Shown here: positions 1 to 64,000 of the stretch, in pieces
How positions within the stretch are numbered: position 1 is the stretch's first letter
Layout: every line of letters starts with the position of its first letter
From: Nitrosopumilus sp.
GTDB taxonomy: Archaea > Thermoproteota > Nitrososphaeria > Nitrososphaerales > Nitrosopumilaceae
Reading direction: 5' to 3'
Length of the DNA: 64,000 bases
Assembly (NCBI GenBank): GCA_965205675.1
Contig: OZ242186.1
Location: forward strand, 384,001 to 448,000
Program-made: the position numbers and the translations under genes
The notes under the pieces: model-generated
The model's input: only the letters and a program-made list of their open reading frames with translations
Database searches by the model: none
Told to the model about the DNA's origin: nothing

Positions 1-742
1 GTATTTTCCTTGCTTCCATACTTCCTCAACTGCATTGAACTGTGGTGAGCCTTTTGGAAACCAATTCAATAGAACATCATCTGCATTCTCATCAAGATAT
101 TTTTGTACTAGTTTTGATCTGTGTTGTGGTGCTCGGTCTACATAGACTAGAATCTTGCCAAACTTTCTGTGCAATTCCTTTAGATAATCCAAAAAACAGT
201 ACTGATCAAATTTTTCATATTGTCTGAATAATTGCCTGCCGTCATGAGTCAGTGCACCAAAAATGATTGTTTTTTGATGTGACCCGTTTACTAGAATAAT
301 TGGACGGGTTCCTTTCTTTACCCACATCTTTTTTCTAAATATCGCATCAGCAGTAAAGATGGACTCATCTTGTGCAAGAACTGTAAAGCCTTTTGCTATT
401 TTTGAGGCTATTTGTTCTTTGGAGTTTTTTTAAACCAGAGTTTTTCCTCAACACTAGCTGAATTTACAAATCTCTTTGCTGCAACCTTTGGAACAAATCC
501 CCATTTGTGTAATAATCTGTACACATGAACCTCATGATATTTTACACCTGATTTTTGATAAATCAGATTCATCACTTGCTTTGCACTCCAGCCGGATTGT
601 TTTTCTGCAATTTGTAGTTGAATGCTGACTAGTTTCTTTTTTGGTATACTAGTTGGTCTGCCAGTTCTAGGCAAGTCTTGCAGTCCTGCAATTCCATATT
701 CTGCAAATCTATCTAACCATTTGTATGCCCATGAACGTATAG

Positions 743-1249
743 TTAAGGCATTAAATATTTGAACACTTTAACAACTCGAACCGCTCCATTATCTAGTCTC
801 TTCTGCATGTGTTTTCTCATTTCAGTTCCATTTGCAAAGAATGTATTGGCATTACCATTTTTCTCTTCTCTCCACTGTATCTCAATTGGATTGAGTTCTG
901 GAGTGTATGCAGGAAAATATCTAATTATTACTTTATTTTTTGGTGCTTTGAGAAATTCTTTTACTCGGACACTTTTGTGGTATGATGCATTATCTGCAAA
1001 CAGTAACAATTTCTTACCAAATTGTTTTTGCAGTGATTCTAAAAAATCAAGAAATGAGTCTGTGTTTGATTTATCATAGAACCTGCAAAAAAATACACCG
1101 TTATTGCCCAATGCACCAAATGATTGAAATTTTTCTCGAGTGTAATTAATTGGTGTGGTAATGTTATTGCCTGCAAGATACCATCCGCGCTTTATGTTGG
1201 GTGCTACTTTATTTGTTGACTCGTCCAGACATAGTGTGGTGTATCCCAA
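743..1249 (-). CDS. IS630 transposase, DDE part (orfB, probably joined to orfA by -1 frameshift)
   Basis: LDES...DNASYH...YTPELNPIE motifs; slippery TTTAAAAAAA on the minus strand near 1281-1290. Confidence 0.88.
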   Translation of the reverse strand: MGYTTLCLDESTNKVAPNIKRGWYLAGNNITTPINYTREKFQSFGALGNNGVFFCRFYDKSNTDSFLDFLESLQKQFGKKLLLFADNASYHKSVRVKEFLKAPKNKVIIRYFPAYTPELNPIEIQWREEKNGNANTFFANGTEMRKHMQKRLDNGAVRVVKVFKYLMP

Positions 1250-1803
1250 TTTGGAATATTTTTTGATACTCCTTTTTGCGTTTTTTTAAAACGGGTTTGT
1301 TCCTCTTTTGAGGCTGATTTGTGATGAGTCTGTCTTGGTTTTTTAGATGAGAATCCGATTCTGTGCAGCAATTCACGCATTCCTCTTGCAGAGTATAGCG
1401 TGTTGTATTTTTTATTCACATGTGTAATTACCATTCTTGTACTCCACATGAATTGATTGAATCCAAACTTTTCTGGACCTGAAATTAGATCATCTCTTAA
1501 TGACACTAGTTGTTTTTTATTTAAGAAACATCTAGAGCCAGAATATTCCTTACGGTGTGATGCAGTTATTCCCTCTTTATCCATTCGATTTAGCCAGTAG
1601 GACAGAGTTGATGGTATGACATCCAAACTGGCACATATCACAGAATACGGAATATCTTGTTTTCTTAGTATTGCAGCCTTTAATCTTATCTTCGCTTTTG
1701 CATTTTTTTCATTCTTGCATGTTTTTCTTAAAAAATTAATGCTTGTTCCTTTCATGAAATGGCTTCCTGAAGATACCATTAATGCTTTAGTTTGTTTTGA
1801 CAT
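1204..1803 (-). CDS. IS630 transposase, HTH part (orfA)
   Basis: HTH plus winged-HTH segment (WSTRMV...LLHRIGFS..KPR). Confidence 0.85.
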   Translation of the reverse strand: MSKQTKALMVSSGSHFMKGTSINFLRKTCKNEKNAKAKIRLKAAILRKQDIPYSVICASLDVIPSTLSYWLNRMDKEGITASHRKEYSGSRCFLNKKQLVSLRDDLISGPEKFGFNQFMWSTRMVITHVNKKYNTLYSARGMRELLHRIGFSSKKPRQTHHKSASKEEQTRFKKTQKGVSKNIPNWDTPHYVWTSQQIK

Positions 1804-2710
1804 GATTCTGTAAGTATAAACTATGATCTAGATCTTTTGGGTTAAAATAGTTGATAATTCGTTCAAAATTTATATGCCTAAACTATACACGTCCAAGATT
1901 CTTTGCAACATGTGATGCAATTTGGTTCTCAAGTAATACTCGCTTTATCAAAAATAGCCTTTCTTTTACCTTGACGTTCTTTTCATCTTTGTATGCTTGA
2001 ATTAATTTTTGATTATTCATGGTTTGATGTGTAATGTTTTGATCAATATGGCATTTGGTAAAATAAATCAGATCAACAGATCATAAAATTTTGTTAGAGA
2101 GTATACCTATAGGTAAATATGAATAGACAAATTGAAACATCTGAAAAATAACTCATAAACTTCTACTTCTTGCCATATGCAGATATTCTTTTCATAGTTT
2201 TTACTCCAATGGAATTATCCTTCCATATAGGGAAATACCGCCTTTGAAACATTTGGAACTACACGGTCAGCTTTACATCGTCATTACGAGATATCTTTAG
2301 GACAAACTATCTTAGTCTCTCTGGAACTCATATCAATCCGAAGTGTTTTCTCAATATCTGAAATGAAATTTCCAATGACTTTGCAGTCTTTGATTTGTCT
2401 ACAGATTGACCCAGAAACACACAAGCAACAGTAGTATCTCTAGCGTCCGTTTTGTAGTAGATAATCCCTCAACAACTAGTGTTCTGTAATATTTTTTAAT
2501 ATGATTCCAGTTTCAAAGGATAATTCAACTTTTATCTTGTTCAGGATCCATTTTAGCTTCTGCTCAAATTTGTGAATATCTCTTTTCTTTGAAATAGTTT
2601 TTATTTTAAGATTTGATATCTAGTGAAAATGGGCAAAGTTGGCTTTAAACTATACTTAGGTAGCCCTATATGGTTTTGAAAAAGAGAAATCGTGTGGATT
2701 TTGTGCGAGG

Positions 2711-2857
2711 TTATTCCATCTTTCCTATACGGAAGACGTTAGTACCACATGTTGGACATGTACCTTTTACGGCGGGACGTCCATTCTTTAGTGTAGTTTC
2801 TTTGGGATCTTTGATATCCCTTTTTGCTCTGCATTTTACGCAATATGCTTGAACCAT
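2711..2857 (-). CDS. Small Zn-ribbon protein (DUF5679-like), 48 aa, not in ORF track
   Basis: Manual translation MVQAYCVKCRAKRDIKDPKETTLKNGRPAVKGTCPTCGTNVFRIGKME; two CxxC motifs. Confidence 0.85.
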   Translation of the reverse strand: MVQAYCVKCRAKRDIKDPKETTLKNGRPAVKGTCPTCGTNVFRIGKME

Positions 2858-3107
2858 TATGAAATTTGTCAAACTTGGTGGTATTTAGGCAGAGGCTGTG
2901 AAAAATATTTCACTATAGACTAGATGTACGTAAATTTTTTTAGGCATCAAAAAAGCAATTTTATGAATATTTACAAATAATACAACTGTTTCTTTAAAAA
3001 AATATGAATAAGATAATATAAAATTATATTTTTTCTAAAATTCATTTAGTATGAGATAATTTCATCAATATTACCAATTATAAACTCCTTGATAATAAAA
3101 TCACAAA

Positions 3108-3608
3108 ATGGCATCAAAAAAAGGAATTGCAGTAACAGGTATAATTTTAGCAGCAATCACAGGTGCTAGTTTTTCACTGTGGATAATTCCTCAAGATGTT
3201 GAAACGACTTTTGTTGTATCTGATTATGGAAGCTATTTAGATGGAGTAAAAAATATCCACGAAGTTCTAAAAGAATCAATTGAAATTGAATATGATAATT
3301 TACTAACTGGGAAGATTTCTCCACAAGACTATGTTACAGTAACTGAAGTGACCTCCGATCAAGTGACTGCACAAATTAGCGAATTTGTGACATCTAAACC
3401 AACAAAAGAATGGCAAACAAGCTATATTAGTTATATGGAAGGTTTGAAATCGTTTAATTCGTATATTACAGAAACCAAGATTTTAGCCAATATGATTGAA
3501 AATGAAAATACTGATGAGAAAATGAAAGAAATTTTAGAAAAAATAGACATGTTAAAATCTGAATCAACAGAATTTATCAAAAAATCTGATGAAACTAGAC
3601 CAAGATAG
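3108..3608 (+). CDS. Membrane-anchored hypothetical protein
   Basis: N-terminal hydrophobic helix, then helical soluble domain. Confidence 0.75.
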   Translation: MASKKGIAVTGIILAAITGASFSLWIIPQDVETTFVVSDYGSYLDGVKNIHEVLKESIEIEYDNLLTGKISPQDYVTVTEVTSDQVTAQISEFVTSKPTKEWQTSYISYMEGLKSFNSYITETKILANMIENENTDEKMKEILEKIDMLKSESTEFIKKSDETRPR

Positions 3609-3678
3609 CCTCAAAACCGAATTTTACTATTTACATTAGTTGGAAATCGTTAAAAGGTAATTCTGCTATATAAAATGA

Positions 3679-4824
3679 ATGTCTCAACGAACAGGTAAAG
3701 TTGAAAAAGATGTTAGTGCATCTACTGCAAATAAATTACTAGTAATATGCATTGATAGAGATAATGATGTGGGAGATAAAACAGGTATCACAACACCTGT
3801 TGTTGGAAGAGATGCGTGTATAGAAGCAGCTCAAAGATTGGCATTAGAAGATCCTGAAGATGCAGATTCAAATGCCATATTTGCAGCAATTAAAACGTAT
3901 GAAGATTTAATTAGTAAAGGATACCAAGTAGAAGTTGTAACTGTAACAGGAGTTAAAGATAGAGGAGTTCAAGCAGATGAAAAAATTTTAGCAGAAACAA
4001 GAAAAGTTCTAGAAAAATTTTCTGCGAATGGAGCAGTTATTGTTTCTGATGGTGAAGATGACGAAAGTGTAATACCAGTTATTCAAAATGTATTACCAGT
4101 AGTATCAGTCCAACGTGTTGTAATGAAAGTAAGTAGAAGTGTAGAGTATTCTTATGCAGTATTTGGAAAATATCTCAAAATGTTGGCATATGATTCAAAA
4201 TATTCAAAATTCTTTTTGGGAGTACCAGGAATTCTTTTGTTAATTGGAGGAGTTGCAACAGTATTTGGCTATACTGCAGAAATATTTGCAGTGCTTGTTA
4301 GTATTTTGGGTGGAGCATTTTTGATCAGAGCATTTGATATTGATAGAGTGTGGTCAAGTTGGTCAAAACCTACACCTATGGGTTTTATCAGAATGTTTAC
4401 AATGGTAGCAGGTGTATTACTAATTCTTTCATCAGTTCCAGCAGGAGTTAGTGCGGTTAATCCTGAATTAGTTGAAGCAGATATGCAGTTCATTTCAATA
4501 ATTACTGACAAAACTATTGTGGGACAATTTGTATCAGGAGCACTGCCAATTTTATGGATAGGGATAGGTTCAATATTTGCAGGCACATTACTAAGTAATT
4601 GGATTGGTGAGATACCAAGACAAATCAGCGATATTTTGAGAATAATTGTTTTAGCAGCACTTTATCCAACCATATTACAATTTATCAATATTATGATTTA
4701 TGATGAACCCTCTCTTACATTGATTCCACCATTATTGGGAGGATTGGCTGCAACACTGATTTCAGCTACAATTCTCTTTAAGAAATATAGAAAACACAAA
4801 GATCAAGAGATGATTTCAGACTAA
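3679..4824 (+). CDS. DUF373 family membrane protein
   Basis: CIDRDND, DPEDADSN and SDGEDDE motifs; multi-TM C-terminus. Confidence 0.85.
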   Translation: MSQRTGKVEKDVSASTANKLLVICIDRDNDVGDKTGITTPVVGRDACIEAAQRLALEDPEDADSNAIFAAIKTYEDLISKGYQVEVVTVTGVKDRGVQADEKILAETRKVLEKFSANGAVIVSDGEDDESVIPVIQNVLPVVSVQRVVMKVSRSVEYSYAVFGKYLKMLAYDSKYSKFFLGVPGILLLIGGVATVFGYTAEIFAVLVSILGGAFLIRAFDIDRVWSSWSKPTPMGFIRMFTMVAGVLLILSSVPAGVSAVNPELVEADMQFISIITDKTIVGQFVSGALPILWIGIGSIFAGTLLSNWIGEIPRQISDILRIIVLAALYPTILQFINIMIYDEPSLTLIPPLLGGLAATLISATILFKKYRKHKDQEMISD

Positions 4825-4937
4825 ATTTATTAAAAAATCAAATAATAAATCAAAGATCTGAAAAACACTGATATTTTCTACCATGAATTATCAAATGGTG
4901 ACTAGGTATTAGTAAAATCAAAGATTTAGTTTTTCAA

Positions 4938-5699
4938 TTGTCAGGTCTCTACAAGATATACAGCAACAGATTAGAAAATGAAATTCAGAGTGGAGATATT
5001 CCAAATCATGTTGCATTAATTTTAGACGGAAACAGAAGATGGGCTAAAAGACATCTATCAATGCCAAAAAAGGGTCATTGGCAAGGAGCAGATGCAGTTG
5101 AAAATCTTCTTGACTGGTGTGAAGACTTTGATATCAAAATTGTTACTTTGTATGCACTATCAGCAGAAAATCTTGAAAGAAATGATGAAGAATTAGAATA
5201 TCTTTATGAGCTAATTCGAATGAGATTAGAAAAATTATTCAACGATCCTAGAATCCATCGAAGTAAAATGAGAGTAAAGGGCATTGGTAGAATTGAACTG
5301 CTTCCAGAATCTATTAAAGAAGTGTTAAAACGTCTAGATGATGTTACAAAAGATTACAATGATCATTTTCTAAACATTGCACTTGCATATGGAGGACAAA
5401 ATGAATTAGTAGATGCAGTAAAAAAAATTGGAGAGAAAATCAAAGATGGTTCTCTAGATTTGAAAGATATTAACAAAAAAGAAATTGAGTCCAATTTGTA
5501 TACATCTCATTTACCACAATCATCACCAGATATGGTATTAAGAACTTCGGGAGAAAAAAGATTAAGTGGATTTTTGATGTGGCAAAGTGCATATAGTGAA
5601 TTAGTCTTTATGGATATTTTTTGGCCTGAATTTAGAAAAATAGATTTAATGAGGGCAATTAGAACATATCAAGAAAGGAAGAGACGATTAGGAAAATGA
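4938..5699 (+). CDS. uppS: cis-prenyltransferase (polyprenyl diphosphate synthase)
   Basis: ILDGNRRW, RTSGEKRLSGF and WQSAYSE motifs; start uncertain. Confidence 0.93.
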   Translation: MSGLYKIYSNRLENEIQSGDIPNHVALILDGNRRWAKRHLSMPKKGHWQGADAVENLLDWCEDFDIKIVTLYALSAENLERNDEELEYLYELIRMRLEKLFNDPRIHRSKMRVKGIGRIELLPESIKEVLKRLDDVTKDYNDHFLNIALAYGGQNELVDAVKKIGEKIKDGSLDLKDINKKEIESNLYTSHLPQSSPDMVLRTSGEKRLSGFLMWQSAYSELVFMDIFWPEFRKIDLMRAIRTYQERKRRLGK

Positions 5700-6121
5700 T
5701 TGAAGAGACATCTGCAGGAATTGTATTATTTAGAAAAGAAGAAGGTAAAAAATTATTTTTGCTTTTACATTATCCCTCAGGACATTGGGATTTTGTAAAA
5801 GGTAAAATAGAGAAAGGAGAATCAATACATGAAACAGCTATCCGAGAAACAAAAGAAGAAACAGGGATTACAAATATTACATTTGTAGATAATTTTGAAG
5901 AATGGATTGAATATAATTTCCAATATCAAGGAGAATTAATACATAAAAAAGTAGTATTTTTTCTGGCTGAAACAAAAACTAAAGATGTAGAAATTTCTCA
6001 TGAGCATTTAGATTATACATGGATGGATTATAACACGGCAATGGAAAAAACGACTTTTGATAATGCAAAAACTGTTTTAACAAAAGCAGAAACGCTACTT
6101 TCCAAAACTTTGCAGTTGTAA
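5696..6121 (+). CDS. NUDIX hydrolase (Ap4A hydrolase-like)
   Basis: Nudix box GKIEKGESIHETAIRETKEETG. Confidence 0.9.
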   Translation: MIEETSAGIVLFRKEEGKKLFLLLHYPSGHWDFVKGKIEKGESIHETAIRETKEETGITNITFVDNFEEWIEYNFQYQGELIHKKVVFFLAETKTKDVEISHEHLDYTWMDYNTAMEKTTFDNAKTVLTKAETLLSKTLQL

Positions 6122-6835
6122 TTCTTTAGCTACATCTACAGGATTTTTGGAATTTAGTATTGTTCTACCTACGATTAGATAATTAGTCCCAGACGACACT
6201 ACTTCATTTGCATTGCCGCCTTGTGTGCCAACACCTGGAGAAAATATACTTAAATTTTTACCAGTTTTTTTAGAGCAATATTGAATAATTTTTGGAAACG
6301 TAGCTCCTACAACAATTCCATCAACTTTTGCAGCAAGTGCCCAATCCAAAAATAATTGGTACAATTGTTGTCTCTTCCCCATTTTAATTTCCATATCATA
6401 TGATAATTTAGCCTCAGGAGAGCTCATATGACATAAGGTGATGACACCTTTTTCCTTTCTGTGTGCAGATTTGACTAGATCTTTTAAACTATCAAGACCC
6501 ATTATTGGATTTGCAATAACTCCGTCAAATCCTAAATTCCATAAATGCTCAACAGTTACTCTATTGGTATTTCCAATATCATTGAGTTTGATATCTGCAA
6601 TTGTTTGTAACCCGTATCTATGAGCTGTTTTATTAATTTTCAAAATATCTTTTCTACCTAGAGGTAAAAGTAAATGAAAATTTAGTTTAATTCCACATAG
6701 ATATGGATGTAATTGCTTTATGTTCTGAATTGTTTTAGATTCTAAATTTTTGACAGATAAATCGTAATCATTGGCAAGAATAACTTTACCATTAGTTTTT
6801 GAGATCTGAGAGAGTCTAGTTTTGAAGATGGCCAT
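6095..6835 (-). CDS. pyrF: Orotidine 5'-phosphate decarboxylase
   Basis: ADIKLNDIGNT, SPGVGTQGG and IVGR motifs. Confidence 0.92.
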   Translation of the reverse strand: MAIFKTRLSQISKTNGKVILANDYDLSVKNLESKTIQNIKQLHPYLCGIKLNFHLLLPLGRKDILKINKTAHRYGLQTIADIKLNDIGNTNRVTVEHLWNLGFDGVIANPIMGLDSLKDLVKSAHRKEKGVITLCHMSSPEAKLSYDMEIKMGKRQQLYQLFLDWALAAKVDGIVVGATFPKIIQYCSKKTGKNLSIFSPGVGTQGGNANEVVSSGTNYLIVGRTILNSKNPVDVAKELQLQSFGK

Positions 6836-7496
6836 AATCAACTAGTGGGTGAGTGTCTTTTAATTTTATTATTTTAATATAAGAATAGCCATGTTCAGAA
6901 GGGCTTTCAACAAATATAGGGCGAGTACCATTTACTGTAGAAAATCTCAAAAAAGGTTTTTGTGGATCTGAATCCAATACAACATGACAAAAGTAGGAAG
7001 TTCCCTCATCATTAAAATTCATGAAAACTCCAATTAGCCATTTATCATTATGAGGAAATAAGAATAGAGGAAAAGGCATTTCTTCAATACCCCAAGTAAG
7101 TTTTGCAAGACTTGACATATCTTCTAATTGAATTGGTTGGTATCTATCAAGAGTGCCATTACCAGGTTGTAGTGTTTTAGGTAGAGACTTGATTCTCACG
7201 ATTGGAGAATAAAGTTTGCTTGCGTCAGAAGTAGTATCAACAATGTCAGATTCTTCTTTTCCTCCTTTTAACCCATAACAAAGATAATGACCATTATTTT
7301 CCATATTGGTGTAATATACAATTGGTTTTTCTTTTAAAACATCCATTTGTACAGATAAAATTTTCTTTCCATCATAATCATGTAAAAATGAAACACGTGG
7401 AGCACGTTCTAATGCACAAACGAGTCTGGTGAATTCTAAAGTTGAATGGACTTGAATATAACGTGGTAATTTATCAGTAGTTTGTAACTTGTCCAC
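6816..7496 (-). CDS. Hypothetical protein
   Basis: 226-aa ORF co-oriented between purA and pyrF. Confidence 0.75.
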   Translation of the reverse strand: MDKLQTTDKLPRYIQVHSTLEFTRLVCALERAPRVSFLHDYDGKKILSVQMDVLKEKPIVYYTNMENNGHYLCYGLKGGKEESDIVDTTSDASKLYSPIVRIKSLPKTLQPGNGTLDRYQPIQLEDMSSLAKLTWGIEEMPFPLFLFPHNDKWLIGVFMNFNDEGTSYFCHVVLDSDPQKPFLRFSTVNGTRPIFVESPSEHGYSYIKIIKLKDTHPLVDYGHLQN

Positions 7497-7545
7497 AGGG
7501 TTTAGCAGTAAGCTATCAAATTAAACTTATCCAAAATAAACGAGC

Positions 7546-8547
7546 CTAGCTTCTTCTATCAATAATATCATTAACAGTTGGACCTGTCCCAATAATTGTG
7601 ATGGGCGTATTTAATTCATTTTCAATATTTACAATGAATGCTTTGGCATCTTTAGATAATTCATTGTAAGAAGTCTTTCCTATACAATCAGTAAAGAGTA
7701 CATCTAATTTTGTTATGGAAATTTGTGTTGCACCATTAAGCATGATTGCACGCTTAGCTAAATCAAAATCAAAGTCTGCAGCTCTTCTTTGACGACCTGT
7801 AACTGTACCAAATTCAGACCAACCTTTTTTTTCTGCTTCCTCAAGAGACAATTCTTTCTCAAGAGGTCCAGTTCCAACACGTGTAACATATGATTTGAAA
7901 ACAACAATTACCTCATCTACTTTAGTAGGTCCAAGACCAATATCAGCACAGATTCCAGAAGCAGTAACATCTTTGGATGTGACAAAAGGATAGGTCCCAT
8001 GCCATAAAGAAAGAAAAGTTCCCTGAGTACCTTCTATCAAGACATTTTCGTTTGCATCTAATGCAGCATTTACCTCTAAAGGTACATCTACAATTAATGG
8101 GGATAATGAATCAAAATCTTTTGCTAGTTTTAAAACTCGCATTGCACGGTCAGCATTAGCAGGACCAGTACCAGAACCAGTACTACCAATTTTTTCTTTT
8201 AATTCTCCTTTTGAATCTCTATTCAAATGGGTCTCTTCAATAACACCACAGTGTTTATCAACAAAAGAACGACCAGATGTATCAAAATCTTGAATCTCTT
8301 TATTGAGAACTTTAGGATTAATAACAACACCAGGTCCAATCATTATTTTAGCATTTTTATTTAAAAATCCACTTGGGAGCATTCTTACTTTATACACTTT
8401 GTCACCATCTTTGATTGTATGGCCTGCATTAGGACCAGCTCCGCCACGAACAATTATTCTTGGATTATCTTTAATTGCCAAATATGAGATGATTTTTCCT
8501 TTACCTTCATCTCCAAAAAATCCACCAACAACTACAGTAGATGTCAT
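7546..8547 (-). CDS. purA: Adenylosuccinate synthetase (short archaeal form)
   Basis: GDEGKGK, GPNAGHT, EGTQG and GTVTGRQRR motifs. Confidence 0.96.
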   Translation of the reverse strand: MTSTVVVGGFFGDEGKGKIISYLAIKDNPRIIVRGGAGPNAGHTIKDGDKVYKVRMLPSGFLNKNAKIMIGPGVVINPKVLNKEIQDFDTSGRSFVDKHCGVIEETHLNRDSKGELKEKIGSTGSGTGPANADRAMRVLKLAKDFDSLSPLIVDVPLEVNAALDANENVLIEGTQGTFLSLWHGTYPFVTSKDVTASGICADIGLGPTKVDEVIVVFKSYVTRVGTGPLEKELSLEEAEKKGWSEFGTVTGRQRRAADFDFDLAKRAIMLNGATQISITKLDVLFTDCIGKTSYNELSKDAKAFIVNIENELNTPITIIGTGPTVNDIIDRRS

Positions 8548-8626
8548 ATTGTTAAACTTCTATTTCGTTTATTTAAGCTAAAGTGTTTTCCATGATTTTA
8601 TATTCAACATTGATCCGTTTAGATCT

Positions 8627-9088
8627 ATGGTAAACGAAAACTTTGCAGGAAATATAATTATTAACTTGGCAAATCTACCCGATTTTCTAAGAAATCCAAT
8701 TTTAAAAAAAAGAATGGTAGAATTTTTTTCATTATCTGAATCTGAAAGAAAAGAAGTTATCAATAATGCATTAGAAGCAGGCTCCACTATTCCCTTTTCT
8801 AATTTTTCAAAACTTTTCAAAACATGGCTTAAAATTTTAACAACATTGTCTGAAGAGCAAAGAAAGGGATTATTTTCAGCATACATTACAGAAGTTGCCC
8901 AATCTCCACAGAAATTAATTACTTTCAATATTGACGGCATATTAGAAATATTTTTGACATTAGAAGAAAATGAAAAAGAAATTCTTGCTACTACTATTAA
9001 AAACATAATTAATAATTTAGATGAAAATTCAAAAAGACGAATTTTATTAATTGTACCAGAAAATGCTAAAAAACATTTGAATTTTTAG
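8627..9088 (+). CDS. Hypothetical protein
   Basis: 153-aa ORF with protein-like composition. Confidence 0.7.
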   Translation: MVNENFAGNIIINLANLPDFLRNPILKKRMVEFFSLSESERKEVINNALEAGSTIPFSNFSKLFKTWLKILTTLSEEQRKGLFSAYITEVAQSPQKLITFNIDGILEIFLTLEENEKEILATTIKNIINNLDENSKRRILLIVPENAKKHLNF

Positions 9089-9366
9089 ATATTAGTAGGC
9101 TCATCAGGTTTTCTGTTATCTTCATTGGTGTAATCAATCACTTCTCCTTCTGGAGACAATACGCCTACAAAGATTTTCTCGTGTTTTTTCAGTAATTTTC
9201 GATGGTCCAACATTGACATATCAAGCTTCATTTCATTCATGACCATGATTTGATATTCTTTCCATTCAGCCCAACATTTGTTACATGTAGGATATTTTGC
9301 TGCAACTACACCTAGTTCCTCACTGTCAGGAATAGAATTCTTGCATTTAGTACAAGTACGACTCAT
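9085..9366 (-). CDS. Fe(II)-trafficking protein, YggX-like
   Basis: MSRTCTKC...CWAEWKEYQIMVMNEMKLDM resembles the YggX W..W...Q.M.INE motif; start corrected from ORF track. Confidence 0.75.
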   Translation of the reverse strand: MSRTCTKCKNSIPDSEELGVVAAKYPTCNKCWAEWKEYQIMVMNEMKLDMSMLDHRKLLKKHEKIFVGVLSPEGEVIDYTNEDNRKPDEPTNI

Positions 9367-9437
9367 GAAAATTAAGAATAATGAACTCCTTTTATCTTTT
9401 TTTGAATGTAAAACAATAATAATTATCAAAGAGCTAT

Positions 9438-9653
9438 ATGGACATGAAGATAAAATGCCCAAAATGTAATGAAGATGCAGAATTGGCAATGGATTATTCT
9501 GTTGTAAAATGTAGTTCTTGTGATTTGGATATGAGTTATGGAGAATATGTAAAATTTGTAGCTCATAATGAGCCAAAATATTCAGACATTTTAGGTGATT
9601 ATGCAAATAGTACAGAAGGACATACTTCAGGATCATTGGATGAATGGGATTAA
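9438..9653 (+). CDS. Small Zn-ribbon protein
   Basis: CPKC...CSSC. Confidence 0.75.
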   Translation: MDMKIKCPKCNEDAELAMDYSVVKCSSCDLDMSYGEYVKFVAHNEPKYSDILGDYANSTEGHTSGSLDEWD

Positions 9654-9713
9654 CAATACAGTGTAATCATCCACCAGATTAAAATAATTAGTTAAACCCA
9701 ACTTTATTCATCA

Positions 9714-10358
9714 TTGGAATTTTTATTAGAAAATATTCTTAATTTGGTAGGATTTTTAGTAGGACTTGCAATAGGTATAATGTCATATATTGGATTTAGA
9801 AATACAGGCAGTCCCACATTATTTAGATTAACAATTGCATTTTCTTCCATTAGTTTAGGATTTTTTGTTATATGGTCAGGATACATGGTAGAAGATTTTG
9901 TAACTAAAACAGGTAATATTGAAAGATGGATTCAAACCTTAGGAATTGCAATTCAAACAGTAGGTTATTTCTTTATTGCATTCTCACACAGCATAAAATC
10001 ATTTTTTCCAAAATCTAATTACTTTAGATCAGTTGGAATAGTACCATTATTCCTAGTTTCTTCTGTTCAGATAGAACATATTTTCCGAGCTGTTTCGTTT
10101 ATCTTGTTAGCATATGGTGCAATTGAAACAATGCTATCCTATTTTGAAAACAGACACAAAGGAACAATTTCAGTTGCTGTTGGATTAGGGCTTTTAGCAT
10201 TAGGAGAATTTGTTGGATGGTATTCATTTGTATTCCCAGAATCAATTCTGTACTTAGCATCAATAATAATCAAAATTAGTGGGTTGATAGCATTATTCAT
10301 TCCAGTAAGCAAGGTGCCATTAACTAAGATAAAATTTGATGAAGATTTAGAAGAATAA
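9714..10358 (+). CDS. Multi-pass membrane protein
   Basis: About 7 hydrophobic segments. Confidence 0.75.
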   Translation: MEFLLENILNLVGFLVGLAIGIMSYIGFRNTGSPTLFRLTIAFSSISLGFFVIWSGYMVEDFVTKTGNIERWIQTLGIAIQTVGYFFIAFSHSIKSFFPKSNYFRSVGIVPLFLVSSVQIEHIFRAVSFILLAYGAIETMLSYFENRHKGTISVAVGLGLLALGEFVGWYSFVFPESILYLASIIIKISGLIALFIPVSKVPLTKIKFDEDLEE

Positions 10359-10475
10359 GTATATAGGCTCAAAAATTAATAAAATCAAGAATTTGTCAAA
10401 TTCTTTTATCTTTTTAGTATATTGGAAAATATCAGTGTACTCTCATAGAAATTAAAATAATTATCAATAGTCCAA

Positions 10476-10763
10476 ATGGCAGAATATAGAACACATATGA
10501 AGATTATTGGAGATATCTTAGCAACAACAAGAGATGATCTACAAGATGAAGATGGGGCATCAGTTACTTATTTAATTAGAAAAGCCAACATTTCACATTC
10601 TAGAATTTCCACAATATTGAAAACATTAGTATCGCAAGGACTTTTAGAAAAAGTAGATAATCATGGTTCAAATAAATATAAAATTAGTGAGCCCGGAAGA
10701 GAATTTTTACAAGCATATTATACATTTACAAATTTTGCAGACAACTTTGGATTAAGTATTTAA
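10476..10763 (+). CDS. Winged-helix transcriptional regulator
   Basis: YRT..IIGDIL...KANIS...Y.I...GREFL pattern; paralog of 17744-18022. Confidence 0.85.
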   Translation: MAEYRTHMKIIGDILATTRDDLQDEDGASVTYLIRKANISHSRISTILKTLVSQGLLEKVDNHGSNKYKISEPGREFLQAYYTFTNFADNFGLSI

Positions 10764-10878
10764 TCAATTATCTCGCCAAATTCACTTAAATCATCTTCAA
10801 AATCATTATCTTCATAATCTAGCGTAGACATACTTTTCAAATAGATATCTGAACTGCTAAAAACTTATTCAAACATAA

Positions 10879-11508
10879 ATGATAATTAAAGAAGAAGATT
10901 GTGAGAAAATGTTGAAAGTGCACTGTGATGAGAAAGGAATTGAGAAAGCTTCTCAAATAATCAATCAAGGTGGAATTATAATTTTTCCAACAGATACAGT
11001 TTACGGAATAGGATGTAATCCGTACAACAAAGAAGCAGTAAAAAAAATCTATAAAATCAAAGCAAGAGATATTAAAAAATTAGTACCCGTATTGGCATAT
11101 TCAATGGAAACGGCAGAAAAAATAATTGAATTTAATCAATTTACTAAAAAAATTATCAAGAAATTTTGGCCAGGTCCATTAACAATAATTGTAAAAGTGA
11201 CAGATAAAAAAATAAAAGAATCATTAAATCTAGAAAATAAAATTGCTATCAGAGTTCCAGATCATGAATGTACATTAAAACTATTAAAAAAATGTGATTT
11301 TCTTGTAGGAACTAGTGCAAATATTTCAGGAGATTTGCCACATACAAATCCCGAAAAATGTTTGGAGAAAATAAGTGATTATGATATTTTTGTGAATGGA
11401 GGAATAATTACCAGTAAAGGGGAATCAACAATAATTGAAATAGAAAATAAACAAATCAAAATTATCCGAGAAGGTTCTTTAACTAAAGATGAAATTTTAC
11501 AATCATGA
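10879..11508 (+). CDS. sua5: L-threonylcarbamoyladenylate synthase (Sua5/TsaC)
   Basis: PTDTVYG, FWPGPLT, TSANISG motifs. Confidence 0.92.
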   Translation: MIIKEEDCEKMLKVHCDEKGIEKASQIINQGGIIIFPTDTVYGIGCNPYNKEAVKKIYKIKARDIKKLVPVLAYSMETAEKIIEFNQFTKKIIKKFWPGPLTIIVKVTDKKIKESLNLENKIAIRVPDHECTLKLLKKCDFLVGTSANISGDLPHTNPEKCLEKISDYDIFVNGGIITSKGESTIIEIENKQIKIIREGSLTKDEILQS

Positions 11509-12026
11509 ATCTGATAATTACTTGTCCCAGGCATCTTGAACCAGAAACAGAAGATGAATTAACTGATATTTTAGAAGAATTTGGGGATTCTGATGTCAAA
11601 GTTACAATTACAAGTATGTCAGGAATTTTAACTGTTGAAACGAATCTTGATCCGATAAAAGTTGTAAGAAAAATTAAAGAAATGCTTCTTGATGAACCTT
11701 GGAGTGTAAGATACTGTAAAAGAATTATTCCAATACAGAAAGTTGTTGAATCTAAAATTGAAGAAATACAAAAAAGTATTATGGAATTATCTCATCAAAT
11801 GTTAGATAAAGAGACTTATAGAATATCAATTGAAAAAAGAAATTCAGACTTGTCAAGTAAAGAAATTATTACAAAAATAGCTAATCAAATAAAAAACAAA
11901 GTATCTCTTGAATTTCCAGATAAAGTTTTACTAATTGAAATTTTAGGCAATAAAACGGGGATATCTATTCTTAAAAAAACAGATATCCTAAGTACCGAAA
12001 AAACTAAACGAAGTATATCAGAGTAA
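11505..12026 (+). CDS. THUMP-domain RNA-binding protein
   Basis: YRISIEKR...VSLEFPDKVLLIEIL THUMP pattern. Confidence 0.85.
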   Translation: MNLIITCPRHLEPETEDELTDILEEFGDSDVKVTITSMSGILTVETNLDPIKVVRKIKEMLLDEPWSVRYCKRIIPIQKVVESKIEEIQKSIMELSHQMLDKETYRISIEKRNSDLSSKEIITKIANQIKNKVSLEFPDKVLLIEILGNKTGISILKKTDILSTEKTKRSISE

Positions 12027-12791
12027 TACAGCCGCTTTTTCAATCAAAATATCAGCTAAAGGATTTTTTGAGTTGATTGAATTGATGTGTATTTTTGTTA
12101 TTTTAAAATATTTTTTTATGTATACTTCATTATTTTTAGAAAACAAAACTACAGAATCTGACATTAATTCATGATATAAAGAATTTAAAGTATTTTTATT
12201 TCCCATTGCAATTACAATAAAATTTGTATTTGGTTTTATTCCAACATTTTTTATTGCATCCGAGATTTGCATAGTTAAAGCAAATCTCATTAGAATGTCA
12301 GTTTCAAGTTTATTTGAAAGTAAAACATTATTTTTCTTAGATTCAATTGATAATGAAACAATTTTTTTAAGATGATAGCTGTTTAAAATATAATTACTAG
12401 ATACTGCTTGAAGTAAAAGTTTAGGATATTTTTCTCTTAAATCATCAATAAATCTTACATCTAGAAATTTCTGACCTTTAATTTCAACTGCTTGTACTAT
12501 TTTATTAGAAAATTTAAAAGTAAGTTTTTTTGGTGAACCTCCATGAATAATTGGAATTATGCTTACAACGTCATTTTTTTGGATAATAGTAGATCTGCCA
12601 TTGATTGCAGAAGAATCAGCGCCATTAATTGCAATTAAAACATTATCCGTATCAAGTTTAGGAGTATCCTTAGATTTTAATTCTAAAAGTAAAGTGATTA
12701 ATCTTTGAACAGAGATATCAGATTCATCAATTTTCAAATATTCTATTGGAAAAGATTTTTTTGCACCACCTACAAATCTTACAGTAAACAT
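12018..12791 (-). CDS. MoaD/ThiS ubiquitin-like domain fused to KEOPS subunit Cgi121
   Basis: Beta-grasp domain ending IIPIIHGG, then Cgi121-like E.DILMRFA...QISDAI..VG. Confidence 0.8.
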   Translation of the reverse strand: MFTVRFVGGAKKSFPIEYLKIDESDISVQRLITLLLELKSKDTPKLDTDNVLIAINGADSSAINGRSTIIQKNDVVSIIPIIHGGSPKKLTFKFSNKIVQAVEIKGQKFLDVRFIDDLREKYPKLLLQAVSSNYILNSYHLKKIVSLSIESKKNNVLLSNKLETDILMRFALTMQISDAIKNVGIKPNTNFIVIAMGNKNTLNSLYHELMSDSVVLFSKNNEVYIKKYFKITKIHINSINSKNPLADILIEKAAVLL

Positions 12792-12826
12792 ATTTAATTT
12801 AGAATGGAAAAATAATATTTAATATA

Positions 12827-13243
12827 TTATTCAATTTTTTCTTTAGTCTCAGAAGGTGCTTCTTCAGTAGCGACATCTACAACAGTATCAGGTGCTTCTT
12901 CAGTAGCGACATCTACAACAGTATCAGGTGCTTCTTCAGTAGCGACATCTACAACAGTATCAGGTGCTTCTTCTGTAACAGTTTCTTTAGTTAATTCAAT
13001 TTCAGATTGTTCTTCAACTTGTTGCTCAGATTTCGATGCTGTAATTCTAGCTTGTTTGGCTTTTTCTTCACGGATTTCTTTTTTGATAAATTTTGTAATA
13101 TGACCTGCAATTTCATTTTTTAGTCCTTTAGAACGTACTATTGAAACTTGTTCTAAAGCCTTTTTGTTATCAGCAAAATCTTCACCAAACTTGGATTTGT
13201 GATCTACTAGAACTTCATCTGAATGTCGCTTAATTCTATCCAC
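12827..13243 (-). CDS. rps17e: 30S ribosomal protein S17e with acidic repeat tail
   Basis: FGEDFADNKK...SKGLKNEIAGHIT. Confidence 0.85.
   Translation of the reverse strand: MDRIKRHSDEVLVDHKSKFGEDFADNKKALEQVSIVRSKGLKNEIAGHITKFIKKEIREEKAKQARITASKSEQQVEEQSEIELTKETVTEEAPDTVVDVATEEAPDTVVDVATEEAPDTVVDVATEEAPSETKEKIE
12854..12973. repeat. 36-bp tandem repeat x3.3 (TEEAPDTVVDVA) in the S17e tail
   Basis: aggtgcttcttcagtagcgacatctacaacagtatc at 12854, 12890, 12926. Confidence 0.95.
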
Positions 13244-13274
13244 TAAGCGTCTAAAGTGAAGGGGTATTTTATAC

Positions 13275-14030
13275 CTATATTCCTAAAAATAAGTTTGAAT
13301 TCTTTTCTAACAAAGATGCCATATCATCAAAAGATCTACCTAAAATTTTTGATGCACAGAAAATTACACTTGGGATAAAACTAATTTGTCCAGATTTCAT
13401 TTCAAAACATCTAGAAAATCTCACAGGGCCATCCGTCTCAACTAGGATTTGAGATTCATCAGTTTTTGATAACAAAGTTTGTTTGTCATTTGCATAAATC
13501 ATTACAGGTCCATAAGATACAAAAAATCCCATATCCATAGCTTTTTGAAGTTGTTTTTTGCTTCCATCAAACCAATGCAATAATGCATGTTTTGTATTAT
13601 ATGAAGTCATGATCTCAAAAACATCATCAAGGCTTTTTCGTGAATGAATAGATACGGGTTTGTTAAATTTTTCTGCAAAAGATAGCAATGTTTCAAACAT
13701 ATGATTTTGTTTTTTTGCATCCTCACTTTGATTAACATATGCTGGATCTAATCCAATTTCACCTATACCAGATATACATTCATAATTTTTTTCAATTAAT
13801 TGTGAAATATTTTCAATTTCTTCATGGGCACATTCGGGATGAACTCCAATGAAAGGTAAAACCAAATTACTTTTTTTAGCAAGTTCCAAGGTTTGTAATG
13901 AGTTATCATAGTTCATAGATACACAGCATGCTTTAATCTTCAAACACTTCATTTGTTTTAAGATGAATTCCATATCCGAAATATATTCAGGATCAGATAA
14001 ATGAATGTGAGAATCAAAATTCCAAGTCAT
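13275..14030 (-). CDS. tatD: TatD family hydrolase
   Basis: DSHIH, GEIGLD, IHSR and ETDGP motifs. Confidence 0.92.
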   Translation of the reverse strand: MTWNFDSHIHLSDPEYISDMEFILKQMKCLKIKACCVSMNYDNSLQTLELAKKSNLVLPFIGVHPECAHEEIENISQLIEKNYECISGIGEIGLDPAYVNQSEDAKKQNHMFETLLSFAEKFNKPVSIHSRKSLDDVFEIMTSYNTKHALLHWFDGSKKQLQKAMDMGFFVSYGPVMIYANDKQTLLSKTDESQILVETDGPVRFSRCFEMKSGQISFIPSVIFCASKILGRSFDDMASLLEKNSNLFLGI

Positions 14031-14126
14031 TTCTTTATCAATTGTTAAAATAGTCTGTATAAATCGATTCCTTAGTAATATTTTTCCACTCATTATCTTT
14101 TTTCGGAAAAAATTAAAACTAATTTC

Positions 14127-14348
14127 ATGAAATCATCTGAACTGGGATTGTCTGCCATGTATAGAATCCTAAAAAAATCCGGCGCAGAAAGAGTTAGTGA
14201 TGAATCCGCAGAGGAATTAAGAAGAATAATTGAAGAGATTGCAGAAGGTATTGCTAAAAGCGCAGCAGATATGGCATCTCATGCTAATAGGAAAACGGTG
14301 AAAGGAGAAGATGTAAAATTGGCTTCAAAGCCATTTAGCAAATTCTAA
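14127..14348 (+). CDS. Archaeal histone
   Basis: Histone fold: GAERVS...[12 protein letters not shown]. Confidence 0.93.
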
Positions 14349-14386
14349 TCTAAAGAGTTTAATGTTCATTTTGTATTTTTTAAAAT

Positions 14387-14458
14387 GGTACTCTGGCAGA
14401 ACGGTTATGCGTGAGCCTGCAAAGCTTATACAAGGGGGTTCGACTCCCTCGGGTACCT
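14387..14458 (+). tRNA. tRNA-Cys (GCA)
   Basis: Acceptor GGTACTC/GGGTACC, anticodon arm TGAGC-CTGCAAA-GCTTA, GGTTCGA T-loop. Confidence 0.93.
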
Positions 14459-14919
14459 TATTCTACTATAACTTGCCCCTTCATCCAAGGATGTAAAGTA
14501 CAAAAATAATCATATGTACCTATTTCATCAAAATTAAGTGTGTATGATTCAAACGGATCTAAATGACCACTGTCAAATAATTCACTTTGCTCACCATAAA
14601 AACCAGAAGTAACGCTATGAAAAGCAGAATCTTCATTGACCCAAGTAACCTGATTGCCTAAATCAATTATAACAATAGATGGAATGTAACACCTATCTTC
14701 TTTATCACATCCTGGACGTGAAACCTTTGTAGGCATTATAACATCAGCCGTGATGGAAGACTCAACATCTAACCCAATTGAAGAATTTTTTGATGTTGAA
14801 TCTAGGTTAAATTCAGATTCACGTTCAGTGATCTCTTCACCAGAAAAATCTGAAAAAATAAGAGATATAGATAATACAACCAAACCGATTATACTAAGAA
14901 TAATTATTTTTTTGATCAA
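14458..14919 (-). CDS. Membrane-anchored cupredoxin (blue copper protein)
   Basis: HSVTSG and YFCTLHPWMKG copper ligands; N-terminal TM helix. Confidence 0.9.
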   Translation of the reverse strand: MIKKIIILSIIGLVVLSISLIFSDFSGEEITERESEFNLDSTSKNSSIGLDVESSITADVIMPTKVSRPGCDKEDRCYIPSIVIIDLGNQVTWVNEDSAFHSVTSGFYGEQSELFDSGHLDPFESYTLNFDEIGTYDYFCTLHPWMKGQVIVE

Positions 14920-14992
14920 TTATTTCACATCCAAGACGAGTTATTATATAATTACCAAATTCTCTAAATATATAACATATCAAAAGATACAA

Positions 14993-16744
14993 TTGTCTCA
15001 AAATAGAAATGGATTATTAGAATACATACAAGGCTCACACACGTTATTAACTCAAAAAAACTCTAGCTCCCCTCTAGAAGGTTTTGCAGAAAATATTCAA
15101 GAAAGCATCCATGAATATGCTGAAAACTCGAAAAATGATGTAGAAAAAGGTAATAATTTCCTTCAATGGATTTTAACAAGAGTTTTTGAGGCTACTGAAG
15201 ATGATGCTGCAGATGCAATTGTAGATGGAGCAAATGATCTAGGAATAGATGCTTACCTGCCAGTAGATTTTTCAGATAATACAATTAGATTATTTCAATC
15301 AAAATATGGTACGTCACATTCACTAGAAGCAATTGCAAAATTCAAAGAGGATGTAAAAAGATTGCTTGCAAGAGATGTTGTGAAAATGAGGCCAGAGCTT
15401 GCACAATTAGTTACAAAAATTAAAGAAAAAAATCTAAAGATAAAATGCTGTTATGTAACAGATCAAAATGTAGACTATACTGATGATCTAGTAGAAATCA
15501 TAGATCAGAAAGTAATAATTCAAAAATTATGGGATAGAATAAAAAAACCCGCAGCGGGAAAAAAATCACCGATTAAATTAGAAAGAATGCTCAGACATGA
15601 AAATACAATTTTAGGAATTTTAAAATTACGCGAGCTTACAGAATTTGTTAGTAAAAATAGAGATTATGTTTTTGAATCCAATATTCGACAATGGATGCAA
15701 TTTAAGACTACAGTTAACAAAGGATTAAGAGAAACATTACAAAATAATCCTGGGAAATTTTTCTTTTACAATAATGGTATTACAATAGTAGTAAGTGATT
15801 TTGCTGAATTAGGAGAAAACATGATTCAATTACATGCGCCACAAATTGTTAATGGAGCTCAAACATCAAATTCGATTCTTGATCATTCAAAAAGAACAAA
15901 AAACATGGATGGTTCCATGACCGTGACAATCATCAAAGCAGACGATGAGCAAGAACAAAATAATATTACAAAATATAGAAATTCTCAAAATTCAGTAAGA
16001 GGGAAAGATCTAGTTTCATTAATGGATTTTCATAAATCAGTTAAATCACAATTAAAAAATTGTGGTTATTTTTATGAAATTCAAGCAGGTTCTTTTGATA
16101 CAAAAACAAAATCAAAGCAATGTGAATATGATGGAGATACAATATACAATAATTATCTTCCAGACAATCATAAAAAAGTCATTGTTGCCAAAGATGCAAT
16201 ACAATCATTGGTTGCAGGAATTGAACAAAGGCCTACAGAAGCATATAGTTCACCAGCTCAATTTCTTCCAAGAGGAAGCAAATACGATGACATATTTAAC
16301 GATAATCTAAAAGATGATTATAGAATATTACTATACCCATATCTTGTTAAAGAATTTGCAAAGAAATCATTGAAATATGGAAAACAAGGCGGTCATAAAA
16401 CAAAAAGATATGCAACATTATTTTTTGTAGCAGTATATTTTAGAATACTTCATAAAAAAATCCTTGAATCAAAGGGAGATTTTAAAGGTGATATACGGAA
16501 ATTGGAACCAATTTTTCGAAGTTTCAAACTTAATTCAAGAATTTTAAAGATTACAGACATAGTAGTAACTAAATTTCTTGAAGACACTGTAGTGGATGAT
16601 GAAATTGAATTGGCAAATACCAAACATAATTTTTTCTCCCAATATGTTTGGAATGATTCAATGCTCAGAGTAATAGATAAAAAAATCAGACAAGAGGAAG
16701 AAGAAATCTTAGCATTAAAAAAACTCACAAGCAATTTATTTTAA
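14993..16744 (+). CDS. AIPR family protein
   Basis: DGANDLGIDA, FESNIR, FFFYNNGIT and QIVNGAQT motifs; probable TTG start at 14993. Confidence 0.88.
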   Translation: MSQNRNGLLEYIQGSHTLLTQKNSSSPLEGFAENIQESIHEYAENSKNDVEKGNNFLQWILTRVFEATEDDAADAIVDGANDLGIDAYLPVDFSDNTIRLFQSKYGTSHSLEAIAKFKEDVKRLLARDVVKMRPELAQLVTKIKEKNLKIKCCYVTDQNVDYTDDLVEIIDQKVIIQKLWDRIKKPAAGKKSPIKLERMLRHENTILGILKLRELTEFVSKNRDYVFESNIRQWMQFKTTVNKGLRETLQNNPGKFFFYNNGITIVVSDFAELGENMIQLHAPQIVNGAQTSNSILDHSKRTKNMDGSMTVTIIKADDEQEQNNITKYRNSQNSVRGKDLVSLMDFHKSVKSQLKNCGYFYEIQAGSFDTKTKSKQCEYDGDTIYNNYLPDNHKKVIVAKDAIQSLVAGIEQRPTEAYSSPAQFLPRGSKYDDIFNDNLKDDYRILLYPYLVKEFAKKSLKYGKQGGHKTKRYATLFFVAVYFRILHKKILESKGDFKGDIRKLEPIFRSFKLNSRILKITDIVVTKFLEDTVVDDEIELANTKHNFFSQYVWNDSMLRVIDKKIRQEEEEILALKKLTSNLF

Positions 16745-16872
16745 TTTTAAAGGTAGTAGTCCAACCAAGTAAAAATCTTGCAGGAGGTTTACATTGGTCA
16801 GACGGTCCTACCTAAATTTAATATAAATCAGTAATATTTAACATAATTTTCCCAAAAAGAGTTCAAGCCAGA

Positions 16873-17076
16873 ATGTTTTTTATATTGATTAAAAAGAACA
16901 AAAACACTTTGGGAGGGAAAGAAAAATGTACTATTTGTAATGAAACAGTTAGATTTCGTTTTAAAGCGATGGAAGAGTGGAAAATACAAGGTACATTATG
17001 TGGAAAATGTTATTCAAAAAAAGTTAATGAACACTATCCTGGAGAACATACTAGAGTAAACAAAGAATTAGATTGA
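16873..17076 (+). CDS. Small Zn-finger protein
   Basis: CTIC...CGKC; start may lie further downstream. Confidence 0.65.
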   Translation: MFFILIKKNKNTLGGKEKCTICNETVRFRFKAMEEWKIQGTLCGKCYSKKVNEHYPGEHTRVNKELD

Positions 17077-17078
17077 TC

Positions 17079-17660
17079 TCATTTTAATTTTGAAAGCTTG
17101 TTCACATTAATACAATTCCAAACTAAAGGATCATCTTTAACATTCTTTTCTTCTAAAAATTTAATGTCTGTGATTATTTTTTTCTTTTTTAATAAATTAA
17201 CCTGAAAACTAGAAAATCTCTTGCACTCACATTTGTTGAATAAACAGACATCATTATCGCCTTCATCATGATCTTGAGCTTCATGACTACAATTACACAC
17301 TTCATTTTTTTTTACATCATCCAGAAATTTTTCTGCATATACACCTAATCGTAAATATGCTTCTCCTTCATGACCTTTTTTGAATCGTTCATAGTTTTCA
17401 GATTTTGACAATTCTTTGAAAAAAGATAGATTCGTATCAGGTTTCTGTGAATCTGAACCCATGATAAACCAATATTTGTCATCAATTTCTAAAAATCTAA
17501 TTTTGATTGAAGGATCTACCCATAAATGAATTGTATCATGCCAAAGAAATGCCGCTTCTTTTCTGTCAGTAAATAATGGGACAACATTCATTCTAAGATC
17601 ATAGTATCTATACGCAACACCTACAAAGTCATCAAACCAAGGAATCGGCGATGAAGACAT
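17079..17660 (-). CDS. Hypothetical protein with Cys/His cluster
   Basis: CNCSH...H...C...CEC. Confidence 0.75.
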   Translation of the reverse strand: MSSSPIPWFDDFVGVAYRYYDLRMNVVPLFTDRKEAAFLWHDTIHLWVDPSIKIRFLEIDDKYWFIMGSDSQKPDTNLSFFKELSKSENYERFKKGHEGEAYLRLGVYAEKFLDDVKKNEVCNCSHEAQDHDEGDNDVCLFNKCECKRFSSFQVNLLKKKKIITDIKFLEEKNVKDDPLVWNCINVNKLSKLK

Positions 17661-17743
17661 TGCACGGAAATCCTGTTGGAGGTTATTTATCTGATCTGAA
17701 TCAGTGGTAATACCCTTATATCACAGTTTTATACTGAACACAT

Positions 17744-18022
17744 ATGGCCTATAGAACCAGTATGCAAATTGTAGCAGATTTACTAAATGCTACTCAACAA
17801 TCGGGTCAAGAAGGCATCAAAACCACATCACTTCTTACAAAGGCAAATCTGTCCCATTCCAGATTATCTAAATTCTTGGATAATTTGACAGGAGCAGGTT
17901 TAATCAACAAAGTAGAATTTGATGGCAAGAATACTTTTGTGATAACTTCAAAAGGTAGACAATATTTGGATTCTTATCTAAATTTTTCCAGTATTGCAGA
18001 ATCATTTGGACTAGAGCTTTAA
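17744..18022 (+). CDS. Winged-helix transcriptional regulator
   Basis: Paralog of 10476-10763. Confidence 0.85.
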   Translation: MAYRTSMQIVADLLNATQQSGQEGIKTTSLLTKANLSHSRLSKFLDNLTGAGLINKVEFDGKNTFVITSKGRQYLDSYLNFSSIAESFGLEL

Positions 18023-18025
18023 ACT

Positions 18026-18238
18026 TTATTTTCTTGATCTTCTTTTTGCATTAGCTTTTTGTCGTTCTTTTCTTTCTGTGTATGAGTTATAGACAAAAAT
18101 GATTATAATTCCTGCTATGGCAGCATAAAATAGTGGAATAAGAGGAGGATCACGGAATTCTCCAGATGAAGGTTCAACAAATGCGATTGGAATAGTTACA
18201 ACCATAAAAACCAAAACTATTACTAGATATTTATCCAC
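18026..18238 (-). CDS. Small 2-TM membrane protein
   Basis: Two hydrophobic helices and a basic tail. Confidence 0.7.
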   Translation of the reverse strand: MDKYLVIVLVFMVVTIPIAFVEPSSGEFRDPPLIPLFYAAIAGIIIIFVYNSYTERKERQKANAKRRSRK

Positions 18239-18298
18239 AAATTACTTGGTTTACAAAACCATATATCTTTTTGATTTAAGAATCAGCAGGAACAGAAT

Positions 18299-18487
18299 AT
18301 GGTCAAAATACTTGAAATGATGGGATTAGTTCTTGTTGCAATCATGACATTGGCTTTTGTAGGCTTATTTGAATCATATGGAATAAAAAATGGAACATCT
18401 GAATTATTTTGGGGATGTGCAGGTGCAACACTTATGATAATTATCTATAGAAAGATGAAAAATAAGAAAGAAGAAAAAGAAAGTTAA
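18299..18487 (+). CDS. Small 2-TM membrane protein
   Basis: Two hydrophobic helices and a charged tail. Confidence 0.65.
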   Translation: MVKILEMMGLVLVAIMTLAFVGLFESYGIKNGTSELFWGCAGATLMIIIYRKMKNKKEEKES

Positions 18488-18692
18488 GAAAAATTTAGAA
18501 ATTGTAAGCAAGTGATCAATTGTTAATCAACCGGCAGATCTATAAAGGACATTTCCAAGGAAATGGTAAGGGAAGTATTTGACAGAACAAACAAAACAAT
18601 GGTGGGAAGGTCTAGGAAAAGAACTAGAAACAGACATTGAAACCTTCAATGAATCACAATAATTATCTATAGATATTTTTAAAAAATTAGCA

Positions 18693-18766
18693 AGCCTTGA
18701 ACGGGATACGAGCCCGCGACCTAACGCTTACGAGGCGTTCGCTCTACCAGGCTGAGCTACCAAGGC
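18693..18766 (-). tRNA. tRNA-Thr (CGT)
   Basis: Revcomp GCCTTGGTAGCTCAG...AACGC-CTCGTAA-GCGTT...TCAAGGCT cloverleaf. Confidence 0.9.
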
Positions 18767-18819
18767 ACGTTTGGATAAATCCATCAGAGTTAATAAAAAG
18801 CCTTTCCGAAATGGATTAA

Positions 18820-20118
18820 ATGAAAAAAACAATTTCGGGCATTAGGGGAATATTTGGAGAGGATCTTAATCTAAAAGATGTATTAGAGTTTTGTAATAAT
18901 TTTTCATCATTAATAGAATCAAAAAAATGTGTGATTGGTAAAGATACTAGACCATCAGGTCAGATGGTAAAAGACACTGCGAGTGCCATATTAATGAAAA
19001 ATGGAATAGATGTTTTTAATTTAGAAACAGTTCCAACACCAGTAGTTTTTAGAGAATCAAGAAACTATGGTGCAGGATTGATAATTTCCTCATCACATAA
19101 TCCATTAGAGTGGAATGGAATGAAATTCATCATTGATGGAAGAGGAATTAATGAACATGAACTTCCTCAAATTATCCAACATCAAGAAATTTTAAAAACA
19201 AAAACTGGTATTGAGTCAGATATATCTACATCGTACATTGAAGATGCAAAAAAAATCATAGGAGATATAGAAAATAAACCCGAAATTGTGGTAGACATTG
19301 GAGGCGGAGCTGTCAAAGGTTTTGCCCCAGAATTACTAAAGGAAGTAGGATGTAATGTCAAAGTTATCAATGAAGATATTTCTACATGTACAAGAGGTCC
19401 TGATCCAACATCAGATAATTTGTCAGAATTAGTCACTGCAACCAATAAGAAAGGTATTGGATTTGCATTTGATTTGGACGGAGATCGATTAGTTGTAGTT
19501 AAAGATGGAAAAAAACAAGCGCCAGATGTTACTCTTGGTTTAGGTGTTGCAAGATCATTAGAATTAGGATACAAAAAATTTATTCTTAGTATAGATACCA
19601 GTATTTCAGTTGAAAAATTCATTAAAGAAAAAGGTGGGACAGTTCAAAGATCCAAAGTGGGAGAAGCCAATGTGATAGATCTTATGTTAAAAAATGATGT
19701 ACAAGCAGGCGGAGAAGGAAGTAGTGGAGGTTTTATTTTACCTGAATTCAATTATTGTAGAGAAGGAATTCTTACCAGTGGTTTAATTGCGTCTATGTTA
19801 GAAACTCCAGAATTTACAGAAATTTTGAATCATATGGAAAATTATAATCAACTTAGAGATAAAACTGAAATTGGTTCAGATTTCCACGATAAAGTTATTG
19901 AAGAAATAAAATCTAAATTTTCTAAAGACTACTCCGAAGTAATTACAATGGATGGAATTAAAGGAATCATTGATGAAGATAACTGGGTGTTAATTAGAAA
20001 ATCAAATACGGAAGATATCATTAGAGTTTCAGCAGAATCAAACAACAAAAAAAAATGTAAAAAAATTGTAAAAGATACATTAGAATTGGTGAATCAAAGT
20101 TATGAAAAAGTTAAATGA
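18820..20118 (+). CDS. Phosphohexomutase (PMM/PGM/GlmM family)
   Basis: SSHNP, DLDGDR, GEGSSGG and RKSNTE motifs. Confidence 0.92.
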   Translation: MKKTISGIRGIFGEDLNLKDVLEFCNNFSSLIESKKCVIGKDTRPSGQMVKDTASAILMKNGIDVFNLETVPTPVVFRESRNYGAGLIISSSHNPLEWNGMKFIIDGRGINEHELPQIIQHQEILKTKTGIESDISTSYIEDAKKIIGDIENKPEIVVDIGGGAVKGFAPELLKEVGCNVKVINEDISTCTRGPDPTSDNLSELVTATNKKGIGFAFDLDGDRLVVVKDGKKQAPDVTLGLGVARSLELGYKKFILSIDTSISVEKFIKEKGGTVQRSKVGEANVIDLMLKNDVQAGGEGSSGGFILPEFNYCREGILTSGLIASMLETPEFTEILNHMENYNQLRDKTEIGSDFHDKVIEEIKSKFSKDYSEVITMDGIKGIIDEDNWVLIRKSNTEDIIRVSAESNNKKKCKKIVKDTLELVNQSYEKVK

Positions 20119-21052
20119 AACGACAATAATTGAAATTTTTCAAAAAGGATTGAATAAAAAAACAATGAATTCCGAGGATGTGGAAATTTTTAATTCTAAT
20201 AAAATGAAAATTGTTGTCAAAACGGACACATTAGTAGAGAGTACCGATATCCCATCAAAAATGAAATTAACTGATGCTGCAAGAAAAAGTGTTGTAGCAT
20301 GTGTTAGTGATTTTGCTTCAAAAGGAGTCAAACCAAAATATGGAATAATTTCAATTAATCTACCAAAGACAATTTTACGCTCAAAAATCAATGAAATTGT
20401 TTCAGGATTTAGAAAAGCTTGTGTTGAATTTGATATTTCAATTTTAGGTGGAGACACTAATGAAGGAAAAGAGATCGTCTTCAATGTGTGCTTGTTTGGA
20501 ATCGCAAATAACATAGTAACCAGAAAAGATTCTAAAAAAGGTGATCTAATCTTTGTAACAGGTCCATTTGGATATACATCTGCAGGATTGAATATGCTTC
20601 TTGTAAAGAAAAAAGGCAAACCATCTTTTATTAAAAAAGCTGTAAACTCAGTCATTAAACCAAAATCACGACTCAATTTTGGTGTAAAAAATAAAAAATA
20701 CTTTTCGTCTGCAATGGATTCAAGTGACGGGTTATCAACTACATTAAATGAAATGTCTAAACAAAGCAAAAAAAAATTTATTATAAATAATATTCCCGCT
20801 TTGAAAGATTTGAAAGATTTTGTTAAAGACTATAAATTAAATTTAAATGATCTTGTGTTTAATGGTGGAGAAGAATATGAGTTCGTATTCACAATACCTT
20901 CCAAATATAAAAAAAACATAGAAAGGAATGCCGTATTATTAAAAACACCAATTTTAGAAATTGGCCATGTTACTTCAGGTACAGGTGTATATGTTGAAAA
21001 AAATGATGATTTAGTTCGTTTGAAAGATTTAGGTTGGAAACATTTTAGATAG
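20102..21052 (+). CDS. thiL: Thiamine-monophosphate kinase
   Basis: SDFASKG, GGDT, DSSDGL and GGEEYE motifs. Confidence 0.92.
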   Translation: MKKLNETTIIEIFQKGLNKKTMNSEDVEIFNSNKMKIVVKTDTLVESTDIPSKMKLTDAARKSVVACVSDFASKGVKPKYGIISINLPKTILRSKINEIVSGFRKACVEFDISILGGDTNEGKEIVFNVCLFGIANNIVTRKDSKKGDLIFVTGPFGYTSAGLNMLLVKKKGKPSFIKKAVNSVIKPKSRLNFGVKNKKYFSSAMDSSDGLSTTLNEMSKQSKKKFIINNIPALKDLKDFVKDYKLNLNDLVFNGGEEYEFVFTIPSKYKKNIERNAVLLKTPILEIGHVTSGTGVYVEKNDDLVRLKDLGWKHFR

Positions 21053-21373
21053 TTATTCACCAGAAGAGAAATCTCTTTCAACATTGTTTATAATACTAAA
21101 AAGCGATTCAGCAGACAACACATTAACACATTCAGTAATCCATAATTCATCTAGATGCATCAAACGTTTAAAAGCACTATTTGGAAGTTCATCAGGACTC
21201 GAATTAGGATAAAGTGCATGAATCTTATATCCTTCATTAGCAATATGTTGACAATTTTTTTCTTGAGAAGATAAATCCGTATCACCGATCGGTGTTAAGA
21301 AATGAATTGTTACTGAGGCCATTAAAGCTCCTGCAACTACTATTCCAATTGCCAAAAATAGAACTGACGTCAT
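21053..21373 (-). CDS. Secreted or membrane-anchored hypothetical protein
   Basis: N-terminal hydrophobic helix. Confidence 0.65.
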   Translation of the reverse strand: MTSVLFLAIGIVVAGALMASVTIHFLTPIGDTDLSSQEKNCQHIANEGYKIHALYPNSSPDELPNSAFKRLMHLDELWITECVNVLSAESLFSIINNVERDFSSGE

Positions 21374-21608
21374 TTAATGCAATCAGATGAAGATAATATA
21401 TGAACAGTATTGATTTAGAGCCACATACTCAAAATAAGGCAAATTTGAAAAATCAGTGCTTTTAAAGAGAAATATTGAATTTCTATGCTGATACATTTAT
21501 TGTAAATGAAAATGGCACCAAAATAGAAGCACCAAAAGTTAATAGCAAATGGGAGATAATTTCAGAGAAAAAACCAATTACATTAAATGTACCTGGAAAA
21601 TATCTATC

Positions 21609-22506
21609 CAACTCATCTCAAAACCCTACATCCAACTCATCCCAATACTCTCCAATACATCAGAATTGATGTCAAGTAAACAGGTCCCAGATAATTCTCG
21701 CAATTCTTTTCATGTCTTATTGCTGTTCTTGCAGAATCCACATTTGAGTCATGCAAAGAATCTCTCCACGATATAACGAATCTTGTTATATTTTTTGTAT
21801 GATCTATTTTTTGTTGCTCCATCATTATTTTTTCTAAATAGAATACCTGGATTGATGTTTCTGTCTCTCAAATAATTTCTAATTGATTTTGCATCATAAC
21901 CTTTGTCTGCATAAACTGAAACAATTTCCCTCATCATCTACAAAATCAGAGATGTTTTCTATTACATCAACTAATTTTGTGGAATCATGGATATTTGCAG
22001 AACCCATCACAATAGATATCGGTAAACCGTTTTGTTCTACTGCAACATGAATTTTTGTGTCTGTAATCTTTTTGAAACCATCTCTTCTTATATCGTTACC
22101 TCTTTTTTGCAGCAACACTTGAGGAGTCAACTGATACTTTTTGTAAATTAGTCTTGTCAGATGAGTGAGTTGGTTTTATTGCAGATTTTAGAATATTTCA
22201 TCCAAATTCTTTTTTGTTGTCATCTGTTTAATCTTTTATTTGCAGCAGAATCATCACCATACTTTTTTGGCAGTTCTTCCCATCTATATTCACCAGTAGT
22301 TAGGACGTAGATTTTTCCATTGATGATTTTTCTATCTTCATCTCTTAGTCTATACCTGTTTTTGCAGATGAAGGAACATGTGGTTCTGATACTTCCATTG
22401 TTTGTTTGTCAATTCTTGATATTTTACGGACTAACTTGACTGTGATTGTTCATAGATCCAAATGTTCATCAATTATTCACTAAATGATCTGTTTTGAGAT
22501 GAGTTG
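21609..22506 (-). mobile_element. IS5-family element with multiply frameshifted transposase (pseudogene)
   Basis: Perfect 16-bp TIR caactcatctcaaaac (21609-21624) / gttttgagatgagttg (22491-22506); fragments TKIHVAVEQNGLP, ADKGYD, RYIVERFFA. Confidence 0.88.
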
Positions 22507-22675
22507 AACATATGTTAAAGTCATTTCACAGGATTAGATAGTTTATAATGCTGAATGTTTTAATTGGCAAATTGCAATCTTTATTGCATTAGAAATTTAG
22601 TGGGGTAATAAAGACTGTCATCGTAAAAGGGAAATAACTCAATGTATTTTAAACCCTTTGAGGTCTGAGTAGACA

Positions 22676-23227
22676 TTGTCAGAAGTTGAAGCTGAGGTAA
22701 AAGCAGTCGAAGAAACAGAAGCTATAGTAGAAGATACAGAAGCTATAGTAGAAGATACAGAAACTATAGTAGAAGAGACCAAAAAGGTTGAATCAAAAGT
22801 TGTAGTCGAATCAAAACCTCAATCAGAAACCAAAAAAGAAGATCCTGAAAAATGGGGAATTGCTCACATTTACAGTAGTTATAATAATACAATCATTCAC
22901 ATGACGGACCTTACTGGTGGAGAAACAGTATCCATTAGTTCTGGTGGAATTCATGTAAATGCGGATAGATACGAATCATCACCATTTGCTGCAATGAAAG
23001 CTGCAAATGCCGTTGTTGAATCTGCAAGAACCAAAGGATTTACAGGATTTCATATTAGAGTTAGAGCAGTAGGCGGAGTTGGTTCCAGAGTACCTGGTCC
23101 CGGTGCACAAGCTGCAATTAGAGCATTAGCAAGAGGCGGATTCAAAATTGGAAGAATCGACGATGTAACACCAATTCCTCATGACACCACCAGAAAGAAA
23201 GGTGGTAAAAGAGGAAGAAGAGTCTAG
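22676..23227 (+). CDS. rps11: 30S ribosomal protein S11 with acidic N-terminal extension
   Basis: [31 protein letters not shown]. Confidence 0.95.
22715..22777. repeat. 21-bp tandem repeat x3 (TEAIVED) in the S11 extension
   Basis: acagaagctatagtagaagat at 22715 and 22736, variant at 22757. Confidence 0.9.
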
Positions 23228-23535
23228 GCAGAAATTTTTATTTTAACATCACAGCCTTTAGAAGTAAAATAATCAGTCATAAATTTTGCAAATTTTTCTG
23301 TCTGATCAGTTCCTTGATATTTTGTAATCATATCAGAAAACTTTTCTTCTATTCCATTTTGTAAATTTGGTTTAAATGTCATTTTAAAAAATGTCCATCC
23401 AAATTTTGAGGAAATCTCACTGAGAATATATCCATTATGACCACATACAAGACTTTCCATGTGTGATAGTGCCTTTTTAATTAATAACAAATCATCGGCG
23501 TAATTTTTTGTTCCTATTTCTAAAACAATATTCAT
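23224..23535 (-). CDS. Hypothetical protein
   Basis: ATGA overlap with the upstream gene. Confidence 0.75.
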
Positions 23536-23948
23536 TGTTCATCATCATCGTTAGTAGATTGAGTACTAAGTTTATCACTTAGAGATACAAATTTGCCATC
23601 TTGTTCAACATTGATTTTTGTTGCCATTCTAACATCAAGTCCAACTGATCTAAACAATGTTAGTAATTTCCCTCCATCAATACTTTCATTAATTTCTCCA
23701 GTTTTAATTAATTCAGATAATTTTATTATGATCATTTTAGTTTCAGTGGGGAATTGAAATTCTGCATTTTCTAAAACTTCAATTCCTCTAAATCCAAGTA
23801 TTTTTACAAGTAAGTCTCTAGGGTTTTCAGTTATTTCTTTGACAGGCTCTGGTGTTGTTGATGTCTCTTGTTTTGTTGAAATGTTCTTTTGCATTTCGGC
23901 AAATCGTTTTGCCTTTAATCTCTCAAGTTCAGAATCTTCTTCGCTCAA
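23532..23948 (-). CDS. PDCD5-like DNA-binding protein
   Basis: DSELERLKAKRFAEMQ N-terminus; co-transcribed with rtcB. Confidence 0.7.
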   Translation of the reverse strand: MSEEDSELERLKAKRFAEMQKNISTKQETSTTPEPVKEITENPRDLLVKILGFRGIEVLENAEFQFPTETKMIIIKLSELIKTGEINESIDGGKLLTLFRSVGLDVRMATKINVEQDGKFVSLSDKLSTQSTNDDDEQ

Positions 23949-25393
23949 CCTTTAATCACACCAATAGGCACTAACTTTGCTACTTTTGTGGCAATTCCTA
24001 AATTATGAGATACGTTAACTACAGAGTCAACATCTTTGTAGGCTTGAGGAGTTTCTTCTACAACACCATCTCGAGTTAATGCTTTGATAAATATGCCCTT
24101 ATCATTAAGTGACTTTTTTACCTCATCTTCAGTGTAATTTCTCCTAGCCTTAGATCTGGACATCGTTCTTCCTGCACCATGAGCAGTAGAACCAAAACTC
24201 AAATCCATGGAATTTGGCTGACCCAATAAAATCCAGCTTGCAGTACCCATAGAACCAGGAACTAGAACAGGTTGTCCAAGATCTCTATATTTTAAGGGGA
24301 CTTCATTACGATTTGCAGGAAATGCTCTTGTAGCGCCTTTTCGATGAACAACCAAATTACGATCTTGACCATCAACTTTGTGTTTTTCTACTTTAGCAAT
24401 ATTGTGAGCAACATCATACACTAATTTCATATCAAGATCAGATGCAGATTGGTTAAACACACGTTGAAATGAATTCCTTGTCCAATGAGTTAGCATTTGT
24501 CTATTACTCCATGCAAAATTCAATGCAGAAAACATAGCTTTTCTATATGATTCACCTTCTTCAGAATTATTTGGAACACATGCAAGTTCTCTATCAGGTA
24601 AATTGACATCATATTTTTCCATAGCTTGTTCTGATACTCTAAGATAATCACTACACACTTGATGTCCAAAACCACGAGAACCACAATGAATTAAAATTGT
24701 GATTGTTCCTTCTTTAATTCCCATTCTCTTAGCGGCTTCTTCATCATGTATTTCCGCAACTTTTTGAACTTCAAGGAAATGATTTCCAGAACCCAAACTT
24801 CCTAATTGAGGAGCACCTCTTTTTCTTGCTTTGTCTGAAACTTTATTTGGATCAGCATTTTGGATTTGCCCATTTTCTTCACATACATCAGAGTCATCAG
24901 AATAACCATAACCATTATCTATTGCCCAGTTAACTCCTTTTACCAAAACTTCATCAAGTTCTGAATGAGTAAGTTTGACTGTACCTTTAGAACCTACACC
25001 AGAAGGAATAGAGCTAAAAAGATCAGTGACAAGTTCTTTTAGTTTTGGACGAACTGTTTGTTCTGTTAAATTTGAACGAAGTAAACGTACTCCACAATTA
25101 ATATCATAACCAACACCACCAGGACTAATCATCCCTTCTTCAGCATCCATAGCTGCAACTCCGCCTACAGGAAATCCATAACCTTCATGTCCATCTGGCA
25201 ATACAACACTATGTCCTACTATACCAGGAATCGAAGCAACATTTCGTGCCTGCATAATAGTTCTATCTGATAGCATCTTCTGCATCAATGGCTCATCAGC
25301 ATAAATCCTCACCGGTACTTTCATTCCAAGATTAGAATCAGCGTCAATTTGGTATTGGTTTTCACCAATTTTTCTAGGATTTGTAGAAGACAC
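23945..25393 (-). CDS. rtcB: tRNA-splicing ligase RtcB
   Basis: PDGHEGYG, GYDINCG, GSGNHF, HRKGAT and HGAGR motifs. Confidence 0.96.
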   Translation of the reverse strand: MSSTNPRKIGENQYQIDADSNLGMKVPVRIYADEPLMQKMLSDRTIMQARNVASIPGIVGHSVVLPDGHEGYGFPVGGVAAMDAEEGMISPGGVGYDINCGVRLLRSNLTEQTVRPKLKELVTDLFSSIPSGVGSKGTVKLTHSELDEVLVKGVNWAIDNGYGYSDDSDVCEENGQIQNADPNKVSDKARKRGAPQLGSLGSGNHFLEVQKVAEIHDEEAAKRMGIKEGTITILIHCGSRGFGHQVCSDYLRVSEQAMEKYDVNLPDRELACVPNNSEEGESYRKAMFSALNFAWSNRQMLTHWTRNSFQRVFNQSASDLDMKLVYDVAHNIAKVEKHKVDGQDRNLVVHRKGATRAFPANRNEVPLKYRDLGQPVLVPGSMGTASWILLGQPNSMDLSFGSTAHGAGRTMSRSKARRNYTEDEVKKSLNDKGIFIKALTRDGVVEETPQAYKDVDSVVNVSHNLGIATKVAKLVPIGVIKG

Positions 25394-25482
25394 AAGTATC
25401 GGTAAAAATTCCTTTCAATCTAATTTAAATCATCAGGAGATTTATAAAATAATTTTAAATTAATCAAGATTAATTCTAAAAT

Positions 25483-25638
25483 ATGTTAGATGAAGCAACA
25501 ATCACACAAAAAGCAAATCAATTACTTGTGGAATTAAGATCAAGTCCGGACTGGGCAATCGACGAAAAAAATTTCAAACAAGGATATTTCAAAGCTTTAG
25601 AGTGGGTTTTACAAGATACAGGAATTATAGAACGATAG
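25483..25638 (+). CDS. Small hypothetical protein, 51 aa, not in ORF track
   Basis: MLDEATITQKANQLLVELRSSPDWAIDEKNFKQGYFKALEWVLQDTGIIER. Confidence 0.6.
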   Translation: MLDEATITQKANQLLVELRSSPDWAIDEKNFKQGYFKALEWVLQDTGIIER

Positions 25639-25707
25639 TTTTGATTAATAAAAATCAAATATTATGTTAATGAAACAACTTATCTATGATCAAATAATTT
25701 CATATGT

Positions 25708-25908
25708 ATGGTAAGAGGAAAGATTGCTGAAAAAGAGAAAGAACAACAACAAAAAGAACAAAAACTTAGAGCAGATGCTTCTCGTGCTGCAAGAAGAAGT
25801 GGAAAACCTCTTAAAAAAGAAGGAAAAGTTAGTAAGACTAGAGCAAAAACAAAAGAAGTTAGATCCTCAAAGAAAACTGCTGCAGTGAAAAAGAGAACAA
25901 GAAGTTAG
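25708..25908 (+). CDS. Small Lys/Arg-rich protein
   Basis: 66 aa, very basic. Confidence 0.65.
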   Translation: MVRGKIAEKEKEQQQKEQKLRADASRAARRSGKPLKKEGKVSKTRAKTKEVRSSKKTAAVKKRTRS

Positions 25909-25939
25909 ATTTATGTACAAAGTATAAAGAATAGAAACA

Positions 25940-27301
25940 TTGGCAATTTTACCTATAGATAATGGTCGATATGGCACCAAAGAAATGATGGAAATATTTA
26001 GTGAGCAAAAAAAAGTTGATTATCAATTAGAAATTGAAGGTGCAGCTGCAATTTCCCAAAGTGAGATAGGCATGATTTCAAAAAGCATAGGTAAAGAAAT
26101 ACTCAAAGCTGCAATGTCTGGAAAAATCACTGCAAAAAGAATTAAACAATTAGAAGCAAAAAGTGATCATGATACCGCTGCTCTTGTTGAATCATTAAGT
26201 GAAAAATGTTCTAAAAATGCAAGACCGTGGATTCACTATGGTCTTACTAGTAATGATTTAGTAGATACAAGTAATTCAATGCAAATGCGAGATGCCTTAC
26301 AAATTATTGAACCAAAAGTTGCAAAGATGGCATCTATTCTTGCAAAAAAAGCTGTAAAACATGGAAAAATTCCAGCTGTAGGTAGAACTCACGGACAACA
26401 TGCCAGCATTATATCATTTGGATTAAAATTTGCTAATTGGGCTGCAGAGATGGCAAAACATGTAGAGCGAATTGAAGAAATTAAGAAAAGAATTTTGATT
26501 TGTAAAACATTAGGTGTCGTAGGTACGGGTTCCGTAATGGGTGCAAAATCACTTGAAGTACAAAAAAGAGCTGCAAAGCGATTAAAATTATTCCCAGCAG
26601 AAGTTACCACACAAATTGTACCTAGAGAAAGATATACTGAATATGTGTTTGAATTGGCATTGATTGGTGCTACTTTAGAAAAAATTGCAATAGAAATCAG
26701 GAATTTACAAAGAACTGAAATTGGGGAAGTTGCTGAACAATTCAAAAAAGGACAAATGGGAAGCAGTGCAGTTCCAGTGAAAAGGAATCCAATAAAGAGT
26801 GAACGAGTATCATCATTGTCAAAATTAGTAAGAAGTCAAGTAGCATTATCTTTTGAAAATATTCCATTATGGCATGAACGAGATTTATCAAATTCAGCCA
26901 ATGAGAGATTTGTAATTCCAACAGTATCAATTCTAGTTGATGAAATGCTTGAAACCATGACTAGAATTGTTTCAAACTTGATGGTAAACGAGAAAAGAAT
27001 TGTAGATAATCTATACATTACAAAAGGCCAAATATTTGCAGAGTTTGTTTTAGAGGCATTAATCAAAAAAGGTATTCCAAGATTTGTTGCATATAGAGAT
27101 GTCCAGAGAGTGGCATTTGAGGCAAATGACAAAGGAATGTTTTACAAAGATGCAATCAAAAACGATAAAGCATTTTCTTCAAAGCTCACTGACAAAGAAA
27201 TTGATGCAATATTCTCACCAGAAAAACACCTTGGTGCATCACCAGCAATCATTAGTAATGTAGAGAAATCAGTTAAGAAAACAGTTCAAAAATTCCTCTA
27301 A
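25940..27301 (+). CDS. purB: Adenylosuccinate lyase
   Basis: GLTSND, GRTHGQHA, GSSAVPVKRNP and HERDL motifs. Confidence 0.95.
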   Translation: MAILPIDNGRYGTKEMMEIFSEQKKVDYQLEIEGAAAISQSEIGMISKSIGKEILKAAMSGKITAKRIKQLEAKSDHDTAALVESLSEKCSKNARPWIHYGLTSNDLVDTSNSMQMRDALQIIEPKVAKMASILAKKAVKHGKIPAVGRTHGQHASIISFGLKFANWAAEMAKHVERIEEIKKRILICKTLGVVGTGSVMGAKSLEVQKRAAKRLKLFPAEVTTQIVPRERYTEYVFELALIGATLEKIAIEIRNLQRTEIGEVAEQFKKGQMGSSAVPVKRNPIKSERVSSLSKLVRSQVALSFENIPLWHERDLSNSANERFVIPTVSILVDEMLETMTRIVSNLMVNEKRIVDNLYITKGQIFAEFVLEALIKKGIPRFVAYRDVQRVAFEANDKGMFYKDAIKNDKAFSSKLTDKEIDAIFSPEKHLGASPAIISNVEKSVKKTVQKFL

Positions 27302-27389
27302 AACATTTTAGAACAATCATACCTTAAGTGTTGAATCATGGGGATTCAGCCACTATTTTGGAAATGAGAATGGACGCAAATACGCCTAA

Positions 27390-28049
27390 TTAAGAAGATT
27401 TAGTGTGAGATGCAATTCTCTTTTCACTTGGTTTGTGTTTTCCTGTAACGATATAGTTGATGGCATCACTCATGAACACTGCATGATCTCCAATTCTTTC
27501 AAGATAACGTAAGAGTAAGGCTTCAGCTAGAGCACATTTGGTATTGTTTGATTTTATCAACTGTGGCAATCGTTCGTTGTAGATTTTATCTATGAATGCT
27601 TCATCTTCTTGTATTTTTACAGCTTTTCTTACATCAAGTTCTGCAAAGGACAAAACAGCTTCCTTTATCATGTGTTTTACTTTTTTTGTAATTTCAACAA
27701 GAGATTCATTTGGACATTCAGAAATATCCCCAAATAGATCTCTTACCTGAGTTATATCATAAGCATATCTTCCAAATCTTGAAAATGCGTAAGATATTTC
27801 AGTTGACGAACGAATCATTCTAAAATCATCTGCTACTGGTTGATATTTTAATAACATATCAAAAATCAAATCTTCAACTTCGAAATACTTGTTACGAATT
27901 GAATCAGATAGTTCGTAAACCTGCTCAGTGGTATTTTTTCCATCAAGATATGAATCGACAGCTAGTGAAACACATTCACTTGCCATATCTCCCATCTGAG
28001 ACATTATCGCACTTAATCTTTCAAGAGATGGATCAATTAATCTAGTCAT
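27390..28049 (-). CDS. phoU: Phosphate uptake regulator PhoU
   Basis: QPVADDFR and LERIGDHA motifs; last gene of the pst operon. Confidence 0.9.
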   Translation of the reverse strand: MTRLIDPSLERLSAIMSQMGDMASECVSLAVDSYLDGKNTTEQVYELSDSIRNKYFEVEDLIFDMLLKYQPVADDFRMIRSSTEISYAFSRFGRYAYDITQVRDLFGDISECPNESLVEITKKVKHMIKEAVLSFAELDVRKAVKIQEDEAFIDKIYNERLPQLIKSNNTKCALAEALLLRYLERIGDHAVFMSDAINYIVTGKHKPSEKRIASHTKSS

Positions 28050-28885
28050 TATCCAAATTGCCCCTGAACATATTTTGCCGTCAAATCATTTTTTGGATCA
28101 GTAAATAATTTCTTTGTTTCTCTAAACTCAATTAATTCTCCAATATACATAAATCCGGTATAATCTGAAACTCTAACTGCTTGTTGCATGTTATGAGTTA
28201 CTATAATTATCGTATAGTCTTTTTTTAATTCTGTAATTGTTTCTTCAATTTTTTGTGTTGCAATAGGATCTAATGCAGATGCAGGCTCATCCATTAGTAA
28301 TACCTCAGGTTGAATTGCCAATGCTCTTGCAATGCAAAGCCTTTGTTGTTGACCACCAGATAATTCAATTGCAGATTTTTTCAAATCATTTTTTACTTCA
28401 TCCCAAAGATATGCCATTTTGAGCGTATCCTCTACAATTTCATCTAGAATTCTCTTGTCTTTTACTCCATTTAGTTTTAGACCCGCAGTAACGTTATCAT
28501 AAATTGACATTGTTGGGAACGGATTTGGTTTTTGAAAAACCATCCCCACTTTTCTTCTATGATAGATTGGGTCTATTGATTTATCATAGAGATCAATATC
28601 ATCAATCATTACTTTACCTTCAACTTTAGCGTTTTTTGTCATATCATGCATCCGGTTAAGACATCTAAGAAAAGTGGTCTTTCCACATCCAGATGGACCA
28701 ATTAAAGCAGTGACAGATTTTTCTGGAAATTTCATTGTAACGTTTTTCACACCCATTGTATCGCCATAATGAATAGTTACATTTTCTGCAATCATTTTGA
28801 ATTTTTTTTCTACACGAGATACAGAGTCAGGAATTTTTGAATTAGTAGAATTAGTAATGTTTTGTTCAGGTGTACTCATAGTCAT
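28049..28885 (-). CDS. pstB: Phosphate ABC transporter ATPase
   Basis: [31 protein letters not shown]. Confidence 0.96.
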
Positions 28886-29805
28886 TGCTTAACTGATCCT
28901 CCATGTTTAATCAACTTCCTTATCATTCCAGTTCCATTTCCAAAATAATAACGAACAGCTAAATTGATTCCAATGATGATAAATATCAAAACTAATGCAG
29001 CCCCCCATCCCTGTAACTGTGAACTCTCATAAGGTAACAAAGATAATCTCCAAATTCTCAAAGGTAAGGCATCCATTGGAACATCCATGCTACTGAAAAA
29101 TTGACTGCTTCCAAGAATGGTCATTATCAAAGGAGCAGTTTCTCCACCTATTCTTGAAACGGAAAGTAAAATTCCAGTAATCATGCCGCCTTTAGCAGCA
29201 GAAATTACAATTCTAAAAGTAATAACCCATTTTTTCAAACCTAGGGCAGTTCCTGCTTCACGATAAGTTACAGGAACCATCTTTAGAGATTCCTCAGTAG
29301 TTCTTGCAACAATTGGAAACATGATTAATGCCAATGCAAATGCACCAGCCCATACTGAAAAATGTCCAAGAATCAATACAATTACTAAAAATGCAAAAAT
29401 TCCAAGAACTATAGATGGAAATTCCATAAACACATCATTGAAAAATCGAACATTTCTTGCAAGTCTATTATCACCGTATTCTGAGAGAAATATACCGGAC
29501 ATAACTCCAATAGGAACTCCAATCAGGCTGGCAAGCCCAATTATTATCAAGGTACCCTGAATTGCAGGTCCAATACCACCTTCACCCGAACCGATTGATC
29601 CAGGAGTTGCAGTTAAAAACTCATAATTTATTGCAGTAATACCATTTTTGAAAACTTCTACAAGTATACTTCCAAGAGGAATAATTGCAATTATGACAAA
29701 TGCGAAAATTATGATATGAACTATTTTATCAACAAGTAATCTCTTTTTTACATTATTTTTGAATAATGCACGATACTCTTGTCTTTTTTCGTTAGTTGTA
29801 GTCAA
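28882..29805 (-). CDS. pstA: Phosphate ABC transporter permease
   Basis: [10 protein letters not shown] and GETAPL motifs. Confidence 0.93.
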
Positions 29806-30773
29806 TTGTTAATGGCCCCCTCCTTTACTTTCATCATTCTAGTTACTAGAAGATGTGCGACAACATTAATCACAATTGCAATAAGTAAAAGAATCAAAGC
29901 AACACCAATTAAAGCAGGAAGATGTAAAGATGCAGGAGATGCTTCAACAAACTCATTTGCAATAATACTAGACATTGTTTGACTTGGTTTGAAGAAAGAG
30001 GAGGGGAATGCAGAGATGCCTGTTGCATTACCAATTAACATTGTAACTGCCATTGTTTCGCCAACAGCTCTGCCAAGTCCTAGAATTGAAGCCCCAATTA
30101 ATCCCGTCTTAGAATATGGGAATACTGCAAGCTTGAACATTTCCCATTTCGTTGCACCTAACATGTATGCAGCTTCTCTTTGTTGTTGAGGAACTGCTTT
30201 CATTATTTCACGTGAAACTGATGAAACTGTGGGGATAATCATAATAGCTAAAATTACACTTGCTGTAATGAGATCAAGACCAAATGGAGTTCCTGAAAAT
30301 AAAAATATTGAATCTCCAAACAAATCATGTAAGGGTTTCTCCACCCAATCTTGAAAATAAAGTCTAAAAACTAAAAGACCCCATAGACCATAAATTATGC
30401 TTGGAACTGCTGCTAAAAGTTCAACTAGAAATCCTAATGGGCCACCAATTTTTGCAGGAGCGTCTGAAATGAACATTGCAATTCCAATACTGAGAGGTAC
30501 GCCAATTGCCATTGCTAAAGCAGCAGTAGCAAGCGTACCTGCAATATAGGGCAATGCCCCAAATGACTCTCTCCCCTCAACTGCATTCCAATCAGTACCA
30601 ATGATAAATCCAAGACCTTCAGATTCCCAAATAGGGTAAGATTCAGAAATTAACTGAAATATCATCAGGACGATTATTACTAAAACAAACGCTCCGGCAA
30701 TAGTTGCACCTAATTTGAAAATTTGATCAGAATTAATTTTTCGCTTATGTGGTGTGAGTATATTTTTCTCCAC
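29802..30773 (-). CDS. pstC: Phosphate ABC transporter permease
   Basis: LAAVPSIIYGLWG and GRAVGETMA motifs. Confidence 0.94.
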   Translation of the reverse strand: MEKNILTPHKRKINSDQIFKLGATIAGAFVLVIIVLMIFQLISESYPIWESEGLGFIIGTDWNAVEGRESFGALPYIAGTLATAALAMAIGVPLSIGIAMFISDAPAKIGGPLGFLVELLAAVPSIIYGLWGLLVFRLYFQDWVEKPLHDLFGDSIFLFSGTPFGLDLITASVILAIMIIPTVSSVSREIMKAVPQQQREAAYMLGATKWEMFKLAVFPYSKTGLIGASILGLGRAVGETMAVTMLIGNATGISAFPSSFFKPSQTMSSIIANEFVEASPASLHLPALIGVALILLLIAIVINVVAHLLVTRMMKVKEGAINN

Positions 30774-30911
30774 ACAGTTTCAACATGAATTACGGGTTAT
30801 CTAAAAAATGATCATAAATTATGTAGAGTATGATATCAATTGAGATCTATATAGACTATGTTCAGAAGCAGTATAACAACTAAAACGCATTAAACATCAT
30901 AGTTACAAATC

Positions 30912-31934
30912 ATGTCAGAAATTAAACAAATGAGAAGACTGCAATTAACTGGCGGTTCTACATACACTGTTTCATTACCAAAAACATGGGTTGATGAATT
31001 GCAATTAAAGAAAAATTCCAATGTTACTTTAGTAAAGAATCGCAATAATTCAATAATATTATTTCAAGAAGAACAAAATAAAAAGACTAATGCCATTGCG
31101 CTAATTGGAAAAAAGGATTCAAAGGAATCCATAAGAAGAAAAATTATTGCAATGTATCTTTCAGGTTACAAAACTATTGAAATCAAAACTAAAGGAATAG
31201 AAATTACTAGTATGCATAGAGGAGCAATTAGAGATTTAGTTAGAACCACACTAATGGGCACTGAAATAGTTGAGGCAAGTTCAGAAAAAATAATATTACA
31301 AGTTCTTACACAACTTGCACAATTATCATTTGCTGTTGCATTAAAGAGAATGTACATTACTGCTACAAACATGCATCAAGAAGCTATGGAATCATTAAAT
31401 GAAAGAAATTCAGATCATGCCGAAGAAGTTCTCAAAATGGATGATGAGGTTGACAGATTCAGTCTCTATTTACTGAGAAATCTAAATTTATCATTAGAAA
31501 ATGTACAGGTTTTGTTAGATTCTGGGCTCGAAAAACCATCCGATTGCCTTGGCTATAGAACAGTAGTAAAATGTGTAGAAAGAATTGCAGATCATGCAGG
31601 ACTAATTGCAAAAAAAGTAAAATATCTAGATTCTCCAATAGACAAAAAAATTCTAAAAGAAATAGATCAAATTAGCAAAGAATCCCTTATTGTTTTTGAA
31701 AATTCAATCACAGCGCTAACCAAAAGAGATTATGATATGGCAGAAAAAGTGGCATCAAGTGTAACCAAAGTAATTGAAAAAGAGAAAAAACTGATGGATT
31801 CTCTCAAACCAGATGACAATATAGCCATAATAAAATTAATTTTAGAAGACATTAGAAGAACTGCTGAATATTCTAGAGATATATCTGAAATTGCAATAGA
31901 TGAAACAGTACAAAGTGTAATAGAAGAATCTTAA
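30912..31934 (+). CDS. AbrB-PhoU archaeal phosphate regulator
   Basis: RRLQLTGGSTYTVSLPKTW AbrB domain plus PhoU repeats; divergent from pstC. Confidence 0.9.
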   Translation: MSEIKQMRRLQLTGGSTYTVSLPKTWVDELQLKKNSNVTLVKNRNNSIILFQEEQNKKTNAIALIGKKDSKESIRRKIIAMYLSGYKTIEIKTKGIEITSMHRGAIRDLVRTTLMGTEIVEASSEKIILQVLTQLAQLSFAVALKRMYITATNMHQEAMESLNERNSDHAEEVLKMDDEVDRFSLYLLRNLNLSLENVQVLLDSGLEKPSDCLGYRTVVKCVERIADHAGLIAKKVKYLDSPIDKKILKEIDQISKESLIVFENSITALTKRDYDMAEKVASSVTKVIEKEKKLMDSLKPDDNIAIIKLILEDIRRTAEYSRDISEIAIDETVQSVIEES

Positions 31935-31961
31935 AAAAAGAAAAAAATAACTTTGGATAAT

Positions 31962-40654: not shown

Positions 40655-42744
40655 TTCATTTCACCTCCTCTTGATTCAGACAAGCACAATGAATTATCAC
40701 CATCAAAACATTCAGTGATTTTTCGTGATGTTAGAGATGTTTTGTGCCATTCTAATGACTCTACAATCTTTTGTTGAGTTGTAATTACAGCATCAATCTC
40801 CTTGTTTGTCGGAGTCCTTCCAGTTTCTAGTCTGATTGATGCCTTGATCTTACCGCGATGAATAATATCATAATGTATTGATTTTACTGCATCTGGTAAG
40901 GATGAGTGGTATGGTCCAGGAACAGGAACACCATCATCATAACAGGTCATTCCACTTTTATCAAAGTACATCTGACCACGTGGGTCGCTAAAGTTCTCAA
41001 CATATTGATATATTTCACAATCGACAGAGGCAATCTCATCAAGTGGTAAATCACTGATAAATCCCCCTCCGGGGTCGATTGGTTCCATTAGACGGAGTTT
41101 TCTTGTACAGATCGGACAAATATCAGACTCTTCAAAGTCAACTAAGATAGTTTCGTATCTGTAAATTGTCTTACTTTTCTCTATAGAATAAGCGCGTCTT
41201 ATGTGTAAGAACTGGTGAGGCGGTGTTTGTTGTTGAATCTGTTGGGTTTCATCAATAAAATGAGTGCTTTTCGCTTTAGCAGGATTATCTATAGACATCA
41301 TTTCTTGAATGCGTTTTGTAACATCATTTATGGTACAATCAGAGAAATCAAAGGAATCAGAATCAATCTCATACAAGCTCTTGATGTTGTCTGCATCATA
41401 ATCATACGATACAAGAGACAGTGATATCTCATTTAATGGAATGTCCTGGATTGCTCCATTATGTTGTCGTCTTAAGATCTTCCATGCTGAGACATGACAA
41501 CTAATATCATCAATTGAAGAGATGGACCGCGCAAGTACCGTCTTTATACTAAACTTGTTATTGCCAGCTTCTCCAAAATACTTTATCCGGTGTTTATTCT
41601 GACTGATACCAGTATGAGACAATAGATACCGGACCGTAGTAAATGCAGTTTTTGAATCATTAAAGGTATTAATCGACTTTACAAACAGTCCTGTCTTTTG
41701 ATACAACGCACTAATTTCATCTTTGTCAGTGTACCCAAAACCCAAAATATGCAGATGCGGTGAAAAATATGCTTTCTCTAAATTTTTTGTAAATCTAAAG
41801 GGATGATAAATTACCGCACCGCCCTCTATTCCAACACCTTTTAATTTTTTAAAGATATATCGTTCAGCCTTTAGCCTAGTTTCATGAGTTTCAAATTTAT
41901 GATATTCTGATTTTGGAACTGATACTACCAAATGATTATAAATTCTTGATTTCTTGTTTTGCATCCATAACTTATTTTTCTTAAAACTCAGCGTTGCCTC
42001 CACTCTATCAACTGCAGAGAGAGCCTGTTTGATTATTGCATAAGTCCAGCATTTAGGACATGATAACTTGTTACATTTTTTGAGTATTCTTTTTACTCGG
42101 TCCTGGTTTATGCGATATTCTTGCCGATGAGAGACATCAGTACAGCCTTTAACCTGAAATTGCAGACATGACTTGTATGATACACCATTACCTGGTAACT
42201 GCATTTTTGAAATGAAAACATTTGCAAAGTCACCGTTTTCTATTTTTTCCTTATACTTTTCAAAACCTGATGTATAGTTAAAGACACGTGTCTCATCATC
42301 AACATCATTACCAAAATTTGATTCATCTTGTAGTTTAGGACCAATTACATCCGTGATTTCAAATCCTTTTTCATCAACAGAACAAATCAATTCATGGCTT
42401 AGAACCTCAGAATGATTTCCAAGACGGTCAATATGTCCTGCATCCCTGAGGTCTTGTTGTGAAATCAGGCCAACATCATCATAAACTGTCAGTATATCAC
42501 ACTCGAACTCTTTGGGATTTTGTGATTCATGAAATGCCTTTACACATTCAGACAATCTCTTTGATTTTTGTGATTCCGCAATGTCTTTTGTAACCTTTAG
42601 GACTTCATCAACAGTCGTACATTTTGACAGCTCCAAATCCTGGAATGACTTTTGTCGTAATCTGAACAGATATGATTTTCTTTCTGCAGCAGCTACTGAC
42701 TCTTCTTTGGATGCAGAGTTATCATCTCTAATCGTCATTTTCAA
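40651..42744 (-). CDS. HUH rolling-circle replication initiator with Zn-binding motifs
   Basis: CNKLSCPKC; motif I NHLVVS; motif II PHLHILG; motif III RYLLSH; C-terminal CPIC. Confidence 0.8.
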   Translation of the reverse strand: MKMTIRDDNSASKEESVAAAERKSYLFRLRQKSFQDLELSKCTTVDEVLKVTKDIAESQKSKRLSECVKAFHESQNPKEFECDILTVYDDVGLISQQDLRDAGHIDRLGNHSEVLSHELICSVDEKGFEITDVIGPKLQDESNFGNDVDDETRVFNYTSGFEKYKEKIENGDFANVFISKMQLPGNGVSYKSCLQFQVKGCTDVSHRQEYRINQDRVKRILKKCNKLSCPKCWTYAIIKQALSAVDRVEATLSFKKNKLWMQNKKSRIYNHLVVSVPKSEYHKFETHETRLKAERYIFKKLKGVGIEGGAVIYHPFRFTKNLEKAYFSPHLHILGFGYTDKDEISALYQKTGLFVKSINTFNDSKTAFTTVRYLLSHTGISQNKHRIKYFGEAGNNKFSIKTVLARSISSIDDISCHVSAWKILRRQHNGAIQDIPLNEISLSLVSYDYDADNIKSLYEIDSDSFDFSDCTINDVTKRIQEMMSIDNPAKAKSTHFIDETQQIQQQTPPHQFLHIRRAYSIEKSKTIYRYETILVDFEESDICPICTRKLRLMEPIDPGGGFISDLPLDEIASVDCEIYQYVENFSDPRGQMYFDKSGMTCYDDGVPVPGPYHSSLPDAVKSIHYDIIHRGKIKASIRLETGRTPTNKEIDAVITTQQKIVESLEWHKTSLTSRKITECFDGDNSLCLSESRGGEMK

Positions 42745-42946
42745 ATTCCCGCTTTAATGAAAAACTCTTTAGTTCAGAATCAGTAATTTTGATGATTTTT
42801 AAATCATATTCATGACAATGCGTGATGTGCCAAGTCCTGGCATAAAAGCTTGAAAATCTTTTAGATTTTTTCTTTATCTTGATACAATACGGACATAATA
42901 TCATCTGAAAAGCAGAAAACTTTATTGGTTTACGTGTTGTACTCAT
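42728..42946 (-). CDS. C2H2 zinc-finger protein
   Basis: CPYC...F.....HITHCH; overlaps the Rep start. Confidence 0.7.
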   Translation of the reverse strand: MSTTRKPIKFSAFQMILCPYCIKIKKKSKRFSSFYARTWHITHCHEYDLKIIKITDSELKSFSLKREFENDD

Positions 42947-42980
42947 ATCAATAACAATCTCCTAAACGATTGTGACGACG

Positions 42981-43015
42981 GCTTGAAGTCTCTCCACAAA
43001 AGTAAGACTTCAAGC
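42981..43015. other. Perfect 11-bp stem hairpin upstream of the ZnF-Rep genes
   Basis: GCTTGAAGTCT-N13-AGACTTCAAGC. Confidence 0.8.
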
Positions 43016-43102
43016 ATTTTCTTAATTTCAAAAAACAAAAAAGATGAGGATTTTTTCTTTGGAACTAAAAACCAATGTTGTAAATGCACAGTTTTCATTT
43101 TT

Positions 43103-43438
43103 TCAGGTTTTTATCCTTAACAGTAAAAAAAAGAATTCAAAAATAGGTTCAATTAAAAATCTACAACAAATTAGAGGATGGATAACCCATCGCTCTAACT
43201 TGGTTGCAGTCTCATACCCAATAATTTGTACCTTTTTAGGGGTGTAATACCTGTCAAGTATTTTTGGGTCATGAACTGAAAGACCGTCTCGAGGGACTTT
43301 ACTCTTTTCGGCACATTTTTTACAATTTGCGTTTGAGGATTTGTTTAATCCTTTCATGCAGAATTTTTTAGATTCTGTCATGGGATTTTTTGTATGGTTT
43401 GAAGAATCAGTCAAAAACGGTTGTTCCAGTAAAATCAT
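43103..43438 (-). CDS. Cys-containing hypothetical protein
   Basis: ATGA overlap with the upstream small ORF. Confidence 0.5.
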   Translation of the reverse strand: MILLEQPFLTDSSNHTKNPMTESKKFCMKGLNKSSNANCKKCAEKSKVPRDGLSVHDPKILDRYYTPKKVQIIGYETATKLERWVIHPLICCRFLIEPIFEFFFLLLRIKT

Positions 43439-43602
43439 TTTACGGCCTCAGTAAATCCGCCAATGGGCGATCCTAATGCCATATCCGCACAGATATCACA
43501 GCAAAGGATTTCATACTTGGTATTCTGTAAAATCTGAGATATCTTTCTGGAATGGTTTTTCTCATGTCGGCATTGCCACTCTTCAACAAAAACAGGAGTC
43601 AT
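43435..43602 (-). CDS. Small Cys/His protein, 55 aa, not in ORF track
   Basis: MTPVFVEEWQCRHEKNH...CCDIC...; ATGA overlaps at both ends. Confidence 0.6.
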   Translation of the reverse strand: MTPVFVEEWQCRHEKNHSRKISQILQNTKYEILCCDICADMALGSPIGGFTEAVK

Positions 43603-43760
43603 TTTTTAGAAGCCTCCAAATTTTCAAGTTCACGACGAACCACAGAGGAAATATAATCAGAAACATTACGATAAAGAGAATCAGATTTCTGTGTCTCTTT
43701 TTCTATTCTGTTCACTAAATTTATTGGCAATTGAACAGGCTTCCAATTAGTTCGATTCAT
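43599..43760 (-). CDS. Ribbon-helix-helix protein (Cro-like position), 53 aa, not in ORF track
   Basis: MNRTNWKPVQLPINLVNRIEKETQKSDSLYRNVSDYISSVVRRELENLEASKK. Confidence 0.8.
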   Translation of the reverse strand: MNRTNWKPVQLPINLVNRIEKETQKSDSLYRNVSDYISSVVRRELENLEASKK

Positions 43761-43835
43761 GTAATAGTATTGTAATACACATTATATAAAAACTGTTACA
43801 ACACTATTACAACCTAACTTGTAACAAATTTATAA
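43760..43835. promoter_or_regulatory. Divergent promoter/operator region
   Basis: 18-bp inverted repeat (43760-43777 / 43794-43811, 2 mismatches) flanking TTATATAAA; extra TTGTAACA next to TTTATAA. Confidence 0.65.
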
Positions 43836-43871
43836 CATTTCAAAGGAAAAATACAAAATGTGCTTAAAACC

Positions 43872-44270
43872 ATGGTAAGAAAAAAGAGTAATTCAGGATG
43901 GAGACCGGTACAGCTTCCTAAAGATTTAGTAGACGAAGTAGAAAAAGTGATTGAAACATCAGAAGTTAAAAAAACAGGTGTTACAAGCATAAGTCAATTT
44001 ATTTCAAGAATCATAGATGATCATTTAGAATCATCCAGATTCTCTCATCAAAACACCTATGAGGATAAGGTAAGAATACTAGATAACAAAATAGGTAAAC
44101 TAGGAGATATTGTAACAATATTCCTAAAAGAAGAATTGAAGAAAGGATTTTGTGATTATTGTGAAAGTGAGAACTGTGTACACGTAAAGTACATGTGGGA
44201 ATTAGAAGATGTTGTTAAAATTTTGAAAAAAAGAGGTTTCCAATCACCATATAACGAACCATCAAAATAA
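43872..44270 (+). CDS. RHH repressor with C-terminal Cys/His Zn motif
   Basis: WRPVQLPKDLVDEVEK...SISQFISRII; CDYCESENCVH. Confidence 0.78.
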   Translation: MVRKKSNSGWRPVQLPKDLVDEVEKVIETSEVKKTGVTSISQFISRIIDDHLESSRFSHQNTYEDKVRILDNKIGKLGDIVTIFLKEELKKGFCDYCESENCVHVKYMWELEDVVKILKKRGFQSPYNEPSK

Positions 44271-44309
44271 AAGACATTTAGTTTCCAGGTTCCAGTCAAT
44301 ACAAGGCTT

Positions 44310-45377
44310 TTATTTTTTCAACTCAAACATCAGTTTTCTCATTTCATACTGAATCATTTCTTTAACTTCTTCTTTAGCAACGTGTGTTTTTTCCAATTCT
44401 TCATTACGTTTAGTTATTTTATCAAGCTCCAATTGCTTTCTTAGAGAACCATCAACGGTTAATTCGGGAACTGCTTTTTTGAATTCTTCAAACAATTGTT
44501 CAATAGTCGGGTCAAGATAAACATTATCCAACACAACAGTAACAGAATGACCCATCATTTTCTCTGCAAGTGAAATATTCAGGTCATGAGTAGTTTTCAG
44601 AATAGTATTAAATCGTTTTCTAAATCCATGATCAGCTTGTTTATTGTATCTCACACCCGTTTTGACCTGATTGATTCTCAATCCTGTTTTGTTGATAAGC
44701 AATCGTGTGATTTCTTGTAGTGATGATCTGGTACTAGGTTTGACCTTAGCAAATCCTACATTATACGATGAACGAAATGCAGGACTTTCAGGAGTTATTT
44801 TTTCTCCATCAGATTCTCTTTTCTGTATATAAGCATCAAACATTTGACTTGCTTCAGGTGTTAGAAATGTAGTATACTCATCAACAGTTCCTTCATAAAC
44901 CAGGACCGATTTGCAATCTTCAATCTGATTAATGTTTCTTAGTTTGATATCTTGTAATGCACCTATTCTAATTCCTGATGATGCGATAAAATGAATGAAT
45001 GTTTTAGTTCGTAATTTAGTCGCAAAAGAAACCATTTTAGCCACCTCTTCAGTAATCCATGCCTCACCGCCTGTCTTTTTTATTCTTGCAGGCTTAAGCC
45101 TGTTAATTTTACTCCATCTCAATTCTATATCATTACAGTCAAAAAATGCCTTCATTGACGCAATTGGTATATTTATTGAGTTGGGAGACATTGTTTTTTT
45201 AAGATACATAACAAAATCTTCCATCATAATTTGTAATTTTTCTTGAGGTATCGTTATTAATCTATCATAGTCTTCTATCTCAAAACATTTGAGAAATTTA
45301 TCCAAATGTCTAACATATGTTTTTCTTGTTTCTTCCGACTTGATAGAATTCTCAAAAATTAACATACTTCTTTGCAT
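44310..45377 (-). CDS. Tyrosine recombinase/integrase
   Basis: SGIRIG (R), HGFRK (HxxR), MMGHS and NVYL (Y) catalytic residues all present. Confidence 0.93.
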   Translation of the reverse strand: MQRSMLIFENSIKSEETRKTYVRHLDKFLKCFEIEDYDRLITIPQEKLQIMMEDFVMYLKKTMSPNSINIPIASMKAFFDCNDIELRWSKINRLKPARIKKTGGEAWITEEVAKMVSFATKLRTKTFIHFIASSGIRIGALQDIKLRNINQIEDCKSVLVYEGTVDEYTTFLTPEASQMFDAYIQKRESDGEKITPESPAFRSSYNVGFAKVKPSTRSSLQEITRLLINKTGLRINQVKTGVRYNKQADHGFRKRFNTILKTTHDLNISLAEKMMGHSVTVVLDNVYLDPTIEQLFEEFKKAVPELTVDGSLRKQLELDKITKRNEELEKTHVAKEEVKEMIQYEMRKLMFELKK

Positions 45378-45424
45378 GTCATATTATAAAAAACGGAACT
45401 ATTTTAACCAAATAATGTCAGGTT

Positions 45425-45436
45425 AGAATTTATATT
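45425..45436 (+). repeat. Putative attR core, overlapping a TATA-like box of the downstream gene
   Basis: AGAATTTATATT ends 24 nt before ATG 45461. Confidence 0.65.
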
Positions 45437-45460
45437 ATATCCAAAGTCAGTTGACTTCAC

Positions 45461-46276
45461 ATGGCTACAAGTCCTACAATTTTAGATTCAGATTTTCGTT
45501 ATATCGACAAAAAAGGAAGCTTGCTCAAAACTAGAACCGAGTTAACAGTAGCACAAATGCTTACTTTTCTTGAACAAGAATATGAATACGGTCACAAAAT
45601 TACTTTAAAGAATGGAAATGAGGTCACAGTTGATTTTAAAACAGAAAAAGGGCTGATCGAAGTAATTGACACAGATGATGATATTGAAAAATATAAACAA
45701 ATCAAAGAAGATTTCCCTCAAGAAAAAATGATGGCGATAGGACATGCCAAATATGTTGCACAAATTAAAGAATTACAAGATATAGTATTTTATGATAAAA
45801 CACCACAAACAGGTTCTATATTTTTAGAAGATGCATCATTTTCATTTGATTATGCACACATTCTTCCATTAGTAGAAAAATGCTCTATATTACATGGACA
45901 CACATCGTCTGTAATGGTAGAGCTTATAGGACAAATGAAAGATAATTTACTTTTAGATTTTGGTGAAGCCAAAAAAATTATCAAAGAAGTAGTAAATGTA
46001 TTTGATCATAAATTTTTCATTAATAAGAAATATCTAAAAAAAGAAGATGATTCACATTATCAAATTCAGTTTGAAGGACCTAAAGGAATGTTTGAATTAC
46101 AAGTTCCAAAGAATACAACTTATCTATTAGAAGGAGAAGCTACAGTAGAAAATCTTTCAAGTGAAATTATCAAACTACTAGCACCAAAAATGCCATCAAA
46201 TGTAGAAGCTGTAGGAGTTTACATCTATGAAGGTTACAATAAAGGCTCTCACATTATTTCAAATATTTCAAGATAA
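45461..46276 (+). CDS. 6-carboxytetrahydropterin synthase (QueD-like) with extra N-terminal domain
   Basis: FDYAH, CSILHGH, LDFG, FDHKF and TVENLS motifs. Confidence 0.82.
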   Translation: MATSPTILDSDFRYIDKKGSLLKTRTELTVAQMLTFLEQEYEYGHKITLKNGNEVTVDFKTEKGLIEVIDTDDDIEKYKQIKEDFPQEKMMAIGHAKYVAQIKELQDIVFYDKTPQTGSIFLEDASFSFDYAHILPLVEKCSILHGHTSSVMVELIGQMKDNLLLDFGEAKKIIKEVVNVFDHKFFINKKYLKKEDDSHYQIQFEGPKGMFELQVPKNTTYLLEGEATVENLSSEIIKLLAPKMPSNVEAVGVYIYEGYNKGSHIISNISR

Positions 46277-46283
46277 TTAAGAA

Positions 46284-48608
46284 ATGGATCCTAAAATATC
46301 AGAAAAAACATGGAATCCAGAGTTAGAAAAAGAAATTCTAAAACAATGGGAATCAGAAAAAATTTATGAATTTACTCCACAAGATGATAACTATACAATA
46401 GATACACCGCCTCCATATCCATCAGGTAGACCATGGCATATTGGAGCCGCAGCACACTATTCGCAAATTGACATGATTGCACGTACTGCAAGAATGACTG
46501 GAAAAAATGTCTATTTCCCAATAGGAATTGACAGAAATGGCCTTCCCGTAGAGCTGTACACTGAGAAAAAACACAAAATCAGAATGAGAGAAACAGAAAG
46601 AGGCGAATTTCTAAATCTTTGTAGAGGTGCACTAGACGACTTGGAATCTGAAATGATTCTCATTATGAAAAGTTTAGGTCTTAGTGGAGATTTTGCTAAT
46701 TACTATAGAACAGATTCAGAAGAATACAGAACACTTACTCAGTCTACGTTTATTGATTTATGGAAAAAAGGACAGGTGTATCTTGCAAATAGACCTAACA
46801 ACTATGATTGGGTATCAGGTACAACTATTGCAGATGCAGAAATAATATATCAAGATTTAGCTACCAAGCTTGTTTACATGAAATTCAAAATCAAGAATAC
46901 CGATAAAGAAATAATCATTGCAAGTACAAGACCTGAATTACTTTGTGCATGTAGAACAATCATTGTAAATCCTGAAGATGAAAGATATGCACAATATATT
47001 GGAAAAAAAGTAATTGTTCCAATCACCAATGCAGAAGTAGATCTTAGAACTCATCATTCTGTTCAACAAGAATTTGGTTCAGGGGCTGTTATGGTATGTA
47101 GTTATGGTGATCAAAATGACGTAGCATTGTTTAGAGAATTAGAATTAGAAGAAATTGTTGCAATTGGATTAGATGGAAGAATGACCGAAGTTGCAGGAGA
47201 ATGCACAGGATTAAAACCAAAACAAGCTAGAACAAAAATCATAGAAGATTTAGAAACAAATGGATTTTTGGATAAGGTTGAAAATATTGTTCATAGAACA
47301 CCAGTATCAGAAAGAAGTAAGACTCCAATTGAGATTATTCCGATGGAGGAATATTATCTAAAACAAAAAGAAGCAATTCCTAAAATGAAAAATTTAGGCC
47401 AAGAAATTATATTCCATCCATCAATGCACAAGCAAATTCTCATGAATTGGCTTGAATCTATCAATATTGATTGGCCCATTTCAAGAAGAAGATATTATGG
47501 TACTGAAATTCCAATATGGTATTGTAAAAATTGCTCAGAGGCATATGTTCCTGAGCCTGGAAAATATTATAGGCCTTGGGAAGAAAAATGCCCAATTACT
47601 AATTGTACAAAATGTGATTCCACTGAATTTGTAGGAGAAGAACGAACATTTGACACATGGATGGATTCTAGTGTATCTCCACTTTTCATTAGTAAATTTA
47701 ACGGAGACGGTGAATTTTTCAAGAAAGTGTATCCTGCTTCAATTAGACCACAAGCAAAAGATATTGTTAGAACGTGGTTATACTATACTCTTTTGAGATG
47801 TGAGCAACTTACTGGAGAAAAACCATGGTCTGAAGCTTGGGTCATGGGATATGGTTTGGATGAAAAAGGAATGAAAATGAGTAAAAGTAAAGGAAATGCG
47901 ATAGATCCCTTACCAATAATTGAAAAGTTAGGTGCTGATACTTTTAGATTTTGGAGTGCGAGTGAAATTAATCATGGACATGACTTTAGATGCAATGAAC
48001 AAAAAATTGAATCAACAAAAAAATTTCTTAGTAAATTATGGAATGTATCAAGATTTTTGTCTAGTTTTCCAGTAATTGAATCTGGGAATCTATCCGCATC
48101 TGATGAATGGATTTTATCAGAATTAGACAAACTAGTAAAAGAATGTAAAAAAGGATATGAGGATTATAACTTTTTCATCCCGGCAATAGCAATTAGAGAA
48201 TTTACATGGAATGTGTTTGCAGCACATTATATCGAAATGGTAAAAGCAAGAGCATATGGAATTAAATTTTCTGACGAAGAAAGAGATGGTGCTATTTTTA
48301 CACTACACAAAACCTTGTCAACTATTTTGAAATTATTAGCGCCAATCACACCATTTATCACAGATTATCTTTGGAAAGAATTGTATTCAAAAAATAGCAT
48401 ACACAAAGAACAACAAATAATACCAGAAAATATTGAGGAACAAGATAATATTACAAAAGAAATTTCAAAATTTAATTCAAAAGTATGGAATGAGAAAAAA
48501 GCTCAAAACCTATCATTAAAAGACCCAATTAAAATAGAAATTCCTAAATCATTAGAGTCATTTAAAAAAGATTTGAAATCAATGCACAACTTGTTAGATT
48601 ACAACTAG
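46284..48608 (+). CDS. valS: Valine--tRNA ligase
   Basis: DTPPPY..HIG, DWPISRRR, DTWMDSS and KMSKS motifs. Confidence 0.95.
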   Translation: MDPKISEKTWNPELEKEILKQWESEKIYEFTPQDDNYTIDTPPPYPSGRPWHIGAAAHYSQIDMIARTARMTGKNVYFPIGIDRNGLPVELYTEKKHKIRMRETERGEFLNLCRGALDDLESEMILIMKSLGLSGDFANYYRTDSEEYRTLTQSTFIDLWKKGQVYLANRPNNYDWVSGTTIADAEIIYQDLATKLVYMKFKIKNTDKEIIIASTRPELLCACRTIIVNPEDERYAQYIGKKVIVPITNAEVDLRTHHSVQQEFGSGAVMVCSYGDQNDVALFRELELEEIVAIGLDGRMTEVAGECTGLKPKQARTKIIEDLETNGFLDKVENIVHRTPVSERSKTPIEIIPMEEYYLKQKEAIPKMKNLGQEIIFHPSMHKQILMNWLESINIDWPISRRRYYGTEIPIWYCKNCSEAYVPEPGKYYRPWEEKCPITNCTKCDSTEFVGEERTFDTWMDSSVSPLFISKFNGDGEFFKKVYPASIRPQAKDIVRTWLYYTLLRCEQLTGEKPWSEAWVMGYGLDEKGMKMSKSKGNAIDPLPIIEKLGADTFRFWSASEINHGHDFRCNEQKIESTKKFLSKLWNVSRFLSSFPVIESGNLSASDEWILSELDKLVKECKKGYEDYNFFIPAIAIREFTWNVFAAHYIEMVKARAYGIKFSDEERDGAIFTLHKTLSTILKLLAPITPFITDYLWKELYSKNSIHKEQQIIPENIEEQDNITKEISKFNSKVWNEKKAQNLSLKDPIKIEIPKSLESFKKDLKSMHNLLDYN

Positions 48609-48609
48609 A

Positions 48610-49227
48610 TTAATTCTTGAATAAAGTAACAAGATTAATGAAATATTTGTGTAATGATGTATCCGTAGTTAATTCAGGATGAAATGCAGTACCAATAACA
48701 TTTCCTTTTTTAACTGCGACTATACGATCGTTGAATTTTGATAAGATTTCTACATCAGATCCTACATTAGAAACAGAAGGAGCTCTAATGAATACTCCAT
48801 TGAATTTTGGAATATTAATAGAATCCATAGAAATATCAGATTCAAAAGAATCTTTTTGACGTCCAAATGAGTTTCTCTCTAATTTAATATCCAGGATATT
48901 CAATAGCGGTTGATCAATTTTACCTACAACACGATCATTCGCTGTATTTGATAGCATAATCATTCCAGCACAAATTCCAAGTACAGGCATTCCATTTTGA
49001 ATTTTTTCCTTTAGAATCTTTAGTGAACCATTTACTAAAGATAGCTGACCAATGGTGGTACTTTCACCACCTGGAATTATCAAACCATCTAATTCTGAGA
49101 GTTCTTCAGGGGTTTTTACATCGATAATCTTTCCGTCAATTCCTAATTCATCAATTGCAGCTTTGGTGGACAAAAGATTTTCTTGTACGTCGCCTTGAAT
49201 AGATAAAACACCAACAGTAAAACTCAT
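48610..49227 (-). CDS. pdxT: PLP synthase glutaminase subunit
   Basis: PGGESTT, GICAG, FIRAP and FHPEL motifs. Confidence 0.95.
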
Positions 49228-50192
49228 GCTGAACCACCACGATCTTGCATACGTAATTCAAGAGTGTTTACATCTAATCCAACCATAGATCCTCGTTCAT
49301 CAATCATTTTTTGTGCTTCTTTAACTTTATCAGATTCATTCCAAAAGGTAGTAGCTAAAACTATTGCTCTTGCTCTCTCTTTTGCATCATCAGAATTAAA
49401 AATCCCAGAACCAACAAAAATACCATCACATCCAAGAGACATTAAATATGCTGCATCCGCAGGTGTTGTAATCCCACCTGCGGCAAAATTTACAACAGGT
49501 AGCCTTCCAAGTTTTGCAGTCTGTTCAACAATATCATATGATACTTTGAATTCTCTTGCCATTCTAACTAAATCTTGATTATCATTCGAATCATAAATTG
49601 ATTTTATACTTCGTAACTCCTCATTTACTTTTTTAACATGTTTGATAGCTTCTGCAACATTTCCAGTCCCAGGTTCTCCTTTTGTTCTAATCATTGATGC
49701 ACCTTCTTCAATTCTTCTTAAAGCTTCATCTAAAGATCTTGCTCCGTTAACAATAGGAGTAGTAAAATCCCATTTCCAAACATGACGAAGTTCATCAGCA
49801 GGTGTTAAAACTTCAGATTCATCAATCATATCAACATTCGTTTCTTGTAACACTAATGCTTCATTGACATGTCCAATTCTGCATTTAGCCATTACAGGAA
49901 TTGTTACAGAATCCATAATTTCCTCAATAATTCTAATGCTTGCAGTACGTGCAACACCGCCAGCTTTTCTAACTTCAGATGGAAGTTTATCTAATACCAT
50001 AACAGAAACGGCACCAGCTTCTTCAGCAATTTGAGCTTGCTCTACAGTTGTAACATCCATTACAACTCCATTTTTTAACATATGGGCAAATCCACGTTTG
50101 ACAGTAGATGAGCCACGTAAAGTATCAGCCGAATTAATTTTGTCAGTAATTATTCCTCTGGCATTTTTTCGTTCACCATCTAATGGAAGCAT
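49224..50192 (-). CDS. pdxS: PLP synthase lyase subunit
   Basis: [22 protein letters not shown] and FAAGG motifs. Confidence 0.96.
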
Positions 50193-50222
50193 GTCATAAT
50201 TTTTTCTAAAGACTATTTGTAT

Positions 50223-50756
50223 CTATTCACTAAATTCAGACATAATCAAATCTAGTTCAGATTCAACCATAGTAATTATTGGTGGAATAAAATCTACAGT
50301 TACATTTTGTTGAGGCCAGTGAATTTGATTAACACGTCCATTAAGAGTTACTTTGACATTTGATTTTTGATATTCAGTTGCATTATCTAAAACTTTAAAA
50401 GATTCAGAAGGAATTGAAATAAAACCTGTTTCTTTGATTAATGCTTTAATCTTCTCAAGTTTACTCTCATCTAGTTTTGAGCGAACGTCCGGTTTCAGAT
50501 AACCATTATCCGTTACAGAATATTTTAGTTCGCCATCATTTTTGATGTAAAGAATTTCAGTTTTTTGTGCTCCCACTCTCTCTGTTACACCATACGAGAT
50601 TTTTTTTAATTGATGTTTAGTATATTCAATCTCAATATGATCAGTATAATTTGCTGCAGATGTGGGAATTTCATTTTTGAGTAATAATGGAGTAGCAAGT
50701 AAAAGGGCAACAATTACAGGAATAGCGCCCAATACCAAGTAAGCAGGTTTCACCAT
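50223..50756 (-). CDS. Membrane-anchored hypothetical protein
   Basis: N-terminal TM helix. Confidence 0.7.
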   Translation of the reverse strand: MVKPAYLVLGAIPVIVALLLATPLLLKNEIPTSAANYTDHIEIEYTKHQLKKISYGVTERVGAQKTEILYIKNDGELKYSVTDNGYLKPDVRSKLDESKLEKIKALIKETGFISIPSESFKVLDNATEYQKSNVKVTLNGRVNQIHWPQQNVTVDFIPPIITMVESELDLIMSEFSE

Positions 50757-50846
50757 AACAGATTAACAATTACAGATTGATGATTATTGCAAATAAATCT
50801 TAGTTAAAAATAACTTAAAATTCAAGTCTATTTTATTCTTGTTTGT

Positions 50847-51002
50847 GGGGTCGTAGCCTAGCCTGGTAGGGCGACAGTGTCTACGAAAAAGATCACCGCT
50901 AAGGGCTCCAAAGGTTAACTAAGCTATACACTGACTCACGGATGATGTAAGTTTGGAGCTGTAGTGACCCGTAGGTCGCCGGTTCGATTCCGGTCGGCCC
51001 CA
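50847..51002 (+). tRNA. tRNA-Trp (CCA) with two introns (50876-50902 at 28/29; 50912-50966 at 37/38)
   Basis: Removing both introns gives ACGGG-CTCCAAA-CCCGT; intron 1 has BHB central helix GGCG/CGCT with ACA and AAG bulges. Confidence 0.85.
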
Positions 51003-51014
51003 CGTTAAAAAAAT

Positions 51015-53279
51015 CTATCTATCTCTTAGCACATTAAGTGCTGATCCAGATTTGAACCATTTAATTTGAGATTGATTGTAAGAGTGATTTAACAAAATTT
51101 CGTCTTTGTTTCCATTAGCATGGGAAACTATGCATTTAACTTGTTTGTTTGGGGATAATTCGTTTAGATCAAGTAAGCTAATTTTATCATCTTCAAGAAT
51201 TTTTTCATAATCATCAGGATTGCTAAATGTTAATGCTAAGATACCTTGTTTTTTGAGATTTGTTTCATGGATTCTAGCTAAACTCTTGGTAATTACTGCA
51301 GCACATCCCAAAAAGCGAGGAGTCATCGCTGCATGTTCTCTACTACTTCCTTCACCATAATTATTATCACCAACAATTACCCACCTCATCTGATTTTCTT
51401 TGTATTGTCTTGCAATTTTTGAGAAAGACTCCAAGTTGTTGTTTAAAACATTCTTGCCTTGACCTACTTGATCATTAAATGCATTAACTGCACCTAAAAG
51501 CATGTTATCACTAAGATTATCTAAATGTCCACGTAAAGAAAGCCAAGCACCTGCAGGAGATATGTGATCTGTAGTGCACTTACCTTTAGCTTTCACCATT
51601 ATGGGGATATTTTCAAAATCTTCCCCATTCCATTTTGGAAATGGTTCTAAACGTTGGAGTCTCTTACTATTAGAATCAATTAGTACTTCAATATCATCAG
51701 AGTTATCAGGAGGTCCAACAAAAATTCCTTCGGGTCTCATAAAACCTTCTTCAGGTACTTCAGGGGCAGGTTTAGGTGGTTCAAGTTTAAACTTTGTTCC
51801 ATCAGATGCAGTCAATTCATCTTTTAATGGATTAAAAGATAATCGTCCACTCAGTGCTAATGCAATAATCATTTCAGGACTGCCAATAAAGTTTAGAGTG
51901 GATCTATGTCCATCATTTCGACCTGGGAAGTTTCTGTTAAATGTCGTAACAATAGTATTTTGTTGATCATTTTCTAATTCAGGCCTATCCCATTGACCAA
52001 TACAAGGACCGCATGCATTGGCTAGAACAATTGCCCCTATGTCTTTGAGTGAATCCATTTGCCCATCTCGTTCAATAGTTCCACGAATTTGTTCAGAACC
52101 TGGAGTTACCAATAATGGAACTTTTGCTTTAATGCCTTTGGCCTTTGCTTGTTCAGCTAAGCTTGCTGCTCTTGACATATCTTCATAAGACGAATTTGTA
52201 CAACTACCAATTAATGCAACAGAGATTGGATCTGTATAGTCTTTAATTTGTACATCCTCCGATAATTCTGTGATTGTTCTTGCCAAGTCTGGAGTGTGTG
52301 GACCAACAATGTGTGGTTCTAATGTTGAAAGATTAATCTCAATAACTCTATCAAAGAATTTTTCTGGGTTAGATTCTACCTCCATGTCTGCAACAAGTGA
52401 TTCTTTGTTTTGGTTGGCTAGTTCTGCAATGTCTGTTCTGTTAGTGTATTTCAGATAAGTTTCCATTCTTTCATCGTATGGGAATACAGAACATGTCGCT
52501 CCAATTTCAGCACCCATATTTGTTATGGTTGCTTTACCTGTACAACTGATAGATTTTGTTCCAGATCCAAAATATTCAACAATTGCGTTTGTACCTCCAG
52601 ACACTGTCAATTCATCAGCAACTTTCAGTATGATATCTTTAGGAGCAGTCCATCCATTTAACTCACCAATTAATTTTACACCAATTTTTTTAGGATAAAG
52701 TAATTCCCAATTCATACCAGCCATAGTTTCTGCTGCATCTAATCCTCCAACACCAATTGCAATCATGCCAAGACCACCTGCATTTGGAGTATGAGAATCA
52801 GTACCAATCATCAATCCCCCTGGAAATGCATAGTTTTCAAGAACAACTTGATGAATAATCCCCGCACCTGGTTTCCAAAAACCACATCCATATTTTGCAG
52901 ATGCTGATTGTAAAAATTTGAAAACCTCTCTGTTTTTATCAAGAGAAGATTTCATATCAACATCACCTCGAACTTCAGCTCGAATTAGATGGTCACAATG
53001 TACAGTTGTTGGTAATGATACTTGTTTTAATCCAGCTTGCATGAATTGAAGCATTACCATTTGACCAGTTACATCTTGCAATGCAACTCTATCTGGTTTT
53101 AAAAAGACATAATCCTTTCCGCCAGTGAAAACTGTATCGTCAATTTTATTAAGATGACCAGAAAGTATTTTCTCAGTAAGTGTTAATGGTCTGCCAATTA
53201 CATTTCTATATTTTACAATGTTTTCTTTTAATTTCAGATAAACATTAGAAACAAGTTCAGGAGTAGTATTTATTTCCAC
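51015..53279 (-). CDS. Aconitate hydratase
   Basis: HCDH, DSHTPN, GSCTN, CGPCIG and GSSREHAA motifs; probable GTG start. Confidence 0.95.
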   Translation of the reverse strand: MEINTTPELVSNVYLKLKENIVKYRNVIGRPLTLTEKILSGHLNKIDDTVFTGGKDYVFLKPDRVALQDVTGQMVMLQFMQAGLKQVSLPTTVHCDHLIRAEVRGDVDMKSSLDKNREVFKFLQSASAKYGCGFWKPGAGIIHQVVLENYAFPGGLMIGTDSHTPNAGGLGMIAIGVGGLDAAETMAGMNWELLYPKKIGVKLIGELNGWTAPKDIILKVADELTVSGGTNAIVEYFGSGTKSISCTGKATITNMGAEIGATCSVFPYDERMETYLKYTNRTDIAELANQNKESLVADMEVESNPEKFFDRVIEINLSTLEPHIVGPHTPDLARTITELSEDVQIKDYTDPISVALIGSCTNSSYEDMSRAASLAEQAKAKGIKAKVPLLVTPGSEQIRGTIERDGQMDSLKDIGAIVLANACGPCIGQWDRPELENDQQNTIVTTFNRNFPGRNDGHRSTLNFIGSPEMIIALALSGRLSFNPLKDELTASDGTKFKLEPPKPAPEVPEEGFMRPEGIFVGPPDNSDDIEVLIDSNSKRLQRLEPFPKWNGEDFENIPIMVKAKGKCTTDHISPAGAWLSLRGHLDNLSDNMLLGAVNAFNDQVGQGKNVLNNNLESFSKIARQYKENQMRWVIVGDNNYGEGSSREHAAMTPRFLGCAAVITKSLARIHETNLKKQGILALTFSNPDDYEKILEDDKISLLDLNELSPNKQVKCIVSHANGNKDEILLNHSYNQSQIKWFKSGSALNVLRDR

Positions 53280-53434
53280 AGTATGTGATGAATTAATCCC
53301 AAATTTAATATTTACAATTAGAAATTTCAATAAATTATTTCAATAGACATGTCAATTCTTAACAATTATAAGCCAAAAGAGGCTTTTCAATACAGTGTTG
53401 GTTAGCAGTAAATTTTCTAAACAGAGGTATAACT

Positions 53435-54067
53435 ATGGTCAATAAAGGATTTCCAAAATTTGGCATGTCACAAGCAGGCGCATTTGTTGCAGCTCTCAAA
53501 AATTATAATTTGCCCGATTTTATCCTAGTTTTAGTTGCAAAAGAATGCAAATCAGATTTACTTGAAAGAGGAAGAATAGATGATAGATTACAAAGTATGA
53601 ATGATGATGCTTTAGAATTATTACACAAGGTTTTTGTTGGTTGCGAAGAAGATACTGCAGGAAAATATGCACAATACAGATTTTTTGCATATGTATCAAG
53701 TATGTATCATAAATGTGAAGTAATAGTCAACGATACTATTCCAGGCGCATCAGGTAAAAATCATAAAATTCCTGTTGCAGTAAAAAACAATGGAATGTAC
53801 ATAGCAATTGCATATAACAAAGCAACTGGAAATCCAGTGAATAAAAAAGAAACAATCCGTTTTTATGATATGGTAGATGATATCAAAAAAGGTGATCATG
53901 GTACGATGTTAACTGATGGGATTTATGGGTCTTCAGTAGGATTTAGAGGAGATGCACTTGTAGAACTTGAAATATTAAGTAAATCACGAACTAATGATCC
54001 TGAAAATAAATTAGATTTCAAAACTGCAAATTTTGAAAATAATATTTATTCAGTTACAAAATGTTAA
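53435..54067 (+). CDS. Hypothetical protein
   Basis: 210-aa ORF. Confidence 0.72.
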   Translation: MVNKGFPKFGMSQAGAFVAALKNYNLPDFILVLVAKECKSDLLERGRIDDRLQSMNDDALELLHKVFVGCEEDTAGKYAQYRFFAYVSSMYHKCEVIVNDTIPGASGKNHKIPVAVKNNGMYIAIAYNKATGNPVNKKETIRFYDMVDDIKKGDHGTMLTDGIYGSSVGFRGDALVELEILSKSRTNDPENKLDFKTANFENNIYSVTKC

Positions 54068-54648
54068 TTACAAAAATTTTTTTCTAAATAAAATTGCGAA
54101 GTATCCATTGTTAAAAACATGGGTTTCCCATCAGTTTTTTGGAAGTCTTCGCCATATTGTTCAAATTCTAACTGTTCAAAAAGATGTTTAGTCCATACGT
54201 CATGAACATCTTGAATGAATCTCTTATGGCCATTAATTCTCAACATTTCATGAATTAGTTCATGAGATGCAGTAGTACAATTTTTTTCTGCAAGAAACAA
54301 AGTATCACTAGTTTCTTTTGGAGATTGCCAAAGTATCATTCCAAAATTTTCAGCATGATATCCTTCACATGTACAATCAGTCCACAAAGGTCTGAAATGA
54401 GTCAAATAGAAATGGTAAATATCGCTCCCTCTTTGTTGATGATCACGAATCAATGTATGTGTATCAAGACGTTGAAGAACACTTCTAGGTGTTGTAATCA
54501 TTTCATCACATTGAATTTCATAATCTTTTCCAAATTTTTTTTTTAGCCAAGACTGATAAAATTTACTCATTTTTTTAACATACTCAAATTCAAATTGTCG
54601 TTTTTCACGATCTTTTTCAGGTACTACAAAAATAAAATGTAGAATCAT
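54064..54648 (-). CDS. Hypothetical protein with HExxH motif
   Basis: SHELIHE. Confidence 0.72.
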   Translation of the reverse strand: MILHFIFVVPEKDREKRQFEFEYVKKMSKFYQSWLKKKFGKDYEIQCDEMITTPRSVLQRLDTHTLIRDHQQRGSDIYHFYLTHFRPLWTDCTCEGYHAENFGMILWQSPKETSDTLFLAEKNCTTASHELIHEMLRINGHKRFIQDVHDVWTKHLFEQLEFEQYGEDFQKTDGKPMFLTMDTSQFYLEKNFCN

Positions 54649-54666
54649 AATAAGAAAAAAAGGTGT

Positions 54667-54906
54667 TTATGTTTGGCCTTCAATACCCATTAGGGTCAGA
54701 GTTGAACGAATCTTTTCAATTTTTCTGATTTTCCAGGTAATTGTCTCTCTAAGTTTTTCAACAGTATTTGATTCGATCTTGGCCAAAATATCGTATGCGC
54801 CAAAAGTTCCATGAACTTCTTTAACACCCTCCAAGCCCTTTAGTTGCTGAATAATAGCTTCTTCAGAACCTAATTCACAGTTTATTAAAACATAAGCTGT
54901 TGCCAT
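54667..54906 (-). CDS. Lrp/AsnC ligand-binding domain protein
   Basis: AYVLIN...GAYDILAKIE...IRKI. Confidence 0.9.
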   Translation of the reverse strand: MATAYVLINCELGSEEAIIQQLKGLEGVKEVHGTFGAYDILAKIESNTVEKLRETITWKIRKIEKIRSTLTLMGIEGQT

Positions 54907-55377
54907 ATAGAAATTAAATAAATCGACTATATCAATAAAGCTAATTCAAACAATCAGTTTATGGGATTTATTAACTAAATATTGGGTTTTAGGCTCATAG
55001 ATTAGCGGTTCTTTTGGTTCAATGATTATAAGCAGTTTTTATGCATAAAATAGGATCTATTGAATTCTTAATTATGTCGTAACAGATTAATGAAATATTA
55101 GGGATTTACAAAATTTCAAATAAAAGAAGTTTAGATAAATTTATGATTAATTTTTTGTTTTTTCTTGAACCCTGATATATTCTTCTAAGAAATCATGATT
55201 CTGACAGCCTAGGATAATTTTTCAATTTCAGTAGATGGGAAAGTATTTAATTCGGATCATAAAATAACAATCATTTCCTCAAATTATTCAGATAGAAAAA
55301 GCTTGATGAATGTGTCCAATTCCGGCTTCCTAGAAATCATCAACGAAACAAACAGAAATCAAACACATTCTGTGACA

Positions 55378-55472
55378 ATTCCAAGTCAACAATCGATAGA
55401 GTAACTCAATACACTGCCATGAATATGTCTGGAGAAGGATACATTCCAAGTCAACAATCGATAGAGTAACTC
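55378..55472. repeat. 30-bp direct repeat at the 3' end of the IS5 transposase
   Basis: attccaagtcaacaatcgatagagtaactc at 55378 and 55443. Confidence 0.9.
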
Positions 55473-56472
55473 TCTTGTTTTTATGGCACCATTATATGAT
55501 TTGATTTCAGAATCAAACCTTCTTTTTACTTCAGAAAATATTCTCACAGTTTTATTCTGTTCATGGTACAATGTTTCTTCATCAAATTCATTTCTTATCT
55601 GTTTTCTATACTTGTCATGTGTATCTAAAATTGAATTGTCTCCTCTAACTGGAATTCTTGAGAGAATATTCTCATATCTCTAATTTGCTTATGAATTGAT
55701 TCTGTATTGTTGTATCCCAAAATCAGTTCGTCCCTTATTTGACATCGTATTCTTCTCCTGTCTGCTCATCAATAACTCTTGTTCCTTTCTCTGGCATCTT
55801 TCTTGCATATGCCTTTACAGGGGTCTCAAGATTATCCCAGTCAAGTGACATGTGTGGCTTTATGTGGTTGTACCAGTGGACCAGCTCATCAATGGTGCCA
55901 AACCATTTCTGCTTTCTCTGAATCTCGCCGTGAAATCTTTCGAGCTTGCCATTGGTTTGAGGATGGTTCACTCTTGCCATGATGCGTTTTATTCCAAGTC
56001 TAACCAGTTCTTGCTCAAACTGTGATGCTCCTTTTCTCTTGTATTCTGATTGGTTTGCATAAAATTGGGAGCCATGATCAGTTAGAATTGATGCAGGCCT
56101 ACCGTGCTTTGCAATTGCCTCATGTAATACTACAAGTGCGTTATCTGTTGTTGCCTCTGCAAACACTCCATGAGAAACGATAAACCTTGATGCGTCATCC
56201 TGGTAACACAGAAACCATCTGCCATCGTCTAACTGCTTCCAGTCAGTATGCCACATGGAGTTTGAATATGTCCTTTCATATCTAACCCACTTTCGCCTTC
56301 TCCTCTTCTTTGGCTGATCTTCTGCCAACCCCTCATCTCTCATAATTTTGTGTATGGTATTGTGAGGTATGTGTGTTCCAGTGGTATCAATTATTTTCTC
56401 CAGGAATACTGCAGAACACCTGAACTTTTCAAATGTAGACTGGACAGTCTGTACCATCTGCTCTGTAATTAT

Positions 56473-56673
56473 CCATGTGAATTGTTTTTATACATTTCCT
56501 CTCTTTCCATACATCAGGGCATGGCTTTCGCTAGAGAATGGTTTCAATCAAAAGATGGCAGACATGTATCCATACGAGACTATTCTCTCAATGCTATCTT
56601 CATCCTAGTTAGGATTGTTCGCAGTTATTAGACGAGGCCTTGTCCCTCAATAATTACAACGCGACTTGCAGTC
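56473..56673 (-). ncRNA. IS110 3' non-coding region, candidate bridge/seek RNA (copy B)
   Basis: Scaffold shared with 57835-58022; paired stems enclosing variable loops. Confidence 0.6.
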
Positions 56674-57832
56674 CTAACTATAATTTTGTACAAATTCTCT
56701 CCTCTCCTTTAACATCCAATAAATCACCCTCAGGATCTTTGATGCACCAGCTACTGCAGCTTTGGATGATCCTCTTTTCTTTTTAATGCGATTGTAAAAT
56801 TTTGTAATGTCACTATCCTTGGCATGAATTGCATGAGTGTGTATGCATTCTGTTAGAACCCATCTCAATGTCATGCTTCCCCTTTTTGTTATTCTGCCAT
56901 GGTGTATTGTATCTGCAGAGTTTCTAACTGATGGTACAACTCCTGCATATGCACACAGTTTGTGAGAATCATTGAATCTCTCAATATCTGCAATCTCTGA
57001 TGCAATGACAAGCGAAGAATAATGCCCAATTCCCGGAATCGAGTTTATCAAAATTGCATCAGGATTAACTTTTACAGCAGCATACACTTTGGAATTAATC
57101 TCTGCAATCTGTAAATTAAGGTGGCTGATTTGTTGCAAGAATCCGTCTATTCTGTAATCTCCTAGTGCCTTGAGTCTTCTGTTGTATGTTTCAGTGAATG
57201 TAACTCCTGGAATCCTGATTCCTTCCTGTAACAATATTCCATGAACTGAATTCTTGACAGATGTTCTCCATTGGATTAGTTTTTTCCTATATCTTACAAG
57301 CTGTCTTTGTTGTACAATCTTTTTGTCTGGAACATAACATGTGGCAATGTATCCTCCTCGTAAAAGATCTGCCAATATCTTGGCATCAATCTTGTCTGTT
57401 TTCTTTTTTGATGTAGCAATTGCCTTTGTCAAATATGGGTTTGAGAGTGTGACGTTTTTGTATCCCAAAGTATCTGTGAGAAATCGATACGTGTCATACC
57501 AGACTGATGAGGATTCCATTACAATATTTGCAGAAATTGGTATTTTTGCAAAATGCTTTTTGATGGATTCATGAGTGTTATCCACTTTGTCATTTTGTAA
57601 TACTTTGCCTGCATCATCCATTTATTACTTGAAGAAACTTCTTGTGCAGGTCAATGCCCACAAACATGCCTTTCTTTGGATTTTTTCTAATCTGTTTGTT
57701 TGTAATCTTTTTTGGAGCCGAGTATTTACGAACCTTGGAACTAGATTCATTTTTTATGCTATCTGATTTCCTTGCTTTCTTATTCACATATCCATGTGAA
57801 TCCCTTTTAACTATTGTCGGTATTTTTGCCAT
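56674..57832 (-). pseudogene. IS110-family transposase (B), frameshifted near 57620
   Basis: VGIDLHK | MESS, KTDKIDA, SIPGIG, YAGVVPSVRNSA. Confidence 0.88.
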
Positions 57833-57834
57833 AT

Positions 57835-58022
57835 TAATTACAGCTTACGCTAATACACTCATACTTTCAATCACAGATGAAACCAGACACATATCCATTC
57901 GGGGTTCTCCCCCAGTACCATCTTCATCCATTTATTAGGTGAAACCGCGGTTATAGTTTCGAGGTATTATGCATCCTCAATGTGAAAACGCGGCCAAACT
58001 CCTAACTGTAATGTTTTACAAA
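57835..58022 (-). ncRNA. IS110 3' non-coding region, candidate bridge/seek RNA (copy A)
   Basis: Homologous scaffold to 56473-56673. Confidence 0.6.
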
Positions 58023-60214
58023 TTATTGATGACATTGAACAAATTCTCTCCTCTCTTTTAGCATCCAATATATGACACGCAATAACTTTGATGCAGCAGC
58101 AACTGCTGCCTTTGAGGTCCCTCTCTTTTTCTTAATGCGATTATAAAATTTTGTAATGTTGCTATCTGGTGCGTATCTAACATGTGCATGAATTGCCTCC
58201 ACTAGCAACCATCTTAGCATGGTGCTTCCTCTCTTTGTAATTCTTCCGTGATGTATTGTATCTGCAGAATTTCTCACCGATGGAACAATCCCTGCATATG
58301 CACATAACTTGTGAGAATTTGAAAATCTACTAATCTCTGCAATTTCTGAGAATATGCTCAATGCAGTGTATGGTCCAACTCCAGGTGTGGATATCAAAAT
58401 ACACACACCAGGATTATCATTTACCATGCGACGTATCATGGAATCTATCTTTGCAACCTCCTTTTTGTGAAATTTTATGCTTTGTAGGTACGAATCTATT
58501 CTATAACTCTCCAATTTTCCAAGTGCACGTATGTGTTCTGAGGAAAATGGTGTTGCTTTGATATGGATTCCCTCCTGTAGTGTAATACCATGTATGGAAT
58601 TCTTCATCTTTACAATAATGCGTATAATCTTGTGTCGATGTCTTACAAGCTGTCTGTATTGCACAATTGTGTGATCTGGCACAAATGATTCTGCAATGTA
58701 TACTCTCTAACAAAATTTTATGATCTGTTGATCTGATTTATTTTACCAAATGCCATATTGATCAAAACATTACACATCAAACCATGAATAATCAAAAATT
58801 AATTCAAGCATACAAAGATGAAAAGAACGTCAAGGTAAAAGAAAGGCTATTTTTGATAAAGCGAGTATTACTTGAGAACCAAATTGCATCACATGTTGCA
58901 AAGAATCTTGGACGTGTACGTTCATGGGCATACAAATGGTTAGATAGATTTGCAGAATATGGAATTGCAGGACTGCAAGACTTGCCTAGAACTGGCAGAC
59001 CAACTAGTATACCAAAAAAGAAACTAGTCAGCATTCAACTACAAATTGCAGAAAAACAATCCGGCTGGAGTGCAAAGCAAGTGATGAATCTGATTTATCA
59101 AAAATCAGGTGTAAAATATCATGAGGTTCATGTGTACAGATTATTACACAAATGGGGATTTGTTCCAAAGGTTGCAGCAAAGAGATTTGTAAATTCAGCT
59201 AGTGTTGAGGAAAAACTCTGGTTTAAAAAAACTCCAAAGAACAAATAGCCTCAAAAATAGCAAAAGGCTTTACAGTTCTTGCACAAGATGAGTCCATCTT
59301 TACTGCTGATGCGATATTTAGAAAAAAGATGTGGGTAAAGAAAGGAACCCGTCCAATTATTCTAGTAAACGGGTCACATCAAAAAACAATCATTTTTGGT
59401 GCACTGACTCATGACGGCAGGCAATTATTCAGACAATATGAAAAATTTGATCAGTACTGTTTTTTGGATTATCTAAAGGAATTGCACAGAAAGTTTGGCA
59501 AGATTCTAGTCTATGTAGACCGAGCACCACAACACAGATCAAAACTAGTACAAAAATATCTTGATGAGAATGCAGATGATGTTCTATTGAATTGGTTTCC
59601 AAAAGGCTCACCACAGCTCAATGCAGTTGAGGAAGTATGGAAGCAAGGAAAATACAATTTGTTGGTGTCACAGTATCAACCATCTCTAAGTAATCTGAAA
59701 AATAACATCTCCAAATATTACAGAACCAGACGATTCAATTTAGACATTCTCAAGTATATGCAACGAGAGGATGGTTGACGAACTTATGTTAGGAAGTATA
59801 TCCTCCTCGTAGCAAATTTGCAAGATGGTACGCATCAATTTTATCAGTCTTTTTGAGTGATGATGCTATTATCTTTGTGTTGTATGGATTAGATAGTATA
59901 ACATCAAGATGTAATTTGTCTGTCATGTGTCTATAAAGGCCATACCAGACAGATGATGACTCTAAAACATATTTTGCGTTCTTTGGAATTTTGGATGTAA
60001 TTTTGCTAATAGCAGAAAAATCACTGGAAATCTTTTTGTTAAATAATAATTTGCCAATCTCATCTACTGCTGCCACCTGTACAGAGTTCTTGTGAACATC
60101 CAATCCTACAAACATCAAATATTTTTTTTCAGGAAGGGTAGTGTGTTTGTTTGCATTTCTTACTTTCTTGATACGAATGCAAGTACCATCTAATTTCCTA
60201 GCTGATTTTGGCAC
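58023..60214 (-). pseudogene. IS110-family transposase (A) interrupted by IS630
   Basis: VGLDVHK...LLRGG-Y|IAESFVPD rejoins in frame after removing 58701-59798 and one TA. Confidence 0.9.
58701..59798 (+). mobile_element. IS630-family element (copy A2), intact
   Basis: TA duplication at 58699-58700 and 59799-59800; TIRs tactctctaacaaaa / tacttcctaacataa; orfA 58784-59248; DDE orfB to 59778; slippery TTTAAAAAAA at 59222. Confidence 0.93.
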
Positions 60215-61436
60215 ATATGGTTATAGTTATTCCCTTTGGCCTTCCAGGCTTGCCTAGAATCGGAATTGCACCAGTACGGCGATACCGTGAGTAGAGTTTC
60301 TGCACCCACCGAACAGATATCTTCATGGATGAGGCTACGTCTGCGTTCTTGGCACCATCCTCTTTTGACTTGATTATCCAGAATATCTGGATTGGATCTA
60401 ACTTTTGCATAATCTTGTGATTCTTTCCTCTTTTCCAAACGTATCTTGACTTTAGTCTGGAAATGATGGGGTGAACTAATTTGAGGATAATAGAATTGTA
60501 TTCGTTGGAGTAACATCATACATTTGAGAGAATGATTTTGGGAAAATGTTTTATGATGTCATGAGATACGAGATGATGGTGCTGAATCACAACTGCACAA
60601 ATCAACTGGGATTTCATATCAAAATCTACTGACATTTTTGTAAATGCGTGCCCGAGATTGCATCTGCAAGAATAGTATGGTGTATAGCAGCAACTGTCTG
60701 TTTTTAAATTTTGTTGCATCTACTCCTGCAAATATTGCATCCGAAGATATTATTCCAATAAATCTACTAATTGCAACATTATCCAATTACAACTCAAAAC
60801 TATACTCAATAACAAAAATTCGTCACCCTATTCTAAACTCGATTTACGTACATTGTAGATTCAAGTTTAAATTTCAAGAATTAGCATAATTTGGAAGATT
60901 TTGGGTCATGAATATTTGTTAGACAGTATCTCCTATTTTACAACACTTCAAAAGATAGCAGCAGTTAGATTAAGTGACATTTTCCTGTGTGATTTCTGTT
61001 GCCACATCTAACCATTCAACAAAACTCTCATAACTTTTGACTCGTACTGCCTAAGGACTAGCGGTATGTTGTGTGTTGGTGTATTGAAAATGTATATTCT
61101 GATTTGGAATGCAAAAACAGTGGAACATTGATTTTCTTTAGAATATACAGCAGCAGGAGGGAAATCATGCGTTGGTATTTGTTTTTCATAGAATAAAATG
61201 ATTATCAATAATTGATGATTAGTTTGATGTATGATTAGGTAAAATATTGATGATTTCTAGAAAGCCTAAAAAATAAAGTTATTTTTAATTGAAATGTAAG
61301 CTACAAAGTTATAATTGGGATGATGAAAATATTTCAATTGTCAAATCAAATATGCAAAATTTTTAGGAATTGTAAATTTGTATTTAATCTTTGACCAAAG
61401 TTTAATATACAGAGTTTTGATTTTACCGATCGAACT

Positions 61437-64000: not shown

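Follow-up and report, generated by a model that had tools for sequence, protein, structure and literature searches.

Probable guide RNAs in the 3' non-coding regions of nested IS1111-type insertion sequences from a Nitrosopumilus genome

We have analyzed two related insertion sequences, here called type A and type B, within a stretch of 64,000 nucleotides from the genome of a Nitrosopumilus species (the window). The non-coding region that follows the transposase gene of each element very probably encodes the guide RNA (seekRNA or bridge RNA) of an archaeal insertion sequence of the IS1111 type. RNA-guided recombinases of the IS110 and IS1111 groups are under development as genome-writing tools, and to our knowledge have so far been characterized only in bacteria. 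An earlier reading of the window, made from the letters alone (the sequence-only reading), had proposed bridge- or seekRNA-like tails for both copies; this proposal is supported here by the anatomy of the elements, by their empty sites, by covariation within the predicted structure and by covariation between guides and flanks. In the mechanism that we propose, the RNA would fold into two stem-loops. The first would carry the address of the element within one internal loop. In the second, the right tip of the element is repeated in the sense orientation, and this stem-loop probably serves to hold the donor. Guided by the RNA, the DEDD transposase would insert a circular form of the element by recombination at a matching site, in one orientation. 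For type A the predicted address is the left end of B and of a third relative, type C, where A would land between the 6-nt terminal extension and the subterminal inverted repeat. We infer that the RNA is made, is bound by the transposase and directs recombination.

The genome, a single contig of 2.01 Mb, was searched for copies of each element. Read on the minus strand, four mobile elements are stacked in this part of the window, in the order IS481-like host, type B, type A and IS630-like element. They are laid out as follows:

55705..56470, minus strand: 3' part of the IS481-like host element, with the C-terminal part of an rve-integrase transposase (ORF 55735-56457; Pfam rve and rve_3) and limits taken from the blastn extent of the repeated part
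56471..57789, minus strand: body of the type B IS1111-like element, with ends from empty paralogues and the 3758-nt joint
57790..60222, minus strand: type A IS1111-like element, between the 6-nt extension of B and the subterminal repeat of B, itself split by the IS630-like element
58699..59798, plus strand: IS630-like (DDE_3) element of 1100 nt (Pfam HTH_32/HTH_33 and DDE_3), in the transposase gene of A at a TA
60223..60228, minus strand: the 6-nt left terminal extension of B, AACTAT, cut from the B body by A; absent at empty sites and present at occupied sites
60229..60494, minus strand: 5' part of the IS481-like host element (blastn; contig joint 56468/60227)

The IS481-like host is thus interrupted by a block of 3758 nt (60228-56471). 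The body of type B is limited on the left by a subterminal inverted repeat at 57783-57789, and on the right by the repeat and tip at 56471-56481. Since the empty sites place the end of this copy at 56471, the start given for the finding in the sequence-only reading (56473) lies 2 nt inside B. The order of insertion, which that reading had called ambiguous, can be read directly: the extension of B (60223-60228) lies to the left of A and the body of B to its right, and therefore A sits inside B. The innermost IS630-like element has its own gene split over two frames. In contigs from public runs (n=3), position 58698 is joined to 59799 with 1100 nt skipped and with TA at both ends of the skipped segment. 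Type A is 2429 nt long in the window and 1330 nt in its other copies.

The limits of type B were fixed by sites in which the element is missing. A blast search of copy flanks against the same genome recovered uninterrupted sites in two paralogues and in one repeat copy. The paralogous regions form a family in which two members are empty, one carries B and one carries B with A; in a family of small repeats, one member is empty and two carry B. For the host element, position 56468 is followed immediately by 60227 in contigs from each of the four public runs examined, with 3758 nt skipped and 4 letters that fit either side. This joint is the host element without the block. It contains, on the minus strand, the exact 10-mer of the empty IS481 site as the sequence-only reading had reconstructed it. 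A host element with B and without A was found in none of the public-run contigs, a source that cannot show absence. From these sites, type B starts with the 6-nt extension AACTAT followed by a 7-nt subterminal repeat, and ends with the complementary repeat plus 4 nt. The subterminal inverted repeats are ATGTGAA and its complement, the stretch beyond the repeat measures 6 nt on the left and 4 nt on the right, and the 4 letters ATAA are common to both junctions of B. By the same logic, type A starts with AACCAT and its own repeat. We also considered a left end that coincides with the inverted repeat, an AT core, and a target made up of the preceding 6 nt; the empty paralogues and the contig joint refute this, and the 6 nt belong to the element. 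All 10 copies of B have one right flank (consensus AATTAYA) and a left flank that ends in AT. The address of type B is AAT/AATTACA(A), which is found in the small repeat family and, here, in the IS481-like element. The 11-mer target of B occurs 30 times in this AT-rich genome (about 11 occurrences are expected), and 20 perfect targets carry no insertion.

Type B is present in 10 full, near-identical copies, and an extra tail, 96% identical, is carried by a chimeric copy. Nine type A tails were found, and the comparison of A copies covered 8 full ones. Type C, with a transposase about 60% identical, occurs 4 times, and the genome also contains several decayed copies. Both transposase genes in the window are broken. 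The gene of B is located as follows:

56674..57667, minus strand: broken transposase gene of type B, with matches to PF01548 (profile positions 15-152 only) and PF02371

Relative to two intact copies of 373 codons, found at genome positions 616010-617131 and 1108255-1109376, a 2-nt deletion near 57622 removes the N-terminal part with the first catalytic Asp. The deletion is present in 8 of the 10 copies, the other two being intact. In type A, one extra G in a run of G splits the gene; this frameshift is common to all A copies, and a full open frame was found in none of the copies compared. The window copies could thus move only with enzyme supplied by intact copies, and type A may have retained no more than a functional guide RNA and its ends, relying on the enzyme of a sibling. 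PF01548 and PF02371 match both window copies as well as an intact B copy. Against NF033542, "IS110 family RNA-guided transposase", the intact B protein scores 228.8 bits (cut-off 140), with the alignment spanning profile positions 1-342 of 343. The profile begins at residue 44 of the 373-codon frame, right after Met-43, which suggests a protein of about 331 aa. The IS1111 group has a C-terminal motif G-L-x-P-x4-S/T-G, in which T-A occurs occasionally according to the portions of PMC11187229 consulted; in type B this motif reads G-V-V-P-S-V-R-N-S-A, with spacing and Ser kept and the final Gly replaced by Ala. Type B thus shows the testable features of the IS1111 group, save the last residue of this one motif.

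About 200 nt separate the transposase stop codon from the right tip in types A, B and C, and this non-coding region lies downstream of the gene. The scaffold that the sequence-only reading had noticed in the two minus-strand tails of the window is indeed shared, with a mean column identity of 73% and with the blocks it had quoted common to both. The two scaffolds are:

56518..56683, minus strand: type B guide-RNA scaffold with two stem-loops, scoring 171.1 bits with covariance model R1 and starting at the transposase stop codon
57837..58011, minus strand: type A guide-RNA scaffold, scoring 115.4 bits with R1 and supported by the alignments

An alignment of 14 rows was made from 14 elements (A, B, type C, decayed copies and relatives) in 7 genomes, six of them other than the one analyzed here, and its RNAalifold consensus consists of two stem-loops. 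The covariance model that had been suggested as a check was built from this alignment. It finds the scaffold in at least 29 of 151 genomes of the genus, and in at least 22 of the 98 of high quality, with up to 18 candidates scored per genome. Pairing was counted over 24 pairs in 39 distinct rows, from 41 matches aligned to the model. Standard pairs occupy 95.9% of the cells, compared with 34-45% when the partners are slid by 1-3 columns, and none of 500 shuffles reaches the observed values, with the caution that an alignment fitted to the model favours the structure.

Folds of the single sequences are no better than those of shuffled ones (z = -0.80 and -0.73; 42 and 50 of 200 shuffles fold at least as well). 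The support for the scaffold is thus comparative and not thermodynamic. A folding energy no better than chance would also be expected if the tail acted as DNA, its matching blocks being protein-binding sites or leftovers of recombination, with no guide RNA involved. We regard this explanation as quite improbable. A DNA site has no need of pairing, yet pairing is kept through changes on both sides in 13 of the 24 pairs; moreover, the transposase belongs to the RNA-guided family. A search of both strands of 55000-61000 against Rfam, with E values up to 1, gave no matching family and two weak unrelated matches (a lncRNA and U6). In single folds an alternative outer helix of stem-loop 2 can be seen, at a place where the alignment is out of register.

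Stem-loop 1 contains one large internal loop, the two strands of which can be read against the ends and targets of the elements:

56649..56659, minus strand: 5' loop strand of B, TTGTAATTATT, antisense to the uninterrupted target across the insertion point
56623..56632, minus strand: 3' loop strand of B, TCTAATAACT, repeating in the sense orientation up to 6 nt of left flank followed by the 4 nt with which B begins
57979..57988, minus strand: 5' loop strand of A, TTTTCACATT, antisense to the left subterminal repeat of B and C (7 contiguous nt, 8 of 10 in all)
57949..57959, minus strand: 3' loop strand of A, AAACTATAACC, sense to the 6-nt extension of B and the first 4 nt of the left end of A

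For copy B, the sequence-only reading had matched the loop at 56649-56658 to the empty host site. These positions do read TGTAATTATT on the minus strand, and the reverse complement is the uninterrupted host site of the contig joint. The whole 5' strand of B matches the empty paralogues (genome positions 1159226 and 1629595) at 11 of 11 positions and the empty host site at 10 of 11. The assignment of the 3' strand of B is based on the left junctions of six stand-alone B copies and on a permutation test over 15 guides, described below. For copy A, the same reading had equated 57949-57958 with the left junction at 60219-60228. The identity holds, and is explained by the composition of the 3' strand of A, namely the extension of B plus the first 4 nt of A itself. 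Those 10 letters, the fourth of them being either C or T, precede 17 type A left ends in the genome. Thus, the 3' strand matches the left flank together with the first 4 nt of the element itself, and not the target alone. Among 15 elements, the last 4 letters of this strand are identical to the first 4 of the element in 6; in a further 7 the sole difference is a U opposite C, that is, opposite the G of the bottom strand, with which it could wobble. Relative to the target, the two loop strands have opposite sense, the 5' strand being antisense, as is also the case in proven seekRNAs; this too argues against a tail that acts as DNA.

Guide loops should follow the insertion sites of other copies, and on both sides of the insertion they do so. 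Loop strands were taken for each match from the model-based alignment, and the right tip was located by the motif of stem-loop 2. The rows compared include relatives that are not independent of each other, and rows with no detectable end were left out; on the right side these were 7 of 38 rows, on the left more. On the right side, the score was the longest common run between the reverse-complemented 5' strand and the 16 nt at the right junction. The mean run over 29 distinct 5' strands is 6.14 for cognate pairs and 3.58 for non-cognate pairs; a run of at least 7 occurs in 14 of the 29 guides, against 2% of non-cognate pairs, and none of 20000 permutations reaches the observed sum. The remaining 15 guides match their own flank by fewer than 7 nt.

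On the left side, the variable part of the 3' strand was scored for a contiguous match to the flank from the junction outwards, using credible left ends only. An inverted-repeat search gave candidate left ends for 17 of 31 elements, several of them false, and 11 passed the credibility filter; 4 further left junctions came from hand-derived coordinates. One element with a 5-nt match (L057) was excluded by the filter. For type B the best of six stand-alone sites was used, the other sites matching by 2-3 nt. With these choices, the mean match over 15 distinct 3' strands is 4.13 nt for cognate and 1.14 nt for non-cognate pairs, matches of at least 5 nt are found in 9 of 15 guides against 0.5%, and once more no permutation out of 20000 attains the observed sum. 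Six of the 15 guides match by 3 nt or less. Guides with weak matches make up about half, and many of them belong to decayed or truncated copies.

The composition of the genome invites a simpler account, in which the tail is no more than a normal 3' untranslated region or terminator, or regulates the transposase gene in antisense, and its resemblance to the flanks arises by chance between AT-rich sequences; the excess of the 11-mer target noted above is in keeping with it. In such a genome single matches carry little weight, and it is the permutation tests, over 29 and 15 distinct guides, that exclude chance. The matches also occur at a fixed place, at the junction, and the right tip lies 39-42 nt past the scaffold in 28 of 38 rows. 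We consider this account most improbable, and take the loop strands to be the address of a guide RNA.

Stem-loop 2 carries motifs that correspond to the ends of the element:

56567..56573, minus strand: motif ATGGATA in the 3' loop strand of stem-loop 2 of B, a sense copy of the right tip
57888..57898, minus strand: 3' loop strand of stem-loop 2 of A, a sense copy of the right tip of A

The sequence-only reading had identified the conserved ATGGATA with the end of the element; it is the right tip in each of the two tails, and motif and tip change together in relatives, where the motif is ATGGAT, ATAGAT, AAGGTA or ATGGCA. For example, it is ATAGAT in the eight rows with the tip ATAGAT, and AAGGTA and ATGGCA are found in two other types that have those tips. 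The 5' strand of stem-loop 2 is a sense copy of a segment that lies 30-42 nt inside the left end, with at least 7 nt matching in 10 of 15 elements (0 of 5000 permutations). This second match is unlike the right-donor guide of IS621, which is antisense (PMC11208160). Sense copies of both ends are what repeated protein-binding sites would look like, and in this respect stem-loop 2 fits a tail that acts as DNA; the two-sided changes and the opposite sense of the two address strands still speak for a guide RNA. An antisense guide to the left end beside the crossover, of the kind known in IS621, was not found by eye. In some elements the region of the stop codon and outer stem looks similar to such a guide, a likeness better explained by coding and pairing.

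The positions of type A throughout the genome agree with its loops. All nine genuine right ends of A directly abut the left repeat of a sibling (B in 8 cases, C in 1), and all 17 left ends are preceded by an extension of the B or C type. The target of A is thus the left end of its siblings, as the loops predict. Six substitutions are common to the five B copies that lie behind A and are found in none of the five stand-alone B copies, and the B copies behind A occupy at least three different B-type targets. On the simplest reading, one B::A unit was formed and then spread as a whole by means of the termini and address of B. Repeated independent hits, or recombination between copies, may be other origins of B::A. 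At three left ends of A, two or three tandem copies of its 6-nt extension are found; tandem extensions (1-3 copies) may have arisen when A landed in A and recombination followed.

Recombination might account for more than this. A could have come to lie in B through homologous recombination or tandem duplication, the loop matches then reflecting no more than shared ancestry of the ends. End sequences are in fact common to A, B and C, one A-B pair has the host flank on its left and a different flank on its right, which points to recombination between copies, and by sequence the B copies behind A group apart from the others. Nevertheless, we judge this origin improbable. In all nine cases the junction falls at exactly the same base, whether the partner is B or C. 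The 3' strand of A (extension of B plus 4 nt of A) is in the same register as that of B (flank plus 4 nt of B), and the 5' strands of A and B differ exactly where their targets differ. Guided insertion of A into the left end of its siblings is the reading that we prefer. A more speculative extension, which we offer tentatively and think rather unlikely to hold as a whole, is that type A parasitises its relatives through a guide aimed at the B and C left ends, that B::A spreads as one, and that stem-loop 2 holds the donor by two sense-strand matches (the right tip and the left-end segment about 30-42 nt in), in a manner unlike IS621.

The RNA-guided mechanism itself is known, in the form of seekRNA and bridge RNA, and a sibling insertion sequence is an unusual target for it. 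New here are a scaffold common to the family in this genus, the comparison of both loop strands, base by base, with real empty sites, and a member of the family nested in the left end of its siblings. The known mechanism would be unchanged, and would be extended with testable detail to another domain of life. In this genus, one scaffold comes in dozens of natural variants that carry different addresses, and their targets can be read from empty and occupied sites. Together these amount to a ready table of loop position against target position, including the 4 letters that read the left end of the element itself. The nesting of A in B suggests that guides can turn against a sibling element, which bears on competition between elements and on the formation of composite units. 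Archaeal IS110 recombinases have been catalogued by homology. A full-text literature search turned up no description of guide RNAs for the IS1111-type elements of ammonia-oxidising archaea; the predictions in Supplementary Table 5 of PMC11208160 may include archaeal entries. Bridge RNAs were predicted in the right end of 93% of the IS1111 entries in ISfinder (Durrant et al. 2024, PMC11208160), according to the sections of that paper used here.

The closest known systems are the IS1111 elements with seekRNAs (ISEc11, ISKpn4, ISPa11 and ISPst6), here compared from the portions of Siddiquee et al. 2024 (PMC11187229) that deal with them. Like these, the archaeal elements have a DEDD transposase (about 330-350 aa in the known elements), a long non-coding region 3' of the gene, and subterminal inverted repeats with terminal extensions. 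The match to the top strand lies 5' of the match to the bottom strand, which is the order of IS1111 seekRNAs and the reverse of that in IS110 types, and relatives have been re-directed naturally, as ISEc11 has with respect to ISXne4 (PMC11187229). They differ from the elements as described in those portions in that the C-terminal motif of type B ends in S-A and not in S/T-G, in that the 3' loop strand extends 4 nt into the left end of the element itself, and in that stem-loop 2 contains the sense right tip together with the left-end segment about 30-42 nt in. They differ also in their host, which is archaeal (the SSU rRNA of this genome scores 1467 bits with the archaeal model and 1097 with the bacterial one), and in being known from sequence alone.

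IS621, of the IS110 group, provides a second comparison, for which we relied on parts of PMC11208160 and PMC13626964. Its bridge RNA likewise has two internal loops, one matching the target and the other the donor ends, and it addresses both strands of the target. In our elements the 3' strand ends in two letters that match the donor, as do the "handshake" dinucleotides of IS621. On the other hand, the RNA lies 3' of the gene in the archaeal elements and 5' in IS621, the order of the strand matches is reversed, and long subterminal repeats are present. Where IS621 has a CT dinucleotide, 3-4 nt are common to both junctions here (ATAA in B and ATA in A), and no antisense guide to the right donor was seen beside the crossover, in contrast to IS621 as depicted in the sections of PMC11208160 used. 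ISPpu9 of Pseudomonas putida, an IS110-family element, resembles types A and B in that a small-RNA gene lies downstream of the transposase gene; several circular intermediates and modular movement are reported for it, and it differs in being bacterial and in having REP targets, all as given in the portions of PMC12288879 consulted. Finally, type A resembles a known element of the IS1111 type that inserts at a fixed site, the end of a different mobile element, in one orientation. What sets type A apart is that its target is the left end of siblings of the same family, and it is in this way that nested B::A units arise.

The 5' strand of stem-loop 2, part of the proposed guide-RNA scaffold in the 3' non-coding tail of the sibling IS1111-type elements A and B, carries a 7-10-nt sense copy of an internal segment that lies about 30-42 nt into the left end of the element. 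The left-end segment and its stem-loop 2 copy vary together among relatives. The window holds these two copies:

56591-56599: stem-loop 2 5' strand of B, with the left-end segment copy
57882-57891: stem-loop 2 5' strand of A, with the left-end segment copy

The left ends of A also show a 6-nt left extension that is present in two or three tandem copies (genome 63663, 566137 and 1407684). The transposase gene of A is itself interrupted, by an element with TA at each end:

58699-59798: IS630-like element of 1100 nt, inside the transposase gene of A
58784-59248: HTH part of the split gene of this element
59329-59778: DDE_3 part of the same gene

A is nested in the left end of B, and loose ends near window 57792-57800 were found in two public sequencing runs. 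In run X6, from other organisms, the right end of the C type (C being a third sibling element) directly precedes a B-type left repeat. In run X7 a different sequence follows an A-type right end. Since these junctions differ, so do the nesting partners among strains. Another A-B pair, at genome 996458-999100, has the host IS481-like element as its left flank and the small repeat described below as its right flank, and these mismatched flanks point to recombination between two copies.

A repeat with about 20 copies genome-wide shares its first 10 letters, ATGTGAATAA, with the left subterminal repeat of B and C; an A-rich stretch comes next. The 22 letters in front of it are identical in every copy and end in ...TAATTACAC. 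This repeat may be a miniature derivative of the A/B/C family, or it may be one end of a different element. The window contains one copy:

near 1421 (genome 385421), minus strand: ATGTGAATAA repeat

In contigs of runs X2 and X7 the right tip of B (window 56473) is joined to the host element at position 55772, on opposite strands, with 4 letters common to both sides of the joint. The site at 55772 resembles the 3' loop strand of B (7 letters), not its 5' strand. This joint may represent an off-target B insertion in another strain.

Genome-wide comparison placed the target of B within a small repeat, about 100 nt long and dispersed, in which a T-run is followed by the target and then by a G-rich motif. 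B occupies two of the copies, another copy is empty, and three variants carry a one-letter change in the target:

genome 1994440-1994560: copy without B
genome 210400-210500: copy without B
genome 1039150-1039250: copy without B
genome 881170-881270: copy without B
genome 202500-203930: copy holding B
genome 1108000-1109430: copy holding B

In having its target inside a small dispersed repeat, B recalls those IS110 elements of bacteria whose targets are REP repeats.
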